From an uncultured Spirochaetota bacterium (GTDB taxonomy: Bacteria > Spirochaetota > Spirochaetia > SZUA-6 > Fen-1364), in NCBI GenBank assembly GCA_963781885.1, contig CAWAHW010000002.1, forward strand, positions 256,001-320,000: a stretch of DNA of 64,000 nt, given 5' to 3'. Below the pieces are notes generated by a model, which had not been told where the DNA came from, did not search any database, and saw nothing but the letters and a program-made list of their open reading frames with translations. The translations under genes were made by a program, and so were the position numbers. Position 1 is the stretch's first letter; the number at the start of each line of letters is the position of its first letter. Below, in pieces: positions 1-64,000 of the stretch.

Positions 1-1096
1 CCTGGGGGTCGTGCTCTGCATGGGCCCGTTCAACTACCCGCTGAACGAGACATTCACCACCCTGATCCCGGCCCTGGCGATGGGAAACACGGTGGTCGTG
101 AAGCTCCCGCACTACGGCGCCCTCTGCCAGATGCCGCTCCTCTCCTGCTTCGCGGAAAGCTTCCCCCGGGGCGTCGTGAACATCGTGAACGGCAGCGGCC
201 GCGAGCTCGCGGGGCCCATCATGGAGACGGGGGACGTCGCCGCGCTTGCCTTCATCGGCACGTCGCGCACCGCCAACGAGCTGAAGCGCCTGCACCCGCA
301 GCCCAACCGGCTGCGCTGCATACTCGGCCTCGACGCGAAGAACCCCGGCATCGTGCTTGCCGACGCGGACGTCGACCTCGCGGTGTCCGAGTGCGTGACC
401 GGCGCGCTTTCCTTCAACGGCCAGCGCTGCACCGCGCTGAAGCTGCTGTTCGTGGAGCGCTCCATCGCGGACCGATTCGTGGCGCGACTGGCCGACGCCG
501 TGGATGCGCTTCCCTTCGGCATGCCGTGGGAGCCGGGCGTGCGCGTCACGCCGCTTCCCGACACCGACAAGGTGCAGAAGATGGGGGCGCTCGTCGCGGA
601 TGCCGTGGCGCGCGGCGCGGCGGTGGCAAACAGGTTCGGGGGAGCATCGAAGGGAACCTTCTACTTCCCGTCGGTCGTCTATCCCGTCACTCCCGCAATG
701 CAGCTCTACCACGTCGAGCAGTTCGGCCCGGTCATCCCGGTTGCCGTCTTCGACGATCCACACGAGGTGTTCCGGTATATCGTGGAGTCAAGCTACGGCC
801 AGCAGGCGAGCATCTTCGGTCAGGACCCCCGCAGGATCGGCCCGCTCATCGACGTGCTGGCAAACCAGGTCTGCCGCATCAACCTGAACGCCCAGTGCCA
901 GCGCGGGCCTGACGTCTACCCCTTTGCCGGCCGCAAGGACAGCGGGGAAGGCACGCTGTCGGTCTCCGACGCGCTGCGCTGCTTCTCCATACGCTCGATG
1001 GTCGCCGTCCCGGGAACGCAACCGAACACGGCGCTGCTGGGGGAGATGCTCCGGGAGCGCACGTCGAATTTCGTGAACACGGACTATCTCTTCTGA
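1..1096 (+). CDS. Aldehyde dehydrogenase family, GapN-like (non-phosphorylating NADP-GAPDH); 5' truncated by window edge
   Basis: PFNYP, FIGTS, GLDAKN, FNGQRC (catalytic Cys) and EQFGP motifs; the frame is open to the window start. Confidence 0.85.
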   Translation, partial: LGVVLCMGPFNYPLNETFTTLIPALAMGNTVVVKLPHYGALCQMPLLSCFAESFPRGVVNIVNGSGRELAGPIMETGDVAALAFIGTSRTANELKRLHPQPNRLRCILGLDAKNPGIVLADADVDLAVSECVTGALSFNGQRCTALKLLFVERSIADRFVARLADAVDALPFGMPWEPGVRVTPLPDTDKVQKMGALVADAVARGAAVANRFGGASKGTFYFPSVVYPVTPAMQLYHVEQFGPVIPVAVFDDPHEVFRYIVESSYGQQASIFGQDPRRIGPLIDVLANQVCRINLNAQCQRGPDVYPFAGRKDSGEGTLSVSDALRCFSIRSMVAVPGTQPNTALLGEMLRERTSNFVNTDYLF

Positions 1097-2169
1097 GCGC
1101 GGTCGAGGAACGAGAAAGCGTCGAGCTCGTATTCCTTGGCCAGGCGAAGATCAGGCGCCCGGCCTTGCGCGGGGATCGAAAGCCCGAAGACGCGGCATAT
1201 TGCGTCGTGCGTGAGCTCGTCCAGGCGGGCGGCCGTCATGCCGCGTTCCCGGAGCAGCGATATGAAGCGCGGGTAGAAGGGGAAGCCCGGCACGCCCGAG
1301 GCGAATCCCTCCGTCTTGTCCTTTCGGGTGTGCGGGGCGTGATCCGTCTCGATCCAGTCGATGTCGCCGTCGAACAGTCGCCGCAGCATGAGTGACGGCA
1401 TGGGAAGAGGCCGCAGCGGCGGGTTCACTTTCAGGAGTATGCCGTCCTCCCCTTCCATCAGGTTTGCATCCAGCAGCGCGTGGTGTGGGGTCAGGCCGCA
1501 GGTGAGTTTGAGCGGCGCGCCTTCGGCAGGGCCGCCCGCCGCGGGCGCGCGCGCGTGGGCGCCCCGCAGCACGTCCAATGCCCACGGGGTGGATATGTGG
1601 CAGATGTGGAGCGTCCCGCCGAAGGCCGCCTTCCGCGCGAAGCCCATCTGCTCGTCCACGGAGGCGACCTCCGCCGCGGGGGGACGCGCGCGCGCGTGGC
1701 TCACGGGCCGCGTCGGGTTCCAGTCCCCCGGCCGCAGAAGCGATTCCTTCTCCGCGTGCACGGCGAGCACACCCGTGTATCCCAGCGCCGTGAGCGTGCG
1801 GTAGACCAGCGCCTGCTCGCGCGGGTCCACGATGCCCATGTTGCCGGTGGAATGGCCGGCAAACATCTTCAGGCCCACGACCCGGGGAAAGAGCTCCCGC
1901 CAGCAGCGCACCGCATCCTCGATCTGGCGCGGCACGGCCGTGATCCCGGCGTACAGACCGTGGAAGATGCCGATGCCCAGGCCGCGGACGGCTGCGTCCG
2001 CGTCGTCGATGCGTCGGAGGATCGCGTCGCGCGTCGTGAGCGGCGGGTCGGTGTTGGGCATCTCGAACACGCCGTCCAGGCCCGCGCGCCACGCGACGGA
2101 GAGCCCGTGGCGCAATGTTTCCTTGGAAGCTTGCTTCCAGTCGCGCAGGTGCGCGTGGGGATCGATCAC
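1084..2169 (-). CDS. pyrC: Dihydroorotase
   Basis: IDPHAHLRD, EMPNT, HICHIS, KVNPPLR and TDHAPH motifs; directly downstream of pyrBI. Confidence 0.92.
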   Translation of the reverse strand: MIDPHAHLRDWKQASKETLRHGLSVAWRAGLDGVFEMPNTDPPLTTRDAILRRIDDADAAVRGLGIGIFHGLYAGITAVPRQIEDAVRCWRELFPRVVGLKMFAGHSTGNMGIVDPREQALVYRTLTALGYTGVLAVHAEKESLLRPGDWNPTRPVSHARARPPAAEVASVDEQMGFARKAAFGGTLHICHISTPWALDVLRGAHARAPAAGGPAEGAPLKLTCGLTPHHALLDANLMEGEDGILLKVNPPLRPLPMPSLMLRRLFDGDIDWIETDHAPHTRKDKTEGFASGVPGFPFYPRFISLLRERGMTAARLDELTHDAICRVFGLSIPAQGRAPDLRLAKEYELDAFSFLDRAQKR

Positions 2170-2171
2170 GG

Positions 2172-3686
2172 TCAGTCCGGGTACGCCACGGGCTGGATGC
2201 GCGCGGGCAGGGAGGCCGTGTAGGCGCGCACGTCATCCGCGGTGACCTTGCGGTGCGCGACGGCGAGCGGGCGCCGGCAGTAGCGGCAGCGGATGCCTCC
2301 CCCGTCGTTGTAGAACCGCGGCGGCACGTCCTCGTTGATCGTGCGCGTGATGCAGTTGGCATTCGCGCAGAGCAGATACACGTATTTCTCCACGATCCGA
2401 CCCTCCGCGACCGTGTTGATCGTCGGCTCGGGGGAGAGGAGTGCGATGCGCTTCAGGTCGCGCTCCGGCAGGTCGCGGAGATTCGTCTTGATGAAGGGAT
2501 TGGGCTTTTCCGTGATCGTCGCCGTCGTGCACGAGTAGCCGCGGTTTTCCAGGTCCAGCGCGTCGCTCACGGCGCGCAGAGTGCCGGAGGCCAGATGGTC
2601 GATCACCGTGCCGTTGGTGATCTTGTCGATGAACATGCCGCTCTGCTTGCCGGCGCGTATCGGCCGCGCGAGCCTGTTGTTTCCCACGCCCAGCTCCGCC
2701 GGCAGCCTCCCGCTGTAGCGCGTATACCCCTCGTGTCCGAGCATCTCGTGGAGCAGCGCCTTGCGGAGGAAGATGCCGTATTCGGCCTGCGCGAAGAAGG
2801 CCTGCGCGGGGGTGAAATAGACACGGTGGTCGATCTCGGCGATCTCTGAATTCACCGGCAGGGGGTGGAGAAGGCGCGCCGCGACGCCTTCGATCTTGGG
2901 CAGGTCGATGCGGTACTGCTTCATCATCGCCACGACGTCCTTCTGCCGCACCCCCTGCATGCGCTCCAGCTGCGGGCGGGTCATGTAGTAGAAGTCCACC
3001 TGCCGCATCACGTCCCGAACGCTGGCGTCGCGAATCACCCTCACCCCGCGTGCGCTCAGGAGCTGCACGAGGTCCTCCGGCATGCCGAGGAAATCTTCCG
3101 CAGCCCAGCGGATGGTGACGTCGTCGAAATGCGCGAGCGCCAGAGAGAGGGACCTCACCGTCCGTCCGTGGGAAAGATCCCCGCCGAAGCCGATGCGCAG
3201 GCCGTCCAATCGCTCGCCGCGCAAGGCATAGATGGTCAGCACGTCGAGGAGCGCCTGCGTGGGATGCTCGTTCTTGCCGTCGCCGCCGTTGATGACAGGG
3301 ACGCTCGCCACGTCGGCGGCCCACTGCAGGGAGCCGTCCAGGGGATGGCGCATCACGATCACGTCGTTGTGGTTGGCGCACATCATGGTGATCGTGTCGC
3401 GCACCGTCTCGTTCTTCATGACGGAGGTGCCCTCCGTGCCCGAGAAGCCGTCGTAGCGGCCTCCCAGCTCCCGCATGCCAGTGTTGAAGCTCGTGCGTGT
3501 GCGCGTGCTGGGCTCGTAGAACAGGGAGGAGAGAGTCCTGTGCTTCAGCGCATCGCGCAGGCTGTTCCGCTTTCCCTCTCTTTCCAGCTCCGCCATGCGC
3601 TGACCCGCCGCGCACAGCGCGAGGATCTCCTCCCGGGAGAAATCGGTGATGGAGATGATGTCGCGGTCGCGGAATGTCGTGCTCAT
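2172..3686 (-). CDS. pyrB: Aspartate carbamoyltransferase, catalytic-regulatory chain fusion (PyrBI)
   Basis: FYEPSTRTRTSF, HPTQALLD and HPLP motifs, then PyrI-like GTVIDH and Zn motif CANANC...CRYC; ATG 3686 with AAGGAG RBS. Confidence 0.93.
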   Translation of the reverse strand: MSTTFRDRDIISITDFSREEILALCAAGQRMAELEREGKRNSLRDALKHRTLSSLFYEPSTRTRTSFNTGMRELGGRYDGFSGTEGTSVMKNETVRDTITMMCANHNDVIVMRHPLDGSLQWAADVASVPVINGGDGKNEHPTQALLDVLTIYALRGERLDGLRIGFGGDLSHGRTVRSLSLALAHFDDVTIRWAAEDFLGMPEDLVQLLSARGVRVIRDASVRDVMRQVDFYYMTRPQLERMQGVRQKDVVAMMKQYRIDLPKIEGVAARLLHPLPVNSEIAEIDHRVYFTPAQAFFAQAEYGIFLRKALLHEMLGHEGYTRYSGRLPAELGVGNNRLARPIRAGKQSGMFIDKITNGTVIDHLASGTLRAVSDALDLENRGYSCTTATITEKPNPFIKTNLRDLPERDLKRIALLSPEPTINTVAEGRIVEKYVYLLCANANCITRTINEDVPPRFYNDGGGIRCRYCRRPLAVAHRKVTADDVRAYTASLPARIQPVAYPD

Positions 3687-4429
3687 GGCGTGCTCCTTTT
3701 CAGGGACGATAACCCGGGAAAGAGGTCTATGAAAGCCTGCGGCAGCGGAGACTCCACCACGACTGGCGCCCCGGTCTGCGGATGCGGCAGCTCGATGCGT
3801 GACGCGTGCAGGTACATGCGCTGCGCGCATCCGTGGGGCGCCGCGACGCCATACAGGGCGTCACCGAGCAGGGGATAGCCCAGGTGCGCCAGATGCGCGC
3901 GCACCTGGTGGCGGAAGCCGCGCCGGATGCGCACTGTCAGCAGCACGCTGTCGCCTGCGCGGGCCATGACGCGCGCCTCGGTCGCGTAGAGGTCCGGCGC
4001 CGTGCCCCGCGGCGTCTTCCCGCCCGGAAGCACGATGCGCACTTTGCGCCTTCCCTCGCCGTACGGCGCGAATCTCGATTCGATGCGGAGCGGCGCGTCG
4101 TCCGTCGGCGCGTCGGGCGGGCAGGCGCATGCCGCGGTGTACTCCTTCAGCGCGCGGCCCTCGGCGAAAGCGGCGCGCAGCGCCTGGAATGCCGCCGCCG
4201 TCCGCGCGACGACCACGCAGCCGCTCGTTTCCCTGTCCAGCCGGTGGACGAGCCCCGGCTCCACGGGCTTGATGCCCGGTAGCTCTGCCACTTCGGGATA
4301 CCGGGCGATCACCATGGCAAGGAGCGTCTCCGGCTCGGCGGGACGCAGCGGCGCCGTGTGCAGGCCTGCCGGCTTGTCGACCACCACGAAGCTCGCATCC
4401 TCGTAGCGCACCACAAGGGATTCCATCAT
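3683..4429 (-). CDS. RluA-family RNA pseudouridine synthase
   Basis: VDKPAG, HRLDRETSG, HQVRAHL, GDALYG and LHA motifs; stop overlaps the pyrBI start (ATGA). Confidence 0.9.
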   Translation of the reverse strand: MMESLVVRYEDASFVVVDKPAGLHTAPLRPAEPETLLAMVIARYPEVAELPGIKPVEPGLVHRLDRETSGCVVVARTAAAFQALRAAFAEGRALKEYTAACACPPDAPTDDAPLRIESRFAPYGEGRRKVRIVLPGGKTPRGTAPDLYATEARVMARAGDSVLLTVRIRRGFRHQVRAHLAHLGYPLLGDALYGVAAPHGCAQRMYLHASRIELPHPQTGAPVVVESPLPQAFIDLFPGLSSLKRSTP

Positions 4430-4451
4430 CCTCGCCCCGTCTCGGGGCCCC

Positions 4452-5663
4452 CTATTTGAACTGCGGGAAAATTTTGGCGAACTGTACGACGTCGTCCGCG
4501 ATGAGATGGTTCAGCTGCTCCGCGGTCTGCGGCGTCGTCGGCTTCACGCCCGGGAAGTTCTTCATCGCCGCATCGGCCTGCGACGGGGCGATGAAATCCG
4601 CGATCGGCGTGACGGTGACATACTGGGAGAGAGGCCCCTGCACGATGTAGCCGTCGAAGACGTCCGCGAGCGTTCCCGTCGCTGCGCCATCGGCGTAGGT
4701 GCTCTCCCGCACGGAAAGGGCGCCCAGGGGCGTGTCCGGAAGGTCCCACCCTGCGCTCTGCTTGTCGGGAGGAAGGGCGTCGATGAGAGCGTCGATCGCG
4801 CCGGAAGCGGGATAGCCGAAGCCGATCTTCTGCGTGCCGTCGGGCCACGGCGCATGCAGGGAAACGCCCCATGCCTTGGAGCCGATGCGGCCGTAGACGA
4901 TGTTGCCCGCTCGGCGGACGTCTGCCAGCTTCATCAGAGCGGCATTTTTTTCATATGCCTTGCTGCGGTAGCGGGTGAAGATGTGCTGGGTGCCGCAGAA
5001 GACGAGCGCCTTCTGGCCCTTCTGCGTGAACTCCCTGTCGATGGTGTCCGCCATGTGCGCCTCGGGGAGGCCGTGGGAATAGATGCCCGCAACCACGACG
5101 GGATTGGTGATGTCGCGGTCCGTCTTCAGGAGCTCCCAGTCCTGTCGCACGCTCAGGCCCACGACGCGGAAGGGCGCGGCGCCCTGGGGCCTGTCCTTGT
5201 TCACCCGCCATGCGGCCTTGTAGATGTCCAGGTATTCCTGGTAGCCCCACGTCACGACCCAGTCGAACGTGATGGCCCGCGCGTCCGCATCGTTCCATGC
5301 GGGCGCCGTCACCAGGGCGTCGATCTGCGCCTGATCGTCGGAAAGGGCGTACTCGATGCCGAGATTGTGGATGCCTGCCGCGTACAGGCGGGGCACGAGC
5401 CCCACAACCAGCTCCACGTTCTGGCGGATCTTGTACATCTCGCCGAGCATGACGATGTCATGCCGGCTGAAGGAATCGATGACGTAGTCCTCCGGCGAGC
5501 GCCAGTGCGCCTGCGCGTACGTCAGGAGCGGGGTCACCAGCGCGCTGTTTGCGGCGGGTCGGCTCCCGACACCCGAGCTCCTGCTGAACCATTTCAGCGG
5601 GTTGAACAGGAGGAAAAAGCCGACAATGGCGACGACGACGACCAGGAGGGTGTTGCGCTTCAT
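4452..5663 (-). CDS. Secreted/membrane-anchored protein, possibly ChaN/EreA(TIKI)-like fold
   Basis: N-terminal hydrophobic anchor; DIVMLGE, LGIEY and GTQH segments resemble that superfamily; strong coding bias. Confidence 0.5.
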   Translation of the reverse strand: MKRNTLLVVVVAIVGFFLLFNPLKWFSRSSGVGSRPAANSALVTPLLTYAQAHWRSPEDYVIDSFSRHDIVMLGEMYKIRQNVELVVGLVPRLYAAGIHNLGIEYALSDDQAQIDALVTAPAWNDADARAITFDWVVTWGYQEYLDIYKAAWRVNKDRPQGAAPFRVVGLSVRQDWELLKTDRDITNPVVVAGIYSHGLPEAHMADTIDREFTQKGQKALVFCGTQHIFTRYRSKAYEKNAALMKLADVRRAGNIVYGRIGSKAWGVSLHAPWPDGTQKIGFGYPASGAIDALIDALPPDKQSAGWDLPDTPLGALSVRESTYADGAATGTLADVFDGYIVQGPLSQYVTVTPIADFIAPSQADAAMKNFPGVKPTTPQTAEQLNHLIADDVVQFAKIFPQFK

Positions 5664-5669
5664 GCTGCC

Positions 5670-6681
5670 TTATGGCGTGACGCTTTCCGTGAACTCCTTG
5701 GGGCTCAGCAGCATCTTCGCGTACTGGGCGCGCGTGTATGCCCAGGGGTCCTTCGCCTTCGCTGCCGACAGCTTGCCGCGGAACGCGTCGATGGTCGCGT
5801 AGGACCTGCCGTCCATCCATCGACCGATCTCATCCTTCATCGTCGCGATCGATTTCACGCCGTTGCGGTAGAATGCCGTCACCACCTGCACGGCGGAGGC
5901 GCCGGCGAGCAGCATCTTCACGACGTCCATGCCGCTCACGATGCCCGGTGCTCGCGCACACGTCTGCCTTCACCTTCCCATAGAGAAGACCCGCGAAGCG
6001 CAGCGGCAGGCGGTTGTCCGCCTGGATGCTGAAGTTGAAGGGCTGGGCGATGGATTCAGTCTCCGTGTTGATGTCAGGCTGGAAGAAGCGGTTGAAAAGA
6101 ACGAAGCCGCTGACCCCTTCGCGGTCGAACCTGCTTATGACGTTGAGCGGATTGGAGTAGAAAACGCTCAGCTTCACGGCGACGGGTATCTTCAGGGCCT
6201 TGCGCACCTCCCGCACCGCCTCCATCTGCTCTTCTTCGATCGCGGCGCCGCCCAGCTCGAAGTCGCGGGGCGTGGCGAAGAAGTTCAGCTCGAGTCCATC
6301 CACGCCCTGGTCGGCGAGTTGCCGTGCGTACTCCACCCAGGTGGCGCGGGCCACGGCGTTGAGGCTCGCGAAGACCGGGATCTTCACCGCCGCGCGCGAT
6401 TTCTTCACCCACATGAGGTGCTCTTTCGCTCCCGCGTGCTGCAGCTTCGGGAAGATGGTCGCCATTTCCCCGTAGAGCTCGCTTCCCCTGTTCAGATCCT
6501 CTTCGAGCTTGAAACGCTCGAGCTGGATCTGCTCCTCGAAAAGGCTTTTCAGCACGACGGCTCCGGCGCCTGCTTCCTCGATCCTCTTGATGCTGTCGAT
6601 ATTCGACGTCAGGTCGCTCGCACCCGCGATGATCGGGTTGGCGAGGGTGATGCCCATGTAACGCGTCTGCAGGCTGCCCAT
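5670..6681 (-). CDS. Dihydroorotate dehydrogenase-like flavoprotein, with a +1 frameshift near 5944-5946
   Basis: GAGAVVLKSLFEEQI, LELN, IPVAVKL and FNRF in the first frame; removing one G from ACCGGGCATC gives CASTGIVSGMDVVKMLLAGASAVQ, joining ORF 5670..5939. Confidence 0.85.
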
Positions 6682-6700
6682 CACTGTCCTCCTTCAAGAA

Positions 6701-6729
6701 AGCATAGAAACGCGCGAATCATAAGTCAA
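6701..6729 (-). promoter_or_regulatory. sigma70-type promoter for the DHODH-like/pyr gene run
   Basis: TTGACT-N17-TATGCT on the minus strand, upstream of a GGAGG RBS. Confidence 0.6.
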
Positions 6730-6739
6730 TTCAAAGCGC

Positions 6740-6888
6740 GCCGCAAATGCCACTGAGTACAAATGCCACGGGGTACCATGGCCGGTGTGGCCGCAAATGC
6801 CACGGGGTACCGTGGCCGGTGTGGCCGCAAATGCCACGGGATACCGTGGCCGGTGTGGCCGCAAATGCCACTGAGTACAGTGGCCGCA
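6740..6888. repeat. Tandem 34-bp palindromic (REP-like) repeat cluster
   Basis: AAATGCCAC recurs at 6761, 6795, 6829 and 6863 (period 34); units contain GCCACGG-GGTA-CCGTGGC and GTGGC-CGCAAAT-GCCAC hairpins. Confidence 0.9.
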
Positions 6889-8229
6889 TTATCGCGGACG
6901 CGCTATCACCTCGGCAAGCGCGTGCTTCTCGGCCAGCTCCAGTTTGAGCTGTTCCTCGCGCGCGCGATTGACGTAGTTCCTGCTCTGGAACGAATAGGTG
7001 AAGCCCGTGTGGATGTCGTACGTTCCCTGCAGGAGGGCGTAGGTGTCCTCCGTCATCACGAGCTCCTCGTCGGTCGGGATGACGAAGATGCGCACCTTCG
7101 AACCGGGCCCCGTGATCTCGGTCTCCGCGTTGCGCGTCATGGAAATCTCGTTCTTGCGCTTGTCCATGACGATGCCCATCTCCTCCAGCCCCTCGAGGCA
7201 CTTCTCGCGGGTGATGGGCGCCCGCTCGCCGACGCCCGCGGTGAAGACGATGGCGTCGACCCGGCCCAGCGCCGCGTAGTAGGAGCCGAGGTATTTCTTC
7301 AGACGGTAGCCCTCGATGTCGATGGCAAGCTGGCAGCGCTCATCGCCGGCGCAGGCGCCATTTTCGATGTCGCGCCGGTCGGTGTACTTGTCCGTGATGC
7401 CCAGCACGCCGCTCTTGCGGTTCAGGATGCTGTCCATGGCCTCGGGCCGCAGCCCTTCCTTGCGCATGATGTAGTAGCCGATGGCGGGGTCATGGTCGCC
7501 GGCCCGGGTGCCCATCACGAGCCCTTCCAGCGGCGTGAATCCCATGGAGGTGTCCACCGACACGCCGTTCCTCACCGCGTTGGCGCTGGAGCCATTGCCG
7601 ATGTGGAAGCAGATGAGGTTGGTGGCAAAGGGGTTCTTGCCCAGAAGCACCGATGCCCTCTTGGACACGTAGAGGAAAGAGGTCCCGTGGAAGCCGTAGC
7701 GGCGGACCCGGTAGTTTTCATACCACTGGTAGGGCAACGCATAGAGGTAGGCATGCACGGGCATGGTCTGGTGCCACGCCGTGTCCATGATGGCGCAGTG
7801 GGGCACGTGCGGCAGGACCTGGCGCGCCGCCTCGATGCCGGTGATATTCGGCGGGTTGTGCAGCGGTGCGAGGTCGGCAAGCTCGCGGAAGGCGTCCAAC
7901 GCGGCATCGTCGATGATCACCGACTTCGCAAAGCGCTCCCCGCCGTGCACGACCCGGTGCCCCACGGCCTTGATCTCCGACAGGTCGGTGATGGCCCCGA
8001 CCTCGGGATCCAGGAGCGTCCGGACGATCAGCTCGATTGCGTCCCGGTGGTGCGGGCAGTCCTGCTCCCGCTTGATCTTCTTCCCGCTCTTCTTCGAGTA
8101 ATGGTTGATGAACGAGCCGCCGACGGTGACCCGCTCCACGATTCCCGCGGCGAGCACCTCGCGCTCTTCCCAACGATAAAGCTGGTACTTCAGGGACGAG
8201 CTACCGCAGTTGAGTGTGAGGATATCCAT
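6889..8229 (-). CDS. ackA: Acetate kinase
   Basis: [50 protein letters not shown] and IPTDEE motifs. Confidence 0.97.
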
Positions 8230-8417
8230 TGCCCGGGGCTCCTTGTCCTATGAACGCACGTGGACGGAGGCGCGCATCGGGCGGCCTCCCGGTGGGACGT
8301 GCGGCAGGTTGTCATTGTGCCCGTTTGTAGTACCGTGAATCGGCGCCAAGGTCAAGATTGCGTCTGCCTTTCTCCCGGCGCGCAAGCGCCGGGCGGCGGG
8401 CGGGCGTATTCACGGGC

Positions 8418-9775
8418 ATGCGCTTCCTGCCGCTCCTGCTCCTGCTGGTCGCCGCCTGCGTCTCGGACGCGTGGCCCGCGGACATGAGCCTGGGGGTTTC
8501 CCTGTCAGCGGGGAGCCCATTTGAGATTGGGGGAACACTGCAGGAAGGCAGCCTCCGCATCGCGGCGGCTGCAAAATCCTGCCCGGCAACGGCGGCCGCA
8601 CCTGCTTTCATTCCGGCCCTGGCCGTCGAGCTGCCCTGGCTTTCCGCCGGCACCTTCCGGTGCACGGGGCTTCTTCGGGAGGTGTCGGATCCGCTCGGCT
8701 TTTGCGCGTCCAGCACGGTCTGGGGAGAGCAAACCGGTTTCGCGCTCGATGAATCCCCCTCCAAGAGCGACACGTGGGGCGTCTTCTTTCGGCCCGGTGC
8801 TGCCGGCATCGGTCTCTTCGACGCCCTGCACGCCTCGGGAATGCACCAGAGCGGCGGCATTCTTGTCCTGTCTGGACTTCCCTGGCTGCGGTTGGAGGGG
8901 CTCTGGTCCATCTCGGCACCCGCGCCTGACGCGCAACCTGCCGATTGGCTGCTGTCGGCGGCGCCATGGCCGGGGGGTCAACTTTCGGACCTCGCGGCGC
9001 GGCTGACGCTGATCGGGCCCGGCCTCTCACTCGTCGCGTCAGCGGGCGGGTCGGAGGGGAAAATGGTGCCGCCGGGCATGTTCTGGAATCTCCGAGGCGC
9101 CGCCTCCACGCCGCGCGCGGAGCTGGACCTGCGCGTCGGAGGCGTGGACTCTGCCTACCGAGCCGTCGAAGGGAATTGCCTGACGGACCGTTTTCTTGTC
9201 TCGACGCTCCTAGATCTGCAGGAGGGGCGCTGCCGGCTTTCGGCGGGTTTCGACCTTGCCGTGGGCGTTGAGAGCTTCAGCCCGTCCGCGGCGCTTCCGA
9301 CGCAGGAGAAGCTGCATGCGCTGCTGGAGCGCGGCTTCCGTGTCGGCAGGCGTGGCACGGTGCGGTGCACGCTGGAAATCGACAAAAGCATCGCCTGGGA
9401 CGAATCGGCCGAACGGGAAGAGTCCACGCAGTGCCGCGTGGAGGCGCGCGCAGCGGTCGGCCCCTTCGACGCTGCGGCGGAGCTGCGCTGCTCCAGCGCC
9501 GACGGGTTTGGCGGCACTCTCACGGCGAGCCTGCGGCCTTTGCCGCGGATCTCCTTCGCGTGGAAGCAGGCATCGACGGTCTCGGCGCGGGGGGGCCGGC
9601 CGTCACGGCCCTGGCAACCGCCAGGTTCGGCGCGCAAGGGCGATCGTATACGTTTGAGGCGGGGATTGCGGACGTGAAGCTCGACGGTCGTTCCCTGAGT
9701 CTCCTGGAGCACCTGCGTTTCAGCATCGGCTGGGATGTGTCCAGCAGGGAACAGAAAGCAGGTCACGTCAAGTGA
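8418..9775 (+). CDS. Exported hypothetical protein (beta-rich), apparently frameshifted near 9535-9560
   Basis: Signal peptide MRFLPLLLLLVAAC; the alternating beta-strand pattern continues in ORF 9365..9775 (LLRVEAGID...RFSIGWDV). Confidence 0.5.
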
Positions 9776-10742
9776 AGGGTATCTCGGTCATGACCGTTTT
9801 CTCCCGAACGCTTCGATAGTCGGCGGTGTCGACCCTTCCGCTGATCGGATTCATGCAGTTCGCCGTCCCCATTGCGGCGGCAGTGAGAAGCGCTTCGCGG
9901 AGCAGCTCTGAGGAGAATATCCGGCCCCTCTCCCGGCCGCGGAGGGCCTCGTGGATCACCCATCCAATCCCGGAGGCCACCGCATCACCGCTTCCGATTG
10001 CATTCACGGCATCGACCCGCGGGGGCGCCGCGTGCAGCAAGGCTTTTCCGTCGAATGCCTCGACACCCGCGGCGCCCATGGTGATGACGAACCAGCGGAT
10101 GCCGAATCTGGCCGCCAGGCCCCGACAGGCGGTGACGCGCTCCCCCGGTGTCTTCGTCGGCGCGCCCGTGAGAGAGGCCAGCTCCCGGGAGTTGATCTTT
10201 AACACCTCGGGCGTCTCCTGGAGCGCGCGCAGCGCCTCGGCGGAGACGGAATCCACCAGGACGGGAATGTCTTTCTCATGCGCGGCGCGGACCAGCACGG
10301 CGTAGCAATCCTCGGTCTCGCCCAGGACGGCGGTTCCCATGATCGCCAGGACACGGCAACCCTGCAGCCCCGCCTCCGCGGCGCGCCGCATCTGGTCGCG
10401 CTCGTCGGGTGTCACGCGCGGCGACGGCTCGATCAGCTCCGTGCTCGTCCCGTCCGGCTCCAGAAGCGTCGTGCACGTGCGAGTCTCGGCCTGTATCTGG
10501 ACGGGCTTGCAGCGCATCCCTTCCTCGACAAGGTAATCGACGGCCCGCCGACCCGTCGCGCCACCGGCGTAGAAGACGACCTCGCCGGTTCCGCCGAGCG
10601 CCCGCAGCGCGCGCGCGACGTTCGGCCCCTTGCTGCTGGCGAACTCCCTGATCGCGAGGACGCGATTCACCTCCCCGCGCGCGACTGCCGCCACGGTGCA
10701 CGCCTTCTGCCAGGCGAGATTCTGGCCGATCACGAGGATCAT
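9768..10742 (-). CDS. PfkB family (1-phosphofructokinase-like) sugar kinase
   Basis: KGPNVARAL, ETRTCTT, LKINSREL and NAIGSGDA motifs. Confidence 0.88.
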   Translation of the reverse strand: MILVIGQNLAWQKACTVAAVARGEVNRVLAIREFASSKGPNVARALRALGGTGEVVFYAGGATGRRAVDYLVEEGMRCKPVQIQAETRTCTTLLEPDGTSTELIEPSPRVTPDERDQMRRAAEAGLQGCRVLAIMGTAVLGETEDCYAVLVRAAHEKDIPVLVDSVSAEALRALQETPEVLKINSRELASLTGAPTKTPGERVTACRGLAARFGIRWFVITMGAAGVEAFDGKALLHAAPPRVDAVNAIGSGDAVASGIGWVIHEALRGRERGRIFSSELLREALLTAAAMGTANCMNPISGRVDTADYRSVREKTVMTEIPFT

Positions 10743-10785
10743 GAGGGATGCCCCTGAGAGGGATGCAGGCAGCCGAAAAAAGGTC

Positions 10786-11700
10786 TCATTTCCACTCACC
10801 CACGAGTATCACCTCCCGCTCCAGCTCGAAGCCGAGCCGGAGGCGCACCTCGCGCTCCAGCGTCTCGATGAGGCTGAGGACGTCCACCGCCCGGGCGCGA
10901 TCCACGTTGATGATGATGTTGCCGTGAAAGGGCGCAACCTGCGCGCCGCCCGCGCGTATTCCTTTCAGTCCCAGGGAATCGACCAGCTTTCCCGTGGGCG
11001 CGCCGAAGGCTCTGTTGTTCTTGAAGACGCTCCCGGCGCAGGGATGGAGGAAATGACCCTTGCGCTCGCGGTCCTGCCGGTGGTCCTGCATCACGGCCGC
11101 CATCCGGTCCCGGTCTCCCGGGGAAAGCGTGAAGCTCGCCGCGAGGATGGCTCCCGGCACGGCCTGAAAGGGCGATTTCTTATACGCCCATTCGCTCCTC
11201 CGCATCCGGTAGCGGCAGGGGGTGAAATCCGCGCCGAGGTATTCGACCGAGGAGAGCACGTCGGCGATTTCCGCCTCATAGCAGCGTGCGTTCATCCATA
11301 CCGCACCCGCGACGCTGCCGGGAAGCGCAAAGGCGAACTCGAGCCCCGACAACCCATGGTCCCGCGCGGCGGCGGCAACGTCCGACACGTGCGTGCCGCC
11401 CTGGGCAGTGACAGACGTGCCGTCGACCGTCACGCCGCAGAGACGGGAGAGGTCGATCACGACGCCCCGTATGCCCTTGTCCGAAACGAGGATATTCGTG
11501 CCGCCGCCCAGGAGGAAGCAGGGAACCGATTCCCGGGCGCACACCGCCTGCACCGCGGCCGCCTCCTGCGCATCCCCGGGGACGACGAAGAGGTCCGCGG
11601 GCCCTCCGATGCGGAAGCTCGTGTGCATCGCCATCGGCTCGTCCATGCGCACGTCGCCGTCGATCTTGATCATTCGCGCCAATTCCCATAGTGTGTGCAC
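10786..11700 (-). CDS. murB: UDP-N-acetylenolpyruvoylglucosamine reductase
   Basis: HTSFRIGGPAD, LGGGTNILVSD, GLEF, MNARCY, AGSVFKN and HGNIIIN motifs. Confidence 0.95.
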   Translation of the reverse strand: MHTLWELARMIKIDGDVRMDEPMAMHTSFRIGGPADLFVVPGDAQEAAAVQAVCARESVPCFLLGGGTNILVSDKGIRGVVIDLSRLCGVTVDGTSVTAQGGTHVSDVAAAARDHGLSGLEFAFALPGSVAGAVWMNARCYEAEIADVLSSVEYLGADFTPCRYRMRRSEWAYKKSPFQAVPGAILAASFTLSPGDRDRMAAVMQDHRQDRERKGHFLHPCAGSVFKNNRAFGAPTGKLVDSLGLKGIRAGGAQVAPFHGNIIINVDRARAVDVLSLIETLEREVRLRLGFELEREVILVGEWK

Positions 11701-11747
11701 GGGCGAAATAGTAGCGGTCGGACCAAGCGAGGTCTACAGGAGAGGTC

Positions 11748-13169
11748 GTGGAGCTGAAGCTTTGGAACACGATGGGACGCCAGATGCAGGTCTTCACCCC
11801 GCGCGAAAAGGGGCGGGTGGGATTGTACTGCTGCGGCCTCACCGTCTACGACTACGCCCACGTCGGCAACCTGCGCGCGTACATCTGCGAGGACATCCTC
11901 CGCAAGACCCTGGAATACATCGGCTACAGCGTGCGCCACGTGATGAACGTGACGGACGTCGGGCATCTCACCGACGACGCCGACGGCGGCGAAGACAAGA
12001 TGCTCAAGGGCGCCCGGGAAAAGGGAAAGACGGTCTGGGAGATCGCCGATTTCTACACGAAGGCTTTTTTCCGGGATTTCGCTCTGGTGCGCTGCGCGAT
12101 GCCCACCGTGGTCTGCAAGGCGACCGAGCACATCCAGGACATGATCGACCTCATCAGCCGCATCGAAAAGAATGGCTACACCTACACGGCGGGCGGCAAT
12201 GTCTATTTCGACATCAGCAGGTTTCCCGGCTATGGAAAGCTCGCCCTGCTCGACCAGCAGGAGCTGAAAGCGGGGGCCCGCGTCGTCGTGGACGCGGAGA
12301 AGAAGAATCCGGGAGATTTCGTCCTGTGGTTCACCAAGGGTAAGTTCGAACATCAGACCATGGTCTGGGATTCTCCCTGGGGACGGGGCTACCCCGGTTG
12401 GCACATCGAATGCAGCGCCATGTCGATGAAATACCTGGGGGAGCAGTTCGACATCCATTGCGGCGGCGTCGACCACATCCCCGTCCACCATACAAATGAG
12501 ATTGCCCAGTCCGAGGCGGCGACAGGCAAGCCGTGGGTCACGTACTGGGTGCACAACGAGTGGCTGCTCATGGGCAAGGAGAAGATGGCCAAGTCCGCGG
12601 GCAACTTCACCACGCTGTCGACCCTGGTGGAGAAAGGTTTCGATCCCCTGGACTACCGTTACTTCTGCCTCGGCGCGCACTACCGCACCCAGCTGGCGTT
12701 CACGTGGGAGGCACTTTCCGCGGCCCGCGCCGGGCGGCTGGGTGTCGTGGAAAAGATCGCCCAGCTCCGGGCACAGGTCGGCGCCACTCCGGCATCGCCC
12801 ACGGGCAAGGCCCTGCGGTACCTGGCCGACTTCGACACGCACGCCATGGACGACCTGAACATGCCGCGCTGCCTTGCGGACCTCTGGACCTTGCTGCGGG
12901 ACTCCGAGGTTGCGCCCGCGGACAAGCTTGCCGCGGCGCTGCGCATGGACGCCATCTTCGACCTGGGCCTTTCTGAGGCGCGGGACGCCGAGGTGGTTCT
13001 GGACGAAGAAGCGCGCGTCCTCGTGGAGCAGAGGGAGCTTGCGCGCAAGAGCAGGGACTTCAAGAAGGCGGATGAGATCCGCGCGCTTCTTCTGGCCCGC
13101 GGAATCGAGGTGCAGGACAGCCCGAAGGGGCCAAAGCTACGGATTGCCGCTGGTCAAAGAAAAGAATAA
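11748..13169 (+). CDS. cysS: Cysteine-tRNA ligase
   Basis: CGLTVYDYAHVGN (HIGH), DFVLW, PGWHIECSAM and KMAKS (KMSKS). Confidence 0.97.
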   Translation: MELKLWNTMGRQMQVFTPREKGRVGLYCCGLTVYDYAHVGNLRAYICEDILRKTLEYIGYSVRHVMNVTDVGHLTDDADGGEDKMLKGAREKGKTVWEIADFYTKAFFRDFALVRCAMPTVVCKATEHIQDMIDLISRIEKNGYTYTAGGNVYFDISRFPGYGKLALLDQQELKAGARVVVDAEKKNPGDFVLWFTKGKFEHQTMVWDSPWGRGYPGWHIECSAMSMKYLGEQFDIHCGGVDHIPVHHTNEIAQSEAATGKPWVTYWVHNEWLLMGKEKMAKSAGNFTTLSTLVEKGFDPLDYRYFCLGAHYRTQLAFTWEALSAARAGRLGVVEKIAQLRAQVGATPASPTGKALRYLADFDTHAMDDLNMPRCLADLWTLLRDSEVAPADKLAAALRMDAIFDLGLSEARDAEVVLDEEARVLVEQRELARKSRDFKKADEIRALLLARGIEVQDSPKGPKLRIAAGQRKE

Positions 13170-13202
13170 TGATGTAACATCAGCGGGAAATCGTTGTTAG
13201 TA

Positions 13203-13733
13203 ATGAGTAGTACGGAATATGCGCACCCACCTTCCTTTGACGTGGTCTATGAATCGCTCTTTCCCATCATCTATCGCGTTTCTTTGCGCGTAACGGGAGA
13301 CAGAGGAGTCGCGGAGGATCTGTGCCATGAGGCGTTCATCAAGCTTATGGAGCGCTCCGATCTTCTGCCCAATCTCGAGCAGGCAAAGTACTGGCTCATC
13401 CGCGTGGTGAAGAATCTGTCGTTGAATCATGAGAAACGGCGCAGCCGTGAGAGGGCCGCGTACGGGAAGCTGTCGCGCCTGGCCGCCGGCACCGCCGATT
13501 CGAGCGAAAAGCTGGCCCTGCGCGAAGAAGCCCGGGCGGACGTCCAGCACGCCCTCGACGGGCTTCCGTACACGTTGCGCGCGCCGCTGGTCTTTCGCGA
13601 GTATGGCGACTTGAGCTACAAGGAGATCGGTGCAATTCTGGGCATCACGGAGAGCAATGTGAAGGTGCGGATCTTCCGCGCCAGGGAGCGCCTGGAAAAG
13701 ACGCTCGCCGAGGGTGACGCGTATGTGTCCTGA
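13203..13733 (+). CDS. ECF RNA polymerase sigma factor
   Basis: AEDLCHEAFIK, WLIRVVKN and LSYKEIGAILGITESNVKVRIFRAR (regions 2 and 4). Confidence 0.92.
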   Translation: MSSTEYAHPPSFDVVYESLFPIIYRVSLRVTGDRGVAEDLCHEAFIKLMERSDLLPNLEQAKYWLIRVVKNLSLNHEKRRSRERAAYGKLSRLAAGTADSSEKLALREEARADVQHALDGLPYTLRAPLVFREYGDLSYKEIGAILGITESNVKVRIFRARERLEKTLAEGDAYVS

Positions 13734-14277
13734 CCATGAGATTCTTTCCGCATTCCTCGATGGCGAGATCGCATCCCCCTGGGATCGCGCGATCGACGAC
13801 CATGTCGCCGGCTGCCCGCGGTGCAGTGCGGTCCTCAAGGGGCTCCGCGAGACGCGGCGCCTCCTGCGGGACGAATCCGCCGTGGAGTGGAAGGCGCCCA
13901 TGGAGCGGGTCCGCCAGCGCATCCTCAGCCAGACGGTGCCCCTGACGCGCCGGATCCCCCTCTGGCGACAGAGGCTGTCCGTGCCCGCGCCCCTGGCGAT
14001 GCTCGCCGCGGCGCTCCTGATCACCCTGGGTGTTGCACTGGCCATGTTCATCGCCCGCAGCGACATGGGCTACGTGCGCATCACCAAGGCCCCGGCCGGT
14101 GGCACGGAGTACCAGTTCGCCATTCCGTATGACCGGGTCGAATCGCTCCTGAAATCGGTGGGCGGCAACGAGGCGAACATCGAGTCGGTGATGACGCTGC
14201 CGAAGAACGTGAAGCTCGTGCCGGTGAGCGAGCCCCGCATGGGAAGGGCCGCCGAGTTCCCGAGGAAAAAGCCATGA
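13723..14277 (+). CDS. Zinc-finger (ZAS) anti-sigma factor with one TM helix
   Basis: C...LSAFLDGE...HVAGCPRC (HxxxCxxC) plus a TM segment; overlaps the sigma factor stop. Confidence 0.85.
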   Translation: MCPDHEILSAFLDGEIASPWDRAIDDHVAGCPRCSAVLKGLRETRRLLRDESAVEWKAPMERVRQRILSQTVPLTRRIPLWRQRLSVPAPLAMLAAALLITLGVALAMFIARSDMGYVRITKAPAGGTEYQFAIPYDRVESLLKSVGGNEANIESVMTLPKNVKLVPVSEPRMGRAAEFPRKKP

Positions 14278-14789
14278 TGACCAGACACGCGACCCTCGTG
14301 CCCCTCCTGCTCGCCATCGCGGTCGCGCAGTCCCCGGCGCAGGCACAGGCTCCCGATATCGACCCCAAGGAGGCCCTGCAGCAGCTCCTGTCCAACGCGC
14401 TGAGCATCACCATCTCCGCGCGCGTGGTGCCGCCCGATGCGGAGGAGCAGGACGGGTCCATCTGGAACGAGGAGAGCACGAAGCTCACGATCTCGGGGCG
14501 CGCCATCCGCGTCCGGCTGGACGGGGACAACGTTCGCATCTCCCTGATCTGCACGCCGTACGTCCAGGAGGACGGAACGGTCCTTCTCCTCGCGCAGGGG
14601 CAGGTCTGGTTCACGGAGCCCACGGACAAGGAAAGCAAGCTCTACAATACCTTCTACACGATCCCCGTCACCTTCGGGGAACCGGTCCTTTTCTTTCCCC
14701 TCGGCGTCTCCGACACCGACCAGCCAGAGAAGGGCATCTTCAACATCGAGGTCGAGATCAAGATCGTGCCCTATGAGAAGAAGCAATAG
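14274..14789 (+). CDS. Exported hypothetical protein of the ECF operon
   Basis: Signal peptide; ATGA coupling to the anti-sigma gene; coding bias. Confidence 0.7.
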   Translation: MMTRHATLVPLLLAIAVAQSPAQAQAPDIDPKEALQQLLSNALSITISARVVPPDAEEQDGSIWNEESTKLTISGRAIRVRLDGDNVRISLICTPYVQEDGTVLLLAQGQVWFTEPTDKESKLYNTFYTIPVTFGEPVLFFPLGVSDTDQPEKGIFNIEVEIKIVPYEKKQ

Positions 14790-14819
14790 GCCTTTTCCGT
14801 GGCGCATCCAGGGGACGAC

Positions 14820-16550
14820 ATGAGCGCGGCGGAGTATTCCACGACGGGTCCGGGTGAGACGGATGGCGAGGAAGACAAGGACAAGGTCAAACCGCACCAG
14901 CGGCTCTTCCGCCGGAAGGGCTTCGTGCCGAGCGTGGTGGTCATCGTCCTTGCGGTGTTCGTCCTCCTGAGCCCCCGCATGGCGGGAAGCCCTCCACGTC
15001 TGGACTCCATCACTCCCTCGCGGGCGAAGCCGGGCGACGTGATGATCCTCACCGGGCGCAATTTCGGCAGCAGCCAGGAAGGCTCGGAGGTGCGCATTTC
15101 CGGCATTTCCCCCACGTCCCTGGACTACACGGAGTGGACGGACACGCGCATCAGCATGCGCATCCCCGAGGAGGCGGGCTCGGGAATCGTGTACGTGCTC
15201 ACGAAGAGCGGCCGCAGCGCCGGTCTTCTTTTCATCAGCCAGAACGACATTCCGCAGCCCGCGTCGGGCTCGACCCGGCCGGGCGATCCGTTCATCCTGA
15301 GCGATTCTCCCATCCAGCCCTCCGTCGCGCGCGTCGGTGACACCATCACCGTGTACGGCATGAACTTCGGGCTGGAGAAGGGAGACTCCGAGGTGTATTT
15401 CACCTGGTCGGGCCTCCAGACGGCGGCCGGGGGGAGTCTCGACCTCGCCAACCTCGTGCCCGCGCGCGACTACGACCTGGACTACCTCTCCTGGTCGGAT
15501 CGCGAGATCGAGCTGCGCGTGCCCCAGGGGGCGGCCTCCGGGAACGTCATGGTGAAATCGGACAAGGGGACGAGCAACGCCGCCTATTTCGTCGTGAACA
15601 AGGGGGCAGGGAGCACCACCTACACCCTCCCACGGAAATACTCGGTGGAATACGGCCTCACCGTGTCCGTTTCCGCCGCCTCCGGGGAGAACAGCCTCTC
15701 CCTGTGGATGCCCCGCATCCTTGCCAGCCCCGAACAGCGCTCCATCGAGTCGGTCGCGCAGGACCCGGCGCCGATGTTGGACACCCCGGCGGCGTCCCTG
15801 TATTCCCTCACGAATCTCCAGAAGGGCGGCAAGTACAAGGTGTCCATGAGCTGGATGTTCGACCGCTACAAGGTGGAAACGCAGGTGAGCACGTACGACA
15901 TCCCGCCCTACGTCACCACCTCGGCGCTCTATGCCGCCTTCACGGCCCCGGATTCCCTGGCGCCGTCGGCGAGCCCCGACGTGGTCAAGGCCGCGGCTAA
16001 CGCCGTCGGACAGGAAAAGAATCCCTGGCTGAAGGCGCGCAGGATCTATGACTGGCTCCTCTCCCAGCTCACCTACAGCCCGAACACGAGCGATCCGCTG
16101 GTCGGGCTGCGCGCCAAGCGCGGCAACGCCTTCGCCTTCTCGTCGCTGTACTGCGCGCTCCTGCGCGCCACGGGCATCCCCGCCCGCATGGTGGCCGGTT
16201 ACATCGTGGGGGACCCCGGGCAGCCCGCGCGGCGCCACTACTGGGACGAGCTCTACCTGGAGACCGTCGGATGGATTCCCGTCGACCCGACACTCGGCGC
16301 GGAGAAGTCCCTGATCCCCGGCGCCCCGCCGGTGGATTTTGACGGCCGCGCATACTACTTCGGGAATCTCGACAACCAGCACATCACCCTCACGAAGGGG
16401 CTGCAGCAGATCAGCCAGATGAACCCGGCCGGCACGATCAAGCAGGACCGCGCCATGCCGTACCTTCTCAGCATCGACGAGGAGGCGGTCGGCGGGTTGG
16501 GCTCTTATGCGACGAGCTTCGAGGACCTGAAGGTGATCGGGACCTACTGA
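14820..16550 (+). CDS. Membrane-anchored IPT/TIG-domain transglutaminase-like protein
   Basis: Two IPT-like repeats (GDVMILTGRNFG, GDTITVYGMNFG); ALLRATGIPAR, HYW and GWIPVDPT motifs. Confidence 0.85.
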   Translation: MSAAEYSTTGPGETDGEEDKDKVKPHQRLFRRKGFVPSVVVIVLAVFVLLSPRMAGSPPRLDSITPSRAKPGDVMILTGRNFGSSQEGSEVRISGISPTSLDYTEWTDTRISMRIPEEAGSGIVYVLTKSGRSAGLLFISQNDIPQPASGSTRPGDPFILSDSPIQPSVARVGDTITVYGMNFGLEKGDSEVYFTWSGLQTAAGGSLDLANLVPARDYDLDYLSWSDREIELRVPQGAASGNVMVKSDKGTSNAAYFVVNKGAGSTTYTLPRKYSVEYGLTVSVSAASGENSLSLWMPRILASPEQRSIESVAQDPAPMLDTPAASLYSLTNLQKGGKYKVSMSWMFDRYKVETQVSTYDIPPYVTTSALYAAFTAPDSLAPSASPDVVKAAANAVGQEKNPWLKARRIYDWLLSQLTYSPNTSDPLVGLRAKRGNAFAFSSLYCALLRATGIPARMVAGYIVGDPGQPARRHYWDELYLETVGWIPVDPTLGAEKSLIPGAPPVDFDGRAYYFGNLDNQHITLTKGLQQISQMNPAGTIKQDRAMPYLLSIDEEAVGGLGSYATSFEDLKVIGTY

Positions 16551-17776
16551 GCGGAGGCGGCCTTGCGGCGGGCGCGCTCGATTTTCTCCATCTTGCGGTA
16601 ATACTCGGATTGCTTCTGGATTTCTTCCACGTCGTTGGTGGCGATCTTGTTGTCCGCGAGCACCATGTTCTTGTTCTCGAAGAGCTTGCGGATATAGGGA
16701 TTGCCCTTGTCGCTGGAAAGCCCCACGGTGTTGAGGAGCTCTTTGGGGCCGAGCTGGAAGGTGTACTTCCCTTTCGCGGAGATCGGGATGCGGTTCTTCT
16801 CCAGCTGGAGGAGCAGCGAGTCGTAGAGCCTGCCCAGCGGGTCCTGGATGAGGGTGTTGGCGAGCCTCTTGTACATGTCCCACAGTCTTTCCGCGAGCGT
16901 CGTCGTGATGCGCGTGATGAGCTGCGGCTGGCTCTGGACCATGCGTTCGAAGTTGGCCTTGTTCACCGCCATGAGGCTGCAGTCCTCATTGGCCACCGCG
17001 GAGGCCGAGCGCGGCTTGTTTTCCAACAGCGCCATCTCCCCGAAGATGTCGCCCGTCTTCAGCATGGCGAGCAGAACCTCGTTGTCCTCCACGATCTTCG
17101 TGATCTTCACGACGCCCTTCTGGATGATGTACAGCTCCGTGCCGGGCTCGTTCTCGGAGAAGATCATCGTGTTCTTGGGATACGTGCGGGTGAAGTCGTC
17201 GCTGCCCTTGTCGAGGTAGACCGCCTTCGCATAGGGGTGGATCTTCGCCATGCGCTCCTTGGCCTTGTCGGCGTTGGCGTCGGCGGGGCAGTTCTGGAGG
17301 AACCGGTAGTAGGCGTAGTAGGCCTGGTTGTACTGGCTCTGCCGCGCGTAGTACTCGGCGACCTTGAACAGGTGCGTCGGATCCCCCGCGGCGGTGTTCT
17401 TAAAGGTGAGGCGCGTCAGCGCCTCATCGAGGTAGCGCATCTTGCGCGAGAAGGACTGGATGATCTTGAGCGCGACGGGCGTGTTCCGCTCGATGAGGAG
17501 GCCGTATTGCTCCCGGGCGACCGAAATGAGCGAGACATCCGTGAGGGCGAGCGCGGTTTCGATGTGGCTGTGCGACGACATCGTGGAGATGACGCCGAAG
17601 AAATCGCCGGGCGCGAGGGTGTTGCCGCCCTCCTCCTCGACGACCTCGACCTCCTTGCTGATGCGCACCTTGCCGCTTCGCAGGATGTAGAAGTACTCAG
17701 CCCTCTGCTTGCCCTCGACGATGATGTACGAGTTCTTGTTGAAATTGACAATCGACAGCTGGAGCGGGCTCGCCAT
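16544..17776 (-). CDS. Tandem cyclic-nucleotide-binding (Crp/Fnr-like) protein with TPR-like linker
   Basis: Two cNMP domains (GDFFG; GDIFGEMALLENKPRSASA). Confidence 0.88.
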   Translation of the reverse strand: MASPLQLSIVNFNKNSYIIVEGKQRAEYFYILRSGKVRISKEVEVVEEEGGNTLAPGDFFGVISTMSSHSHIETALALTDVSLISVAREQYGLLIERNTPVALKIIQSFSRKMRYLDEALTRLTFKNTAAGDPTHLFKVAEYYARQSQYNQAYYAYYRFLQNCPADANADKAKERMAKIHPYAKAVYLDKGSDDFTRTYPKNTMIFSENEPGTELYIIQKGVVKITKIVEDNEVLLAMLKTGDIFGEMALLENKPRSASAVANEDCSLMAVNKANFERMVQSQPQLITRITTTLAERLWDMYKRLANTLIQDPLGRLYDSLLLQLEKNRIPISAKGKYTFQLGPKELLNTVGLSSDKGNPYIRKLFENKNMVLADNKIATNDVEEIQKQSEYYRKMEKIERARRKAASAQ

Positions 17777-17803
17777 TCTTGTTTACCGTCTTGCCTTGGT
17801 ACC

Positions 17804-17832
17804 AGTATAGAGATCGGTTTTTCCGTTGTCAA
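17804..17832 (-). promoter_or_regulatory. sigma70 promoter of the cNMP-binding gene
   Basis: TTGACA-N17-TATACT. Confidence 0.75.
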
Positions 17833-18025
17833 TGTGAAGAGTCCCCCTTGCGCCGCACGATGCCGCCGGCGGGGATGCACGGGGACACCAGGACCGGCGA
17901 ACAGCGTGACGGGGACAGGCGGCGGGGCGCCGGAAGCGCGGCGACCTTTTCACGCGCGGCGATACCGGCCCGCCGGAATGGGGCCGGTAGTCAGGGGGCA
18001 CCCGGTCTGGTATAGTCCGGGGACC

Positions 18026-18598
18026 ATGCATGGGACAGACTCCCGCCTGCGGTGGGAGGAGATATCTCGTCGCCGGATCGCTTCATGCCCCATATTCGAT
18101 GTCTACGCCGCGGAGCGCCGCTCCCCGGGGGGGCAGATGGGGGAGTTCTGGTTCCTGGCCGCGCCCGACTGGGTCACGGTGGTGCCCGTCCTCCGCGGCG
18201 AAGGCGGGGAGGAGAGCTTTCTCATGGTCCGCCAGTACCGCCATGGGGCGGAGACGGTCACGATGGAGTTCCCCGCCGGGCTCGTCGAATCGGGGGAGGA
18301 CCCCCGCGACGCGGCCCGTCGCGAGCTTCGCGAGGAGACCGGGTACGGCGCGGGCCGGCTCGTGCTCCTCACCACGCTGCTGCCGAACCCCGCATTCATG
18401 ACGAACCGCTGTTTTACTTTCCTTGCCGAACAGCTCGCGCCGGATGGCCCTCCGACTCCTGACACCCTGGAATACCTCGACCATCGCCTGCTACCCGTCG
18501 GCGACGTGGAGGCCGCGATGGGCACGGGCGAGCTCGTGAACGCGTTCACCGTCATGGCCCTGCAGTCGTTCCAGCGCTTTCGCGCCGGTGCCGCATGA
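18026..18598 (+). CDS. NUDIX hydrolase (ADP-ribose pyrophosphatase-like)
   Basis: VRQYRH, then EFPAGLVESGEDPRDAARRELREETGY (Nudix box). Confidence 0.92.
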   Translation: MHGTDSRLRWEEISRRRIASCPIFDVYAAERRSPGGQMGEFWFLAAPDWVTVVPVLRGEGGEESFLMVRQYRHGAETVTMEFPAGLVESGEDPRDAARRELREETGYGAGRLVLLTTLLPNPAFMTNRCFTFLAEQLAPDGPPTPDTLEYLDHRLLPVGDVEAAMGTGELVNAFTVMALQSFQRFRAGAA

Positions 18599-19626
18599 AG
18601 CGCAGGATCAGCACCCCCCTGAAGATCGCCATCGAGGTGGCGCTCCTCGCCGCCCTCGTGATCCTGTTCATCGTCGTCGTCGACCCAAAACAGTTCCGTG
18701 GCTATCTCCTGCGGATCACCATCTCTTCCATTCTCGGGCTGCTGGCGTTCCAGTTCTCCATTCACATCGTCGGTGCCCTCCAGTGGACCGTCCTCCTGCG
18801 TCAATCGGGAATCCGCAAGAGCATCTGGCATGTCTTCTGGGCCCGCTTGTCGGGCTGCGCCATCACGTCCCTGACCCCGTCCGCGTACTTCGGCGGCGAG
18901 CCGGTCCGCGCGGCGATCCTCAAGGACGAGACGATGAGCTACCAGAGGATCTTCGCGACCATCGCCGTGGACAAGTACATCGAGCTGTTCACGAAGTTCC
19001 CCATCGCGGTGCTCGGCTTCGCTTTCCTCATCTTCCGCGCGCATCCCAGCCGCCCCCTCGTCATCATCTCCGCGCTGTTCGTCGCTTTTTTCTTCGGCAT
19101 CTTTTTCCTGCTCATGGTGCGGCTCTTCCAGGGCGGGGATTTCATCATGCGCTTCTTCAAGCGCATCCTGCGGCCGCTCACGCGCTTCCGCCCCCGGGTG
19201 GCCGTCCGGGTCATCCGTCCCATCCGGGACTTCACCCGCAGCGTCGCCCACCTGATCAAGAGCAAGAAGGCGTTCTACCTCGCGATGTCGCTGGGGCTTC
19301 TTCTCACCGTCGTGGAGCTCTTCCAGTACGCCTACGTGCTTTCCGTGCTCGGCATCTACAGCGTCCCCGACGCGACGATCATCTTTTTCGGGCACGTTTT
19401 CCTGGGAATCTTCAGCTTCATTCCCGGCAACGTCGGGTCGATGGAAGGGGTCTTCCTCACCGTCTTCGCCCTGTTGGGCCTGGGATCGGACAGGAGCCTC
19501 ATCTTTTCGATCATCATGAGAATCGGTCAGGTCGTCATGATCGCGCTGGGGGTCGGCAGTATCGTCGTGTCGCGGATCGCGAAAAGGACCGTGAAAGGCG
19601 CCGATCGGATTCGAACCGATGCATAA
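18595..19626 (+). CDS. Lysylphosphatidylglycerol-synthase TM/flippase-like membrane protein
   Basis: Multiple TM helices; TPSAYFGGEPVR and IPGNVGSMEG motifs; the stop lies inside the antisense tRNA-Cys. Confidence 0.8.
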   Translation: MKRRISTPLKIAIEVALLAALVILFIVVVDPKQFRGYLLRITISSILGLLAFQFSIHIVGALQWTVLLRQSGIRKSIWHVFWARLSGCAITSLTPSAYFGGEPVRAAILKDETMSYQRIFATIAVDKYIELFTKFPIAVLGFAFLIFRAHPSRPLVIISALFVAFFFGIFFLLMVRLFQGGDFIMRFFKRILRPLTRFRPRVAVRVIRPIRDFTRSVAHLIKSKKAFYLAMSLGLLLTVVELFQYAYVLSVLGIYSVPDATIIFFGHVFLGIFSFIPGNVGSMEGVFLTVFALLGLGSDRSLIFSIIMRIGQVVMIALGVGSIVVSRIAKRTVKGADRIRTDA

Positions 19627-19667
19627 AGGTTTTGCAGACCTCTCCCTTACCTCTTGGGTACGGCGCC
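19596..19667 (-). tRNA. tRNA-Cys(GCA), CCA not encoded
   Basis: GGCGCCG acceptor stem, CTGCAAA anticodon loop, GGTTCGAATCC T-arm, U discriminator; upstream TGGACA-N17-TACTGT promoter. Confidence 0.95.
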
Positions 19668-19745
19668 GTCTGGCCGCCCCGCGGGGGCGGACGTTTCCCG
19701 AACAGTAGCGAAAAAGGGTTTCGCTGTCCAGACTCCGACGTTTTG

Positions 19746-21029
19746 TCAGGCGCGGGCGCGGCGCGCCGCGGCCAGCGCCTCGAAGACGGTCCGCAGGCGC
19801 AGGATGCGGAGGATGAGAAGAGACATGAGCATCTGTGCCAGGGCGAGGATCAGGGGAATGGCGAGCGTGCCTCGCCGTGCATTTCCCCGGCGCCCGGCGG
19901 AGCGCGCGTACATCTGCTCCGTGAGGTCCATGTTATGCGCCCAGTCGAAGGGGCGGACGCGCTCGCGCGCGGCGTTGCACATCTGTTCGTAGGCGTCGTC
20001 CCCGGTCTCGCACAGCTCCCGCACCGCGCGCGCGAACTCCTCCGGCGTCGCATCCCGGGGCAGCCGCCGACCGACGCGATCGTCCACGAGCTGGTCGATC
20101 GTCTCATTGGAGAGCCCCAGCACGGGCGTGCCGGATGCAAGCGCCTCCATGACGGCGAGGCTTTGCACCTCGCGCAGGGAGGCGGATACCCACAGTGACG
20201 TCCGCGCGAGATGCCGGGGCACCTGGGCGTGGTCGAGCCTGCCAGCGAAGGTGACACGACTTCGCAGCGAGGCCTCCATCGAGGCGTCGATGCGCCGGCG
20301 GTACTGGTGGTCGACGTCGTGCCCGATGAGAAGGAGCCGGTAGTCCTCCGGCAGGCAGCGCAGCACGGACACGAGGTATTTCTGGTTCTTGCGCGGGATG
20401 ACGTCGCCCACGAATGTCAGCACCTTCTCCATTTTGCTGATCGGGGTGGGGGAGTGGCCGTCGTACAGCGCGAGGGTGCGGCCGTTGGGGATGATGGAGA
20501 GGCGGCCCCGGTAGCCGATCCCGCGGATGTCCTCCGCCGCGGCGGTGTTCAGCGCCACGACGCCGGTGCAGTGCCGGCAGAAGCTCACGATGTACGTGCT
20601 GGCAAGGACCCGCATGAGCGAGCTCTGGAGGAAGCCGCTCATGTAGCGGATCATGCCCCAGCCGAGTATTTTCGACGGCAGCTCGTGCGCCGTGAAGTAG
20701 AAGGGCACGCCGTTCCAGAATGCCCAGAGCTGCACCATCACCCCGAGAAACCAGGGGGTGTGGGAATGAATGACGTCGGGGTGAAAGGAATCGAGAAAAC
20801 GAAACAACGCGCGTATCTCCCCGCCCGTCATTGCAGGAAGGGTGTAGTCCAGGCTTCGCACCGGATACACCTTGAGCGATGCTCCCGGGGGTAGGACACC
20901 GGCGTCTTTGCCAGGGAAAAGAAGCGTGACGTCATGGCGCTTCGAGAGCTCGACTGCGAACTCGAAGCTCATGCGCCCTTCGCCCCCACCGAACTGCTGC
21001 TCATGCGAGGAAACAACGAGTATCTTCAT
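19746..21029 (-). CDS. GT4 glycosyltransferase (glycosyl-diacylglycerol synthase-like) with C-terminal hydrophobic tail
   Basis: PDVIHSHTP, IIPNG, KNQ and EVQSLAVMEALASGTPV (EX7E) motifs. Confidence 0.85.
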   Translation of the reverse strand: MKILVVSSHEQQFGGGEGRMSFEFAVELSKRHDVTLLFPGKDAGVLPPGASLKVYPVRSLDYTLPAMTGGEIRALFRFLDSFHPDVIHSHTPWFLGVMVQLWAFWNGVPFYFTAHELPSKILGWGMIRYMSGFLQSSLMRVLASTYIVSFCRHCTGVVALNTAAAEDIRGIGYRGRLSIIPNGRTLALYDGHSPTPISKMEKVLTFVGDVIPRKNQKYLVSVLRCLPEDYRLLLIGHDVDHQYRRRIDASMEASLRSRVTFAGRLDHAQVPRHLARTSLWVSASLREVQSLAVMEALASGTPVLGLSNETIDQLVDDRVGRRLPRDATPEEFARAVRELCETGDDAYEQMCNAARERVRPFDWAHNMDLTEQMYARSAGRRGNARRGTLAIPLILALAQMLMSLLILRILRLRTVFEALAAARRARA

Positions 21030-21179
21030 GCTTGGCGAATTTCTATCATACGGAAATCCCGGAAGACTGTCAATGCGAGCGGGCTCTGCGCCGCGCGGGC
21101 CCGCCGTCAGCGCCGGGTGCATGTGCGGCGGCATTTGACTTGACTTCGCGCGGGGCTGTTCCTATTGTTCCGGCGGGTC

Positions 21180-22376
21180 ATGAGCGGCGCGCAGACCTCG
21201 GCACACAAGGCTTCTTCTCACGTGCGGTCGCTGAAGGGTCGACGTGACAACCTTGCCGCCTTCCTTCTCCTGAGCCCTTCCGCGCTCATCATCGGCGTCT
21301 TCGGCATCTTCCCCCTCTTTTTCACCGCGTATGTGAGTCTCTTCCGGTGGCGTCTGGCGCGCGGAAGGTTCACCGGTTTCGACAACTTCGTCTCCCTGTT
21401 CGGAGCAAGCCCGCTTGCCCTGGCTGCCGTCTGCGCGGCGGTGGCGGGCGCAGCTCTGGCGATATTCCTCCTTCGACGGCGCGGGGCCCGGCGGCGCGGC
21501 CGCGGCGCGGTCGGCGCCATTCTGCTCGCCTTCTCTCTTGGCATTTTTGCCGCGGCGCTTCCGTACCTGGCGGCGCAGGGCGACAAGGAGGTTTTCGACG
21601 CGCTGCGGGTGACCGTCTGGTACTGCGTCTGCACGGTTCCCGTGCAGCTCGTCGCCGGGCTGCTGCTCGCGCTTCTCCTTTCGAGACCCATGAGAGGAAG
21701 ACAGGCATTCCGGGTCATCAGCCTCATGCCCTATATCGCACCGACGGTCGCCACGGCTGCCATCTTCGAGCTTCTCTTCTCCCTGCGGCCCGATTCCTTC
21801 GCCAACCAGGTCCTCCGGGTTTTCGGGATATCCCCCCTGCAATGGCTGGAGGAGCCAAAGGGGATATTCGCCCTGCTCTTCGGCGGCGCAGGGCAGGCCG
21901 GCGCTTCTGGCGTGATTCCGGCATACTGGTCCGCCTGGGCGCAGGGGCCGAGCCTTGCGCTCGTGGCGATCGTCTTCTATAGCTGGTGGGTGTTCGTCGG
22001 CTACTATGCCCTCATCTACATCAACGGGCTGGCCGCCATTCCGCGGCAGCTCTATGAGGCGGCCCAGATGGACGGGGCGGGAAAGCTCAGGAGCTTCTTC
22101 TCCATCACCCTTCCCCTCCTTTCGCCCACCACGTACTTCCTGACCCTTCTGGGGGTCATCGGGACCTTCAAGGCATTCACGCAGCTGTACGTCCTGCGCA
22201 ATCCCGCGGTCGGCTCGGCCGTCGACCCCATCAGCGTGTCCATTTTTTTCACCGCGTTCCGCAAGGGGAACATGGGGTATGCGGCCGCCGTTTCCCTGCT
22301 TCTGTTTGCGATCGTCCTCGGGCTCACCGTGGTCCAGCAGCGCACGGCGGGAAGCCGCGTGAGCTATGGCGACTGA
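21180..22376 (+). CDS. CUT1 ABC transporter permease (UgpA-like)
   Basis: EAA motif LYEAAQMDGA, ITLPLLSPT, GYAAA; multiple TM helices. Confidence 0.9.
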   Translation: MSGAQTSAHKASSHVRSLKGRRDNLAAFLLLSPSALIIGVFGIFPLFFTAYVSLFRWRLARGRFTGFDNFVSLFGASPLALAAVCAAVAGAALAIFLLRRRGARRRGRGAVGAILLAFSLGIFAAALPYLAAQGDKEVFDALRVTVWYCVCTVPVQLVAGLLLALLLSRPMRGRQAFRVISLMPYIAPTVATAAIFELLFSLRPDSFANQVLRVFGISPLQWLEEPKGIFALLFGGAGQAGASGVIPAYWSAWAQGPSLALVAIVFYSWWVFVGYYALIYINGLAAIPRQLYEAAQMDGAGKLRSFFSITLPLLSPTTYFLTLLGVIGTFKAFTQLYVLRNPAVGSAVDPISVSIFFTAFRKGNMGYAAAVSLLLFAIVLGLTVVQQRTAGSRVSYGD

Positions 22377-23253
22377 GGACACGGGACATGCTCCGCACGC
22401 GGCACGGCCGCATCCACGCCCCACCGCCGGCGGCGTCGCGGTTGTCGTCCTCCTGACGCTTGTGTCATTCCTCTTCCTTCTTCCCTTCCTCTACATGCTG
22501 AGCACGTCACTGAAGACCGTTGGTGAGACGATCATCAGGGTCAATCCATTTCCCTTCCATCCGGAGTTCTGGCCGTCGGTGCCCCAGTGGTCCAACTATG
22601 CGACCGCCTGGACCACGGCGAACTTCAGCCTCTTCTTCCGCAACAGCATCGTCACCGCGGCCCTCACGGTGGCGGGGCTCATGTTCACCTCCGTGCTTGC
22701 CGCCTATGCCTTTGCAAAGATCCAATTCGCCGGTGCGCCTCTGGTCTTCTCCATCTTCATCGCGACGCTCGTCATACCGGAAAGCGTCTATCTCATCCCG
22801 AACTTCATCCTCATCACTCGGCTGGGCTGGTACGACACCCTTGCCGGGCTCACGGTTCCGTTCATGGCAAGCGCCTTTTCCATCTTTCTCCTGCGCCAGT
22901 TCCTCGCGCAGCTGCCCAACGAGCTCTTGGAGAGCGCCCGCATGGACGGGGCGGGCCATCCCCGGCTCCTCCTCTCCATCGTCCTGCCGTTGTCGGCGCC
23001 CCCCCTCTTCACGGTCGCCTTCCTCGCCTTCGTCGGGTCCTGGAACTCCCTCCAGTGGCCGCTGGTCGCCACGCAGACCATGCGCTGGAGGCCCATCACG
23101 GTGGGGCTCGCGACATTCGTCACGGAGGCCGGCCCGCAGAACCAGCTCCGCATGGCCGGCGCGATGATCTCCGTGCTGCCCGTCGTGCTCGCCTATTTCT
23201 TCGCGCAGAAGCAGTTCACCGAGGCCATTGCGAGGAGTGGTATCAAGGGCTGA
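22366..23253 (+). CDS. CUT1 ABC transporter permease (UgpE-like)
   Basis: AYAFAK, IFLLRQF, ELLESARMDGA and WNSLQWP motifs. Confidence 0.9.
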   Translation: MATEDTGHAPHAARPHPRPTAGGVAVVVLLTLVSFLFLLPFLYMLSTSLKTVGETIIRVNPFPFHPEFWPSVPQWSNYATAWTTANFSLFFRNSIVTAALTVAGLMFTSVLAAYAFAKIQFAGAPLVFSIFIATLVIPESVYLIPNFILITRLGWYDTLAGLTVPFMASAFSIFLLRQFLAQLPNELLESARMDGAGHPRLLLSIVLPLSAPPLFTVAFLAFVGSWNSLQWPLVATQTMRWRPITVGLATFVTEAGPQNQLRMAGAMISVLPVVLAYFFAQKQFTEAIARSGIKG

Positions 23254-23336
23254 TTTTCCTTATCTTGTGTGCGGGGGATCGCGCGTGCGGAACCCCGCAG
23301 CAAGGGATAAGGCAGGCAATCATGAGGGAGGAGCAC

Positions 23337-24644
23337 ATGAAGAAGTCTCTGCTCGCAGCGGCGCTGCTGTTCGCGGCGTCCGCGCTCTTCGCGCAGGGCA
23401 AGGATCTGGCGGGGGTGGACCCGACAGGGGCGGCGATCAACTACTGGTTCCAGTTCTCCGGGGCGAGCGGCGACGCGATGCAGAAGATGATCGCCGACTT
23501 CAACGCGACCAACGCCCAGAAGATCACCGTCACGGGCACCTACCAGGGCCCCTACGACCAGGTCTACAACAAGATGCTCGCGGCCATCGCGGCGAAGAAC
23601 CCGCCCGAGCTTGTCGTCGCCTACCAGAACCAGGCCGCCACCTACGCGGTCAACGACGCCCTTGCGGACATGAACGTGTACGTGAAGGATCCGAAGTGGG
23701 GCCTCGGCGCGGACATCAGCGACTTTTTCGCCGGTTTCATCAACCAGGACGTCAACGCCCAGTTCGGCGGCAAGCGCCTGGGATTCCCGCCCAATCGCTC
23801 CCTGGATGTCCTGTACGTCAACATGAGCCTCCTGAAGTCGGTCGGCATCACCGCCCCGCCGAAGACGTGGGATGAGTTCACCGTCGACTGCCGGAAGGTG
23901 ACGAACAAGGACACGGGAACCTACGGCTACGCGGTGGACAATCTTGACGCCTCCAACGTCTTTGCGTTCCTCATCTCGCGCGGGGGCGACTTTGCCCGGC
24001 CCGACGGGAAGGGGTACACCCTGAACACCCCCGTCATGAAGACGACGATGCTGTACGTCGCCGGGTTGGTGAAGCAGGGCTACGCCCGGCTCATCCCCAA
24101 GAAATACGACGATCAGAACGATTTCGGCAACGGCCTGGTGGCATTCACGACCGGTTCGACCTCCGGCTATGCCTACTACGCGGCGGCGGTGAAGGCGAAC
24201 AAGAACGGCCCCTTCGACTGGGCCGTCGCACCGATCCCCCAGGCGACAGCAACGAACGCGCCGGCGATGAACCTGTACGGTGCGAGCGTGAGCATCCCGA
24301 AGAGCACGCCCCCGCGGCAGCTCGCCGCCTGGCTTTTCATCAAATGGTTCTCCGAGCCGAAGCAGCAGGCCGCCTGGACCCACGTCACGCATTACTTCCC
24401 CGTCCGCCGGGCCGCCGAGCCGCTCATCAAGGATCTCCTGGACAGCGACCCGACCTTCGCGGCCGCGTGGTCTCTCCTGAAGACCGCGACGCTGAAGACA
24501 GAGCCTCCGTATGCCGGGTACGACCTCGCGCGCGACGCGGTGGTCGCGGCGTACACCGCCGTGCTCAACGGCGGGGACCCCGATGCGGCGCTCGCCGCCC
24601 TGCAGACCAAGGCCGACAGGATTTTCCAGGACTCCGCCCCCTAG
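23337..24644 (+). CDS. ABC transporter substrate-binding protein (UgpB-like)
   Basis: Signal peptide MKKSLLAAALL; GGAGGAG RBS; PPKTWDE and AAWLFIKW motifs. Confidence 0.88.
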   Translation: MKKSLLAAALLFAASALFAQGKDLAGVDPTGAAINYWFQFSGASGDAMQKMIADFNATNAQKITVTGTYQGPYDQVYNKMLAAIAAKNPPELVVAYQNQAATYAVNDALADMNVYVKDPKWGLGADISDFFAGFINQDVNAQFGGKRLGFPPNRSLDVLYVNMSLLKSVGITAPPKTWDEFTVDCRKVTNKDTGTYGYAVDNLDASNVFAFLISRGGDFARPDGKGYTLNTPVMKTTMLYVAGLVKQGYARLIPKKYDDQNDFGNGLVAFTTGSTSGYAYYAAAVKANKNGPFDWAVAPIPQATATNAPAMNLYGASVSIPKSTPPRQLAAWLFIKWFSEPKQQAAWTHVTHYFPVRRAAEPLIKDLLDSDPTFAAAWSLLKTATLKTEPPYAGYDLARDAVVAAYTAVLNGGDPDAALAALQTKADRIFQDSAP

Positions 24645-24661
24645 TACGCGATCAGCGCCCG

Positions 24662-24693
24662 AGGCGGCACTCCCCGTGGGGTGCCGCCTTTTT
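24662..24693 (+). terminator. Intrinsic terminator of the ABC operon
   Basis: AGGCGGCAC/GTGCCGCCT stem followed by a T tract. Confidence 0.85.
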
Positions 24694-24761
24694 GATGCGG
24701 CCGCCGAATCGGCGGCATTCTTGTTTCATCCGCCGTCCACCCGTGATAAACTCCCTGCCAT

Positions 24762-26195
24762 ATGTTGAAAACCCCGCGTGGCGTGAGCTCCGGTCTTCCG
24801 TTCCTTCTTCCCGCAAAGAACCCATGGCTCCTGAGGCTGGCCCGCCTGGGATCGTGGCTTTACGTCCGCATGGGCAACCACGTGCGGCGCGAAGAACTTT
24901 TCGGCATCGAACGCCTTGTGCGGGCCTACCAGGGCATGCAGGAAGGAACCCTGCGTCTCATCGTCGCTTTCCGCCATCCCGGCGTGGAGGACGGCACGGT
25001 GGTCTTCCGTCTGATGTGCGGCATCGTGGGGCGGGAAGCCCGCCGCCTGGGAATCCAGCTGCGCCGACCGCCGCGGGGGTACTTCCTCTTCGGGCGCGAC
25101 GTGCCCCTCTGGGCGGGCGGCTTTCTCTCCTGGATGCTGCCCCTGCTCGGTGCCATCTCCGTGTACCCCGGGCGCTTCGAGGCGCAAAGCATCAACACGA
25201 TACGCCGCTATGTCGCCGACATGCCGCACCCGGTCGCCCTGGCCCCCGAGGGGCAGGTCACCTACCACAACGAGCGGGTCGCGGCGCTGGAATCCGGCAC
25301 CGCGCAGTTCGCCTTCTGGTGCGTGGAGGAGATGAAGAAGCAGTCCCGCAACGAACGCGTCGTGATCGTGCCGGTGTGTACGAGCTACCACTACGACCCG
25401 CGCGATTGGAAAGGGCTGCTCGCCCTGCTCGCGAAGATAGAGCGGGAATGCGGCCTCGACCCGCTGGACTCCCTGACCCCGCGGGCCAGCCGCCGGGACC
25501 GCATGCCGCCGGATGCCGAGGCGCGGGAAAAGATACACGTCCGCGTCATGCGGATCAGCCGGCACCTCGTCGACGTCGCGGAGGACTTCTATCGGCGTTT
25601 CTACGGCGTCGCGTTCCCGCCGCCCAAGGAGGAGGAGAGGCCCGCGGACCTGCAGGCCCGGCTGCGCGGCGTGTGCGAGGCGGCCCTTGGCACGGCGGAG
25701 AGCTACTTCCAGGTCAGGCCGCGCGGCGATTTCGTCCAGCGCGTGCAGGCCGTGCGCATGGCGGGTCTGGCCCGGATCTACCGCGACGACATCGCGGACG
25801 TCGACGCCCTGTCCGGCGTCGCGCGCGCGCTGGGGGACAGGATCGCCCAGGAGAGCTGGCTGCGCCTGCGCCACATGGAGCTCGTCGACGTCCTGGAGTA
25901 CGTGCGCGCCGATTATCTGCAACCGGACTCGGGATTCGACCGTTTCGTGGAGTCCATCACGAATCTCTGGGACGTCGTGAACAGGCTGGAAGGCGGCAAT
26001 GTCTCGGGTCGCATCAACCCTTTTGCCAAGACGGCGCGCATCGTGGTGAACGAGCCCATCGAGGTCTCGCGCCGCTGGGAGGAATACCGGGGCGACAGGC
26101 GGCGGGCAGTGGCATCCCTCACCCAGGAAATCCTCGCCAGTTTCCGCGCCGTCGCCGAGCACGGCAACATGCCCGCGGATGGCAGAGGCGTTTGA
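24762..26195 (+). CDS. PlsC-superfamily glycerolipid acyltransferase
   Basis: HxxxxD motif (AFRHPGVED) and LAPEG block. Confidence 0.75.
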   Translation: MLKTPRGVSSGLPFLLPAKNPWLLRLARLGSWLYVRMGNHVRREELFGIERLVRAYQGMQEGTLRLIVAFRHPGVEDGTVVFRLMCGIVGREARRLGIQLRRPPRGYFLFGRDVPLWAGGFLSWMLPLLGAISVYPGRFEAQSINTIRRYVADMPHPVALAPEGQVTYHNERVAALESGTAQFAFWCVEEMKKQSRNERVVIVPVCTSYHYDPRDWKGLLALLAKIERECGLDPLDSLTPRASRRDRMPPDAEAREKIHVRVMRISRHLVDVAEDFYRRFYGVAFPPPKEEERPADLQARLRGVCEAALGTAESYFQVRPRGDFVQRVQAVRMAGLARIYRDDIADVDALSGVARALGDRIAQESWLRLRHMELVDVLEYVRADYLQPDSGFDRFVESITNLWDVVNRLEGGNVSGRINPFAKTARIVVNEPIEVSRRWEEYRGDRRRAVASLTQEILASFRAVAEHGNMPADGRGV

Positions 26196-26220
26196 CAAAA
26201 CCCGCCAGGATGTCCATACT
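26192..26220 (+). promoter_or_regulatory. sigma70 promoter for the small Zn-ribbon gene
   Basis: TTGACA-N17-CATACT. Confidence 0.7.
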
Positions 26221-26248
26221 CTGCGCATCGGCGGGGGGGGGAAAAAAA

Positions 26249-26431
26249 GTGGAGCAAGTGCAGAAGAAGGAAGGCCTTGTCTGTGTGTGCGCGGAATGTC
26301 AGAAAGTGATCAAGATAGTCGGCACCATCCCGCCCGGCGGCAGTCCATTGCTCAGTCACGGCATCTGCCCCGAATGCGCCGAAAGGCTCTACGGGGACAT
26401 CTTTCGCGGCACCGACTCCTCTCCAAAGTAG
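26249..26431 (+). CDS. 60-aa stand-alone zinc-ribbon protein (CxxC...SHGICxxC)
   Basis: VCAECQKVI...LSHGICPECAERLY; GTG start after a G-rich RBS and its own promoter. Confidence 0.75.
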   Translation: MEQVQKKEGLVCVCAECQKVIKIVGTIPPGGSPLLSHGICPECAERLYGDIFRGTDSSPK

Positions 26432-26457
26432 AGGCGCCCTGACCGCGTGAACCGGAT

Positions 26458-27599
26458 TCAGACCACGGTGCGCGGCAGAAGCGGGCTGATGCGCGTCACG
26501 ATCTCATAATTGATCGTGCCCGCCCATTCCGCCATGGTCTCCGCGCTGATCCTTTCCTCGCCCGAGCTTCCCAGGAGCACGACCTCATCCTCCAGGTGCG
26601 CTCCGGCGACGTCGGTGAGATCCACCATCGTGAGATTCATGCAAATCCTGCCCAGGACCGGTGCCCGTCTTCCCCTCACAAGGACATGCGCGCGGTTGCC
26701 GAGGGCCCGGTCGTAGCCGTCCGAGTAGCCGACGGGGAGCACGCCGAGCACGGTCTGGCGCGTCGTCCGGTACGAGCAGCCATAGCCCACGTAGCTGCCC
26801 TCCGGGATCGTCTTCACCTGCGCGATTCTTGTCTTCCACGTGAGCACGGGGCGGAAATCCGGCACCGCGCCTCCCTTTTCGCGCGCGGCGAGCAGCGTCT
26901 CCCGCGACGGCCACAGGCCGTACAAGCCGATGCCGAATCGGAGCATCGTGAAGTGCGTGTTCGGGAAGAGCAGGGCAGCGGCGGTGCACGCGGTATGGAC
27001 GTACGGCAGCGCCCCCACTGTCCGGTCCACCGTCCCAAGGGCCTCTTCGAAGCGCCTGATCTGCAAGGCGGCAAAATCGTGATTCAGGGTGTCTTCGATG
27101 TTGGCGTAGTGCGTCGAGATGCCTTCCACGACGACGTGGGGGCGGCCCTTCAACAAGCGGAGAAAAGATTCCAGGCCGTCAGGGAGCACGCCCTGCCGGG
27201 AGGTGCCCGTGTCCACCTTCACGTGTACGCGCGCGGGGTGCGCGGGGGTGGCAAGGCTGGCGAGCTTCTCCACCGTCTCCGCGTTGTACACGGTGAGCCG
27301 CAGGTCGGCCTCCAGCGCGTCGCCCAGCGCCTCCAACAGGACGTGGCCGAGCAGGAGGATGGGCCGGGTGACGCCACCGGCCCGAAGCTCGAGGCCCTCC
27401 TCCAGCGAATTGACGCCGAACCACTCCGCCGACGGCAGGAGCGACGCGATGGTGAGGGCGCCATGGCCGTAGGCATTTCCCTTTATCACGGCGCATGCCA
27501 TGACGCCGGGCGCCGCCCCTGCGCGGATCTGCCGCAGGTTATGATCGGGCGCCGAGCCGTCGATTTCCACCCAGACGAGCCCAGTGCTTCGGAGGCCGT

Positions 27600-27603
<4 letters not shown>
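26458..27603 (-). CDS. alr: Alanine racemase
   Basis: [11 protein letters not shown] (PLP Lys), HVKVDTG, GYSDG and GRICMN motifs. Confidence 0.95.
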
Positions 27604-28715
<1,112 letters not shown>

Positions 28716-28801
28716 GTCGGCGCCTCCATGAAGCACAGGGTACATACGCGACCGGAAAAGTCAACAATTGGGCTGGACGGCGTTTGACGGGGCGTCGGCT
28801 T

Positions 28802-30007
28802 TCAGTTTTCCAGGATGGTGATCTCCACCCGGCGATTTTTCTTCCGCCCTTCCTCGTTTGAGTTGTCGCCGATGGGCGAGCTGGCCCCCATTCCCCTCAC
28901 CGTCATCTGGGATGCTTTTCGCGCCCCGATCGAGAGGAGGAAATTGGCCGCAGCCTTGGCCCTCTGCGTCGAAAGGGTCTGGTAGTCCTCCTCGGTATAT
29001 CCCGCCGCGCGCGCGGTGAATCCGCTCACGGCGATGTCCCTGTCAGGGTACTGCGCGAGGATCTGTCCGATGCGCCGCAGCTTGTCCTGCTCGGGGGGAA
29101 GCAGCGTATCCGAGTCGGGCGGAAAGTTCACGTTTTCCATTGTTATCGTGACGCCGGTGGCGCTCGGCGCGACCGACACGCCGGGTATCTTTTGCGCGTC
29201 TATCTGTTTCTGGATGTCTCCGGCCACCTGCACCTTGTCCAGCGGGGCGGACGGTATGAGAGTCCCTTTCGAATCGCCCTTGTATTCAACCTGGTCGCCC
29301 GTATTGAAGGAGTAGAGGAAATCGAAGCTCTCTTCATCATAAAGGGGTCGTCGCCCCGCGATGTCCCACCAGAACTTCTGATGCGAATAGCCGGCAACCC
29401 GCGTCGGGTACATCTTCCCCGTCGCCGCGGCGGTCACCGGATGAAAGATCTCGTAATTGATGGAAAAGACCGCGCAATCGACGCCGTCACGGGTTTCCCT
29501 CCCGGTATAGGTATATTCCACGTCGATCGGAAATTGAAATGGCTGCGGGATCCCGAAATTGGCCCTGAAGTCGTCCACCTCGCTGCCGCGGGCAAGCCAT
29601 GTGTCGCCCTGCTTGATTTCACCGTCGGGAAAGAGCGGGACGTCACGCACCATGGGCATGAAAAGCGATGGATCGATGGTGTAGGCGCCCCGGGCATCCC
29701 GCCAGAATGTGGAGGTGTATTCCTCGCTCCAGTCATAGGGGGCATCGGAACCGACGACGCGCTCCGAGTCCTCGTAGGTGACGTCGTGCAGCCCCGCGTC
29801 GCCCTTGGTGTCGGTCACCGTCACGGCGATCTTGTCCAGGATGTCGGAATCGTGGGAGTAGCTTCCATTCACGTAGACCGACTCCCGGATCTGCGACACG
29901 ATGCGGTACTTCTCCCCCTTCGTGTAGGCGAAGCGGAAGGTGTCCGCCGACGCGGCGCCGCCGCCGGCAAAAAGCGCCGCGACCAACAGGCAGAGGATTC
30001 GTTTCAT
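28802..30007 (-). CDS. OmpA-family (peptidoglycan-binding C-terminal domain) exported protein
   Basis: Signal peptide; C-terminal LSTQRAKA...GRKKNRRVEITIL. Confidence 0.88.
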   Translation of the reverse strand: MKRILCLLVAALFAGGGAASADTFRFAYTKGEKYRIVSQIRESVYVNGSYSHDSDILDKIAVTVTDTKGDAGLHDVTYEDSERVVGSDAPYDWSEEYTSTFWRDARGAYTIDPSLFMPMVRDVPLFPDGEIKQGDTWLARGSEVDDFRANFGIPQPFQFPIDVEYTYTGRETRDGVDCAVFSINYEIFHPVTAAATGKMYPTRVAGYSHQKFWWDIAGRRPLYDEESFDFLYSFNTGDQVEYKGDSKGTLIPSAPLDKVQVAGDIQKQIDAQKIPGVSVAPSATGVTITMENVNFPPDSDTLLPPEQDKLRRIGQILAQYPDRDIAVSGFTARAAGYTEEDYQTLSTQRAKAAANFLLSIGARKASQMTVRGMGASSPIGDNSNEEGRKKNRRVEITILEN

Positions 30008-30058
30008 GACGCTCTCCTTGACAGCGCGGGCGCGTTTCTCTATTCTCGAAAAAAGTAC

Positions 30059-31831
30059 ATGCACGCCGCTAGCGTACCATCACAGGACGATGTTCTCCAG
30101 GCCGTTCGTCGGGCCGGTTTCCAGGCCCTCACACCCCTTCAGTCGAGATTGATCCCCCACTTTTTTAGGGGCAGGGATGTGGCCGTGGAGGTCACCCCGG
30201 GAGCCGGGAGCACGACGGGCATCGTCGTGCCGATGATGCTCGGGCTGCGCGGCGCTGGCCTCTCGCCGCACGCGGTGGTGCTCGCCCCGGGGATGGAGGA
30301 CGTGGCCAAAATCGGCCGCGTCTACGCGCGTTTCGCGCGCGTCGTGAAGGATGCCCCCGCCTTCGTGCCGCTCGGCGAGATCGAAGATGCCCGCCGCGAG
30401 CAGCGGCGGCTGGAGAAGGGGTCCACCGTGGTGGCCGGCACGCCGCTGCGCGTGATCGACCACGTCCGGCGCGGCGGTCTTGCGTTCGGGGACCTCGCCG
30501 TGTTCGTCATGGTCGAGCCCCCGAGCGAGGCGCGGGCGGATTTCATCAAGGACGTGCAGTTCATATTCGAAAAGTTCGGCCATCGGCCGCAGCTCATCCT
30601 CCTTTCCCGCTCTCCCTTGACGGATGACAACGAGCTGCTCGGGCTGCTGCACCATCCGGTGCTCCTTCCCCGCGAAGAGAAGAGCGTTGCGGCGCCCGCC
30701 CCGACGGTGGGGGAGCACCTGTGCTTCGCGCTTGACGCCACGCCCCGCGCGGACGCCCTTGCACGCATCATCCTCGGCCATCGGCTTTCGCCGGTGATCG
30801 TGTTTCATCTCCCGCGGACCGATGCCGCGCGGATCATGGCGACGCTGCGCGCGTATGGGCTGCGCGCCGCATCCGCCTCGTCATCATCGGCCGCCGCCGC
30901 CGCGGGGCGAATTTCCGCGGAGCTTCGCGGCGCCGTGCTCGCCCTTTCCCGGCGCTCGCTGGACGTGCTCCTCCTTCCCCTCGGCGCGGGCAACCTCGCC
31001 GCCGACTTCGGGGAGCTCCCTCCGGTTGCCGTCATCTACTACGAGCTTCCGGGCGCGGGCTTCCGCGGCGGCATCCCGAGTTTCGCAAAGAGGGGCCGGT
31101 CCCTGGCAATGGTCGAACAGGGGCGCGAAAGGGATTTCACACGGCTGCAGGAGGCAATCGGAGTGTCGTTCAACAAACAAGAGATCCCGGACGACGAGTC
31201 CCTTCTCATGGGTGCCATAGACAGGGTGGTGCAGCGCATGAAGGAGGAGGATCCCTCCGAGCTTGCCCACCTGCGGGCGCACATCCGCAGACAGGTTCCG
31301 CTCTTCCAGAGGTCGCTCTTCATGGCGGCGCTCCTGAAGGGGCAGCTTCCCTCCATTGCGCAGTCTGTCGGACGGAAGCAGCCCGTGCCGGCCCAAGCAC
31401 GCACCCCGGCTCATCTTCCGCCGACGTCGCTCGCACCGGCGGAAGCTCCCGTCGCCATCCCTCCCCGCGGACAGCGGGGCCGGTTCGGACGCAATATGCC
31501 GGACGCCGACGTGCGGCCCTCCCGCCCGCCGGAGGGTCCCCGGCAGCCGCGACCGGAGACGCGGAGGCCCGGCGATTTTGCCCAACTTTTCGTGAGCATC
31601 GGCCGCAACAGGCGCGTCTATGCGCGCGACCTCACGCAGCTTTTCACGGAGAAGCTGCAGCTCCTGGAGGGCGACATCGGCGGCGTGCGGGTCTTTGAGA
31701 AGTACTCCTTTGTCGACATCGTCCCCGGCCGGGCAGAAGACGCCATCTCGAAGCTGACGGGCACCGAGCTGAAGGGCCGCGCCATTACGGTCAACTACGC
31801 CAAAAAGAAGGAAGAGAAAGAGGAGAGGTGA
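30059..31831 (+). CDS. DEAD-box-like protein with degenerate motor motifs and a C-terminal DbpA RNA-binding domain
   Basis: Q motif GFQALTPLQ, GTPLRVIDH, and DbpA domain LFVSIGRNRR...YSFVDI; start position uncertain. Confidence 0.75.
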   Translation: MHAASVPSQDDVLQAVRRAGFQALTPLQSRLIPHFFRGRDVAVEVTPGAGSTTGIVVPMMLGLRGAGLSPHAVVLAPGMEDVAKIGRVYARFARVVKDAPAFVPLGEIEDARREQRRLEKGSTVVAGTPLRVIDHVRRGGLAFGDLAVFVMVEPPSEARADFIKDVQFIFEKFGHRPQLILLSRSPLTDDNELLGLLHHPVLLPREEKSVAAPAPTVGEHLCFALDATPRADALARIILGHRLSPVIVFHLPRTDAARIMATLRAYGLRAASASSSSAAAAAGRISAELRGAVLALSRRSLDVLLLPLGAGNLAADFGELPPVAVIYYELPGAGFRGGIPSFAKRGRSLAMVEQGRERDFTRLQEAIGVSFNKQEIPDDESLLMGAIDRVVQRMKEEDPSELAHLRAHIRRQVPLFQRSLFMAALLKGQLPSIAQSVGRKQPVPAQARTPAHLPPTSLAPAEAPVAIPPRGQRGRFGRNMPDADVRPSRPPEGPRQPRPETRRPGDFAQLFVSIGRNRRVYARDLTQLFTEKLQLLEGDIGGVRVFEKYSFVDIVPGRAEDAISKLTGTELKGRAITVNYAKKKEEKEER

Positions 31832-32454
31832 CCCTCCAGGACCTCCTCAACGGCTGCGCGCCAGAGGGCTGCTGCGAGATTGAAATCGGCTGCGGCAATG
31901 GGCATTTCCTCGTCTCCTACGCACCCGGCAGGCCCCAGACGCTGCTCGTCGGCATCGACATCAAGGCGAAGCGATGCCGCAAGGCGCAGGAAAAAGCGGA
32001 GAAGCGCGGTCTTGCGAATATCGCGATCGTGCATGCCGCCGCGGAGCGATTCATCCCCGACCTTCCCGCCGGCTCCGCGCGCGCCTTCCATATCTATTTC
32101 CCCGACCCCTGGCCGAAGAGCCGGCACCGCAAGCGGCGCTTCTTCACGATGGAGACACTCTCCCTCATGCACGGCAAGCTGTGCGACGGGGGCGAGCTGC
32201 ACTTCGGCACCGATTTCTTCGATTACTACCTGCAGGCGAAGGTGCTCGTGGCGCTCCACGGAGGCTTCCGCCTGGCAGACACCCAGGCGCCGCAGGACCT
32301 CCTCACGTCCCTCTATGGACAGAAGTTCACCGGCAGGGAGAAGCCCATCCACCTTTTCTCCGCGGTGCGGGTCCCCTCAGCGGATCAGCCGGGACAGGAG
32401 AAGGAAGACGAGCGGAAGATTGACCGCGATGTTTACGCCAATGAAGGCTCCTGA
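31828..32454 (+). CDS. trmB: tRNA (guanine-N7)-methyltransferase
   Basis: EIGCGNGHF, FPDPWPKSRHRKRR and GTDF motifs. Confidence 0.9.
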   Translation: MTLQDLLNGCAPEGCCEIEIGCGNGHFLVSYAPGRPQTLLVGIDIKAKRCRKAQEKAEKRGLANIAIVHAAAERFIPDLPAGSARAFHIYFPDPWPKSRHRKRRFFTMETLSLMHGKLCDGGELHFGTDFFDYYLQAKVLVALHGGFRLADTQAPQDLLTSLYGQKFTGREKPIHLFSAVRVPSADQPGQEKEDERKIDRDVYANEGS

Positions 32455-33609
32455 GACGAGCTCGTAGAGTCTCGCCGCCTGGTCGCTCGCGCGGGAGATC
32501 GCCTCAGGGTCGCCGGGAACGATCAGCGTGTCCGCCATGGGGTCTTCCGGTCGGCGCAGCAGAAGCTCGTTGCCCTCCACCGCGTAGCCGGCAAATACCA
32601 CCGCCTGACCCGACGCGCCACCGATGCGATTCCTCCACCAGCGCGGCAGCGTGATGTGCATCGCGTGCGTCTCCGTCGGGAGCCTGAGACGCGCTCCCCC
32701 ACCGGTGGCGAGCGTGCCCTCTGCCGCGTCCCACGTTCCCCGAATCATGAGGTACGGCTCCATGTCCGGCAGGAGCGTCCCACGCTCCGCCCGTTCCCGC
32801 TGCGCGGGAAAGTAGCGCAGGGGCAGACGGATGATGTCCCGCTGCACGCGGAGATTCCGCGCCTTTTTCCAGTATGCGCGATAGGCGAAATACAGCGGGA
32901 ATCCCGGCGGGAGGAACGGCGAGGCGGGAGCGAATGCGGCGGTGAGCGCCAGGACGGCAAGAAGCCGGTCGGGAAGCGCGAAAAGGGAAAAGGCGAAAAG
33001 CAGGAGCGAAAGGGAGCCCACAGCGACGGAGGGCAGGGTGAAGGTGTTGATGATCTCATTGCGCTGTCTTCCGCCGCTGATGGCGCGCCGCACGACGCTC
33101 TCTCGCGGGCAGTCGTGGATGACGACGAGGAGCCGGGATTTTCCCGCGTCGCGGAATACCCCGCGACCTTCCTCCGCGAAGAGCCTGCCCCCGACGAAGA
33201 CGGGCGTGCCTTCCGGCAGGGAGAATATCCTGCTCCAGGGCACGCTCCCGAGCGCGGCGCCTGCGCGGCCCGGGGTCGTTTCGGAATCGGCGTCGCTTCC
33301 CTCCGCCTCGGGGATGAGGGACACATGCACGTTGCGCAGGTCGGCCGCCACGGAGAAACGGCCGTTCGTGATCCAGATCCTGTCGTCGCCCTGGATGGCC
33401 TCCAGCGTCCCGAAGAAACGGTAGGAGCCCAGCGGGCCCGCGCGCTCCCGTCCGACGGCCGCGGGTGTCGCCGTCGGGTAGTGGGAGACCTCGTTCACCA
33501 TGCGGCGGAAACGCCTCCAGTGGCCGCGGGCGACGAATGCCCCGACGGCGGGGAGGCTTGCGTAGAAGACGAACGCGAGGGAGAGGATCACGAAGAGCTG
33601 CCACGTCAT
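32377..33609 (-). CDS. Hypothetical membrane protein
   Basis: 410 aa with N-terminal, central and C-terminal TM segments; GRQRNE motif. Confidence 0.65.
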   Translation of the reverse strand: MTWQLFVILSLAFVFYASLPAVGAFVARGHWRRFRRMVNEVSHYPTATPAAVGRERAGPLGSYRFFGTLEAIQGDDRIWITNGRFSVAADLRNVHVSLIPEAEGSDADSETTPGRAGAALGSVPWSRIFSLPEGTPVFVGGRLFAEEGRGVFRDAGKSRLLVVIHDCPRESVVRRAISGGRQRNEIINTFTLPSVAVGSLSLLLFAFSLFALPDRLLAVLALTAAFAPASPFLPPGFPLYFAYRAYWKKARNLRVQRDIIRLPLRYFPAQRERAERGTLLPDMEPYLMIRGTWDAAEGTLATGGGARLRLPTETHAMHITLPRWWRNRIGGASGQAVVFAGYAVEGNELLLRRPEDPMADTLIVPGDPEAISRASDQAARLYELVSGAFIGVNIAVNLPLVFLLLSRLIR

Positions 33610-33656
33610 ATCGCGTATTGAATAAGGCCGTGCAATCCTTTACTCTCAATCATATC

Positions 33657-34790
33657 ATGGTGGAAAGAGTTATCGTAGGGCCGTGGAAGACAAATTGTTA
33701 TATCTATTCCAGCACCAAGAAGGAATGCATCATCATCGATCCGGGCGGAAGCGAGGCTGAAATCGCCTCCCGCGTGGACGTGCTCAACATGGTGCCCATC
33801 GGCATCGCCCTCACGCACGGGCACGTCGACCATGTCGCGGCGCTGGGGAAGCTCCGCGACAGCTACGGCGCGCGCGGTTATCGGCTTCCCGTCGCCATTT
33901 GTCCCGCCGACAGGCGTTTCCTGGGCACCGGCGGCCGCGAGAATCACCGTGAAAGCCTCGAGGTGCTCGGCCTGGACGAGCAGAGCTTCTTCGGCATCGG
34001 CCCCGACGAGCTGCCGAAGGCGGACGTGCGCCTCAAGGAAGGCGACCGTGTCTTCGACATGGACCTCGTCGTGCTGGAGACGCCCGGGCATACGCCGGGG
34101 AGCGTCTGCTTCTACGCGGAGAAGGAAGGGATCCTGTTCTCCGGCGATACGCTGTTCTTCGATGGCGTCGGCCGCTCCGACCTGCCGGGGGGAAGCGACA
34201 AGAAGCTGAGGGAAAGCATCCTCAAAAAGATCGCCGTGCTGCCGCCGGAAACCCGTGTGTTCCCCGGTCACGGCCCGTTTACCACAGTGGAGCGGGAAAA
34301 GCGCGGCAACGCCTGGTTCCGCGAGGCGCTCGTGCCCCCGCGGCCGCCCGTCGCCACGGTGGGCCGTCCGGTCGTCCCGCAGATGCCCACCGTTGCCGCA
34401 GCCGACCTTCGCGCTCCGGCGGCACCGGCACCGCGGTCTCCGGTGGCGGCGCCGACGGTCGCCGCCTCCCGGAAAAGGGCACGGCCGAAGGTGCGCCCCG
34501 CGAAGCCGCGGAAAAGCGGCGCAGCGAAAAAGCCTGCGAATGCCGCATCGCGCAGCCCGCGCACGACCGCCCGCGTGAAGCGTCCTGCCGCCCACGTGAA
34601 GAGGGCGACGCGGCGTCCACCGGCGGTAAAAAGGCCGGTGGTGCGGAAAGCTGTCCGGGGAAAATCGTCCGTGAAGAAAGTCGCGGCCCGTGCTGCCACG
34701 CGGCGCGGCGCAAAATCGCCTGCGAAGAAAAAATCTCAGGCAACGAGATCGACGAAAGCTCCCGGCGGGGGAAGGAAAGCGGCGCGGTAG
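33657..34790 (+). CDS. MBL-fold metallo-hydrolase (glyoxalase II-like) with a long basic C-terminal tail
   Basis: THGHVDH, TPGHTPGS, SGDTLF and PGHG motifs; ~150-aa P/A/K/R-rich tail. Confidence 0.88.
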   Translation: MVERVIVGPWKTNCYIYSSTKKECIIIDPGGSEAEIASRVDVLNMVPIGIALTHGHVDHVAALGKLRDSYGARGYRLPVAICPADRRFLGTGGRENHRESLEVLGLDEQSFFGIGPDELPKADVRLKEGDRVFDMDLVVLETPGHTPGSVCFYAEKEGILFSGDTLFFDGVGRSDLPGGSDKKLRESILKKIAVLPPETRVFPGHGPFTTVEREKRGNAWFREALVPPRPPVATVGRPVVPQMPTVAAADLRAPAAPAPRSPVAAPTVAASRKRARPKVRPAKPRKSGAAKKPANAASRSPRTTARVKRPAAHVKRATRRPPAVKRPVVRKAVRGKSSVKKVAARAATRRGAKSPAKKKSQATRSTKAPGGGRKAAR

Positions 34791-35125
34791 CCCGCGGTCG
34801 GCCCGCCGGCGGACCGCAGCTCATTCGACAGTCCCGTGATCGTCGCATCGATGGAAGAAGGCGCGGGGTGCCCTGCCCCGGCCCGTGTCGCTCCCGTGGC
34901 GCGCGACATCTGGTCAATGAGGGTGTCGAGTATCTGAAGCTTGTACAGGGGAACGCCGTCCTGCAGCCGGGAGTCGGGCTGGACCTGGATGTGCGCGAAT
35001 TGCGCGTAGATCATCTGGGCGCGGCGCACGGGCACGATGATGCCGGGCGCGTCCGCCTGCGCGTAGCGCACGGCCGTGAGCGCCACCAATCCCACCTGAC
35101 CGCTGTTCGATACTCCCTGGATCAC
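34736..35125 (-). CDS. Hypothetical protein
   Basis: GTG start with GGAG RBS; YAQFAHI...LYKLQILDTLIDQ; coding bias. Confidence 0.55.
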   Translation of the reverse strand: MIQGVSNSGQVGLVALTAVRYAQADAPGIIVPVRRAQMIYAQFAHIQVQPDSRLQDGVPLYKLQILDTLIDQMSRATGATRAGAGHPAPSSIDATITGLSNELRSAGGPTAGYRAAFLPPPGAFVDLVA

Positions 35126-35193
35126 GCCGGTGCTCCCAATGAGAGTATCGGTGCGCCCGGGAGGGGTCATGAGATGCCGTGGCGGTCTGCCGA

Positions 35194-35550
35194 TTACCTG
35201 TTGCGGCGCTCTTCGGAGGATTTGCAGTCGATGCAGAGAAGGGCGTAGGGGATGGCTTCCAGCCTTTCGCGCGGAATCTTCTTCGAGCAGCGCGCGCACA
35301 GGCCGTACTTCTTGTTCTCGATGCGGGCGAGCGCCGATTCGATGAGCTGGAGACGCCGAAGCTCCTGGGTGCCCAACGCTTCCAGAGTCTTGCGGTCGAT
35401 GTCGTCAGCGGCGATGTCGGCGAGATCCTTGGGATCCATGTCTTCGATGATGGTGCGGAAATCCTCGCTCTCCGAGGCAAGATTCTTGAGGATCTCCTTT
35501 TTCAGCTCGACGAGCGAGCCTTTCATTTTTTTGAGAAATGCATCTTCCAT
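35194..35550 (-). CDS. dksA: DksA/TraR family C4 zinc-finger protein
   Basis: DLADIA coiled-coil tip; YGLCARC...RLEAIPYALLCIDC. Confidence 0.9.
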   Translation of the reverse strand: MEDAFLKKMKGSLVELKKEILKNLASESEDFRTIIEDMDPKDLADIAADDIDRKTLEALGTQELRRLQLIESALARIENKKYGLCARCSKKIPRERLEAIPYALLCIDCKSSEERRNR

Positions 35551-35712
35551 CACCGTTTCCTTTTAGGAAGGCAATCAATGCACAAAGCCGGCTGCTTGTC
35601 AATCCCAACCGTTTTTTCGCGCGCGCAGGCACCGGGCGTCGTCGGCGACATGTGTGGAAGGCGTTGCGTGCCCGCCGACGTGCGCAATGAACGGCGCGCG
35701 CGCCCTCTCCGA

Positions 35713-35741
35713 TTGACACCCATCCGCAAAGCAACTAAACT
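35713..35741 (+). promoter_or_regulatory. sigma70 promoter of infA
   Basis: TTGACA-N17-TAAACT. Confidence 0.7.
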
Positions 35742-35762
35742 TCCCTGAAAAAGGAGGGCTTG

Positions 35763-35981
35763 TTGGCAAAAGAAGAGGCCATCGAAGTCGATGGGAAGGT
35801 CAAGGAATCGCTTCCCAACACCATGTTCAGGGTCGAATTGGAGAACGGACACGTGATACTGGCCCATCTCTCGGGGAAGATGCGCAAGCACTACATCCGC
35901 ATCGTTCCCGGTGACAGGGTGAAAGTCGCTCTCTCGCCATACGATCTGACGCGCGGACGCATCATCTACCGCGAAAAATAG
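35763..35981 (+). CDS. infA: Translation initiation factor IF-1
   Basis: [10 protein letters not shown]...[14 protein letters not shown]...SGKMR...[10 protein letters not shown]; TTG start with AAGGAGG RBS. Confidence 0.97.
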
Positions 35982-35984
35982 CAC

Positions 35985-37265
35985 TCAGGACCTGTAGTCA
36001 GCGTTCTCTCTCACGTAATCATAGGAGAGGTCCGAGCCCAGCACCTCCACGGTATCGGATGAGCCGTCGAGCGTGACCTCGATGTCGACCGTGCGGTCGT
36101 GCTGGGGCCAGGGTATCCTTTTCGTGTCGAATGCGCGGTCGCGGAGATACGCGGAGAGCCTTTCTTCCATCCTGGCATCGAGCCGGAATCTTCCGCCGGC
36201 AAAGATCTCTTCCCCTCCCATCCGGACCGCCACCGTCTCCGCGTGCAGCGGAAGGCCCGCATTGCCCACATAGTCTCCGATGGCGCTCACGATCCTGCCG
36301 ACGTTCGGATCGTTGCCGAAGACCGCCGTCTTCACCAGCGGCGAGTTGACGATCGCGCGCGCGATGCCCAGCGCCGTCCCCGCGTCCCGCGCCCGTCCCA
36401 CCCGCACGCGCATCGCGTGGCCGATGCCTTCGGCGTTGCGCACGATGTCGAAGGCCAGTCCCGCGAGGACCGCCAGGAGCGCCGCGCGGAACTCGCCGGG
36501 GTCGGCGGGTCCCTTTGTGCCCGAGGACAGGATGATGGCGGTGTCGCTCGTGCTCTGATCGCTGTCGACCGAGATTCGATTGAGCGTGCGCTCGACGCAC
36601 CAGGCGAGGTCCTCCCGCAGCCGCTGCCGCTCCACGGCGACGTCCGTGCAGAGGAAGCACAGCAGCGTCGCCATGTTGGGCTCGATCATGCCCGCGCCTT
36701 TCGCCGTGCCGACGATGCTGCCCGTCCCCACGGAAGCCGACCTCACCTTCGGGAATGCATCCGTGGTCATGATGGCGCGGGCCACCGGCAAGAGCGACCT
36801 GCCGCGGCATCCCGTGACGAGATCCGGGAGCGCCGCCTCCATCTCCGCCACGGGCAGCCCCCATCCGATGATGCCCGTGGAGGCCGCGAAGAAGTCCTCT
36901 CCCGTCGCGCCCAGGAGCCCGCCAAGGGTTGAAAGCAGGCGCGCGGCATCCCGCTCGCCGTCCGGCGCGCAGACATTCGAGATCCTGTTGTTCACCAGCA
37001 CGCCCCGCATGGAGGCGCGGCCCAGCCGCTGCCTGCCGATGAGCACCGGAGCGCCGGGAAACTTGTTGCGCGTGAAGACGGCGCCAAAATCGGCTGTCGG
37101 CGAGTCCAGGAGGATGAGGGAAAGATTCATCGGCAGGGGTTCTGCGATGGACCTTTCACGCGGGAAGAAGCTGAGGGACTTCGTCGAACAGCGGAAGCCG
37201 TCGGGAAGGGAGGCGCGGGTCTCCAGATGCCGCAGGTAGTCGTTTTCAGAGCTGAAGGATTCCAC
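35985..37265 (-). CDS. argJ: Ornithine acetyltransferase / N-acetylglutamate synthase
   Basis: STGIIG, AIMTTD, AKGAGMIEPNMATLL, DSDQSTSD and DPNVGR motifs. Confidence 0.95.
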   Translation of the reverse strand: MESFSSENDYLRHLETRASLPDGFRCSTKSLSFFPRERSIAEPLPMNLSLILLDSPTADFGAVFTRNKFPGAPVLIGRQRLGRASMRGVLVNNRISNVCAPDGERDAARLLSTLGGLLGATGEDFFAASTGIIGWGLPVAEMEAALPDLVTGCRGRSLLPVARAIMTTDAFPKVRSASVGTGSIVGTAKGAGMIEPNMATLLCFLCTDVAVERQRLREDLAWCVERTLNRISVDSDQSTSDTAIILSSGTKGPADPGEFRAALLAVLAGLAFDIVRNAEGIGHAMRVRVGRARDAGTALGIARAIVNSPLVKTAVFGNDPNVGRIVSAIGDYVGNAGLPLHAETVAVRMGGEEIFAGGRFRLDARMEERLSAYLRDRAFDTKRIPWPQHDRTVDIEVTLDGSSDTVEVLGSDLSYDYVRENADYRS

Positions 37266-37323
37266 CCGTCCCTTATATCTGCGCGCGGGGGCCGTTGCAA
37301 GACGGTCCGGGCGGGACGCCGGC

Positions 37324-38379
37324 CTATTTCTTCAGCACCAGGGTGAGAAGCAGCGGCACGTGGTCGGAATAGCCGCGCGGGCCGGCAAGACCGGTCCACT
37401 TTTTCGGGATGCCGTCCGGCGTGAGGAGGAATGAAAGCCTGACGGAAGCGAAGCTTCCCCGCTTGTACGCGAAGCCCTGAACGTCGAAAAGCCCGGGGGA
37501 GAGGAGCATGTGGTCGTAGGTGAGCCAGTCTTTCTGGTAGAAGTAGGAGCCGCGCCGCGCCGCATCCAGCTCGAACCAGGGATCATAGAGCGCGCACATG
37601 TCCCCGGCGATGCCCAGCCGATGAATGTCTCCCGAGATGACGATGCTCTGCGCGTCTGGCGGACTTGCCGTGCTCTCTGCATCCTCCACGAGGGCGGTCG
37701 CGTACTTTTTTCCCACGCGCGCGTCCTCGTCCAGGCTCTCGTTGAAGTCGCCCGCGGCAACGATGTCGGCGCCCGGGTCCTCCGCGAGCAGATCACGGAC
37801 GCGACCCGCGAGCACCGAGGCAGCCTGCCGTCGCGATTGCTCCGTTGCGCGCGCGCCCTCCGTCCGCGCCTTCCAGTGATCGTCCAGGACGTGCAGGATG
37901 TGGCCGTCCTTCCGGATTTCCGCCTCCAGGATGTCGCGGACCGGCGTGGCGTCCTTCCACGGCGGCACGGCCCAGGAGTGGACCGCGACGATCGGGATGC
38001 GGCTCACGATGGCGACGTTTGCGGACAATCCCTTCTTGGGCACGAAAGCGGTCCACGCGTACCCCATGCCGCCGAGCCCCCTGGTCACAAGGGCGTGCAG
38101 CGCGTTCTCATTCTCCACTTCCTGCAGGACGAGCACGTCCGGACCGCCTGCCGCGCTCTTCCGCACGACCTCCGCGATGGAATCAACGCGGATGTTGAAA
38201 AACTCCGTGTTCCACTTTCCCTTTGCAGGATCGAACTCCGGATACTCACCGCCGTCGTGCACGTCGTCGAAGAAGTTCTCCACGTTGTAGCTCATGATCG
38301 TGAGGTCCGCGGCGCCCGATGCGGCGGCGGGGACGAGCAGGGCAAGACAGAGCACCAGGGATGCAGGACAGATTTTCAA
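37324..38379 (-). CDS. Secreted endonuclease/exonuclease/phosphatase family protein
   Basis: Signal peptide; SYNVEN, LQEVEN, GDFNE and YSDHVP motifs. Confidence 0.88.
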   Translation of the reverse strand: MKICPASLVLCLALLVPAAASGAADLTIMSYNVENFFDDVHDGGEYPEFDPAKGKWNTEFFNIRVDSIAEVVRKSAAGGPDVLVLQEVENENALHALVTRGLGGMGYAWTAFVPKKGLSANVAIVSRIPIVAVHSWAVPPWKDATPVRDILEAEIRKDGHILHVLDDHWKARTEGARATEQSRRQAASVLAGRVRDLLAEDPGADIVAAGDFNESLDEDARVGKKYATALVEDAESTASPPDAQSIVISGDIHRLGIAGDMCALYDPWFELDAARRGSYFYQKDWLTYDHMLLSPGLFDVQGFAYKRGSFASVRLSFLLTPDGIPKKWTGLAGPRGYSDHVPLLLTLVLKK

Positions 38380-38409
38380 TGCCGGGCCTCCTTGCGGCCG
38401 CGAGCTTTT

Positions 38410-39358
38410 TCAGGAAAGGAGCAGCCGTGTGACGAGCGCCGATTCCTCTGCCGCGCCGCGGGCGCGTGGCACAAATGTCTTCCCGGTGATGGTCTCCCAC
38501 GCCGCGAGGTACTTGCCGGCCACCTCCACGCGCAGGTCATCCGGCAGGGCGGGCGGCGTCCCCTCTCCCTGCCAGCCGCGGCTCATGAGCCACCGCCGCA
38601 GGTATTCCTTGTCCAGCTCCCGCTGCGGCTCCCCTTGCGCGAAGAGCGAAGGGAATGTCTCCGCGTACCAGTAGCGGCTGGAATCCGGCGTGTGAAGCTC
38701 GTCCACGAGGGTCAGCCTGCCGTCCAGAATCCCGAATTCGTATTTCGTATCCACGAGGATAAGGCCATTGGCCGCGGCAAGCTCCGTCCCCCTCTGAAAA
38801 AGCGCCAACGCGCGTTCTTCTATCTCCTCCCACACGGCCTTTTCCACCCTCCCGCTTGCGATCAGCTCTTCCCGGGACACGGGACGATCGTGGGAGCCTT
38901 TCTCTTCCTTCGTGGAGGGCGTGAGGAGGGGACGGTCAAAGCGCTGGTTGAAACGCATGCCGGAAGGCAAACGAATGCCGGAGACGGCTGATCCTTTCTG
39001 GTAGTCGCGCCAGGCGGAGCCGGTGAGATATCCCCGCACGACGACTTCCACGGGCAGAACGCGGCATTTCGCCACGCGCACCGTGCGGGGCGACACCTCC
39101 TCCCGCACGTGGTGGGCAATGATGTCCTCCGTGGCGTGGAACCAGAACAGCGAGAGGGTGTTGAGCACCTCTCCTTTGCAGGGAATCGTCGTGAGAACCC
39201 GGTCAAAAGCCGAGATGCGGTCCGTCGTGGTGATGAGCATCTCACTGCCCCTGTCCACGATGTCGCGCACCTTTCCGCGCGTGACGTGAACGCCGGGCAG
39301 GGACGTTTACCTCTTGCAGGCAGGAGCCGAGCAGCGCCGCAAGCTCCGCGGACGTCAC
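38410..39358 (-). CDS. purC: SAICAR synthetase, with a +1 frameshift near 39306-39308
   Basis: GKVRD, TDRISAFD, VDTKYEFG and DELHTPDSSR motifs; GTG at 39358 overlaps the clpP stop and joins the main frame if one A is removed from GTAAACG. Confidence 0.9.
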
Positions 39359-39954
39359 GGCGTCAGTTCGTCCCGGGTCTTGATGACGCGCGCGAGCAGG
39401 CCGTAGGCAACCGCCTCCTCCGCGTTCATCCAGTAGTCGCGGTCCGTGTCCTTTTCCACTTTCTCCAGGGGCTGTCCCGTCTCATCCGCAATCAGCCGGT
39501 TGATCTTCGCCCGCAGCTTCTCGATCTCTTTCGCGTGGATCTCGATCTCCGTGGCAACGCCCCGGGTTCCGCTCATGGGCTGGTGGATGAGGTAGTGCGA
39601 GTTGGGAAGGCCGATGCGCCTCTCCCGGGGGGCGGCAAGGATGATGATTGCCGCCGCGCTCGCGACGAGACCCATGCCGATCATCGTGATCTTCGGCTTC
39701 ACGAAGCGCATCATGTCGAAGATGGCGTATCCCGCGTCCGCGTCGCCGCCGGGAGAGTCGATGTACACCCTGATGGGATCCGCCGACTCCTCCTCCAGAA
39801 GTATGAGCGAACGGATCACCCTTTCGGCGAGCGGCTTGTTGATCTCCCCCGACACGAGAACGGTCCGGGACTTGAGCATCCGGCTGAAGAGCATGCTGTC
39901 GTCAGGCCGCGGTCCACCGCCCTCTGGCTCATTAGGCTTGTCCTGCAGTTTCAT
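39355..39954 (-). CDS. clpP: ATP-dependent Clp protease proteolytic subunit
   Basis: YIDSPGG, GLVASAA (Ser), IHQP (His), DTDRDYWMNAEEAVAYGL. Confidence 0.95.
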   Translation of the reverse strand: MKLQDKPNEPEGGGPRPDDSMLFSRMLKSRTVLVSGEINKPLAERVIRSLILLEEESADPIRVYIDSPGGDADAGYAIFDMMRFVKPKITMIGMGLVASAAAIIILAAPRERRIGLPNSHYLIHQPMSGTRGVATEIEIHAKEIEKLRAKINRLIADETGQPLEKVEKDTDRDYWMNAEEAVAYGLLARVIKTRDELTP

Positions 39955-39964
39955 ACTGAGAACA

Positions 39965-39993
39965 ACAATAAGGAAAAACCCCGCGCATGACAA
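39965..39993 (-). promoter_or_regulatory. clpP promoter (near-leaderless)
   Basis: TTGTCA-N17-TATTGT, 10 nt before ATG, with no SD. Confidence 0.6.
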
Positions 39994-40016
39994 TCGCGCC
40001 GCCGCAGCCACTGCTG

Positions 40017-40105
40017 GTGGCATTCGCGGCCACTCCTTCCGCTCCTGGCGGAGTTTGGTGGCATTCGCGGCCACTCCTTCCGCTCCTGGCGGAGTTGGCG
40101 GCACT
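40017..40105. repeat. Two tandem 41-bp palindromic repeats, same core as the 6.8-kb cluster
   Basis: GTGGCATTCGCGGCCACTCCTTCCGCTCCTGGCGGAGTT at 40017 and 40058. Confidence 0.88.
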
Positions 40106-40117
40106 TGTTGCGAGGAC

Positions 40118-40148
40118 AAAAAAAGGCCGGGACATTTCTGTCCCGGCC
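40118..40148 (-). terminator. Strong intrinsic terminator
   Basis: GGCCGGGACA-GAAA-TGTCCCGGCC followed by T7 on the minus strand. Confidence 0.9.
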
Positions 40149-40210
40149 ACCCGTCAATCTTCCGTCCTCCAATTGACTGGAGGTTGTGGGGCGGAAGGCT
40201 CCCAGAAGCA
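40118..40210 (-). ncRNA. Candidate orphan small RNA (~95 nt)
   Basis: Bounded by a consensus promoter and a terminator; no self-contained ORF; nested stems with pseudoknot potential. Confidence 0.55.
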
Positions 40211-40216
40211 GAATCG

Positions 40217-40244
40217 ATTATACATGGTCGCCGGGGGTTGTCAA
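40217..40244 (-). promoter_or_regulatory. Consensus sigma70 promoter driving the candidate sRNA
   Basis: TTGACA-N16-TATAAT. Confidence 0.8.
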
Positions 40245-40328
40245 TTAAAAAGGCCCGATCGGAGGAAAAGCGGGGAAAAAAAACGCGGCAACAGGTGATC
40301 GCCCGTATAGTGCGGAGAGGCAGTTGCT

Positions 40329-40440
40329 TTGTGGGGCTAAAACCAACAGAATGGGCGGAGTCCCGTCGCTTCCGGCGATACGATCCCCACGGCGGCGGCA
40401 CCGGAAACCGACGAAAGTCGCATCGACGGGACAGGTTGGC
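40329..40440 (+). promoter_or_regulatory. Structured 5' leader of mtnP (candidate cis-regulatory RNA)
   Basis: Three-way junction closed by a 9-bp stem, GAAA tetraloop, possible pseudoknot; ends just before the AAGGAG RBS. Confidence 0.45.
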
Positions 40441-40458
40441 ACGGAAAGGAGTCAAGCG

Positions 40459-41322
40459 ATGACACGGCTTGCCGTGATCGGAGGAAGCGGGTTGTATGCG
40501 ATGGAAGGAATCCGCGTGCTTGAGGAGAGGGACATCCCGACCCCCTGGGGAATGCCCTCCGATCCCGTGACGGTCGCGGAGATCGGCGGAGAACGGGTCG
40601 CCTTTCTCCCGCGGCATGGCCGCGGACACCGCTATCTGCCTTCAGAGGTGCCTTCGCGGGCGAATATCTGGGCCCTCAAGTCGCTCGGCGTGGAGCAGAT
40701 TCTCTCCGTGAGCGCCGTGGGCTCGCTCTCGGAGGGCTATGCCCCGGGAGAGTTCGTGCTGTGCGACGACCTGATCGACAGGACCGTGAAGCGGCCCTCC
40801 ACGTACTTTGGCGACGGCATTGTCGGGCACGTGGGATTCGCCGAGCCCTTCTGCGGGGGCATGCGGGAAGCGCTCGGCCGCGTCCTCGTCTCCCAGGCGC
40901 ATCCCCACCACCAGACTGGCACCTATGTCTGCATGGAAGGCCCCGCCTTCTCCACGCGCGCGGAATCGGACCTCCACCGCTCATGGCGCGCGGCGCTCAT
41001 TGGCATGACCGCCTGTCCCGAAGCGAAGCTCGCCCGGGAGGCGGAGATCTGCTACGCCACGGTGGCAATGATCACCGACTACGACTGCTGGAAGCCCAGC
41101 GAGGAGAGTGTCAGCGTCGAGATGGTCATGGCCACGATGAAGGCCAACACTACGGCGCTGCGTCGGATGCTTCCCGGCATGGTGGACGCCCTCAAAGGAC
41201 GGGCGGACTGCTCCTGCCGCCACGCCGCGGCGCATGCCGTCATGACGGAACCAGCTCTCATTCCGTACGAAACCCGCCGCAGGCTCGCGCTCTTTTACAG
41301 CAAGTACTGGGACAGAGGATAG
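40459..41322 (+). CDS. mtnP: S-methyl-5'-thioadenosine phosphorylase
   Basis: IGGSGLY, FLPRHG, RANIWALK, EGPAFSTRAES, GMT and TDYDCW motifs. Confidence 0.93.
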   Translation: MTRLAVIGGSGLYAMEGIRVLEERDIPTPWGMPSDPVTVAEIGGERVAFLPRHGRGHRYLPSEVPSRANIWALKSLGVEQILSVSAVGSLSEGYAPGEFVLCDDLIDRTVKRPSTYFGDGIVGHVGFAEPFCGGMREALGRVLVSQAHPHHQTGTYVCMEGPAFSTRAESDLHRSWRAALIGMTACPEAKLAREAEICYATVAMITDYDCWKPSEESVSVEMVMATMKANTTALRRMLPGMVDALKGRADCSCRHAAAHAVMTEPALIPYETRRRLALFYSKYWDRG

Positions 41323-41328
41323 GCCCCG

Positions 41329-42864
41329 ATGGGTGGCATCGGCGAGCTCAAAAGACTTTTGCAAGGAGAAGGCGATGAAGCCCGCAGGGTGGAGAAGGCC
41401 GTCGACTGGCTCCTGGCGGGTCTTCCAGCGGAAGGCGTCGCGCTCCTCACCGCCGACGACAGCGCCTCCGGCGGTCTGGACGTGCGCTGCGCGCGGGGCT
41501 CGCTGATCGCACCCGCGCCGCTTCTCGCCGCGGAGCTTTCCCGCGCGGGAGTCCCCGCGGCCCCGGGACCCATCCGCCTGTCCGCGGGCGGCGCGGCGGA
41601 CACGATTCATTGCTGCCCCATCCCCTTTCCTTCGGCCACGCTGCGCAGCGCGCTGGTGATCCAGGGCCCGGACATTGAAACGGCCGTCCATCGGGCGGGT
41701 GAGGACATGCAGGCCTTCTGCGCGCTCCTGCGCCAGGAGTTGGAAAGCGAGCGCCGCCGCACGATGCACGATCGCGACGTGCTCGTCGGTGACATCCTGT
41801 CCGAGGGGACCCTTGGATCCGGCTTCATGCCGGGGCTCACCTTTCTCACCGAAGGCCTGAAGCTTCCGCTGTACATGTGCGACCTGCGGGGCACGTTCCG
41901 CTACGCGAGCCAGGGCTTCCTCAGCCTCACCATCCATGACAGCCTGGAAAGCCTCTGCGCGCGCGGGGACTTCTTCCGCGACCCCGGCAGCAGGACCGAC
42001 GAGCTTGAAACCATCAGGTCCCTCGGCTCCGTGACGTCCTTTCCCCTGGCCGTGACCACGGGTGACGGCCGCCGCCTGGACATCCGCGATTCCGCCGTGC
42101 TTTTCGGCGACAACATTGTCGGGGTCTTTTTCGACGTCACCGCGCTCCTGGCCGCCAACGCCGAGCTGAAGGATACCCTCCAGGTCCAGGAGCTGCTGAA
42201 CGACAGCATCCTCGCGGGCACGAAGGTCCTCCAGCGGACGCAGGGGGCCGCCATCCGCACCCTTGCCCGGCTTGCCGAATACCGGGACCCCGAGACGGGC
42301 TTCCACCTCCAGCGCATCTGCGAATACACGCGCCTCCTTGCACTTCAGGTGCACGAGCGCTCGCCGTACGCCTTCAGGATCACGCGCGACTACGGCGACG
42401 ATCTTTCCATCTCGAGCATGCTGCACGACATCGGCAAGGTGAGCATCCCCGACAACATCCTCCTGAAGCAGGGGCCCCTGGATCCGCACGAATGGGAGGT
42501 CATGAAGAAGCACACCGTCTTCGGCTGGGAGGTGCTCCACAAGGCGGACCGCGAGCTGGGTGAGCAGTCTTTCCTCACGCTCGCGGCAACCATCGCTCTT
42601 TCCCATCACGAGCGATTCGACGGCAAGGGCTATCCGCACGGCAGCATCGGCGACCAGATCCCCCTCTCCGCGCGGATCTCTTCCATCGCCGACGTCTACG
42701 ATGCCCTCACCTCGGCCCGGCCCTACAAGGAGGCCTGGAGCCACGAGAGGGCGACCGAGGAGATCCTTTCCCAGGGGGCGGGCCATTTCGATCCCGTGCT
42801 CATCGAGATCTTCCGCGACGTGCACGGCCTTTTCGCCGAGGTGCGGCGCCAGTTCCCCGGATGA
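41329..42864 (+). CDS. HD-GYP domain phosphodiesterase with a PAS-like sensor region
   Basis: AEYRDPETGFH, LHDIGK, HHERFDGKGYP, ADVYDAL and RPYK motifs. Confidence 0.9.
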   Translation: MGGIGELKRLLQGEGDEARRVEKAVDWLLAGLPAEGVALLTADDSASGGLDVRCARGSLIAPAPLLAAELSRAGVPAAPGPIRLSAGGAADTIHCCPIPFPSATLRSALVIQGPDIETAVHRAGEDMQAFCALLRQELESERRRTMHDRDVLVGDILSEGTLGSGFMPGLTFLTEGLKLPLYMCDLRGTFRYASQGFLSLTIHDSLESLCARGDFFRDPGSRTDELETIRSLGSVTSFPLAVTTGDGRRLDIRDSAVLFGDNIVGVFFDVTALLAANAELKDTLQVQELLNDSILAGTKVLQRTQGAAIRTLARLAEYRDPETGFHLQRICEYTRLLALQVHERSPYAFRITRDYGDDLSISSMLHDIGKVSIPDNILLKQGPLDPHEWEVMKKHTVFGWEVLHKADRELGEQSFLTLAATIALSHHERFDGKGYPHGSIGDQIPLSARISSIADVYDALTSARPYKEAWSHERATEEILSQGAGHFDPVLIEIFRDVHGLFAEVRRQFPG

Positions 42865-42868
42865 GGCG

Positions 42869-43738
42869 ATGAAAGCAGCGGTCGTCGCCGTTGTCGGACG
42901 GCCGTCGTCGGGAAAATCGACGCTCGTCAACGCGCTGTGCGGCGGCAAGGTCTCCATCGTGTCCCCCGTGCCGCAGACCACGCGCAACAAGGTGCGGGGG
43001 ATCCTCAACGCGCCGGAGGGCCAGCTCGTGTTCATGGACACCCCCGGCTTCCATCTTTCAGAGAAGAAGCTCAACCGCTACATGGCCGAGCTCGTCACCT
43101 CCGCCCTTGCCGAGGTCGACGTCGTGCTCTACGTGGTCGACGGCACCCGAGCCGCCGGCGAAGAGGAGCGGGCGCTGCAGGCCGTGCTGCGCGCGTCGCT
43201 GCCGCCCCGCGTGGTGTGCGTGAACAAGTCTGACAGCCCGGACTGGGCACCGGCCCTCGATGCGATTGCCGCAGCCCTCCCCCCGTGCACCCCCCTGGTG
43301 GTGTCCGCGCTGAAAGGCGTGGGGCTGGACACGCTCACGGCGCAGTTGTTCGCCCTTTCTCCTGAAGGCGAGCAGATGTATCCCGAGGACTACTACACCG
43401 ACCAGACGCCCGAGTTCCGCATCGCCGAAATACTGCGGGAGAAAGCGATGCTCCAGACGCGCGACGAGGTGCCGCACGCGATCTACGTCCGGCTGGAGGA
43501 CGTCGAGATGCACGACGACGGGGCGACGATCTGGGCGCGAGGGTTTCTCTGCGTGGAGCGCGAATCGCAGCAGGGCATCCTCGTGGGCAGGGGCGGGGAG
43601 CGCATCAGGAGCATCGTCGCCGAGGCCCAGCGCGAGCTCGCGGAGATTTTTCCCTGGAACGTGAAGCTCGACATCCGCGTGAAGGTGGACCGTGACTGGC
43701 GGAAGAGGGATCCGCTTCTCAGGAAAATGATCCGCTGA
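42869..43738 (+). CDS. era: GTPase Era
   Basis: GRPSSGKST, PQTTR, DTPG, NKSD; KH domain with GRGG. Confidence 0.95.
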   Translation: MKAAVVAVVGRPSSGKSTLVNALCGGKVSIVSPVPQTTRNKVRGILNAPEGQLVFMDTPGFHLSEKKLNRYMAELVTSALAEVDVVLYVVDGTRAAGEEERALQAVLRASLPPRVVCVNKSDSPDWAPALDAIAAALPPCTPLVVSALKGVGLDTLTAQLFALSPEGEQMYPEDYYTDQTPEFRIAEILREKAMLQTRDEVPHAIYVRLEDVEMHDDGATIWARGFLCVERESQQGILVGRGGERIRSIVAEAQRELAEIFPWNVKLDIRVKVDRDWRKRDPLLRKMIR

Positions 43739-43765
43739 AGACCGGGGCCGGTGACCCCGGCTCCG

Positions 43766-45640
43766 TCATCTCACCTTTGTCGCCAGCAGGTCGGTGAGGG
43801 CGAGCGCCGTCGCTGCGTCCGACGGGTTTTCGATGCCGACAACGAGATTGGATCCCTGGATGGCCGGGGGGGGAACGGCAAGCGTCTTCTCCGCGCCGCC
43901 GCTTGCAACGACGATCGACGAGGCCTGCGGGCCGACGCGGAAACGCAGGCGCGACGAGTCGGCGGCGAGCGGGACGATGAGCGCCGCCGCGCTGCTGCCC
44001 TCCCACGAGATGACGAGTGTCGCGGCGTGCGCGGAGTCCCGGGAGAGATCCGCCGTCACCGATACCGCCGAATCGCCGGTGGACAGGGGCGGCAGGGTGA
44101 GGCGCGCGCCCGGCGGAAGGCTCAAGCTGCCGCCGGCGATCTGGCCTTTGCCGTTCGCGGTCCCGGCCGGCGTTCCCGTCAGCACGAAACCGTCGGGGAG
44201 ATAGATGCCGTCGAAGCCGTTCGCGACGACCAGGCTGCTGCCGTTTGCAATCGCCTGCGCTCGCGCGTAGAGACCGGGGTCCGTGGAGGCGCGGCCCGCC
44301 GCGTCCTGGGAGTAGACGCCGAACTCGTCCACGACACCAGCAAAACCCTGCGGCCCGCCGATGGTGAGGCTTCCCTCCTGCCCGATGGCATAGGGTGGAG
44401 CGTGGACGGTCGCGACGCCTACCTGCGATCCGTCGAGAAACCACTGCGCGGCGAGACTGTCAGCCTGCGGGACGATGCTGAGCGACACGAGGTAGCGCTG
44501 CGTGGCCGCCAAGGCCGGTCCCGACCACGGGATGACGGCCGTGCCGCCAGCGCCGCTCAGGCGCGCCTGCGGCCCTCCGGTCTGGGGATCCATTTCGATG
44601 CTGAGGCTGAAGCCCCCGCCCGCTGCCGCCGCGCTCACGAGCGTGTGCGCCGCATGAGGATCGTCCAGGGAAAGCCCGAGGCTGATCGTGAACGGCATCA
44701 AGGTTCCCGCCTGCTGGGGGAGGGCGAGCCACGGAACCTGCACGCCCGAGCTGCCGTCCAGCCGGTAGCCAAACCTGTCTTCCAGTGTGACGACCGCGGG
44801 CGTGCCGACCGCCACTGCCTTGGTCCTTCCCGACCGTATCGCTCCCGCGCCCGCATCGACCAGGGAGGCCTGCAGGTGAAGGAGGGAAAGGTAGGAGGAA
44901 TCGGGGCCCATGTCGCTCTGCGCCGACGCGGCATTTGCGGAGACCACCACGTCGGTGGAAAGCGACAGTGACGAGCTGAAGGGGAAGTCCGTGCCGGTGG
45001 GAGGCGCGCTGGGGAAAAGCTCCAGCGTGATGGTATAGACGCCGGAGTCGGCAGGCACGACCCAGAGGATCTGGTCCAGACCGTCGCCGACCATGCCGCG
45101 GGCGATCACCTTGCCTTTCCACGTCCATCGCAGGTATCCGTTGGACCCGTCAGGGGTCTCTATCTCTGCTTTCAGCATCACCGTTGCCTGGCTGGTGATC
45201 ACGGGCGGGAAGCTCCTGATGCCCGTCACCCTCCAGCCGTCCTTTGCAACGAAGAAGGAGGCGGACTTCCTCTGCACGACCTCACCGGCGGAATACAGGA
45301 CGAGATCCAGCTTGTACAGCCCCGGCGCGAGGTCCGCGGGGAGCGCGATTCCGCTCTGGTCGTTGAGCGTGGCCCCGCTGCGCTGATGCCAGACGCTCTG
45401 CCCGGAGGAGGAGGTGAGGGTGACCTCTATCTCCAGCGTTCCGTTCTTGGATGTATCCTGTCCCGACACAAGAAGGGGAAGCGACTTGCCCGCGGCAAAT
45501 ACCTGGCCGTCGGTGGCCGAGGTGATCTGCATGTCGGAGGAATCGCTCTTGACCGGCATGAAGAGGGACTGATCCCCGCACGCGGCAAGGAATACACCAA
45601 GGATGAGGAGAGGAACTGTCCGCGCGAGCATGCGGGCCAT
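43766..45640 (-). CDS. Large lipoprotein with Ig-like and LamG/concanavalin-like domains
   Basis: Lipobox LAAC; beta-rich; WFLDG...FAGVVDEFGVY LamG-like signature. Confidence 0.7.
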   Translation of the reverse strand: MARMLARTVPLLILGVFLAACGDQSLFMPVKSDSSDMQITSATDGQVFAAGKSLPLLVSGQDTSKNGTLEIEVTLTSSSGQSVWHQRSGATLNDQSGIALPADLAPGLYKLDLVLYSAGEVVQRKSASFFVAKDGWRVTGIRSFPPVITSQATVMLKAEIETPDGSNGYLRWTWKGKVIARGMVGDGLDQILWVVPADSGVYTITLELFPSAPPTGTDFPFSSSLSLSTDVVVSANAASAQSDMGPDSSYLSLLHLQASLVDAGAGAIRSGRTKAVAVGTPAVVTLEDRFGYRLDGSSGVQVPWLALPQQAGTLMPFTISLGLSLDDPHAAHTLVSAAAAGGGFSLSIEMDPQTGGPQARLSGAGGTAVIPWSGPALAATQRYLVSLSIVPQADSLAAQWFLDGSQVGVATVHAPPYAIGQEGSLTIGGPQGFAGVVDEFGVYSQDAAGRASTDPGLYARAQAIANGSSLVVANGFDGIYLPDGFVLTGTPAGTANGKGQIAGGSLSLPPGARLTLPPLSTGDSAVSVTADLSRDSAHAATLVISWEGSSAAALIVPLAADSSRLRFRVGPQASSIVVASGGAEKTLAVPPPAIQGSNLVVGIENPSDAATALALTDLLATKVR

Positions 45641-45671
45641 CAAGGCAAATATATCACCATGGGGGGGGAAT

Positions 45672-45992
45672 TCAAGAAGCGTCCGGCAGGCGCAGGTGGA
45701 GAATCTCGATGAGGACGTCGCCGCGCGTGTAGGTCTGGCAGGCGAGCCGGATATCGGGGCCCGAAGGCTCGCCCTCATCGGCCAGGGACCGCAGCCTCTT
45801 GATTTCCATTTCCCTCCGCGGGCTCAGGAACTCCGCCCCCTGATGGACGCGGATCAGGTCGCGGCCGCAGGAGGCTCGGCCGCCGCATAGCGTCTGGATG
45901 GGGAACTTGTTGCGCAGCAGCGCATTGAGCAGGGAGGTGGTGAGGTTCACGTCGAATGTCTCGGGCCTGCCGACGATGTGGATCACGGACAC
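45672..45992 (-). CDS. 2Fe-2S ferredoxin-like protein (third Cys replaced by Asp)
   Basis: SLLNALL...CGGRASCGRD...RLACQ; GTG start after a G-rich RBS. Confidence 0.8.
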   Translation of the reverse strand: MSVIHIVGRPETFDVNLTTSLLNALLRNKFPIQTLCGGRASCGRDLIRVHQGAEFLSPRREMEIKRLRSLADEGEPSGPDIRLACQTYTRGDVLIEILHLRLPDAS

Positions 45993-45997
45993 GGCGC

Positions 45998-46129
45998 CTA
46001 TCCCCCCTCGGCATGCGCGGTGTACTGGCGCACGGCGAGCACGGAGATGCCCGCCCCGATGCCCACGACGAGGCTCACGATGATGATGAGATCGACCTTC
46101 ACCGCGATGGGGAACGATCGCCTCGCCAT
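45998..46129 (-). CDS. 43-aa single-TM peptide (not in the ORF track); possible truncated sensor N-terminus
   Basis: MARRSFPIAVKVDLIIIVSLVVGIGAGISVLAVRQYTAHAEGG*; fills the gap between the DOMON and ferredoxin genes with high GC3. Confidence 0.6.
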   Translation of the reverse strand: MARRSFPIAVKVDLIIIVSLVVGIGAGISVLAVRQYTAHAEGG

Positions 46130-46135
46130 GCGTGC

Positions 46136-46681
46136 CTACGGGGCGATGCTGACCGACAGCCCCGCCTTGGCCTTGTGCATCGAGACAAAAGAATCCGCCG
46201 CGCCCATTGCGATCACCAGGGCGAGCGTCTTCTGACCGCTCGCGATGAAGCGCGCGGCGGGAAGCGCCAGCTCCATCATCGTGCGGCCGTTCGATTCGGA
46301 GAGGGAATACTGCAGCGGGGGATCGGCGTCCGTGTCGGCGTGCCGATGACCCGTTGCCTGCTGCACCTTCAACTGTTCCTTGTCCGGGCCGACGAAACCG
46401 ATGTACATCACGGCGCCGTCCATGCGCGTGGATCCCAGGCCCACCGCGACCCACCCGGTGGTGGGGGCGCTCAATGCGACGAAGAGCGTGTCGGCCGACA
46501 GGCTCAGGCCGAGCTGCATGCCGGCGGCGTTGGTGGTGAGCGTATATTCCTTCGGGCCGATAACCCCGTCCACCCGGGGGAGCGCGGAGGTCAGGGTCAA
46601 GTCTCCGCTGCTCTGGGCGGACGCCAGGCCCGCGGCAGCGGCCAGCAGGACGGCGGCGCAGAGAATGGTTTTAACATTCAT
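46136..46681 (-). CDS. Exported DOMON-domain protein (heme-binding type)
   Basis: Signal peptide; GWVAVGLG..RMDGA (Met ligand) and C-terminal MH (His ligand). Confidence 0.78.
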   Translation of the reverse strand: MNVKTILCAAVLLAAAAGLASAQSSGDLTLTSALPRVDGVIGPKEYTLTTNAAGMQLGLSLSADTLFVALSAPTTGWVAVGLGSTRMDGAVMYIGFVGPDKEQLKVQQATGHRHADTDADPPLQYSLSESNGRTMMELALPAARFIASGQKTLALVIAMGAADSFVSMHKAKAGLSVSIAP

Positions 46682-46780
46682 TTCAAAATGCCTCCATCGA
46701 TTGCATGTCGGAGGCCTTCAGAATAGAAGGAAATGACTGCGTGCGCAAGAAAAATCTCGAGCCCCCGGAGGACGGGCGCC

Positions 46781-47494
46781 CTACAGGTTGCGGGAATCGC
46801 AGAGGGCGCGGACGGGGCACGCGTCGTGATTCGGTCTGCGCGCCGCGCAGCAGCGCCTGCCATGGAATGTCACCGCGTGGGAAAAGGCCGTCCACGCGCC
46901 GTCCGGCAGGAGCGCTCCAAGCGCGGCCTCGATCCTGTCGGGGTCGTCATCCGTGACGAGCCCCAGGCGCTGGACGACCCGGCGCACGTGCGTATCGACG
47001 ATGATCGCGGGCGCGGCGAAGCAGACGCCCAGGATCACGTTCGACGTCTTGCGGCCGACACCGGGCAGGGTGAGAAGATCCGCCATCCGGTCTGGGAAAT
47101 GCGTCGGGAAGTTCCGGACCAGGGCCGCGGCCGCGCCTTTCAGGTTTTTTGCCTTGTTGTGATAAAAGCCCGTGCTCCTGACGAGCGCCTCCAGCTCATC
47201 GATGCGGGCCGCTGCCATGGAGGCGGGCGTGGGAAAGCGCGCGAAGAGGGCAGGGGTCACCTTGTTCACGCGCTCGTCCGTGCACTGTGCCGCAAGGATG
47301 GTGGCGACGAGGAGCTGGAAGGGATCCCTGTGGTCGAGCATGCAATGTGCATCAGGGTAATGCGCGACAAGGATGCGGGCGATTTCGCGCGCGCGGCGGG
47401 CCGTCGTGGACCCTGCCAGGCGCGGACGAGCGGCAGCGGTTTTTGCCCGGGGCGCGCGGCGTGGAGGCTGCTTCTTGATGCCCTTGTCGTCCAT
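46781..47494 (-). CDS. nth: Endonuclease III
   Basis: LVATILAAQCTD, HhH motif LPGVGRKT, VDTHV; C-terminal Fe-S loop. Confidence 0.93.
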   Translation of the reverse strand: MDDKGIKKQPPRRAPRAKTAAARPRLAGSTTARRAREIARILVAHYPDAHCMLDHRDPFQLLVATILAAQCTDERVNKVTPALFARFPTPASMAAARIDELEALVRSTGFYHNKAKNLKGAAAALVRNFPTHFPDRMADLLTLPGVGRKTSNVILGVCFAAPAIIVDTHVRRVVQRLGLVTDDDPDRIEAALGALLPDGAWTAFSHAVTFHGRRCCAARRPNHDACPVRALCDSRNL

Positions 47495-47597
47495 GCCGCG
47501 CGCGATCCTACGCCCGGGCCGCCAAAATGTCGAGGGTCGGCGCGCGCATGCCGAACGCGCTTTCCTTTTCCGTGCGCCGTGCATAATTTTTCAGACT

Positions 47598-48059
47598 ATG
47601 ATACACGCCATCTATCAGTTTATCGGGAAGCTGGGATATACCCACCCGCTGCATCCCATGGTGACGCATATCACGATCGGGTTGACCATCGGGACGCTCA
47701 CCTTTGCCGTCATCTCGCTCCTCTTCCGCCGGGTTCGGCTGAAGCTCACCGCGTTCCACTGCGCGGTGCTCGCCATCGTGAGCATTTTCCCCACCGTGCT
47801 CCTGGGCTACATGGACTGGCGGGAAAAGTTCGGCGGGCAATGGATCACGACGATCATCATCAAGATGATACTCGCCGGAGCCCTCTTCATTTGTCTCCTC
47901 GCGGGTCTGCTCCTTGGCAGGCTGCGCAAAGGGGAAGCGGAAGAAGCCGACCAGCGGCCCTGGCGCAGCCCGCGTGCCATCGCCGCGCTCGTGCTGTATT
48001 TCGTGTGCACGGGAATCGTCATCGCCCTGGGTTTCCTCGGGGGAAGCCTGGTCTACTGA
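47598..48059 (+). CDS. DUF2231-like 4-TM membrane protein
   Basis: HPLHPMVTH...G, four TM helices, terminal GFLGGSLVY. Confidence 0.7.
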   Translation: MIHAIYQFIGKLGYTHPLHPMVTHITIGLTIGTLTFAVISLLFRRVRLKLTAFHCAVLAIVSIFPTVLLGYMDWREKFGGQWITTIIIKMILAGALFICLLAGLLLGRLRKGEAEEADQRPWRSPRAIAALVLYFVCTGIVIALGFLGGSLVY

Positions 48060-48141
48060 TCCGCCTTATTGCCGCGCGTTGACGGCGGCTCTCTTTCCGT
48101 TTCCGCCACATACCGCCCTGCCCCTTGACAGGGGCAGGGTT

Positions 48142-48178
48142 GGTGCATTCTGATTCAAGCATTACATAAACATTCATG
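48142..48178 (+). promoter_or_regulatory. Tandem ARG-box-like operator upstream of argR
   Basis: TGCATTCTGATTCA (48144-48157) and TACATAAACATTCA (48163-48176), downstream of TTGACA (48125-48130). Confidence 0.6.
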
Positions 48179-48661
48179 AGACAGCCGCACCGTCTCTGGA
48201 GGAGGTCGGATCTGAAAAGCCAGGAAGCACGACGGCGTCTGATCCACGGCATACTGCATGCAGAAAGGGTTCACAGCCAGGAGGAGCTCCTCAAGAGGCT
48301 GGAAAAGGAAGGGGTCGAGGTCACGCAGGCGACCCTTTCACGCGATCTGAAGTTCCTGAGCGTTTCGCGCGTGCCGGATGGCCAGGGGGAGTACGTCTAC
48401 ACGGTCGATCCTCCCCAGGAGCCCGCCCAGGATCCCTTCATTCGCGACGACCTGCGCCGCGAGATCGTGGACATAAAATTCTCGGGCAATCTCGCCGTGG
48501 TAAAGACGAAAATGGGCCACGCGCCGGGCATCGCCTACGGCATCGACCAGCTCAAGATACAGGACGTGCTGGGCACGCTCGGTGGCGATGACACCCTGCT
48601 CGTGATTCTCAAGGAAGGCGCAGACCGCGCGAAATTCCTCCGGGAGCTGACGGGCGAATAG
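48176..48661 (+). CDS. argR: Arginine repressor (true start may be CTG 48212)
   Basis: SQEEL, TQATLSRDL and GTLGGDDT motifs. Confidence 0.93.
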   Translation: MRQPHRLWRRSDLKSQEARRRLIHGILHAERVHSQEELLKRLEKEGVEVTQATLSRDLKFLSVSRVPDGQGEYVYTVDPPQEPAQDPFIRDDLRREIVDIKFSGNLAVVKTKMGHAPGIAYGIDQLKIQDVLGTLGGDDTLLVILKEGADRAKFLRELTGE

Positions 48662-48783
48662 CCGCCGCGGCAACCCCCCGCGGTCCCATCCCGTGCCGAC
48701 CCCTCATGCTTGACCGGCAGTCGTGCAATGACGTACGGTTCCAACCGTGGCCCGCGGGCGCGGCCGTTTACGCCGCGGCGTCC

Positions 48784-48897
48784 TTCGCCCTCCCGGCGCG
48801 GAGTGCCGCGCCTGCCGGGCTCGGCATGGGGTACCATCGGTTCGCCCTCCCGGCGCGGAGTGCCGCGCCTGCCGGGCTCGGCATGGAGTACCATGCC
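48784..48897. repeat. Direct duplication of 54 bp (period 57) with palindromic ends
   Basis: TTCGCCCTCCCGGCGCGG...GGCATGG[G/A]GTACCAT at 48784 and 48841, one mismatch. Confidence 0.9.
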
Positions 48898-48962
48898 TCG
48901 GGCTCCCGCCGTCTGCGCATGCGCGCAGCCGGCTGCCGCCCTGCGGGGCGCGTACGCCCCTT

Positions 48963-49035
48963 CGGGATGTAGCCTAGCGGCTAAGGCGCCTGCTTTGGGA
49001 GCAGGAGATCGTTGGTTCGAATCCAATCATCCCGA
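48963..49035 (+). tRNA. tRNA-Pro(TGG)
   Basis: CGGGATG/CATCCCG acceptor stem, CCTGC-TTTGGGA-GCAGG anticodon arm, GGTTCGAATCC. Confidence 0.95.
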
Positions 49036-49118
49036 TTTTCCCGCTCGTGTTGACACCCCCGGTGACGCGATGGTAGCCTGAAAAAAGGGCGTGTCGGAAA
49101 GACCCGCGCGTCGCTCCT

Positions 49119-49192
49119 GCGTCCATAGCTCAGTTGGATAGAGCAACAGCCTTCTAAGCTGTGGGTCGCCTGTTCGAGTCAGGCTGGACGCG
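49119..49192 (+). tRNA. tRNA-Arg(TCT)
   Basis: GCGTCCA/TGGACGC stem, ACAGC-CTTCTAA-GCTGT anticodon arm; own promoter TTGACA(49050)-N18-TAGCCT. Confidence 0.95.
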
Positions 49193-49226
49193 CTCGTTCG
49201 CTTTTGTTGGAACCTGCATGCGTGCC

Positions 49227-49535
49227 TCAGCTGACGATCCCCCCCGTCAGCGACTTTTCGAGCTTGAAATAGAGCCGTTCAGGCCAACTGTGAAGGTAGT
49301 TGGCATTGACGATTGAAGGGAAAACGCCGCGTGCGGCGAAGACGCCCATGGTGGACAGTTTGACTCTGTAGAGGCAGCCGCCGTTCGCCACCTCTCGCAT
49401 CTTCTCCAGACAGACCTGGCAGCCCTCAAAAGATTCAGCGGAGAAATGGAAAAGGTAGACAACCGAGTGATCGGCTTTGTCATAACCGAGCAACTGGCAC
49501 GTCCCGTCGAGGATCATTCGCAGGGTGTGCATCAT
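49227..49535 (-). CDS. Hypothetical protein
   Basis: 102-aa ORF with GAGAGG RBS; no recognised motif. Confidence 0.55.
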   Translation of the reverse strand: MMHTLRMILDGTCQLLGYDKADHSVVYLFHFSAESFEGCQVCLEKMREVANGGCLYRVKLSTMGVFAARGVFPSIVNANYLHSWPERLYFKLEKSLTGGIVS

Positions 49536-49711
49536 GATCCTCTCGTGCGTGCCATGAAGCTTGCATTGCCACAGTCCGTGCGACGCGCCGACCTTCAAGC
49601 TCAACACATGCACGGGGGACATTTCAGGCTTGCCTGCCGCTTCAAGGATACGTCGATCGTTCGACCTGCCGCAACCCCGGTCCGAACTGCAAGGAAGGTG
49701 CGGCAACCTCC

Positions 49712-52498
49712 CTACAACGCGTGCACGGCGCGGATGGCCTGCAGCAGCTCGGCGGAAGGGGAGTTTTTCATGATGAAGGCGACGGCGCCGGCGTTCAGGA
49801 AATCCGCTTCCACGTCCTTCCTGTCGTGCATTGAAAGCCCGATGACCTTCATGTGGGGATGCTCGAGACGCAGGAGTCGTGTCGCTTTGATGCCGTCGAT
49901 TTCCGGCATCTCGATGTCCATGAGCACGACGTCCGGCAGGAGCCGTCGGGCGCGGTCAAGGGCGACCCTCCCGTTCTCCGCTTCGCCGACCACTTCGATG
50001 TCGTCGCTCAGGTTGAGCATCGCGGCCAGCGCCTGGCGCACGACGGAGTGATCGTCGACGACCAGGACCCTGATTTTTGACCGAGCGGCGCTCTGTATCG
50101 CTGGCGCCGCTTCCGCCGCTTCCGCTGTCGCGACGAGAATCGTAAAAACGCTTCCCCTTCCAGGGGCGCTCTGGACGGCGAAACCGCAGCCGCGATTCTG
50201 CAACCGCTCCTGGACCGCGAACAGGCCGAAACCGCCCTCCACGGATTGCCCGCGAACCGTGGCAGGGTCAAAGCCCCGGCCCGCGTCGCTCACCTTGATC
50301 TGGATCTGGTTGCCCGCGCTCACCACTTCGATCTTTCCTTCACGGGTCTGCGCGTGCTTGGCGATGTTGAAGATGAGCTCCTGGACGGATCGATAGATCA
50401 TGATGGTGATGTCCTCCGACAGCTTCATCTGGCGGATGTCCGTCTCCAGCGTGATGTCCAGGCCGTATTTTTCCTTCGCCCACTGCGTCAGCCATTCGAG
50501 GACGGCGACCATGTTCCCTTTGTACAGGACGGAGGGGCAGAGCTTCGCGGTGAGCGATCGCGTGATCTGGAGGCAGCTTTCCAGCAGGTCCTGGCACGGC
50601 TTTGCCGTCGCGTCGTCGACGCACTCCAGGCGCAGCTTCAGACCGACGAGAATCTGCTGCAGCTCGTCGTGCAGGACGCCCGCCAGTTGACGGCGCTCCT
50701 TCTGCTCGGCAAGGGTGAGCTGCGCGGTGAGGCCGTGCAATTGTGCATTTCTCTCCTCGAGCGTCCTCTGCGTCTCGTCTCTCTGCGCCCGGGCCCGCAG
50801 CGCCTGCAGACCGTAGGCCATGTCTCCCGCGAGCTCCTTGAAGAGCGCGATTTCTTCCTTGTCAAAGGCCGCGATCTTGCCGGAATAGATGGTGAGCGCG
50901 CCGAAAGGGGCGCCATTGGGGCTCGCCAGGGGAAGGGCAAGAGACGACCGGAAGCCCCGCGTGAGGGCCTCGTCCCGCCAGGGCCTGAGCGAGTCGTCAT
51001 TGAAAAAGTCCGCGCCGACGCACACCCGATTCTCCCGGATGGCGGTTCCCGTCGGGCCGCGGCCGCGCTCGACGTCCGCCCAGGTGATCCGTGCCCGCTC
51101 GAGGTAGCCATCCTCGAAGCCGACATTGGCGACGGGGCGGACCGTCCTTGCGTCGTTGTCTTCCGCGTAGCCCACCCATGCCATGAGATATCCGCCTTCC
51201 GCCACGATGAAATGACACAGGCTTCGGATCAGCTCCGTCTCATCGGCGGCAGCGACCAGGGCCTGGTTGCACTGGGAGAGCATGCGATACAGCCGAACGC
51301 TCTTCTCCAGCTGCCCGGTCCGTTCGCGGACCTGCGCCTCGAGTCTTTCGTTCATCTCGGCGAGATGACGCTCCAGCGCCTTGCGCTCCGTGACGTCCAC
51401 GAATGACGCAACGGCGCCCAGCATCGTGCCATCCGGCGTGCGGATGGGCGCCGCGCTGGCCGATATCCACACCGTGCGGTCGGGAAAAGGCGCCGCCAGG
51501 ACGACGTTGTGCACCGTGTCGCCGCGCAGGGCGCGCTGCGCGGGTATCTCTTCCGTCAGGAACGGCTGCCCGTTTTCCTTTTCCCAGGCCATGATGCGCT
51601 GGCGTTCGCCGACCGTCTTGTTGAAAAAAAGCTCCGACGTGAATGTCTGTTCCGCAATACTGTTCATCCAGACGGCTTTGCCTTCCATGTTGTAGATGAT
51701 CAGGCCGGTTGCCATCGAGGAGATGGTGGCATTGAGCTCGGCGGCACGCCGCTCCGCTTCGGAAAAGAGGCGCGCCCTCTCTTTTTCTGCCTCCTTCTGC
51801 TCCGTCACGTCGCGGATGACGGCAACGGAACCGATGATCATGCCGGCGGAATCCCGCACCGGGGCGGCGTTGATCTGTTGGCAGCGCATGTCACCGGTCG
51901 CCGGCATACGGACCAGGACTTCCTGGCTTTTTACCACCTCCCCGTGCAGGGCGCGCAGCGCCGCGGCCTCTTCGATAGGACGCGGCTTTCCATCGGGCCA
52001 GAATACCTCCAGGCCCGCATTGAGGCTCTCCAGGGGTACTCCCTCGGCGGTCTGCAAATCGTAATTGTGCAGCGCGGGCCGGTTGGCGAGGACGATTCTT
52101 TTCTCCGTATCGGCGAACCAGACCTCGTCCGGTATGCTCTGCACGAGCGCCGCGAGACGGTCTTTTTCCTGTAGGGCTTTTTCTTCCGCGCGTTTCCGCT
52201 CGGTGACGTCCAGGCAGTAGAAGCGGACGGCCTTCTCTGTTTCCAGGAAAATGACTTCGAGCTGATACCAGCGGGAAGGGCCGGCGCGAACGGTGAGTGT
52301 CGCATTCTCCCTTTTGCCCTTGGCGTATTCGCACGCGATCTCCCGCAACCACGGCAGAGCCTCGAATTCGCCAAAGACGGCCCTTGCGGCGGGGTTGGAG
52401 AAAACTATCTTCCCGTCGAGACTCGACTCAAACACGGGGTTCGGATTGAGATCGGGGAATGATTGCTGCCGCGCACCATCATGACTGCCGACGCGCAT
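49712..52498 (-). CDS. Hybrid sensor kinase: PAS x3, GAF, HisKA_3/HATPase, C-terminal receiver
   Basis: ERRQLAGVLHDELQQ, QELIFNIAKHA, DAGRGFD, GFGL; VLVVDDH...DVVLMDIEMP. Confidence 0.9.
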   Translation of the reverse strand: MRVGSHDGARQQSFPDLNPNPVFESSLDGKIVFSNPAARAVFGEFEALPWLREIACEYAKGKRENATLTVRAGPSRWYQLEVIFLETEKAVRFYCLDVTERKRAEEKALQEKDRLAALVQSIPDEVWFADTEKRIVLANRPALHNYDLQTAEGVPLESLNAGLEVFWPDGKPRPIEEAAALRALHGEVVKSQEVLVRMPATGDMRCQQINAAPVRDSAGMIIGSVAVIRDVTEQKEAEKERARLFSEAERRAAELNATISSMATGLIIYNMEGKAVWMNSIAEQTFTSELFFNKTVGERQRIMAWEKENGQPFLTEEIPAQRALRGDTVHNVVLAAPFPDRTVWISASAAPIRTPDGTMLGAVASFVDVTERKALERHLAEMNERLEAQVRERTGQLEKSVRLYRMLSQCNQALVAAADETELIRSLCHFIVAEGGYLMAWVGYAEDNDARTVRPVANVGFEDGYLERARITWADVERGRGPTGTAIRENRVCVGADFFNDDSLRPWRDEALTRGFRSSLALPLASPNGAPFGALTIYSGKIAAFDKEEIALFKELAGDMAYGLQALRARAQRDETQRTLEERNAQLHGLTAQLTLAEQKERRQLAGVLHDELQQILVGLKLRLECVDDATAKPCQDLLESCLQITRSLTAKLCPSVLYKGNMVAVLEWLTQWAKEKYGLDITLETDIRQMKLSEDITIMIYRSVQELIFNIAKHAQTREGKIEVVSAGNQIQIKVSDAGRGFDPATVRGQSVEGGFGLFAVQERLQNRGCGFAVQSAPGRGSVFTILVATAEAAEAAPAIQSAARSKIRVLVVDDHSVVRQALAAMLNLSDDIEVVGEAENGRVALDRARRLLPDVVLMDIEMPEIDGIKATRLLRLEHPHMKVIGLSMHDRKDVEADFLNAGAVAFIMKNSPSAELLQAIRAVHAL

Positions 52499-52553
52499 GC
52501 CTTCCTCCTCCCGTCGATGCCAGGTCTTTCCGCTGAAGGGGAGAAAAGCATGC

Positions 52554-53063
52554 CTACCACAAGGGTGGAGAAAAGTCAACTTTGCCGGATGGTCCCGTCG
52601 CCGCCTTCGCGATCCGGCCGGCTGTGCGGGCGGTGATCGTGATGTGCCCGACACCGAGTACCAGCGCCGCCACCGCGGGGAGGATCGAGCGCATCACAAT
52701 CGATTCCAGGAGGAAGCAGGCGACCGGGAAGACCGCCATGGGGATGGGGATGCCGAACATCGGCCTGAAAAGAAGCGAGAAGTCCCGGCCGCCGCGCATG
52801 TAGCGAATCCACCCCGCGTAGTAGAGCCCCAGGGAAAGCGCCAGGGCGATCCATGCCGAGACCACCAATGGCCCGGAGAATGAGAGCGGAAAGAAAATCG
52901 GCATCAGGAAGCAGCACGCCTGTCCGACTCTCTCCAGGATCGTGAAGAGGGGCGGGTCGGCCGCCGCGCCCTGTTCCGCGTTCACCGGTGGATAGAGGAG
53001 ATAGAGCAGGTTGGGGACCAGCACGGCTGCCGGAATCGAGAGGCTCAGGGGATGGAGGAGCAT
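52554..53063 (-). CDS. Hypothetical multi-TM membrane protein
   Basis: About 5 hydrophobic helices. Confidence 0.65.
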   Translation of the reverse strand: MLLHPLSLSIPAAVLVPNLLYLLYPPVNAEQGAAADPPLFTILERVGQACCFLMPIFFPLSFSGPLVVSAWIALALSLGLYYAGWIRYMRGGRDFSLLFRPMFGIPIPMAVFPVACFLLESIVMRSILPAVAALVLGVGHITITARTAGRIAKAATGPSGKVDFSPPLW

Positions 53064-53096
53064 CGATTCATTCCACGGCGGCGACCGCGGCCCGGT

Positions 53097-53468
53097 TCAC
53101 GCGATCCTGCACGGTATCACCGCATCCTCGTCAAAGGAATACACGGCGCACAGACGGTGGTAGCCATCCGCGATGATGACCTTGCCGTTGGCCGCGTCCC
53201 GCAGCAGGAGGAGGGGTGAGAGGGCGCGCCCGGATCTTATCTTTTCCTGGTCCTTTTGCACGTGCGCATTACTCACGCCGAGCAGCGACAGGCCCGATGC
53301 CCGAAAGATGTCCTTCGCCTTGAACTTTGCAAGGGGAGCGCTTTTGAGCCGTGCGACATGGGCGGCTGCCGTCTTTTCGTCGAAAAGAAGGGAGAGGTAG
53401 GACAAGGCCGCAGGGTAGTTGTGCTCCTCCGGCTCGCTCAGCCAGGTGACCTCGACGTTCTTTCCCAT
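53097..53468 (-). CDS. Small ParB/sulfiredoxin-like domain protein
   Basis: PLLLLR...VIIADGYHRL motif; GGAGG RBS. Confidence 0.7.
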   Translation of the reverse strand: MGKNVEVTWLSEPEEHNYPAALSYLSLLFDEKTAAAHVARLKSAPLAKFKAKDIFRASGLSLLGVSNAHVQKDQEKIRSGRALSPLLLLRDAANGKVIIADGYHRLCAVYSFDEDAVIPCRIA

Positions 53469-53572
53469 TGCCGCCTCCCGGCCCCGAGCTTCACACAGGA
53501 GCGACACATGTTCAACCCGGCGCTGCGGCGCATTCTGTACGAGCCGCATTTTCGCGTGATACAATGCATGTC

Positions 53573-54034
53573 ATGAAGCGATACTCCGTTGCGCTCCTCT
53601 GTGCCTCCGTTCTCCTGGTCCTTTCCGGATGCGACGTCTTGAACTTCCTCTGGCAGGGCATCATCGGCAAGGGGTACTACCAGCTCACGCAGGCGTCGGT
53701 CGCCGCGGAGAGCACGAGCATGACCAATGCCCCCATCGATCTTTCGACGCTGACCACAAGCTCTGTGATCGTCTATAAGACGAGCGCGAATGGCCTCTAT
53801 GGAAAGCTGTCGCTTCTGACCGCCCCGCCGACGGGAAGCCTCACGATCATGTTCGTGACATACAAAGCAGACGGAACGACGAAGCAAAGCTCCACGAGCG
53901 TGATCATCCCGGCCGCCGGCGCGTTCGACCTTGAAGGAGGAATCCAGACCGCACAAGGCAACAGCGATTTCGTATTTTCGAGTCCTGCGACACTGACGCC
54001 GGAAAACTTCGCGAAATTCTATCTCATGCCGTGA
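53573..54034 (+). CDS. Hypothetical lipoprotein
   Basis: MKRY...VLSGC lipobox; S/T-rich beta-type sequence. Confidence 0.7.
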   Translation: MKRYSVALLCASVLLVLSGCDVLNFLWQGIIGKGYYQLTQASVAAESTSMTNAPIDLSTLTTSSVIVYKTSANGLYGKLSLLTAPPTGSLTIMFVTYKADGTTKQSSTSVIIPAAGAFDLEGGIQTAQGNSDFVFSSPATLTPENFAKFYLMP

Positions 54035-54047
54035 GCTGCGGGACATG

Positions 54048-54073
54048 AAAAAGCCGCCCGGGAGGGGCGGCTT
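54048..54073 (-). terminator. Intrinsic terminator of htrA (possibly bidirectional)
   Basis: GCCGCCC/GGGCGGC stem with a T tract on the minus strand, between convergent genes. Confidence 0.75.
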
Positions 54074-54091
54074 CCAGGATCCGTCTCCTGA

Positions 54092-55618
54092 CTATCGACT
54101 CATCCCGATCGTTACGTCAGTGCCCTGCCGGCTGATCTTGAAGGAAATGTCCTTCTTCGTCCTGTCGTTCACCGCCTTGTAGAAATCCATCACCGTGTGG
54201 ATGTCCTTCCCGTTGATCTGCGTGATGAGGTCACCGGGACGGAACCCCGCGATTGCCGCCGGCGACTGGTCCTGTGCGTTGTTGCCGGACAAAGCCCCCT
54301 GGATCATGACGCCGTCCACGCCCTTGGCGATATCGTTGAAGCCGGGGAGCTGGCGCGCGTCGTCATTTGCGTGGAAGACCACCAGGCCCGGCCACATGTT
54401 GGAATACGCCGTCTCATCGGACCCGTCGGCGGGCCGCACGGCGAGCTTGACGGACACTTTTGTCTTTTCCCCGTTGCGGATGATCTCGAAGTCGTAGGTC
54501 CTGCCCGCGAGCAGGTCCCCGACCACTTGGATGAGCTTGTTCGTGTTGGGGATGTCGGTGCCGTTGGCCGTCGTGATGTAGTCGCCCGGCAGGAGCCCGC
54601 CCTTGTCCGCCGCCGAGTTCTTGAAGACGTTCAGAACGAGCGATCCCTTCACGTTGTCGACCTTCAGGTCCCTGCCGACACCCGGAAGCGTGTCACTCTC
54701 CGGGTCACCGGGGAGAATGCCGAGGAAGCCGTACTCCACCTTTCCCTTGCTGATGAAATCGTCCACCGCCTTCTTCGCGCTGTTGATCGGGATGGCGAAT
54801 CCGAGGCTGATGCTTCCCCCCGTGGGCGTGGCAATCCAGGTGTTGATGCCCACCACCTCGCCCTTGATGTTCACGAGCGCCCCGCCCGAGTTGCCCTCGT
54901 TGATCGCGGCGTCGGTCTGGATGTAGTCGGTATTCGAGCTGAGCTGTGAATTGCTGCGGCCCAGCGCGCTCACGATTCCCATCGTGACCGTGTTCTCAAA
55001 ACCCCAGGGGTTGCCCACGGCGAGAACGAGGTCGCCGACTTCCAGGTCGCTGGAGTCGCCCAGCTCGGCCACCGGCAGGCTCCGGCTGCTGCTGAAGGAG
55101 ATGACGGCGAGGTCCCGCCGCGAGTCCGTCCCCACGGTTTTCACATTGCCGATGACGGTTTCGTCGGACAGCTTTACCTTGATCGTCGTGGCCGAATCCA
55201 CGACGTGGTTGTTCGTGAGCACGTAGTAGGTGCTGCCGGACCTCTTCACGATGATACCGGAGCCCAGACCCTGCTGGACGCGGGGCTGCGGGCTCCTGCC
55301 ATTGTTCGGCTGGTTGAAGAACCAGTCGAAGGGGCTTGCGGGCAGCGCGCCGCCCGCCTGCTGCGTGATGTCCACCTCCACGACAACGGGGAGCACCTTC
55401 TGCGCCACCTCGCGGAACGAGTACTGTATCGTGGCGAGGTTTTTCGTGGCTTCCGCCATGCCTGCCGAGTTCGACGCCGGGCCGGACGGCGAGGAGGATT
55501 GGGCGATGTCGGTGCCGCCGGTCTTCTCCGCCCTGCCGAGAGAGAACGCCATTGCGGGACCGAGGACCAGCAGCACGAGCGCCGCCAAAGCAATGTATGT
55601 CAAAGAGGGATGTTTCAT
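54092..55618 (-). CDS. htrA: HtrA/DegP serine protease with two PDZ domains
   Basis: GLGSGII, TNNHVV, DLAVI and QTDAAINEGNSGGAL motifs. Confidence 0.93.
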   Translation of the reverse strand: MKHPSLTYIALAALVLLVLGPAMAFSLGRAEKTGGTDIAQSSSPSGPASNSAGMAEATKNLATIQYSFREVAQKVLPVVVEVDITQQAGGALPASPFDWFFNQPNNGRSPQPRVQQGLGSGIIVKRSGSTYYVLTNNHVVDSATTIKVKLSDETVIGNVKTVGTDSRRDLAVISFSSSRSLPVAELGDSSDLEVGDLVLAVGNPWGFENTVTMGIVSALGRSNSQLSSNTDYIQTDAAINEGNSGGALVNIKGEVVGINTWIATPTGGSISLGFAIPINSAKKAVDDFISKGKVEYGFLGILPGDPESDTLPGVGRDLKVDNVKGSLVLNVFKNSAADKGGLLPGDYITTANGTDIPNTNKLIQVVGDLLAGRTYDFEIIRNGEKTKVSVKLAVRPADGSDETAYSNMWPGLVVFHANDDARQLPGFNDIAKGVDGVMIQGALSGNNAQDQSPAAIAGFRPGDLITQINGKDIHTVMDFYKAVNDRTKKDISFKISRQGTDVTIGMSR

Positions 55619-55739
55619 TCTATAGTTCCTCCTGTGCACAAGATACCTCTCCCAGATTGTGGATTGACTGGTCGATTGTTAATTTTCGTTAATCTGGTAT
55701 CATGAGCGACGTATTCTGTCCAGGGGAAGGGAATCGCCC

Positions 55740-56531
55740 GTGAACAACGACCAGATCCGCGCAACGCTCCTTTCCCTGCGAAAGACCGAGTTCGATTTCT
55801 CCGTCATCCTTTCGGGCAAGAAGAGCCGCAAGGTGCACGGCCTCTACAAGCCGGAGACGCGCGAGATCATCATCCACAACAAGAACTTCAAGAACGACAA
55901 CGAGCTCATGTATACGGCAATACACGAATACGCGCACCACATCCAATTCACCACCGCCGCGCGGCCGATCTCCGCGCGCACCCACACCACGGCCTTTTGG
56001 AACCTTCTCCACACGCTGCTCTTCGAGGCCGAAGCAAAGGGCATCTACCGGAATCCTTTCGACGCCATCGACGAGTTCCGCGCGCTCACGCGGCAGATCA
56101 AGGACAAGTTCCTGACGGAAAGCGGCGCCGCGATGAAAGAGCTGGGCCGGCTCCTCATCCAGGCGCACGAGCTGTGCGAGAAGCACGGCACGAGCTTCTC
56201 CGATTACCTCGACAGGGTGCTCGCCCTGCCGCGGACAAGCGCGAATGTCATCATGAAGGCCCACACGCTCGACCTGGACCCCGCGGTCGGCTTCGAGAAC
56301 ATGCGGACGCTCGCCACGATTCGCGACGATCGCGCCCGGCAGGCGGCGCAGAAAGAGCTGCGCGCGGGGCACAGCCCGGACATGGTGAAGACCGCCTATG
56401 GACCCACGGCGCCGCCAAAGGATCACCGCGAGGCTCTCCAGGCCGAGAGGGAGAGGCTGGAGAAGAGCATCGAGAGGATGAAAAAGCAGTTGAAGGAGAT
56501 CGAAAAGCGGCTCCGTGAGCTCGATCAGTAG
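55740..56531 (+). CDS. Hypothetical HExxH (SprT-like) protein with a C-terminal coiled coil
   Basis: GLY...AIHEYAHH...H...FW. Confidence 0.7.
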   Translation: MNNDQIRATLLSLRKTEFDFSVILSGKKSRKVHGLYKPETREIIIHNKNFKNDNELMYTAIHEYAHHIQFTTAARPISARTHTTAFWNLLHTLLFEAEAKGIYRNPFDAIDEFRALTRQIKDKFLTESGAAMKELGRLLIQAHELCEKHGTSFSDYLDRVLALPRTSANVIMKAHTLDLDPAVGFENMRTLATIRDDRARQAAQKELRAGHSPDMVKTAYGPTAPPKDHREALQAERERLEKSIERMKKQLKEIEKRLRELDQ

Positions 56532-56549
56532 CCGCCAGGAGCGTTCACC

Positions 56550-57062
56550 ATGGACATTCACGAAACGATCCGGCTCCGCAAGAGCGTGCGCGCATTCCTG
56601 GACAGGCCCGTCTCAGACGAAACGCTCGCCCGCGTGATGGACGCGGCGCGTCTTGCCCCCTCGGCCCGCAACGGCCAGGAGTGGCGATTCGTCGTCGTCC
56701 GCGACGGCGCGACGCGCGAAAGGATCGCGCGGGAGGCCGCCCGGCAGCCCTTTATCGGCACGGCGGCGATACTCCTGGCCGCATGCGCCGAGACCGACGG
56801 GAGGATCATGCGATGCGGCCAGGCCGCCTACCCCATCGACGTCGCCATTGCGATGGATCACCTGAGCCTTGCGGCGGTCGCGGAAGGCCTGGGCACGTGC
56901 TGGATCGGGTCATTCGACGAATCGCTCGTGAAGCAAATACTCGGGATACCCGATGCGATACGGGTCGTCCAGCTCATGCCGCTGGGCTACCCCGCGGACA
57001 CCGGGCCGGTCGCCAAGATCAGGCTGCCGCTGGAACAGATCGTGCATCACGAAAGGTGGTGA
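56550..57062 (+). CDS. Nitroreductase family protein
   Basis: RKSVRAF, APSARNGQEWRF, GLGTCWIG and LGYP motifs. Confidence 0.92.
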   Translation: MDIHETIRLRKSVRAFLDRPVSDETLARVMDAARLAPSARNGQEWRFVVVRDGATRERIAREAARQPFIGTAAILLAACAETDGRIMRCGQAAYPIDVAIAMDHLSLAAVAEGLGTCWIGSFDESLVKQILGIPDAIRVVQLMPLGYPADTGPVAKIRLPLEQIVHHERW

Positions 57063-57063
57063 G

Positions 57064-57783
57064 ATGCCGAAGCTGGAGATCAGCAAGGTTCACGACGCCT
57101 ACGCGGACCCGGGGGAATGTCCCCTGTGCGCGCTGAGGGAATCCGCGGAGGCGACCTACGTCCGCTCCTTCCAGCACTCCCGCGTGATGGAGCCGAACGT
57201 GCGCGTCCAGACAAATGCAGTCGGCTTCTGTCCCGATCACTACGGAAAGCTGTATCGCGCGGAGGACAAGCTCGGCCTCGGTCTTGTCGTCCACACCCAT
57301 CTCCAGCAGCAGATCCCGCAGATCCGCGCCGCATTAAAGACAATCGCGACGGCCGGCAGGAGCCGCCAGACGCGGAGGGGCACGGCGGAAGCAGAGGCGG
57401 CGCTCGCCGCGCTGCGGGACCGCTGCTTCATCTGCGACATGCTCCGCGCGGACGGCGAGCGCTACGCCTTCACCATCCTCTACCTGTGGAGCAAGGACGC
57501 GGAGTTTCCCGCTCGGTTTCGCGCGTCGCGCGGATTCTGCATGGGTCATTTCCTCCAGATGCTCGCCGCGGCGCGGAGGCTGTTGCGCGCGGACCGCGCG
57601 CGCCACTGGATCGAAGAAGCAGCTGCCCTCCAGATAGAAAGCCTGGAGGGTCTGGAAAAGGACCTCTTTGCCTTTACGCAGCTTTCCCGAAGCGAGAATA
57701 AAAGCCTTGGATCCGAGACCGAGCGGACGGCGCTTGGGCGCACCCTTCAGAAGCTCGCCGGGGGACGATTCCGCCTGGAGTGA
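57064..57783 (+). CDS. DUF6062-like protein with repeated CxxC / GFCxxH motifs
   Basis: CPLC...GFCPDH...CFIC...GFCMGH. Confidence 0.7.
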   Translation: MPKLEISKVHDAYADPGECPLCALRESAEATYVRSFQHSRVMEPNVRVQTNAVGFCPDHYGKLYRAEDKLGLGLVVHTHLQQQIPQIRAALKTIATAGRSRQTRRGTAEAEAALAALRDRCFICDMLRADGERYAFTILYLWSKDAEFPARFRASRGFCMGHFLQMLAAARRLLRADRARHWIEEAAALQIESLEGLEKDLFAFTQLSRSENKSLGSETERTALGRTLQKLAGGRFRLE

Positions 57784-57790
57784 GGGGCGG

Positions 57791-58762
57791 CTATTCCAGG
57801 GCCGCGAGAATCGAAAGGAAATTTTCCGGCATCGGCGCGTGGATTCTGATACGCGCTCCCGTCACCGGGTGGACGAACTCCATCCGCGACGCATGGAGAC
57901 AATGCCGGGCCGGTGCCTCATTTTCCCCACCGCGGGCATTCACGTGGTCAAGAAACATCCGTTCATCACGGTAGAGAAGATCGCCGGCGACCGGATGCCC
58001 CTGGGATGCCAGATGCACCCGTATCTGGTGCTGGCGGCCGGTGAGGGGGGAGGCGCGCACGAGGCTGTGCGCGGCGTAAATCCAAAGCACCTCATAGGTG
58101 GTGACGGACGGCAGGCCGTCCGGGCGGACGGTCATCTTCAGGCGCACGCTGCTTGTCTCGTCCGGGCCGAGAGGGAGCTCGATACGGCCTCGGTCCTCCG
58201 CCATTCGTCCTTCCACCAGGGCGATGTACTCCTTCGACAACTGCCTGCCCGTCATGAGGGCCTGCATGGCCTTGTGCATCGCTTGTGTCTTTGCGACCAG
58301 CACGATCCCGCTCGTCCCCGCGTCCAGGCGATTCACGAGGGTGGGGTAGCGGCTCATGTCCCCCTGGGTGAGACTCGCGCGGATCTCCCGTGCGCTGCGT
58401 TCCCGTGCGAACTGCACGAGCGTGCCGGTCTGCTTGCGGCCGACGGGATGCGACACCATGCCCGCGGGCTTGTCCAGGGCGAGGAGAAAATCGTCCTCGA
58501 AAAGGACGGGAACGGACGAGGCCCGGCGCAGATCGGGCGGTCCACGCCACGCGACGGTGATCCTGTCGCCGCTGCGCAGCCGCGTCGCCGTGGAGTAGCG
58601 CCTGCCGTTCAGGAGCGATTCGCCCATCTGGATCTTCTGCCGGACGCGGCCGCGCGACAGGAAGGGGAGCTCGCGCGAGAGATAGGCGTCCGCCCGCAGC
58701 CCGTCGCTCCGGGCGTCCACGATGAGCACCGAAGGGGCCTCCTCAGGTGCGCCGATAGGCAT
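57791..58762 (-). CDS. RluA/RluD-family pseudouridine synthase with S4 domain
   Basis: RADAYL, DKPAG, NRLDAGTSG and TGRQHQIRVH motifs. Confidence 0.9.
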   Translation of the reverse strand: MPIGAPEEAPSVLIVDARSDGLRADAYLSRELPFLSRGRVRQKIQMGESLLNGRRYSTATRLRSGDRITVAWRGPPDLRRASSVPVLFEDDFLLALDKPAGMVSHPVGRKQTGTLVQFARERSAREIRASLTQGDMSRYPTLVNRLDAGTSGIVLVAKTQAMHKAMQALMTGRQLSKEYIALVEGRMAEDRGRIELPLGPDETSSVRLKMTVRPDGLPSVTTYEVLWIYAAHSLVRASPLTGRQHQIRVHLASQGHPVAGDLLYRDERMFLDHVNARGGENEAPARHCLHASRMEFVHPVTGARIRIHAPMPENFLSILAALE

Positions 58763-61455
58763 CGAGGACTTCACGGATCTTGAGCAGGAGGGACTCGGGG
58801 GTGAAAGGCTTCTGGAGGAAGGCGAGGCCGGGATGGAGCAGGCCGTGGTTGTCGATCACGTCCGGCGTGTACCCCGACATGAAGAGGGTGGGAAGATCGG
58901 GCCGCGACGCCTTCATGTGCTCGATGAGGTCGCGGCCGCCGATGCCCGGGAGCACGACATCCGTCACGACCAGGTCGATGTGCGCGCTGTTGGCCTGGAA
59001 TATTTCCTTTGCATGCTCCCCGTTGTCGGCCTCCATGACCGTATAGCCGTTGCTGACGAGCACGTTGCGCACCAGCGCGCGGATCATCGACTCGTCCTCC
59101 ACGAGAAGGATCGACTCGTTGCCCCCGCGCACGTCGCCCGGCACGCCCGCGGCCGTGGCGTCGACCGCACCGTGCGCGCGGGGGAAGAAGATGTCGAAGG
59201 TCGTCCCCTCCCCGGGCACGCTCTCCACCCAGATGTACCCTCCCGTCTGCTTCACGATGCCGTAGACGGTCGACAAGCCGAGACCGGTCCCCTTGCCCAC
59301 CTCCTTTGTCGTGAAGAAAGGCTCGAAGAGGTGGGAGCGTGTCTCGCGGTCCATGCCGATGCCGTCGTCCGCGATGCGCAGCCGCACGTAATCCCCGCGC
59401 ATGACTTCCATGCGGCTGTCGCGGCGCGAGGACTCCAGGAACACGTTCGTCGTCTCCAGGCGTATCCGTCCGCCCCGCGGCATCGCGTCGCGCGAGTTGA
59501 TGCAGAGGTTCATGATCACCTGCTCCACCTGCCCGGGATCGGCGAGCACGGCCCCGAGATCGGGCGCGGCGACCGTATCGAGCGCGATGTCCTCCCCGAG
59601 CAGACCGGTGCAGCATCTTCTCCAGGTTGGCGACGAGCCGGTTCAGGTCGATCACCTTCGGCTTCATGACCTGCCGACGGCTGAAGGCAAGGAGCTGCTG
59701 GGTGAGACCCGCCGCGCGGACCCCGGCCTTCTTGATCTCGTCCAGATTTTTCTGGAGCATGTCCTGGTCCCCGAGATTGAGCCGGGAATAATCGCAGTAG
59801 CCGATGATCGCCGTGAGGAGATTGTTGAAGTCGTGAGCCACCCCACCGGCGAGCCTCCCGACCGCCTCCATCTTCTGCGCCTGGTTGAGCTGCTCGAGCA
59901 GACGCGCGCGCTCCGAGACGTCGCGCGCCACACCGTACACCTGGCGCTTGCCCGACGGGCCGGCATCCGCGGTGAGATGCAGCTCGAAGATGATCTTCCT
60001 GCCGCCGGTGAGCGGCGCCTCCATCTGCATCTCCCGGTCAATGCGTCCCGTCCCGTTCAGAAGCTCCCAAAGAAGCCCGGCGGTCCGGTCCTTGTCCTCG
60101 GCCGGCATGAGATCGGTCATCTGCCGTCCCACGAGATCCGGGATCGGGGCGCCGATCACCGGCTGGAGCCGCGGGCTTACAAACGTGAAGCGCCCATGCT
60201 CTTCCAGCGTGAAGATCACGTCATTCACGCGCTCGGTCATGAGCCGGTATTGCCGCTCGGATTCCACAAGCTGCGCGCTGCGCGCCTGGAGGCTTTCCAC
60301 CATGGCATTGAAGGAGTTCGCGAGGTGCGTGACCTCCTCTCCACCCTTGATGCTGATCCGGTAGTCGAGGTTGCCGCTGCTGATCGTCCGCGTTCCCTCC
60401 AGGAGGTGGATGAAGGGCAGCGACAGCGCCCTGCTCACGAGTATTCCCAGCGCGAGTGACAGCGCGATGCCGATGAGCAGCAGGAGGATGGACTGGCGCC
60501 ACAGCACGTTGGCGGGGAGAAAGGCATCCTGCACGGGCTGCTGCACGGCGATGACCCAATCCAGGAGACCGATCGCGGCGTAAGCGGTCAGGTACCGGTC
60601 GATGCCGTGCTCTTTTTCCACCCGAACGGCCCCGGCGGCCGGGAGGTCGCGGGGCGGGGGCGGGGTGGCCGGGGCGCTGGACGGCGCGATGACGCGTGTC
60701 TTGTCCGGGTGGGCGATAAGCGTCCCGTCCCGGGTGACCAGGTAGGCGACCTTCTTCCCCCCCACCGATATCTGGTCCACGAGATCCCAGATGCTGCGCA
60801 GGTGCAGCTCCGCGGCGAGCCATCCCCGGGCCCCCGAGGCGGTGCGCGCCGGCGTCGAGATGATCACGTACGGTGTGAAGTCTTCCGCGACCTTCACCGC
60901 GGAATCGATGCTTTGACCGGCCAGGATGCGGTCGCGGACCTCCGGATCGATGAGCGCGTCCCCCGCCGTCGGGAGCTGGCTGTCCACGATGACATTCCCG
61001 TTCGGATCGAGGAAGGCGATCCACCGGAACTTGCGGAATTCCAGGGAAAGGTTGGAGAGCACGGTTTTCTGCACCCACGTCGTGTAAGGCAACGGCCCGA
61101 GGATGCTTCCCAGGGAGTCCAGCTCGTCGATGGCGTCCGTCACGTAGCGGGCGATTTCGCGGGAGGCCTGCTGGGCGATTTCGAGGTTGCGCTGCTCGAT
61201 GGTGTTCCGCAACGCATTTCCCGACTGGAAGTAGAGACTCCCGACGGAGACGGCGATGCAGACGAAGGACACGCCGACCAGGGAGCCGAAGATGCGCGCC
61301 GCGATGCTTCGCCAATACGACGACAGCCTCACGTTCGGTCCCGGCTCTTCCGCAGATCGGCGGACGTCAGTATCGCGCGCACGGGATAGTCCATGGCTTC
61401 CTTTCCGCTTCCGCGCCGCAGCGAATCGACGAACAGTGCGCAGGCGGTTTTGCAT
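58743..61455 (-). CDS. Membrane hybrid histidine kinase (Cache-HAMP-PAS-HisKA-HATPase-REC), with a +1 frameshift near 59604-59606
   Basis: GGVAHDFNN H-box, then EPFFTTK, GTGLGLS and receiver domain in the next frame; removing one base gives MLHRLLGEDIAL; start uncertain. Confidence 0.85.
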
Positions 61456-61687
61456 GTCGGCGCCGGGGCCTTCCCTGACGCATTTCTTCACCGCCCCTTT
61501 CTACGATAGCAATCGTGCCGGTGTTCGACAAGGGCGGCGTCGACCGGCTCCGCCGTTGCGTCCGCTATGCTTGCATTTTCGACTCGATGCCGCACTATAG
61601 CCAATCGCCGGATTCTGGAATAGAAGGCGCCTCGTCGTCTTGCAGGGGGACGGGTTCCATGTTTGACTCTGAGCCCGGGAGAATGGA

Positions 61688-62521
61688 ATGGCGCTCTTGC
61701 TTGCAGGCTTTTCAGCACTTCTGTACGGGGTCGGTGATTTCTGCGGCGGCCTTGCGACGCGCAGGAGCCCGGTCCCCGTCGTGCTCGCCTTCTCCCAGCT
61801 CGTCGGTCTTGCGATCGCACTCGGCGGGGCGTTGCTGCTCGGACAGCGACCGCCCACCTTCGCCGACGCTGCGTGGGGAGCCATTGCGGGTGTGTGCGGC
61901 GCGGCGGGGCTCGCGGCGCTGTACTCGGCGCTTGCCACGACGCTCGTCGCAGTAGCCTCGCCGGTTGCCGCGGTGACCGGTGCGGGCATTCCCGTGCTTC
62001 TTGGCGTCGTGACCGGGGAGAGGCCGGCCCTCCCTGCCTGTGTGGGGATGGGGCTGGCCCTCGCCGCGATCGTGCTCCTGACCGCGGGCCGCGCCGGAAA
62101 AAAGGGTGACGGGACGGTGCGCCGCGCATTCCTTCTGGGCGCGGCCGCCGGCGTCGGCTTCGGCCTCTTTTTCTTCGCCATCTCGCGCACCGGGCACGGC
62201 TCGGGTCTCTGGCCGCTCGTCGCTGCCCGCGCCGCGACCCTGTTCCTCGTCGGGGGTATCGCCCTTGCAACAGGTGGTTTGCGGAAACCGGGGCCGGGTC
62301 TCCCCCTGGCGCTTCTCTGCGGCTGCCTCGACATGGGGGCGAATATCGCTTTTCTCCTGGCCTCGCGTCAGGGGCTTCTCTCCCTCACGGCGGTCGTGAC
62401 GTCCCTGTACCCCGCGCCGACGGTGCTCCTCGCCATGGTCGTCTTCCGCGAGCGTCTCACGCCGCTGCGCGCGGCGGGTCTCGTCGTCGCAATCGCCGGT
62501 GTCGCCCTCATTTCCTTGTGA
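61688..62521 (+). CDS. EamA/DMT family transporter
   Basis: About 10 TM helices; YGVGDFCGG and SLYPAPTVLLA...ERL motifs. Confidence 0.85.
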   Translation: MALLLAGFSALLYGVGDFCGGLATRRSPVPVVLAFSQLVGLAIALGGALLLGQRPPTFADAAWGAIAGVCGAAGLAALYSALATTLVAVASPVAAVTGAGIPVLLGVVTGERPALPACVGMGLALAAIVLLTAGRAGKKGDGTVRRAFLLGAAAGVGFGLFFFAISRTGHGSGLWPLVAARAATLFLVGGIALATGGLRKPGPGLPLALLCGCLDMGANIAFLLASRQGLLSLTAVVTSLYPAPTVLLAMVVFRERLTPLRAAGLVVAIAGVALISL

Positions 62522-62645
62522 AGTCTCCCCGTGACGCGGCCCGCGGCAGTCCCGCCCGGGCGCCGGATTCGGAATTGAAGGAATTGTCGACAGTTCTTGC
62601 ACAATCCCCGCCTGAGGGCTATAACGGGCAATCGACGGAGGCCCT

Positions 62646-63452
62646 ATGAAATCTCGACTCGCCTTCATTGCCGCGGCGTGCGCATTGCTCGTGCTCACCG
62701 GCTGCATCGACACGAATACGAAAATCACCGTGAAGCCGGACGGCAGCGGGACGATCGAACGGACGATCGTTCTCAGCAAGCACTTCGCCGAGTTCATGGC
62801 GAGCATGGGCAACAAGGACTCACCGGAGAAGATCGAGAGCGGCATGCTGAATGAGAAGGGCCTCAAGGACGAGGCATCCCGGATGGGAAGCGGCGTCACC
62901 TTCGTGTCGGCGCAGAAGATCACGACCGACAAGGGAAACGGCTACAAGGTCGTCTATGCCTTCAAGGACATCGGCAAGCTGAAGCTGAGCCAGAGCCCGT
63001 CGGCGGGTCTCAGCGCGCCTTCCGGGGGCTCCAGTACGACGGACACCGCCCCGGCGGAGAACATCACCTTCACCTTTGCCCCCGGGTCTCCCGCCACCCT
63101 CACGATCGCCTCGCCGAAGCCGACGCCCGCCTCCCGGCCGGCCGCATCCGCGGCAAGCAGCGCCGACCAGGACAAGATGATGGCGCAGCTCCGGCCGCTG
63201 TATGCCGACATGCACATCGTGCTCACGATCGTCGTCCAGGGGCAGATCACGAACACCAACGCCGCCTACGTCGACGGCTCCACGGTGACCCTCGTCGACA
63301 TGGATTTTGCGAAAATCCTGGCTGACGATGCGACCTTCAAGAAGCTGTCGTCATCGCAAACGCAGTCGATGACCGACATTCAGAAGATGGTGAAGGCGAT
63401 ACCCGGCGTGAAGATCGACAACCAGGACAAGGTGACGATCTCTTTCAAATAG
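62646..63452 (+). CDS. Hypothetical lipoprotein
   Basis: Lipobox LTGC followed by ITVKPDGSG; GGAGG RBS. Confidence 0.75.
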   Translation: MKSRLAFIAAACALLVLTGCIDTNTKITVKPDGSGTIERTIVLSKHFAEFMASMGNKDSPEKIESGMLNEKGLKDEASRMGSGVTFVSAQKITTDKGNGYKVVYAFKDIGKLKLSQSPSAGLSAPSGGSSTTDTAPAENITFTFAPGSPATLTIASPKPTPASRPAASAASSADQDKMMAQLRPLYADMHIVLTIVVQGQITNTNAAYVDGSTVTLVDMDFAKILADDATFKKLSSSQTQSMTDIQKMVKAIPGVKIDNQDKVTISFK

Positions 63453-63495
63453 AAGGGACCGCCGCACGGTGGCGGGCGACCCAGGGGGACAAAAG

Positions 63496-63717
63496 ATGAA
63501 TCGGACTACATCAAAGATCGTTGGCGTCATCGCCATCATCCTGTCGCTCGGCTCGGCCGCGCTCGCCGTCTTCTACTGGATGGGGACCGTCGTGACGGAC
63601 CAGCCCCACACGAAGCACGGTCTGCTCTTTGCCGGCATCTTCGTGATCCTTCTGCTCTTCGGCATCATCTCGGTGCGGGCAAAAGGCAGATCGACGGAGA
63701 GCGGCGCCGGAAAATAG
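63496..63717 (+). CDS. Small two-TM membrane protein
   Basis: Two hydrophobic helices with an HTKH loop. Confidence 0.6.
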   Translation: MNRTTSKIVGVIAIILSLGSAALAVFYWMGTVVTDQPHTKHGLLFAGIFVILLLFGIISVRAKGRSTESGAGK

Positions 63718-63731
63718 GACGCATCGGGCTC

Positions 63732-64000
63732 CTAGCGGACCAGCGCCACGACGAGAACCAGCGACGCGAGCCCCCAGCGGTAATAGACGAACGCGCGCAT
63801 CGAATGCTTCTGGAGATAGGACAGGAGCAGCTTGATGCAGAGGAAGCCGGAGACCGCGGCGACCACGAAGCCAACGGGGAAGATGATCAGCTCCGATCGC
63901 GGGATTGCCCCCGAGCTCGCCCCGCTCACGAGCTCGTAAAGGCTCTTGATGCCCGCTCCCGCGATGATGGGCGCGGAGAGCAGGAAGGAAAAGCGCGCGG
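63732..64000 (-). CDS. uppP: Undecaprenyl-diphosphatase, 3' part (runs off the window)
   Basis: ARFSFLLSAPIIAGA and F..YR motifs. Confidence 0.88.
   Translation of the reverse strand, partial: ARFSFLLSAPIIAGAGIKSLYELVSGASSGAIPRSELIIFPVGFVVAAVSGFLCIKLLLSYLQKHSMRAFVYYRWGLASLVLVVALVR

Follow-up and report, generated by a model that had tools for sequence, protein, structure and literature searches.

A predicted small-RNA family of uncultured spirochaetes, encoded upstream of clpP and matching no described RNA family

The minus strand of the window (the whole 64,000-nucleotide stretch of DNA that we analysed, from an uncultured Spirochaetota bacterium) carries a short element that is very probably a real, stand-alone and functional RNA gene. 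Judged from related genomes, it belongs to a genuine new family of small RNAs in a narrow lineage of uncultured spirochaetes, a family that appears to match no described one. Its predicted boundaries, its helices, its non-coding nature and its independence from the neighbouring clpP gene follow from comparison with relatives. A base-pairing mechanism is much less certain than this identity. Taking identity and mechanism together, we tentatively propose a trans-acting base-pairing RNA, a proposal to which we give somewhat less than even weight.

In our model, a strong sigma-70-type promoter, consisting of a T-tract, a perfect -35 box and a near-perfect -10 box, would start transcription at about position 40210. 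The single-copy gene would yield a structured non-coding RNA of ~93 nt, transcribed independently and ending at about 40118. The RNA would be made up of a 5' tail ending in UGGGAG, a hairpin in which a bulge lies between helices P1 and P2, a short linker, and a terminator with a GNRA loop. The promoter, the bulged hairpin and the terminator with its U7 had all been described in the initial annotation, and each is found on the minus strand where it had been placed. The parts of the gene are as follows.

40245..40252, minus strand: T-rich tract resembling an UP element, a role it may have; abuts the -35 box, with a T-run in 25/25 aligned loci
40239..40244, minus strand: -35 hexamer TTGACA
40217..40222, minus strand: -10 hexamer TATAAT, after a 16-nt spacer
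40205..40211, minus strand: predicted transcription start (~40210 +/-2, placed from the -10 box) and variable 5' tail
40199..40204, minus strand: unpaired 5' motif UGGGAG, invariant in 31/31 distinct rows of alignment A2
40159..40197, minus strand: bulged hairpin, from minimum-energy folds and covariation
40197-40192 with 40164-40159, minus strand: helix P1, CUUCCG/CGGAAG, 6 bp
40191-40184, minus strand: C-rich 8-nt bulge CCCCACAA on the 5' side, between P1 and P2
40183-40178 with 40171-40166, minus strand: helix P2, CCUCCA/UGGAGG, 6 bp
40177-40172, minus strand: apical loop GUCAAU, variable among relatives
40165, minus strand: single A within the bulged hairpin
40149..40158, minus strand: purine-rich linker AUUGACGGGU, different in the three families that carry the RNA and shorter in family f5
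40118..40148, minus strand: intrinsic terminator, a 10-bp stem with a GAAA loop (40148-40125) followed by U7 (40124-40118)

The signals at the two ends of the gene are strong. The promoter scores 12/12 in a consensus scan of 10 kb, and the other two promoter-like sites in this region reach 10/12 and 9/12. The terminator of the RNA tops the ranking of the 12 terminators in the same 10 kb. A regular-expression search for perfect TTGACA-N16-18-TATAAT promoters returns 10 in the 4.64-Mb genome, which has a G+C content of 63%. Exactly 1 of these lies within the 64-kb window, so that the fully consensus promoter is indeed unique there, as had been noticed by eye. The minimum-energy fold of 40212-40116 has -41.1 kcal/mol (z = -2.81; 1/200 shuffles as stable) and reproduces P1, the bulge, P2 and the terminator, just as initially drawn.

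Related genomes keep the element. A DNA search covered 40 of them, with the RNA part defined as running from the -10 box to the U-run. This part was present in 19/20 genomes of the same genus, 3/4 other genomes of the same family and 2/2 genomes of family f8, at identities of 76-95%. Across 25 loci, mean column identity is 0.60 upstream of the -35 box, 0.99 in the -35 box, 0.58 in the spacer and 0.90 in the -10 box, which reads TATAAT, TATACT, TAGAAT or TAAAAT among relatives. It is 0.50 from the -10 box to UGGGAG, 0.91 from UGGGAG to the U-run and 0.39 downstream. This is the footprint left by an RNA gene that has a promoter of its own. If promoter and terminator had merely come to lie side by side by chance, with no functional RNA between them, the RNA body would not be expected to show 91% column identity against 39% downstream, nor to carry compensatory changes. 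We consider such a coincidence, or alternatively a gene for a small protein, to be extremely improbable.

The window offers two frames for a small protein, one of 23 codons that starts at an ATG within the -10 region and one of 73 codons that starts at a TTG. Neither frame is conserved, and a Shine-Dalgarno sequence is missing. The ATG within the promoter is lost in f8. Among relatives, the loop has gained or lost 1 or 2 nt, and 1 nt is inserted after UGGGAG. Such non-triplet indels rule out a conserved reading frame.

The RNA gene has a narrow distribution. Covariance model R1 finds it in 31/92 genomes of the order, at 65-124 bits and as a single copy in each. With the window's own genome left out, the RNA-bearing genomes are 22/24 in family f1, 4/5 in f8 and 4/4 in genus g26 of f5. 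There are none in f7 (0/24), f6 (0/21), f2 (0/5) and f4 (0/2). In f1, the RNA is missing from two genomes, 77% and 60% complete, both of which also lack mtnP, the gene on the other side of the RNA locus. Hence, the locus is probably unassembled in these two genomes.

Beyond the order, R1 gave no match above 29 bits in a class sample of 151 genomes, and a second model, R2, gave none above 29 bits in a phylum sample of 151 genomes. The order search returned seven further weak matches of 21-29 bits. Five weak matches, four from the order and one from the class sample, were aligned, and in all five the similarity is confined to the terminator. The other three from the order are G015, G087 and G035 (21-23 bits), and the class and phylum samples had 7 and 4 other weak matches. 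An exact-pattern scan of a species-genome collection hit 26 contigs, all titled as MAGs of uncultured organisms with names beginning Spirochaet-. A looser core pattern hit 66 metagenome contigs, 64 of which are also matched by the covariance model, and they contributed zero new sequence types. On one metagenome contig (L154), close to the contig end, two model matches overlap on opposite strands (12-86 plus, 55-153 minus). An inverted join made during assembly is the probable cause.

Across families, the RNA core is 69-81% identical to the window's copy, while identity between the ClpP and MtnP proteins encoded next to it is only 62-72%. By comparison of genomes, the predicted RNA gene is confined to three families of one uncultured order of Spirochaetia.

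Comparison of sequences supports the helices. P1 and P2 are 100% paired across 31 distinct sequences. In P1, double changes from C-G to U-A occurred at 2/6 pairs, one in part of f8 and the other in f5. In P2, a double change occurred at 1/6 pairs, with the U-G intermediate seen. The terminator stem shows compensatory changes at 6/10 pairs. The covariation check on related loci, one of the tests put forward with the initial annotation, therefore turned up compensatory changes in P1, P2 and the terminator alike. For the 31 distinct sequences, 0/500 shuffles reached the observed covariation and slid registers all fell far lower; the outcome was repeated on 61 distinct sequences. Since the alignment was fitted to the model and P1 and P2 together hold three covariation events, the two helices are supported, but not richly.

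Sequence conservation goes further than pairing. No variation is seen in UGGGAG, in the bulge's GCCCC or in most of P1 and P2, and both UGGGAG and GCCCC are unpaired in the consensus fold. In a larger alignment (A3), UGGGAG is invariant in 37/39 distinct core sequences, the remaining 2 rows being partial. The sequence varies in the apical loop, in the linker and at the base that follows UGGGAG. Over three families the P1, P2 and bulge sequences are near-invariant, whereas the terminator stem varies freely. This contrast suggests that something other than pairing, for example a tertiary fold or a bound protein or ligand, also constrains the sequence, and it suits a simple seed-and-scaffold RNA less well.

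To see how the RNA relates to the genes around it, the following features are needed.

39954-39355, minus strand: clpP (Pfam CLP_protease, E 2e-64), downstream of the RNA on the same strand and followed by purC
39965..39993, minus strand: predicted clpP promoter TTGTCA-N17-TATTGT, ending 10 nt before the clpP ATG (39954), without a Shine-Dalgarno sequence between
40015..40096, minus strand: two tandem copies of a 41-nt repeat, between terminator and clpP promoter and outside the RNA
40459-41322, plus strand: PNP_UDP_1 phosphorylase gene (the mtnP of the initial annotation), divergent and followed by a gene for an HD-domain protein

The order divergent mtnP, RNA, clpP is kept in 25/25 loci, at three of which the clpP match is partial or in pieces. 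Six f8 and f5 loci added later likewise have the RNA in front of clpP, in the same orientation. In two loci (L011 and L015) the tblastn match to clpP is broken into two or three overlapping pieces, which suggests frameshifts or errors of MAG assembly.

That clpP has a promoter of its own had already been proposed, and the comparison bears this out. In every RNA-bearing locus a promoter of the form TTGTCA/TTGCCA/GTGACA-N17-TATTGT/TATATT lies immediately 5' of clpP. Between its end and the ATG there are 6-11 nt in f1 and f5, without a Shine-Dalgarno sequence; in f8 it is followed by a leader that contains one. Four families that lack the RNA but have the divergent mtnP-clpP arrangement carry a similar promoter 6-8 nt before the ATG. 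As a side observation, the clpP mRNA appears to be leaderless or nearly so in f1, in f5 and in these four sister families. From the terminator to the start of clpP there are 47-269 nt, inserted repeats included, as measured in those f1 loci whose clpP match starts at residue 1. Because the clpP promoter is kept with or without the RNA, the RNA gene is not a clpP leader. The separate clpP promoter and the unconstrained spacing together indicate that the RNA is a separate unit placed within an old mtnP-clpP intergenic region. The stand-alone transcript of the initial annotation thus fits the predicted signals, namely a conserved promoter and terminator for the RNA and an independent promoter for clpP.

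Three further observations concern this intergenic region. The 41-nt repeat can form a hairpin and belongs to a REP-like dispersed family, with copies elsewhere in the genome (for example, one on contig 4 with 98% identity over 89 nt) and in many relatives; the insertion is missing at the corresponding position in most relatives. The mtnP gene has a promoter at 40324-40352 on the plus strand, TTGCTT-N17-CAGAAT, which corresponds to TTGCnn-N17-CACAAT in relatives and is conserved throughout the order. Some 12 nt 5' of its -35 box, at 40294-40312 on the plus strand, lies a block GGTGATCGCCCGTATAGTG that is conserved across f1 with a consensus of roughly ATCGnnnGTATAG. It is not palindromic and makes a poor sigma-70 promoter; it may be an operator or a site for an alternative sigma factor.

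The position of the RNA also raises the idea of an attenuator that acts in cis, similar to a riboswitch. On that view, a ligand or factor sensed by the bulged hairpin would determine the level of read-through at the terminator. The parts occur in the order known from terminator-type attenuators and riboswitches: a promoter, a conserved structured domain, an intrinsic terminator directly after it, and a gene on the same strand, which is clpP at every RNA locus examined. In 10/13 representatives, moreover, the minimum-energy fold of the nascent RNA (up to the 5' half of the terminator) replaces P1 by an alternative helix, formed by the 5' strand of P1 or the bulge with the linker or the 5' half of the terminator. 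However, in 11/13 representatives at least 18 of 100 tail shuffles equal or exceed the real alternative helix, and its register differs among the three families. A conserved antiterminator, as the attenuator of the initial annotation would need, is thus not found above the level of shuffles. P1, P2 and the terminator also coexist in the full-length fold. Unlike the genes behind attenuators and riboswitches, clpP has what appears to be a conserved promoter of its own, present with or without the RNA, and its spacing to the RNA is unconstrained and accepts repeat insertions. Read-through would cross this promoter into the clpP mRNA and give it a long leader without a Shine-Dalgarno sequence. All in all, we judge an attenuator to be very unlikely.

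One further point in favour of an attenuator is the C-rich 8-nt bulge, which is reminiscent of ligand-binding domains, among them domain 1 of the NAD+-I riboswitch (nadA motif). As described in PMC7297122, this domain has an 8-nt bulge on the 5' strand, ACANCCCC, and a 7-bp P1a followed by an internal loop in which GYG pairs with the C4 run; the riboswitch has two tandem domains and lies upstream of nadA genes. Measured against that description, our element shares an 8-nt 5'-strand bulge built from a C4 run and ACA-type residues, and a C:G as the penultimate pair at the bulge end of P1. The blocks of the bulge are reversed, however (CCCCACAA here, ACANCCCC there). Our element also lacks the 7-bp P1a and the GYG internal loop and has instead a 6-bp P2 closed by a variable loop. 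It is a single domain, its neighbours are mtnP and clpP rather than nadA, and its host is not one of the Acidobacteria. Rfam gives no match to the NAD+-I riboswitch at the locus at E up to 10. Membership in this class was rejected, as bulge order, GYG loop, domain number and gene context all fail against the riboswitch as that paper describes it.

Other known families do not account for the element either. At gathering thresholds, Rfam 15 finds 3 tRNAs only in the whole window. For 39900-40500 with E up to 10, the best match has E 0.044 and covers the terminator hairpin only; the same holds for the loci of five relatives searched with E up to 0.1, where the terminator hairpin alone is matched. 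The Rfam check that the initial annotation had asked for therefore leaves the RNA as undescribed as it was then taken to be. SRP RNA was rejected as a candidate, the canonical small SRP RNA sitting elsewhere in the genome (63 bits). So was 6S RNA, whose model has no match in the genome and for which the element is too short. Full-text literature searches, with the supplementary tables of RNA catalogues outside their scope, found nothing relevant on such an RNA among the papers listed. Entries of RNA-motif catalogues are normally deposited in Rfam.

What, then, could the RNA do? We suppose that it acts in trans. Most likely, the exposed UGGGAG, the GCCCCA of the bulge, or both would pair with complementary stretches of mRNAs, which makes UGGGAG a candidate seed. 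Pairing would proceed without Hfq or ProQ: neither family was found in the genome, which is 92.5% complete. Several features of a trans-acting base-pairing sRNA appear to be in place, namely a promoter and terminator of its own, independence from the flanking genes, and conserved unpaired segments. A similar design is known from the RsaE/RoxS-type sRNAs of Bacillales, which are independent of Hfq and have exposed C-rich motifs. Like our RNA, these are ~90-115 nt long, with their own housekeeping-type promoter, a Rho-independent terminator and an unpaired C-run able to pair with G-rich ribosome-binding regions. Unlike our RNA, which has one C-run in an internal bulge, they have several in loops, and they come from a different phylum. 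Neither by sequence nor by covariance model does Rfam match the element to the RsaE/RoxS family.

Target searches covered the window's own genome and gave no standout. Three segments of the RNA were paired in silico with 11,881 candidate translation-start windows, and their duplex energies did not improve on those of four shuffles each. In a blastn-short search of this genome, the longest perfect complement is 14 nt, with E = 1.2. A search of it for 10-mer complements found one in a start window, and by a rough estimate the number expected by chance is several. Separately, a 9-10-nt complement to the bulge exists at 40328-40337 on the plus strand, within the spacer of the mtnP promoter. As a target it was judged a coincidence, being exclusive to this genome and located inside a promoter spacer.

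The lack of a standout target is one of the points that speak for a different role in trans. The RNA could be bound by a protein or by the ribosome, as a sequestering or housekeeping RNA whose near-invariant helices and bulge are recognised by the binding factor. CsrA, another RNA-binding protein or the 30S subunit could be the partner. P2, a CCUCC/GGAGG duplex, resembles the helix between Shine-Dalgarno and anti-Shine-Dalgarno sequences. In three families the sequence of P1, P2 and the bulge has hardly changed even though the terminator has changed at 6/10 pairs, the gene is single-copy, and CsrA is encoded in the same 92.5%-complete genome. The promoter is 1 of only 10 perfect ones, and its spacer (column identity 0.58) has no conserved operator, which suggests high constitutive expression. 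We place binding second to base pairing, as possible, though on the unlikely side.

For CsrA in particular, the evidence points the other way. CsrA sponges of the CsrB/RsmZ type expose many GGA motifs in hairpin loops. The window's copy of our RNA does contain several GGA motifs, on which the initial annotation based its suggestion of a sponge. In contrast to CsrB and RsmZ, these motifs are base-paired, lying within stems (the 3' strands of P1 and P2). The sole hairpin other than the terminator has a variable loop without GGA. Furthermore, the GGA in the 3' strand of P1 is lost in f5 and in part of f8 through a compensatory change. With its GGA motifs paired in stems and one of them lost through covariation, the RNA fits a CsrA sponge poorly.

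A pseudoknot had also been suggested, between the apical loop GUCAAU and AUUGAC at 40158-40153 on the minus strand, inside the linker, with a switch helix as its alternative. The complementarity is real in the window, but it is not kept in relatives. The 4-bp part of this helix is 88% paired and the 2-bp part 51%; f8 and f5 have lost the helix, and several f1 sequences disrupt it as well. It can thus be set aside as a conserved feature.

A different pseudoknot is suggested by the invariant segments themselves. UGGG of the 5' motif is complementary to CCCA of the bulge, and both are invariant except for an A to U change in three rows. The two could form an H-type pseudoknot across P1, in which case UGGGAG would provide the 5' strand rather than a seed. 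With P2 as an inserted hairpin, the molecule would be not a seed-and-scaffold regulator but an abundant, compact RNA whose binding partner is a metabolite, a protein or the 30S subunit, and it would represent a new class. We regard a compact binder of this kind as unlikely, and pairing with mRNAs in trans is the reading we prefer, with the reserve expressed at the outset.

To our knowledge, work on regulatory RNAs of spirochaetes has covered very little beyond the pathogens and has not reached this uncultured lineage of soil, peat and sediment. An RNA that is conserved above its neighbouring proteins and is driven by one of the top ten promoters of the genome is likely to be an abundant molecule that matters to the cell. 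Should it turn out to be a binder with a compact pseudoknot instead of an ordinary base-pairing RNA, a new RNA class would be founded, and P2 would mimic a Shine-Dalgarno/anti-Shine-Dalgarno helix beside a clpP gene whose mRNA is apparently leaderless or near-leaderless. The RNA is short enough to be synthesised and would lend itself to structure probing and to pull-downs of ligands or proteins. Entered into Rfam, it could serve as a marker of this lineage.
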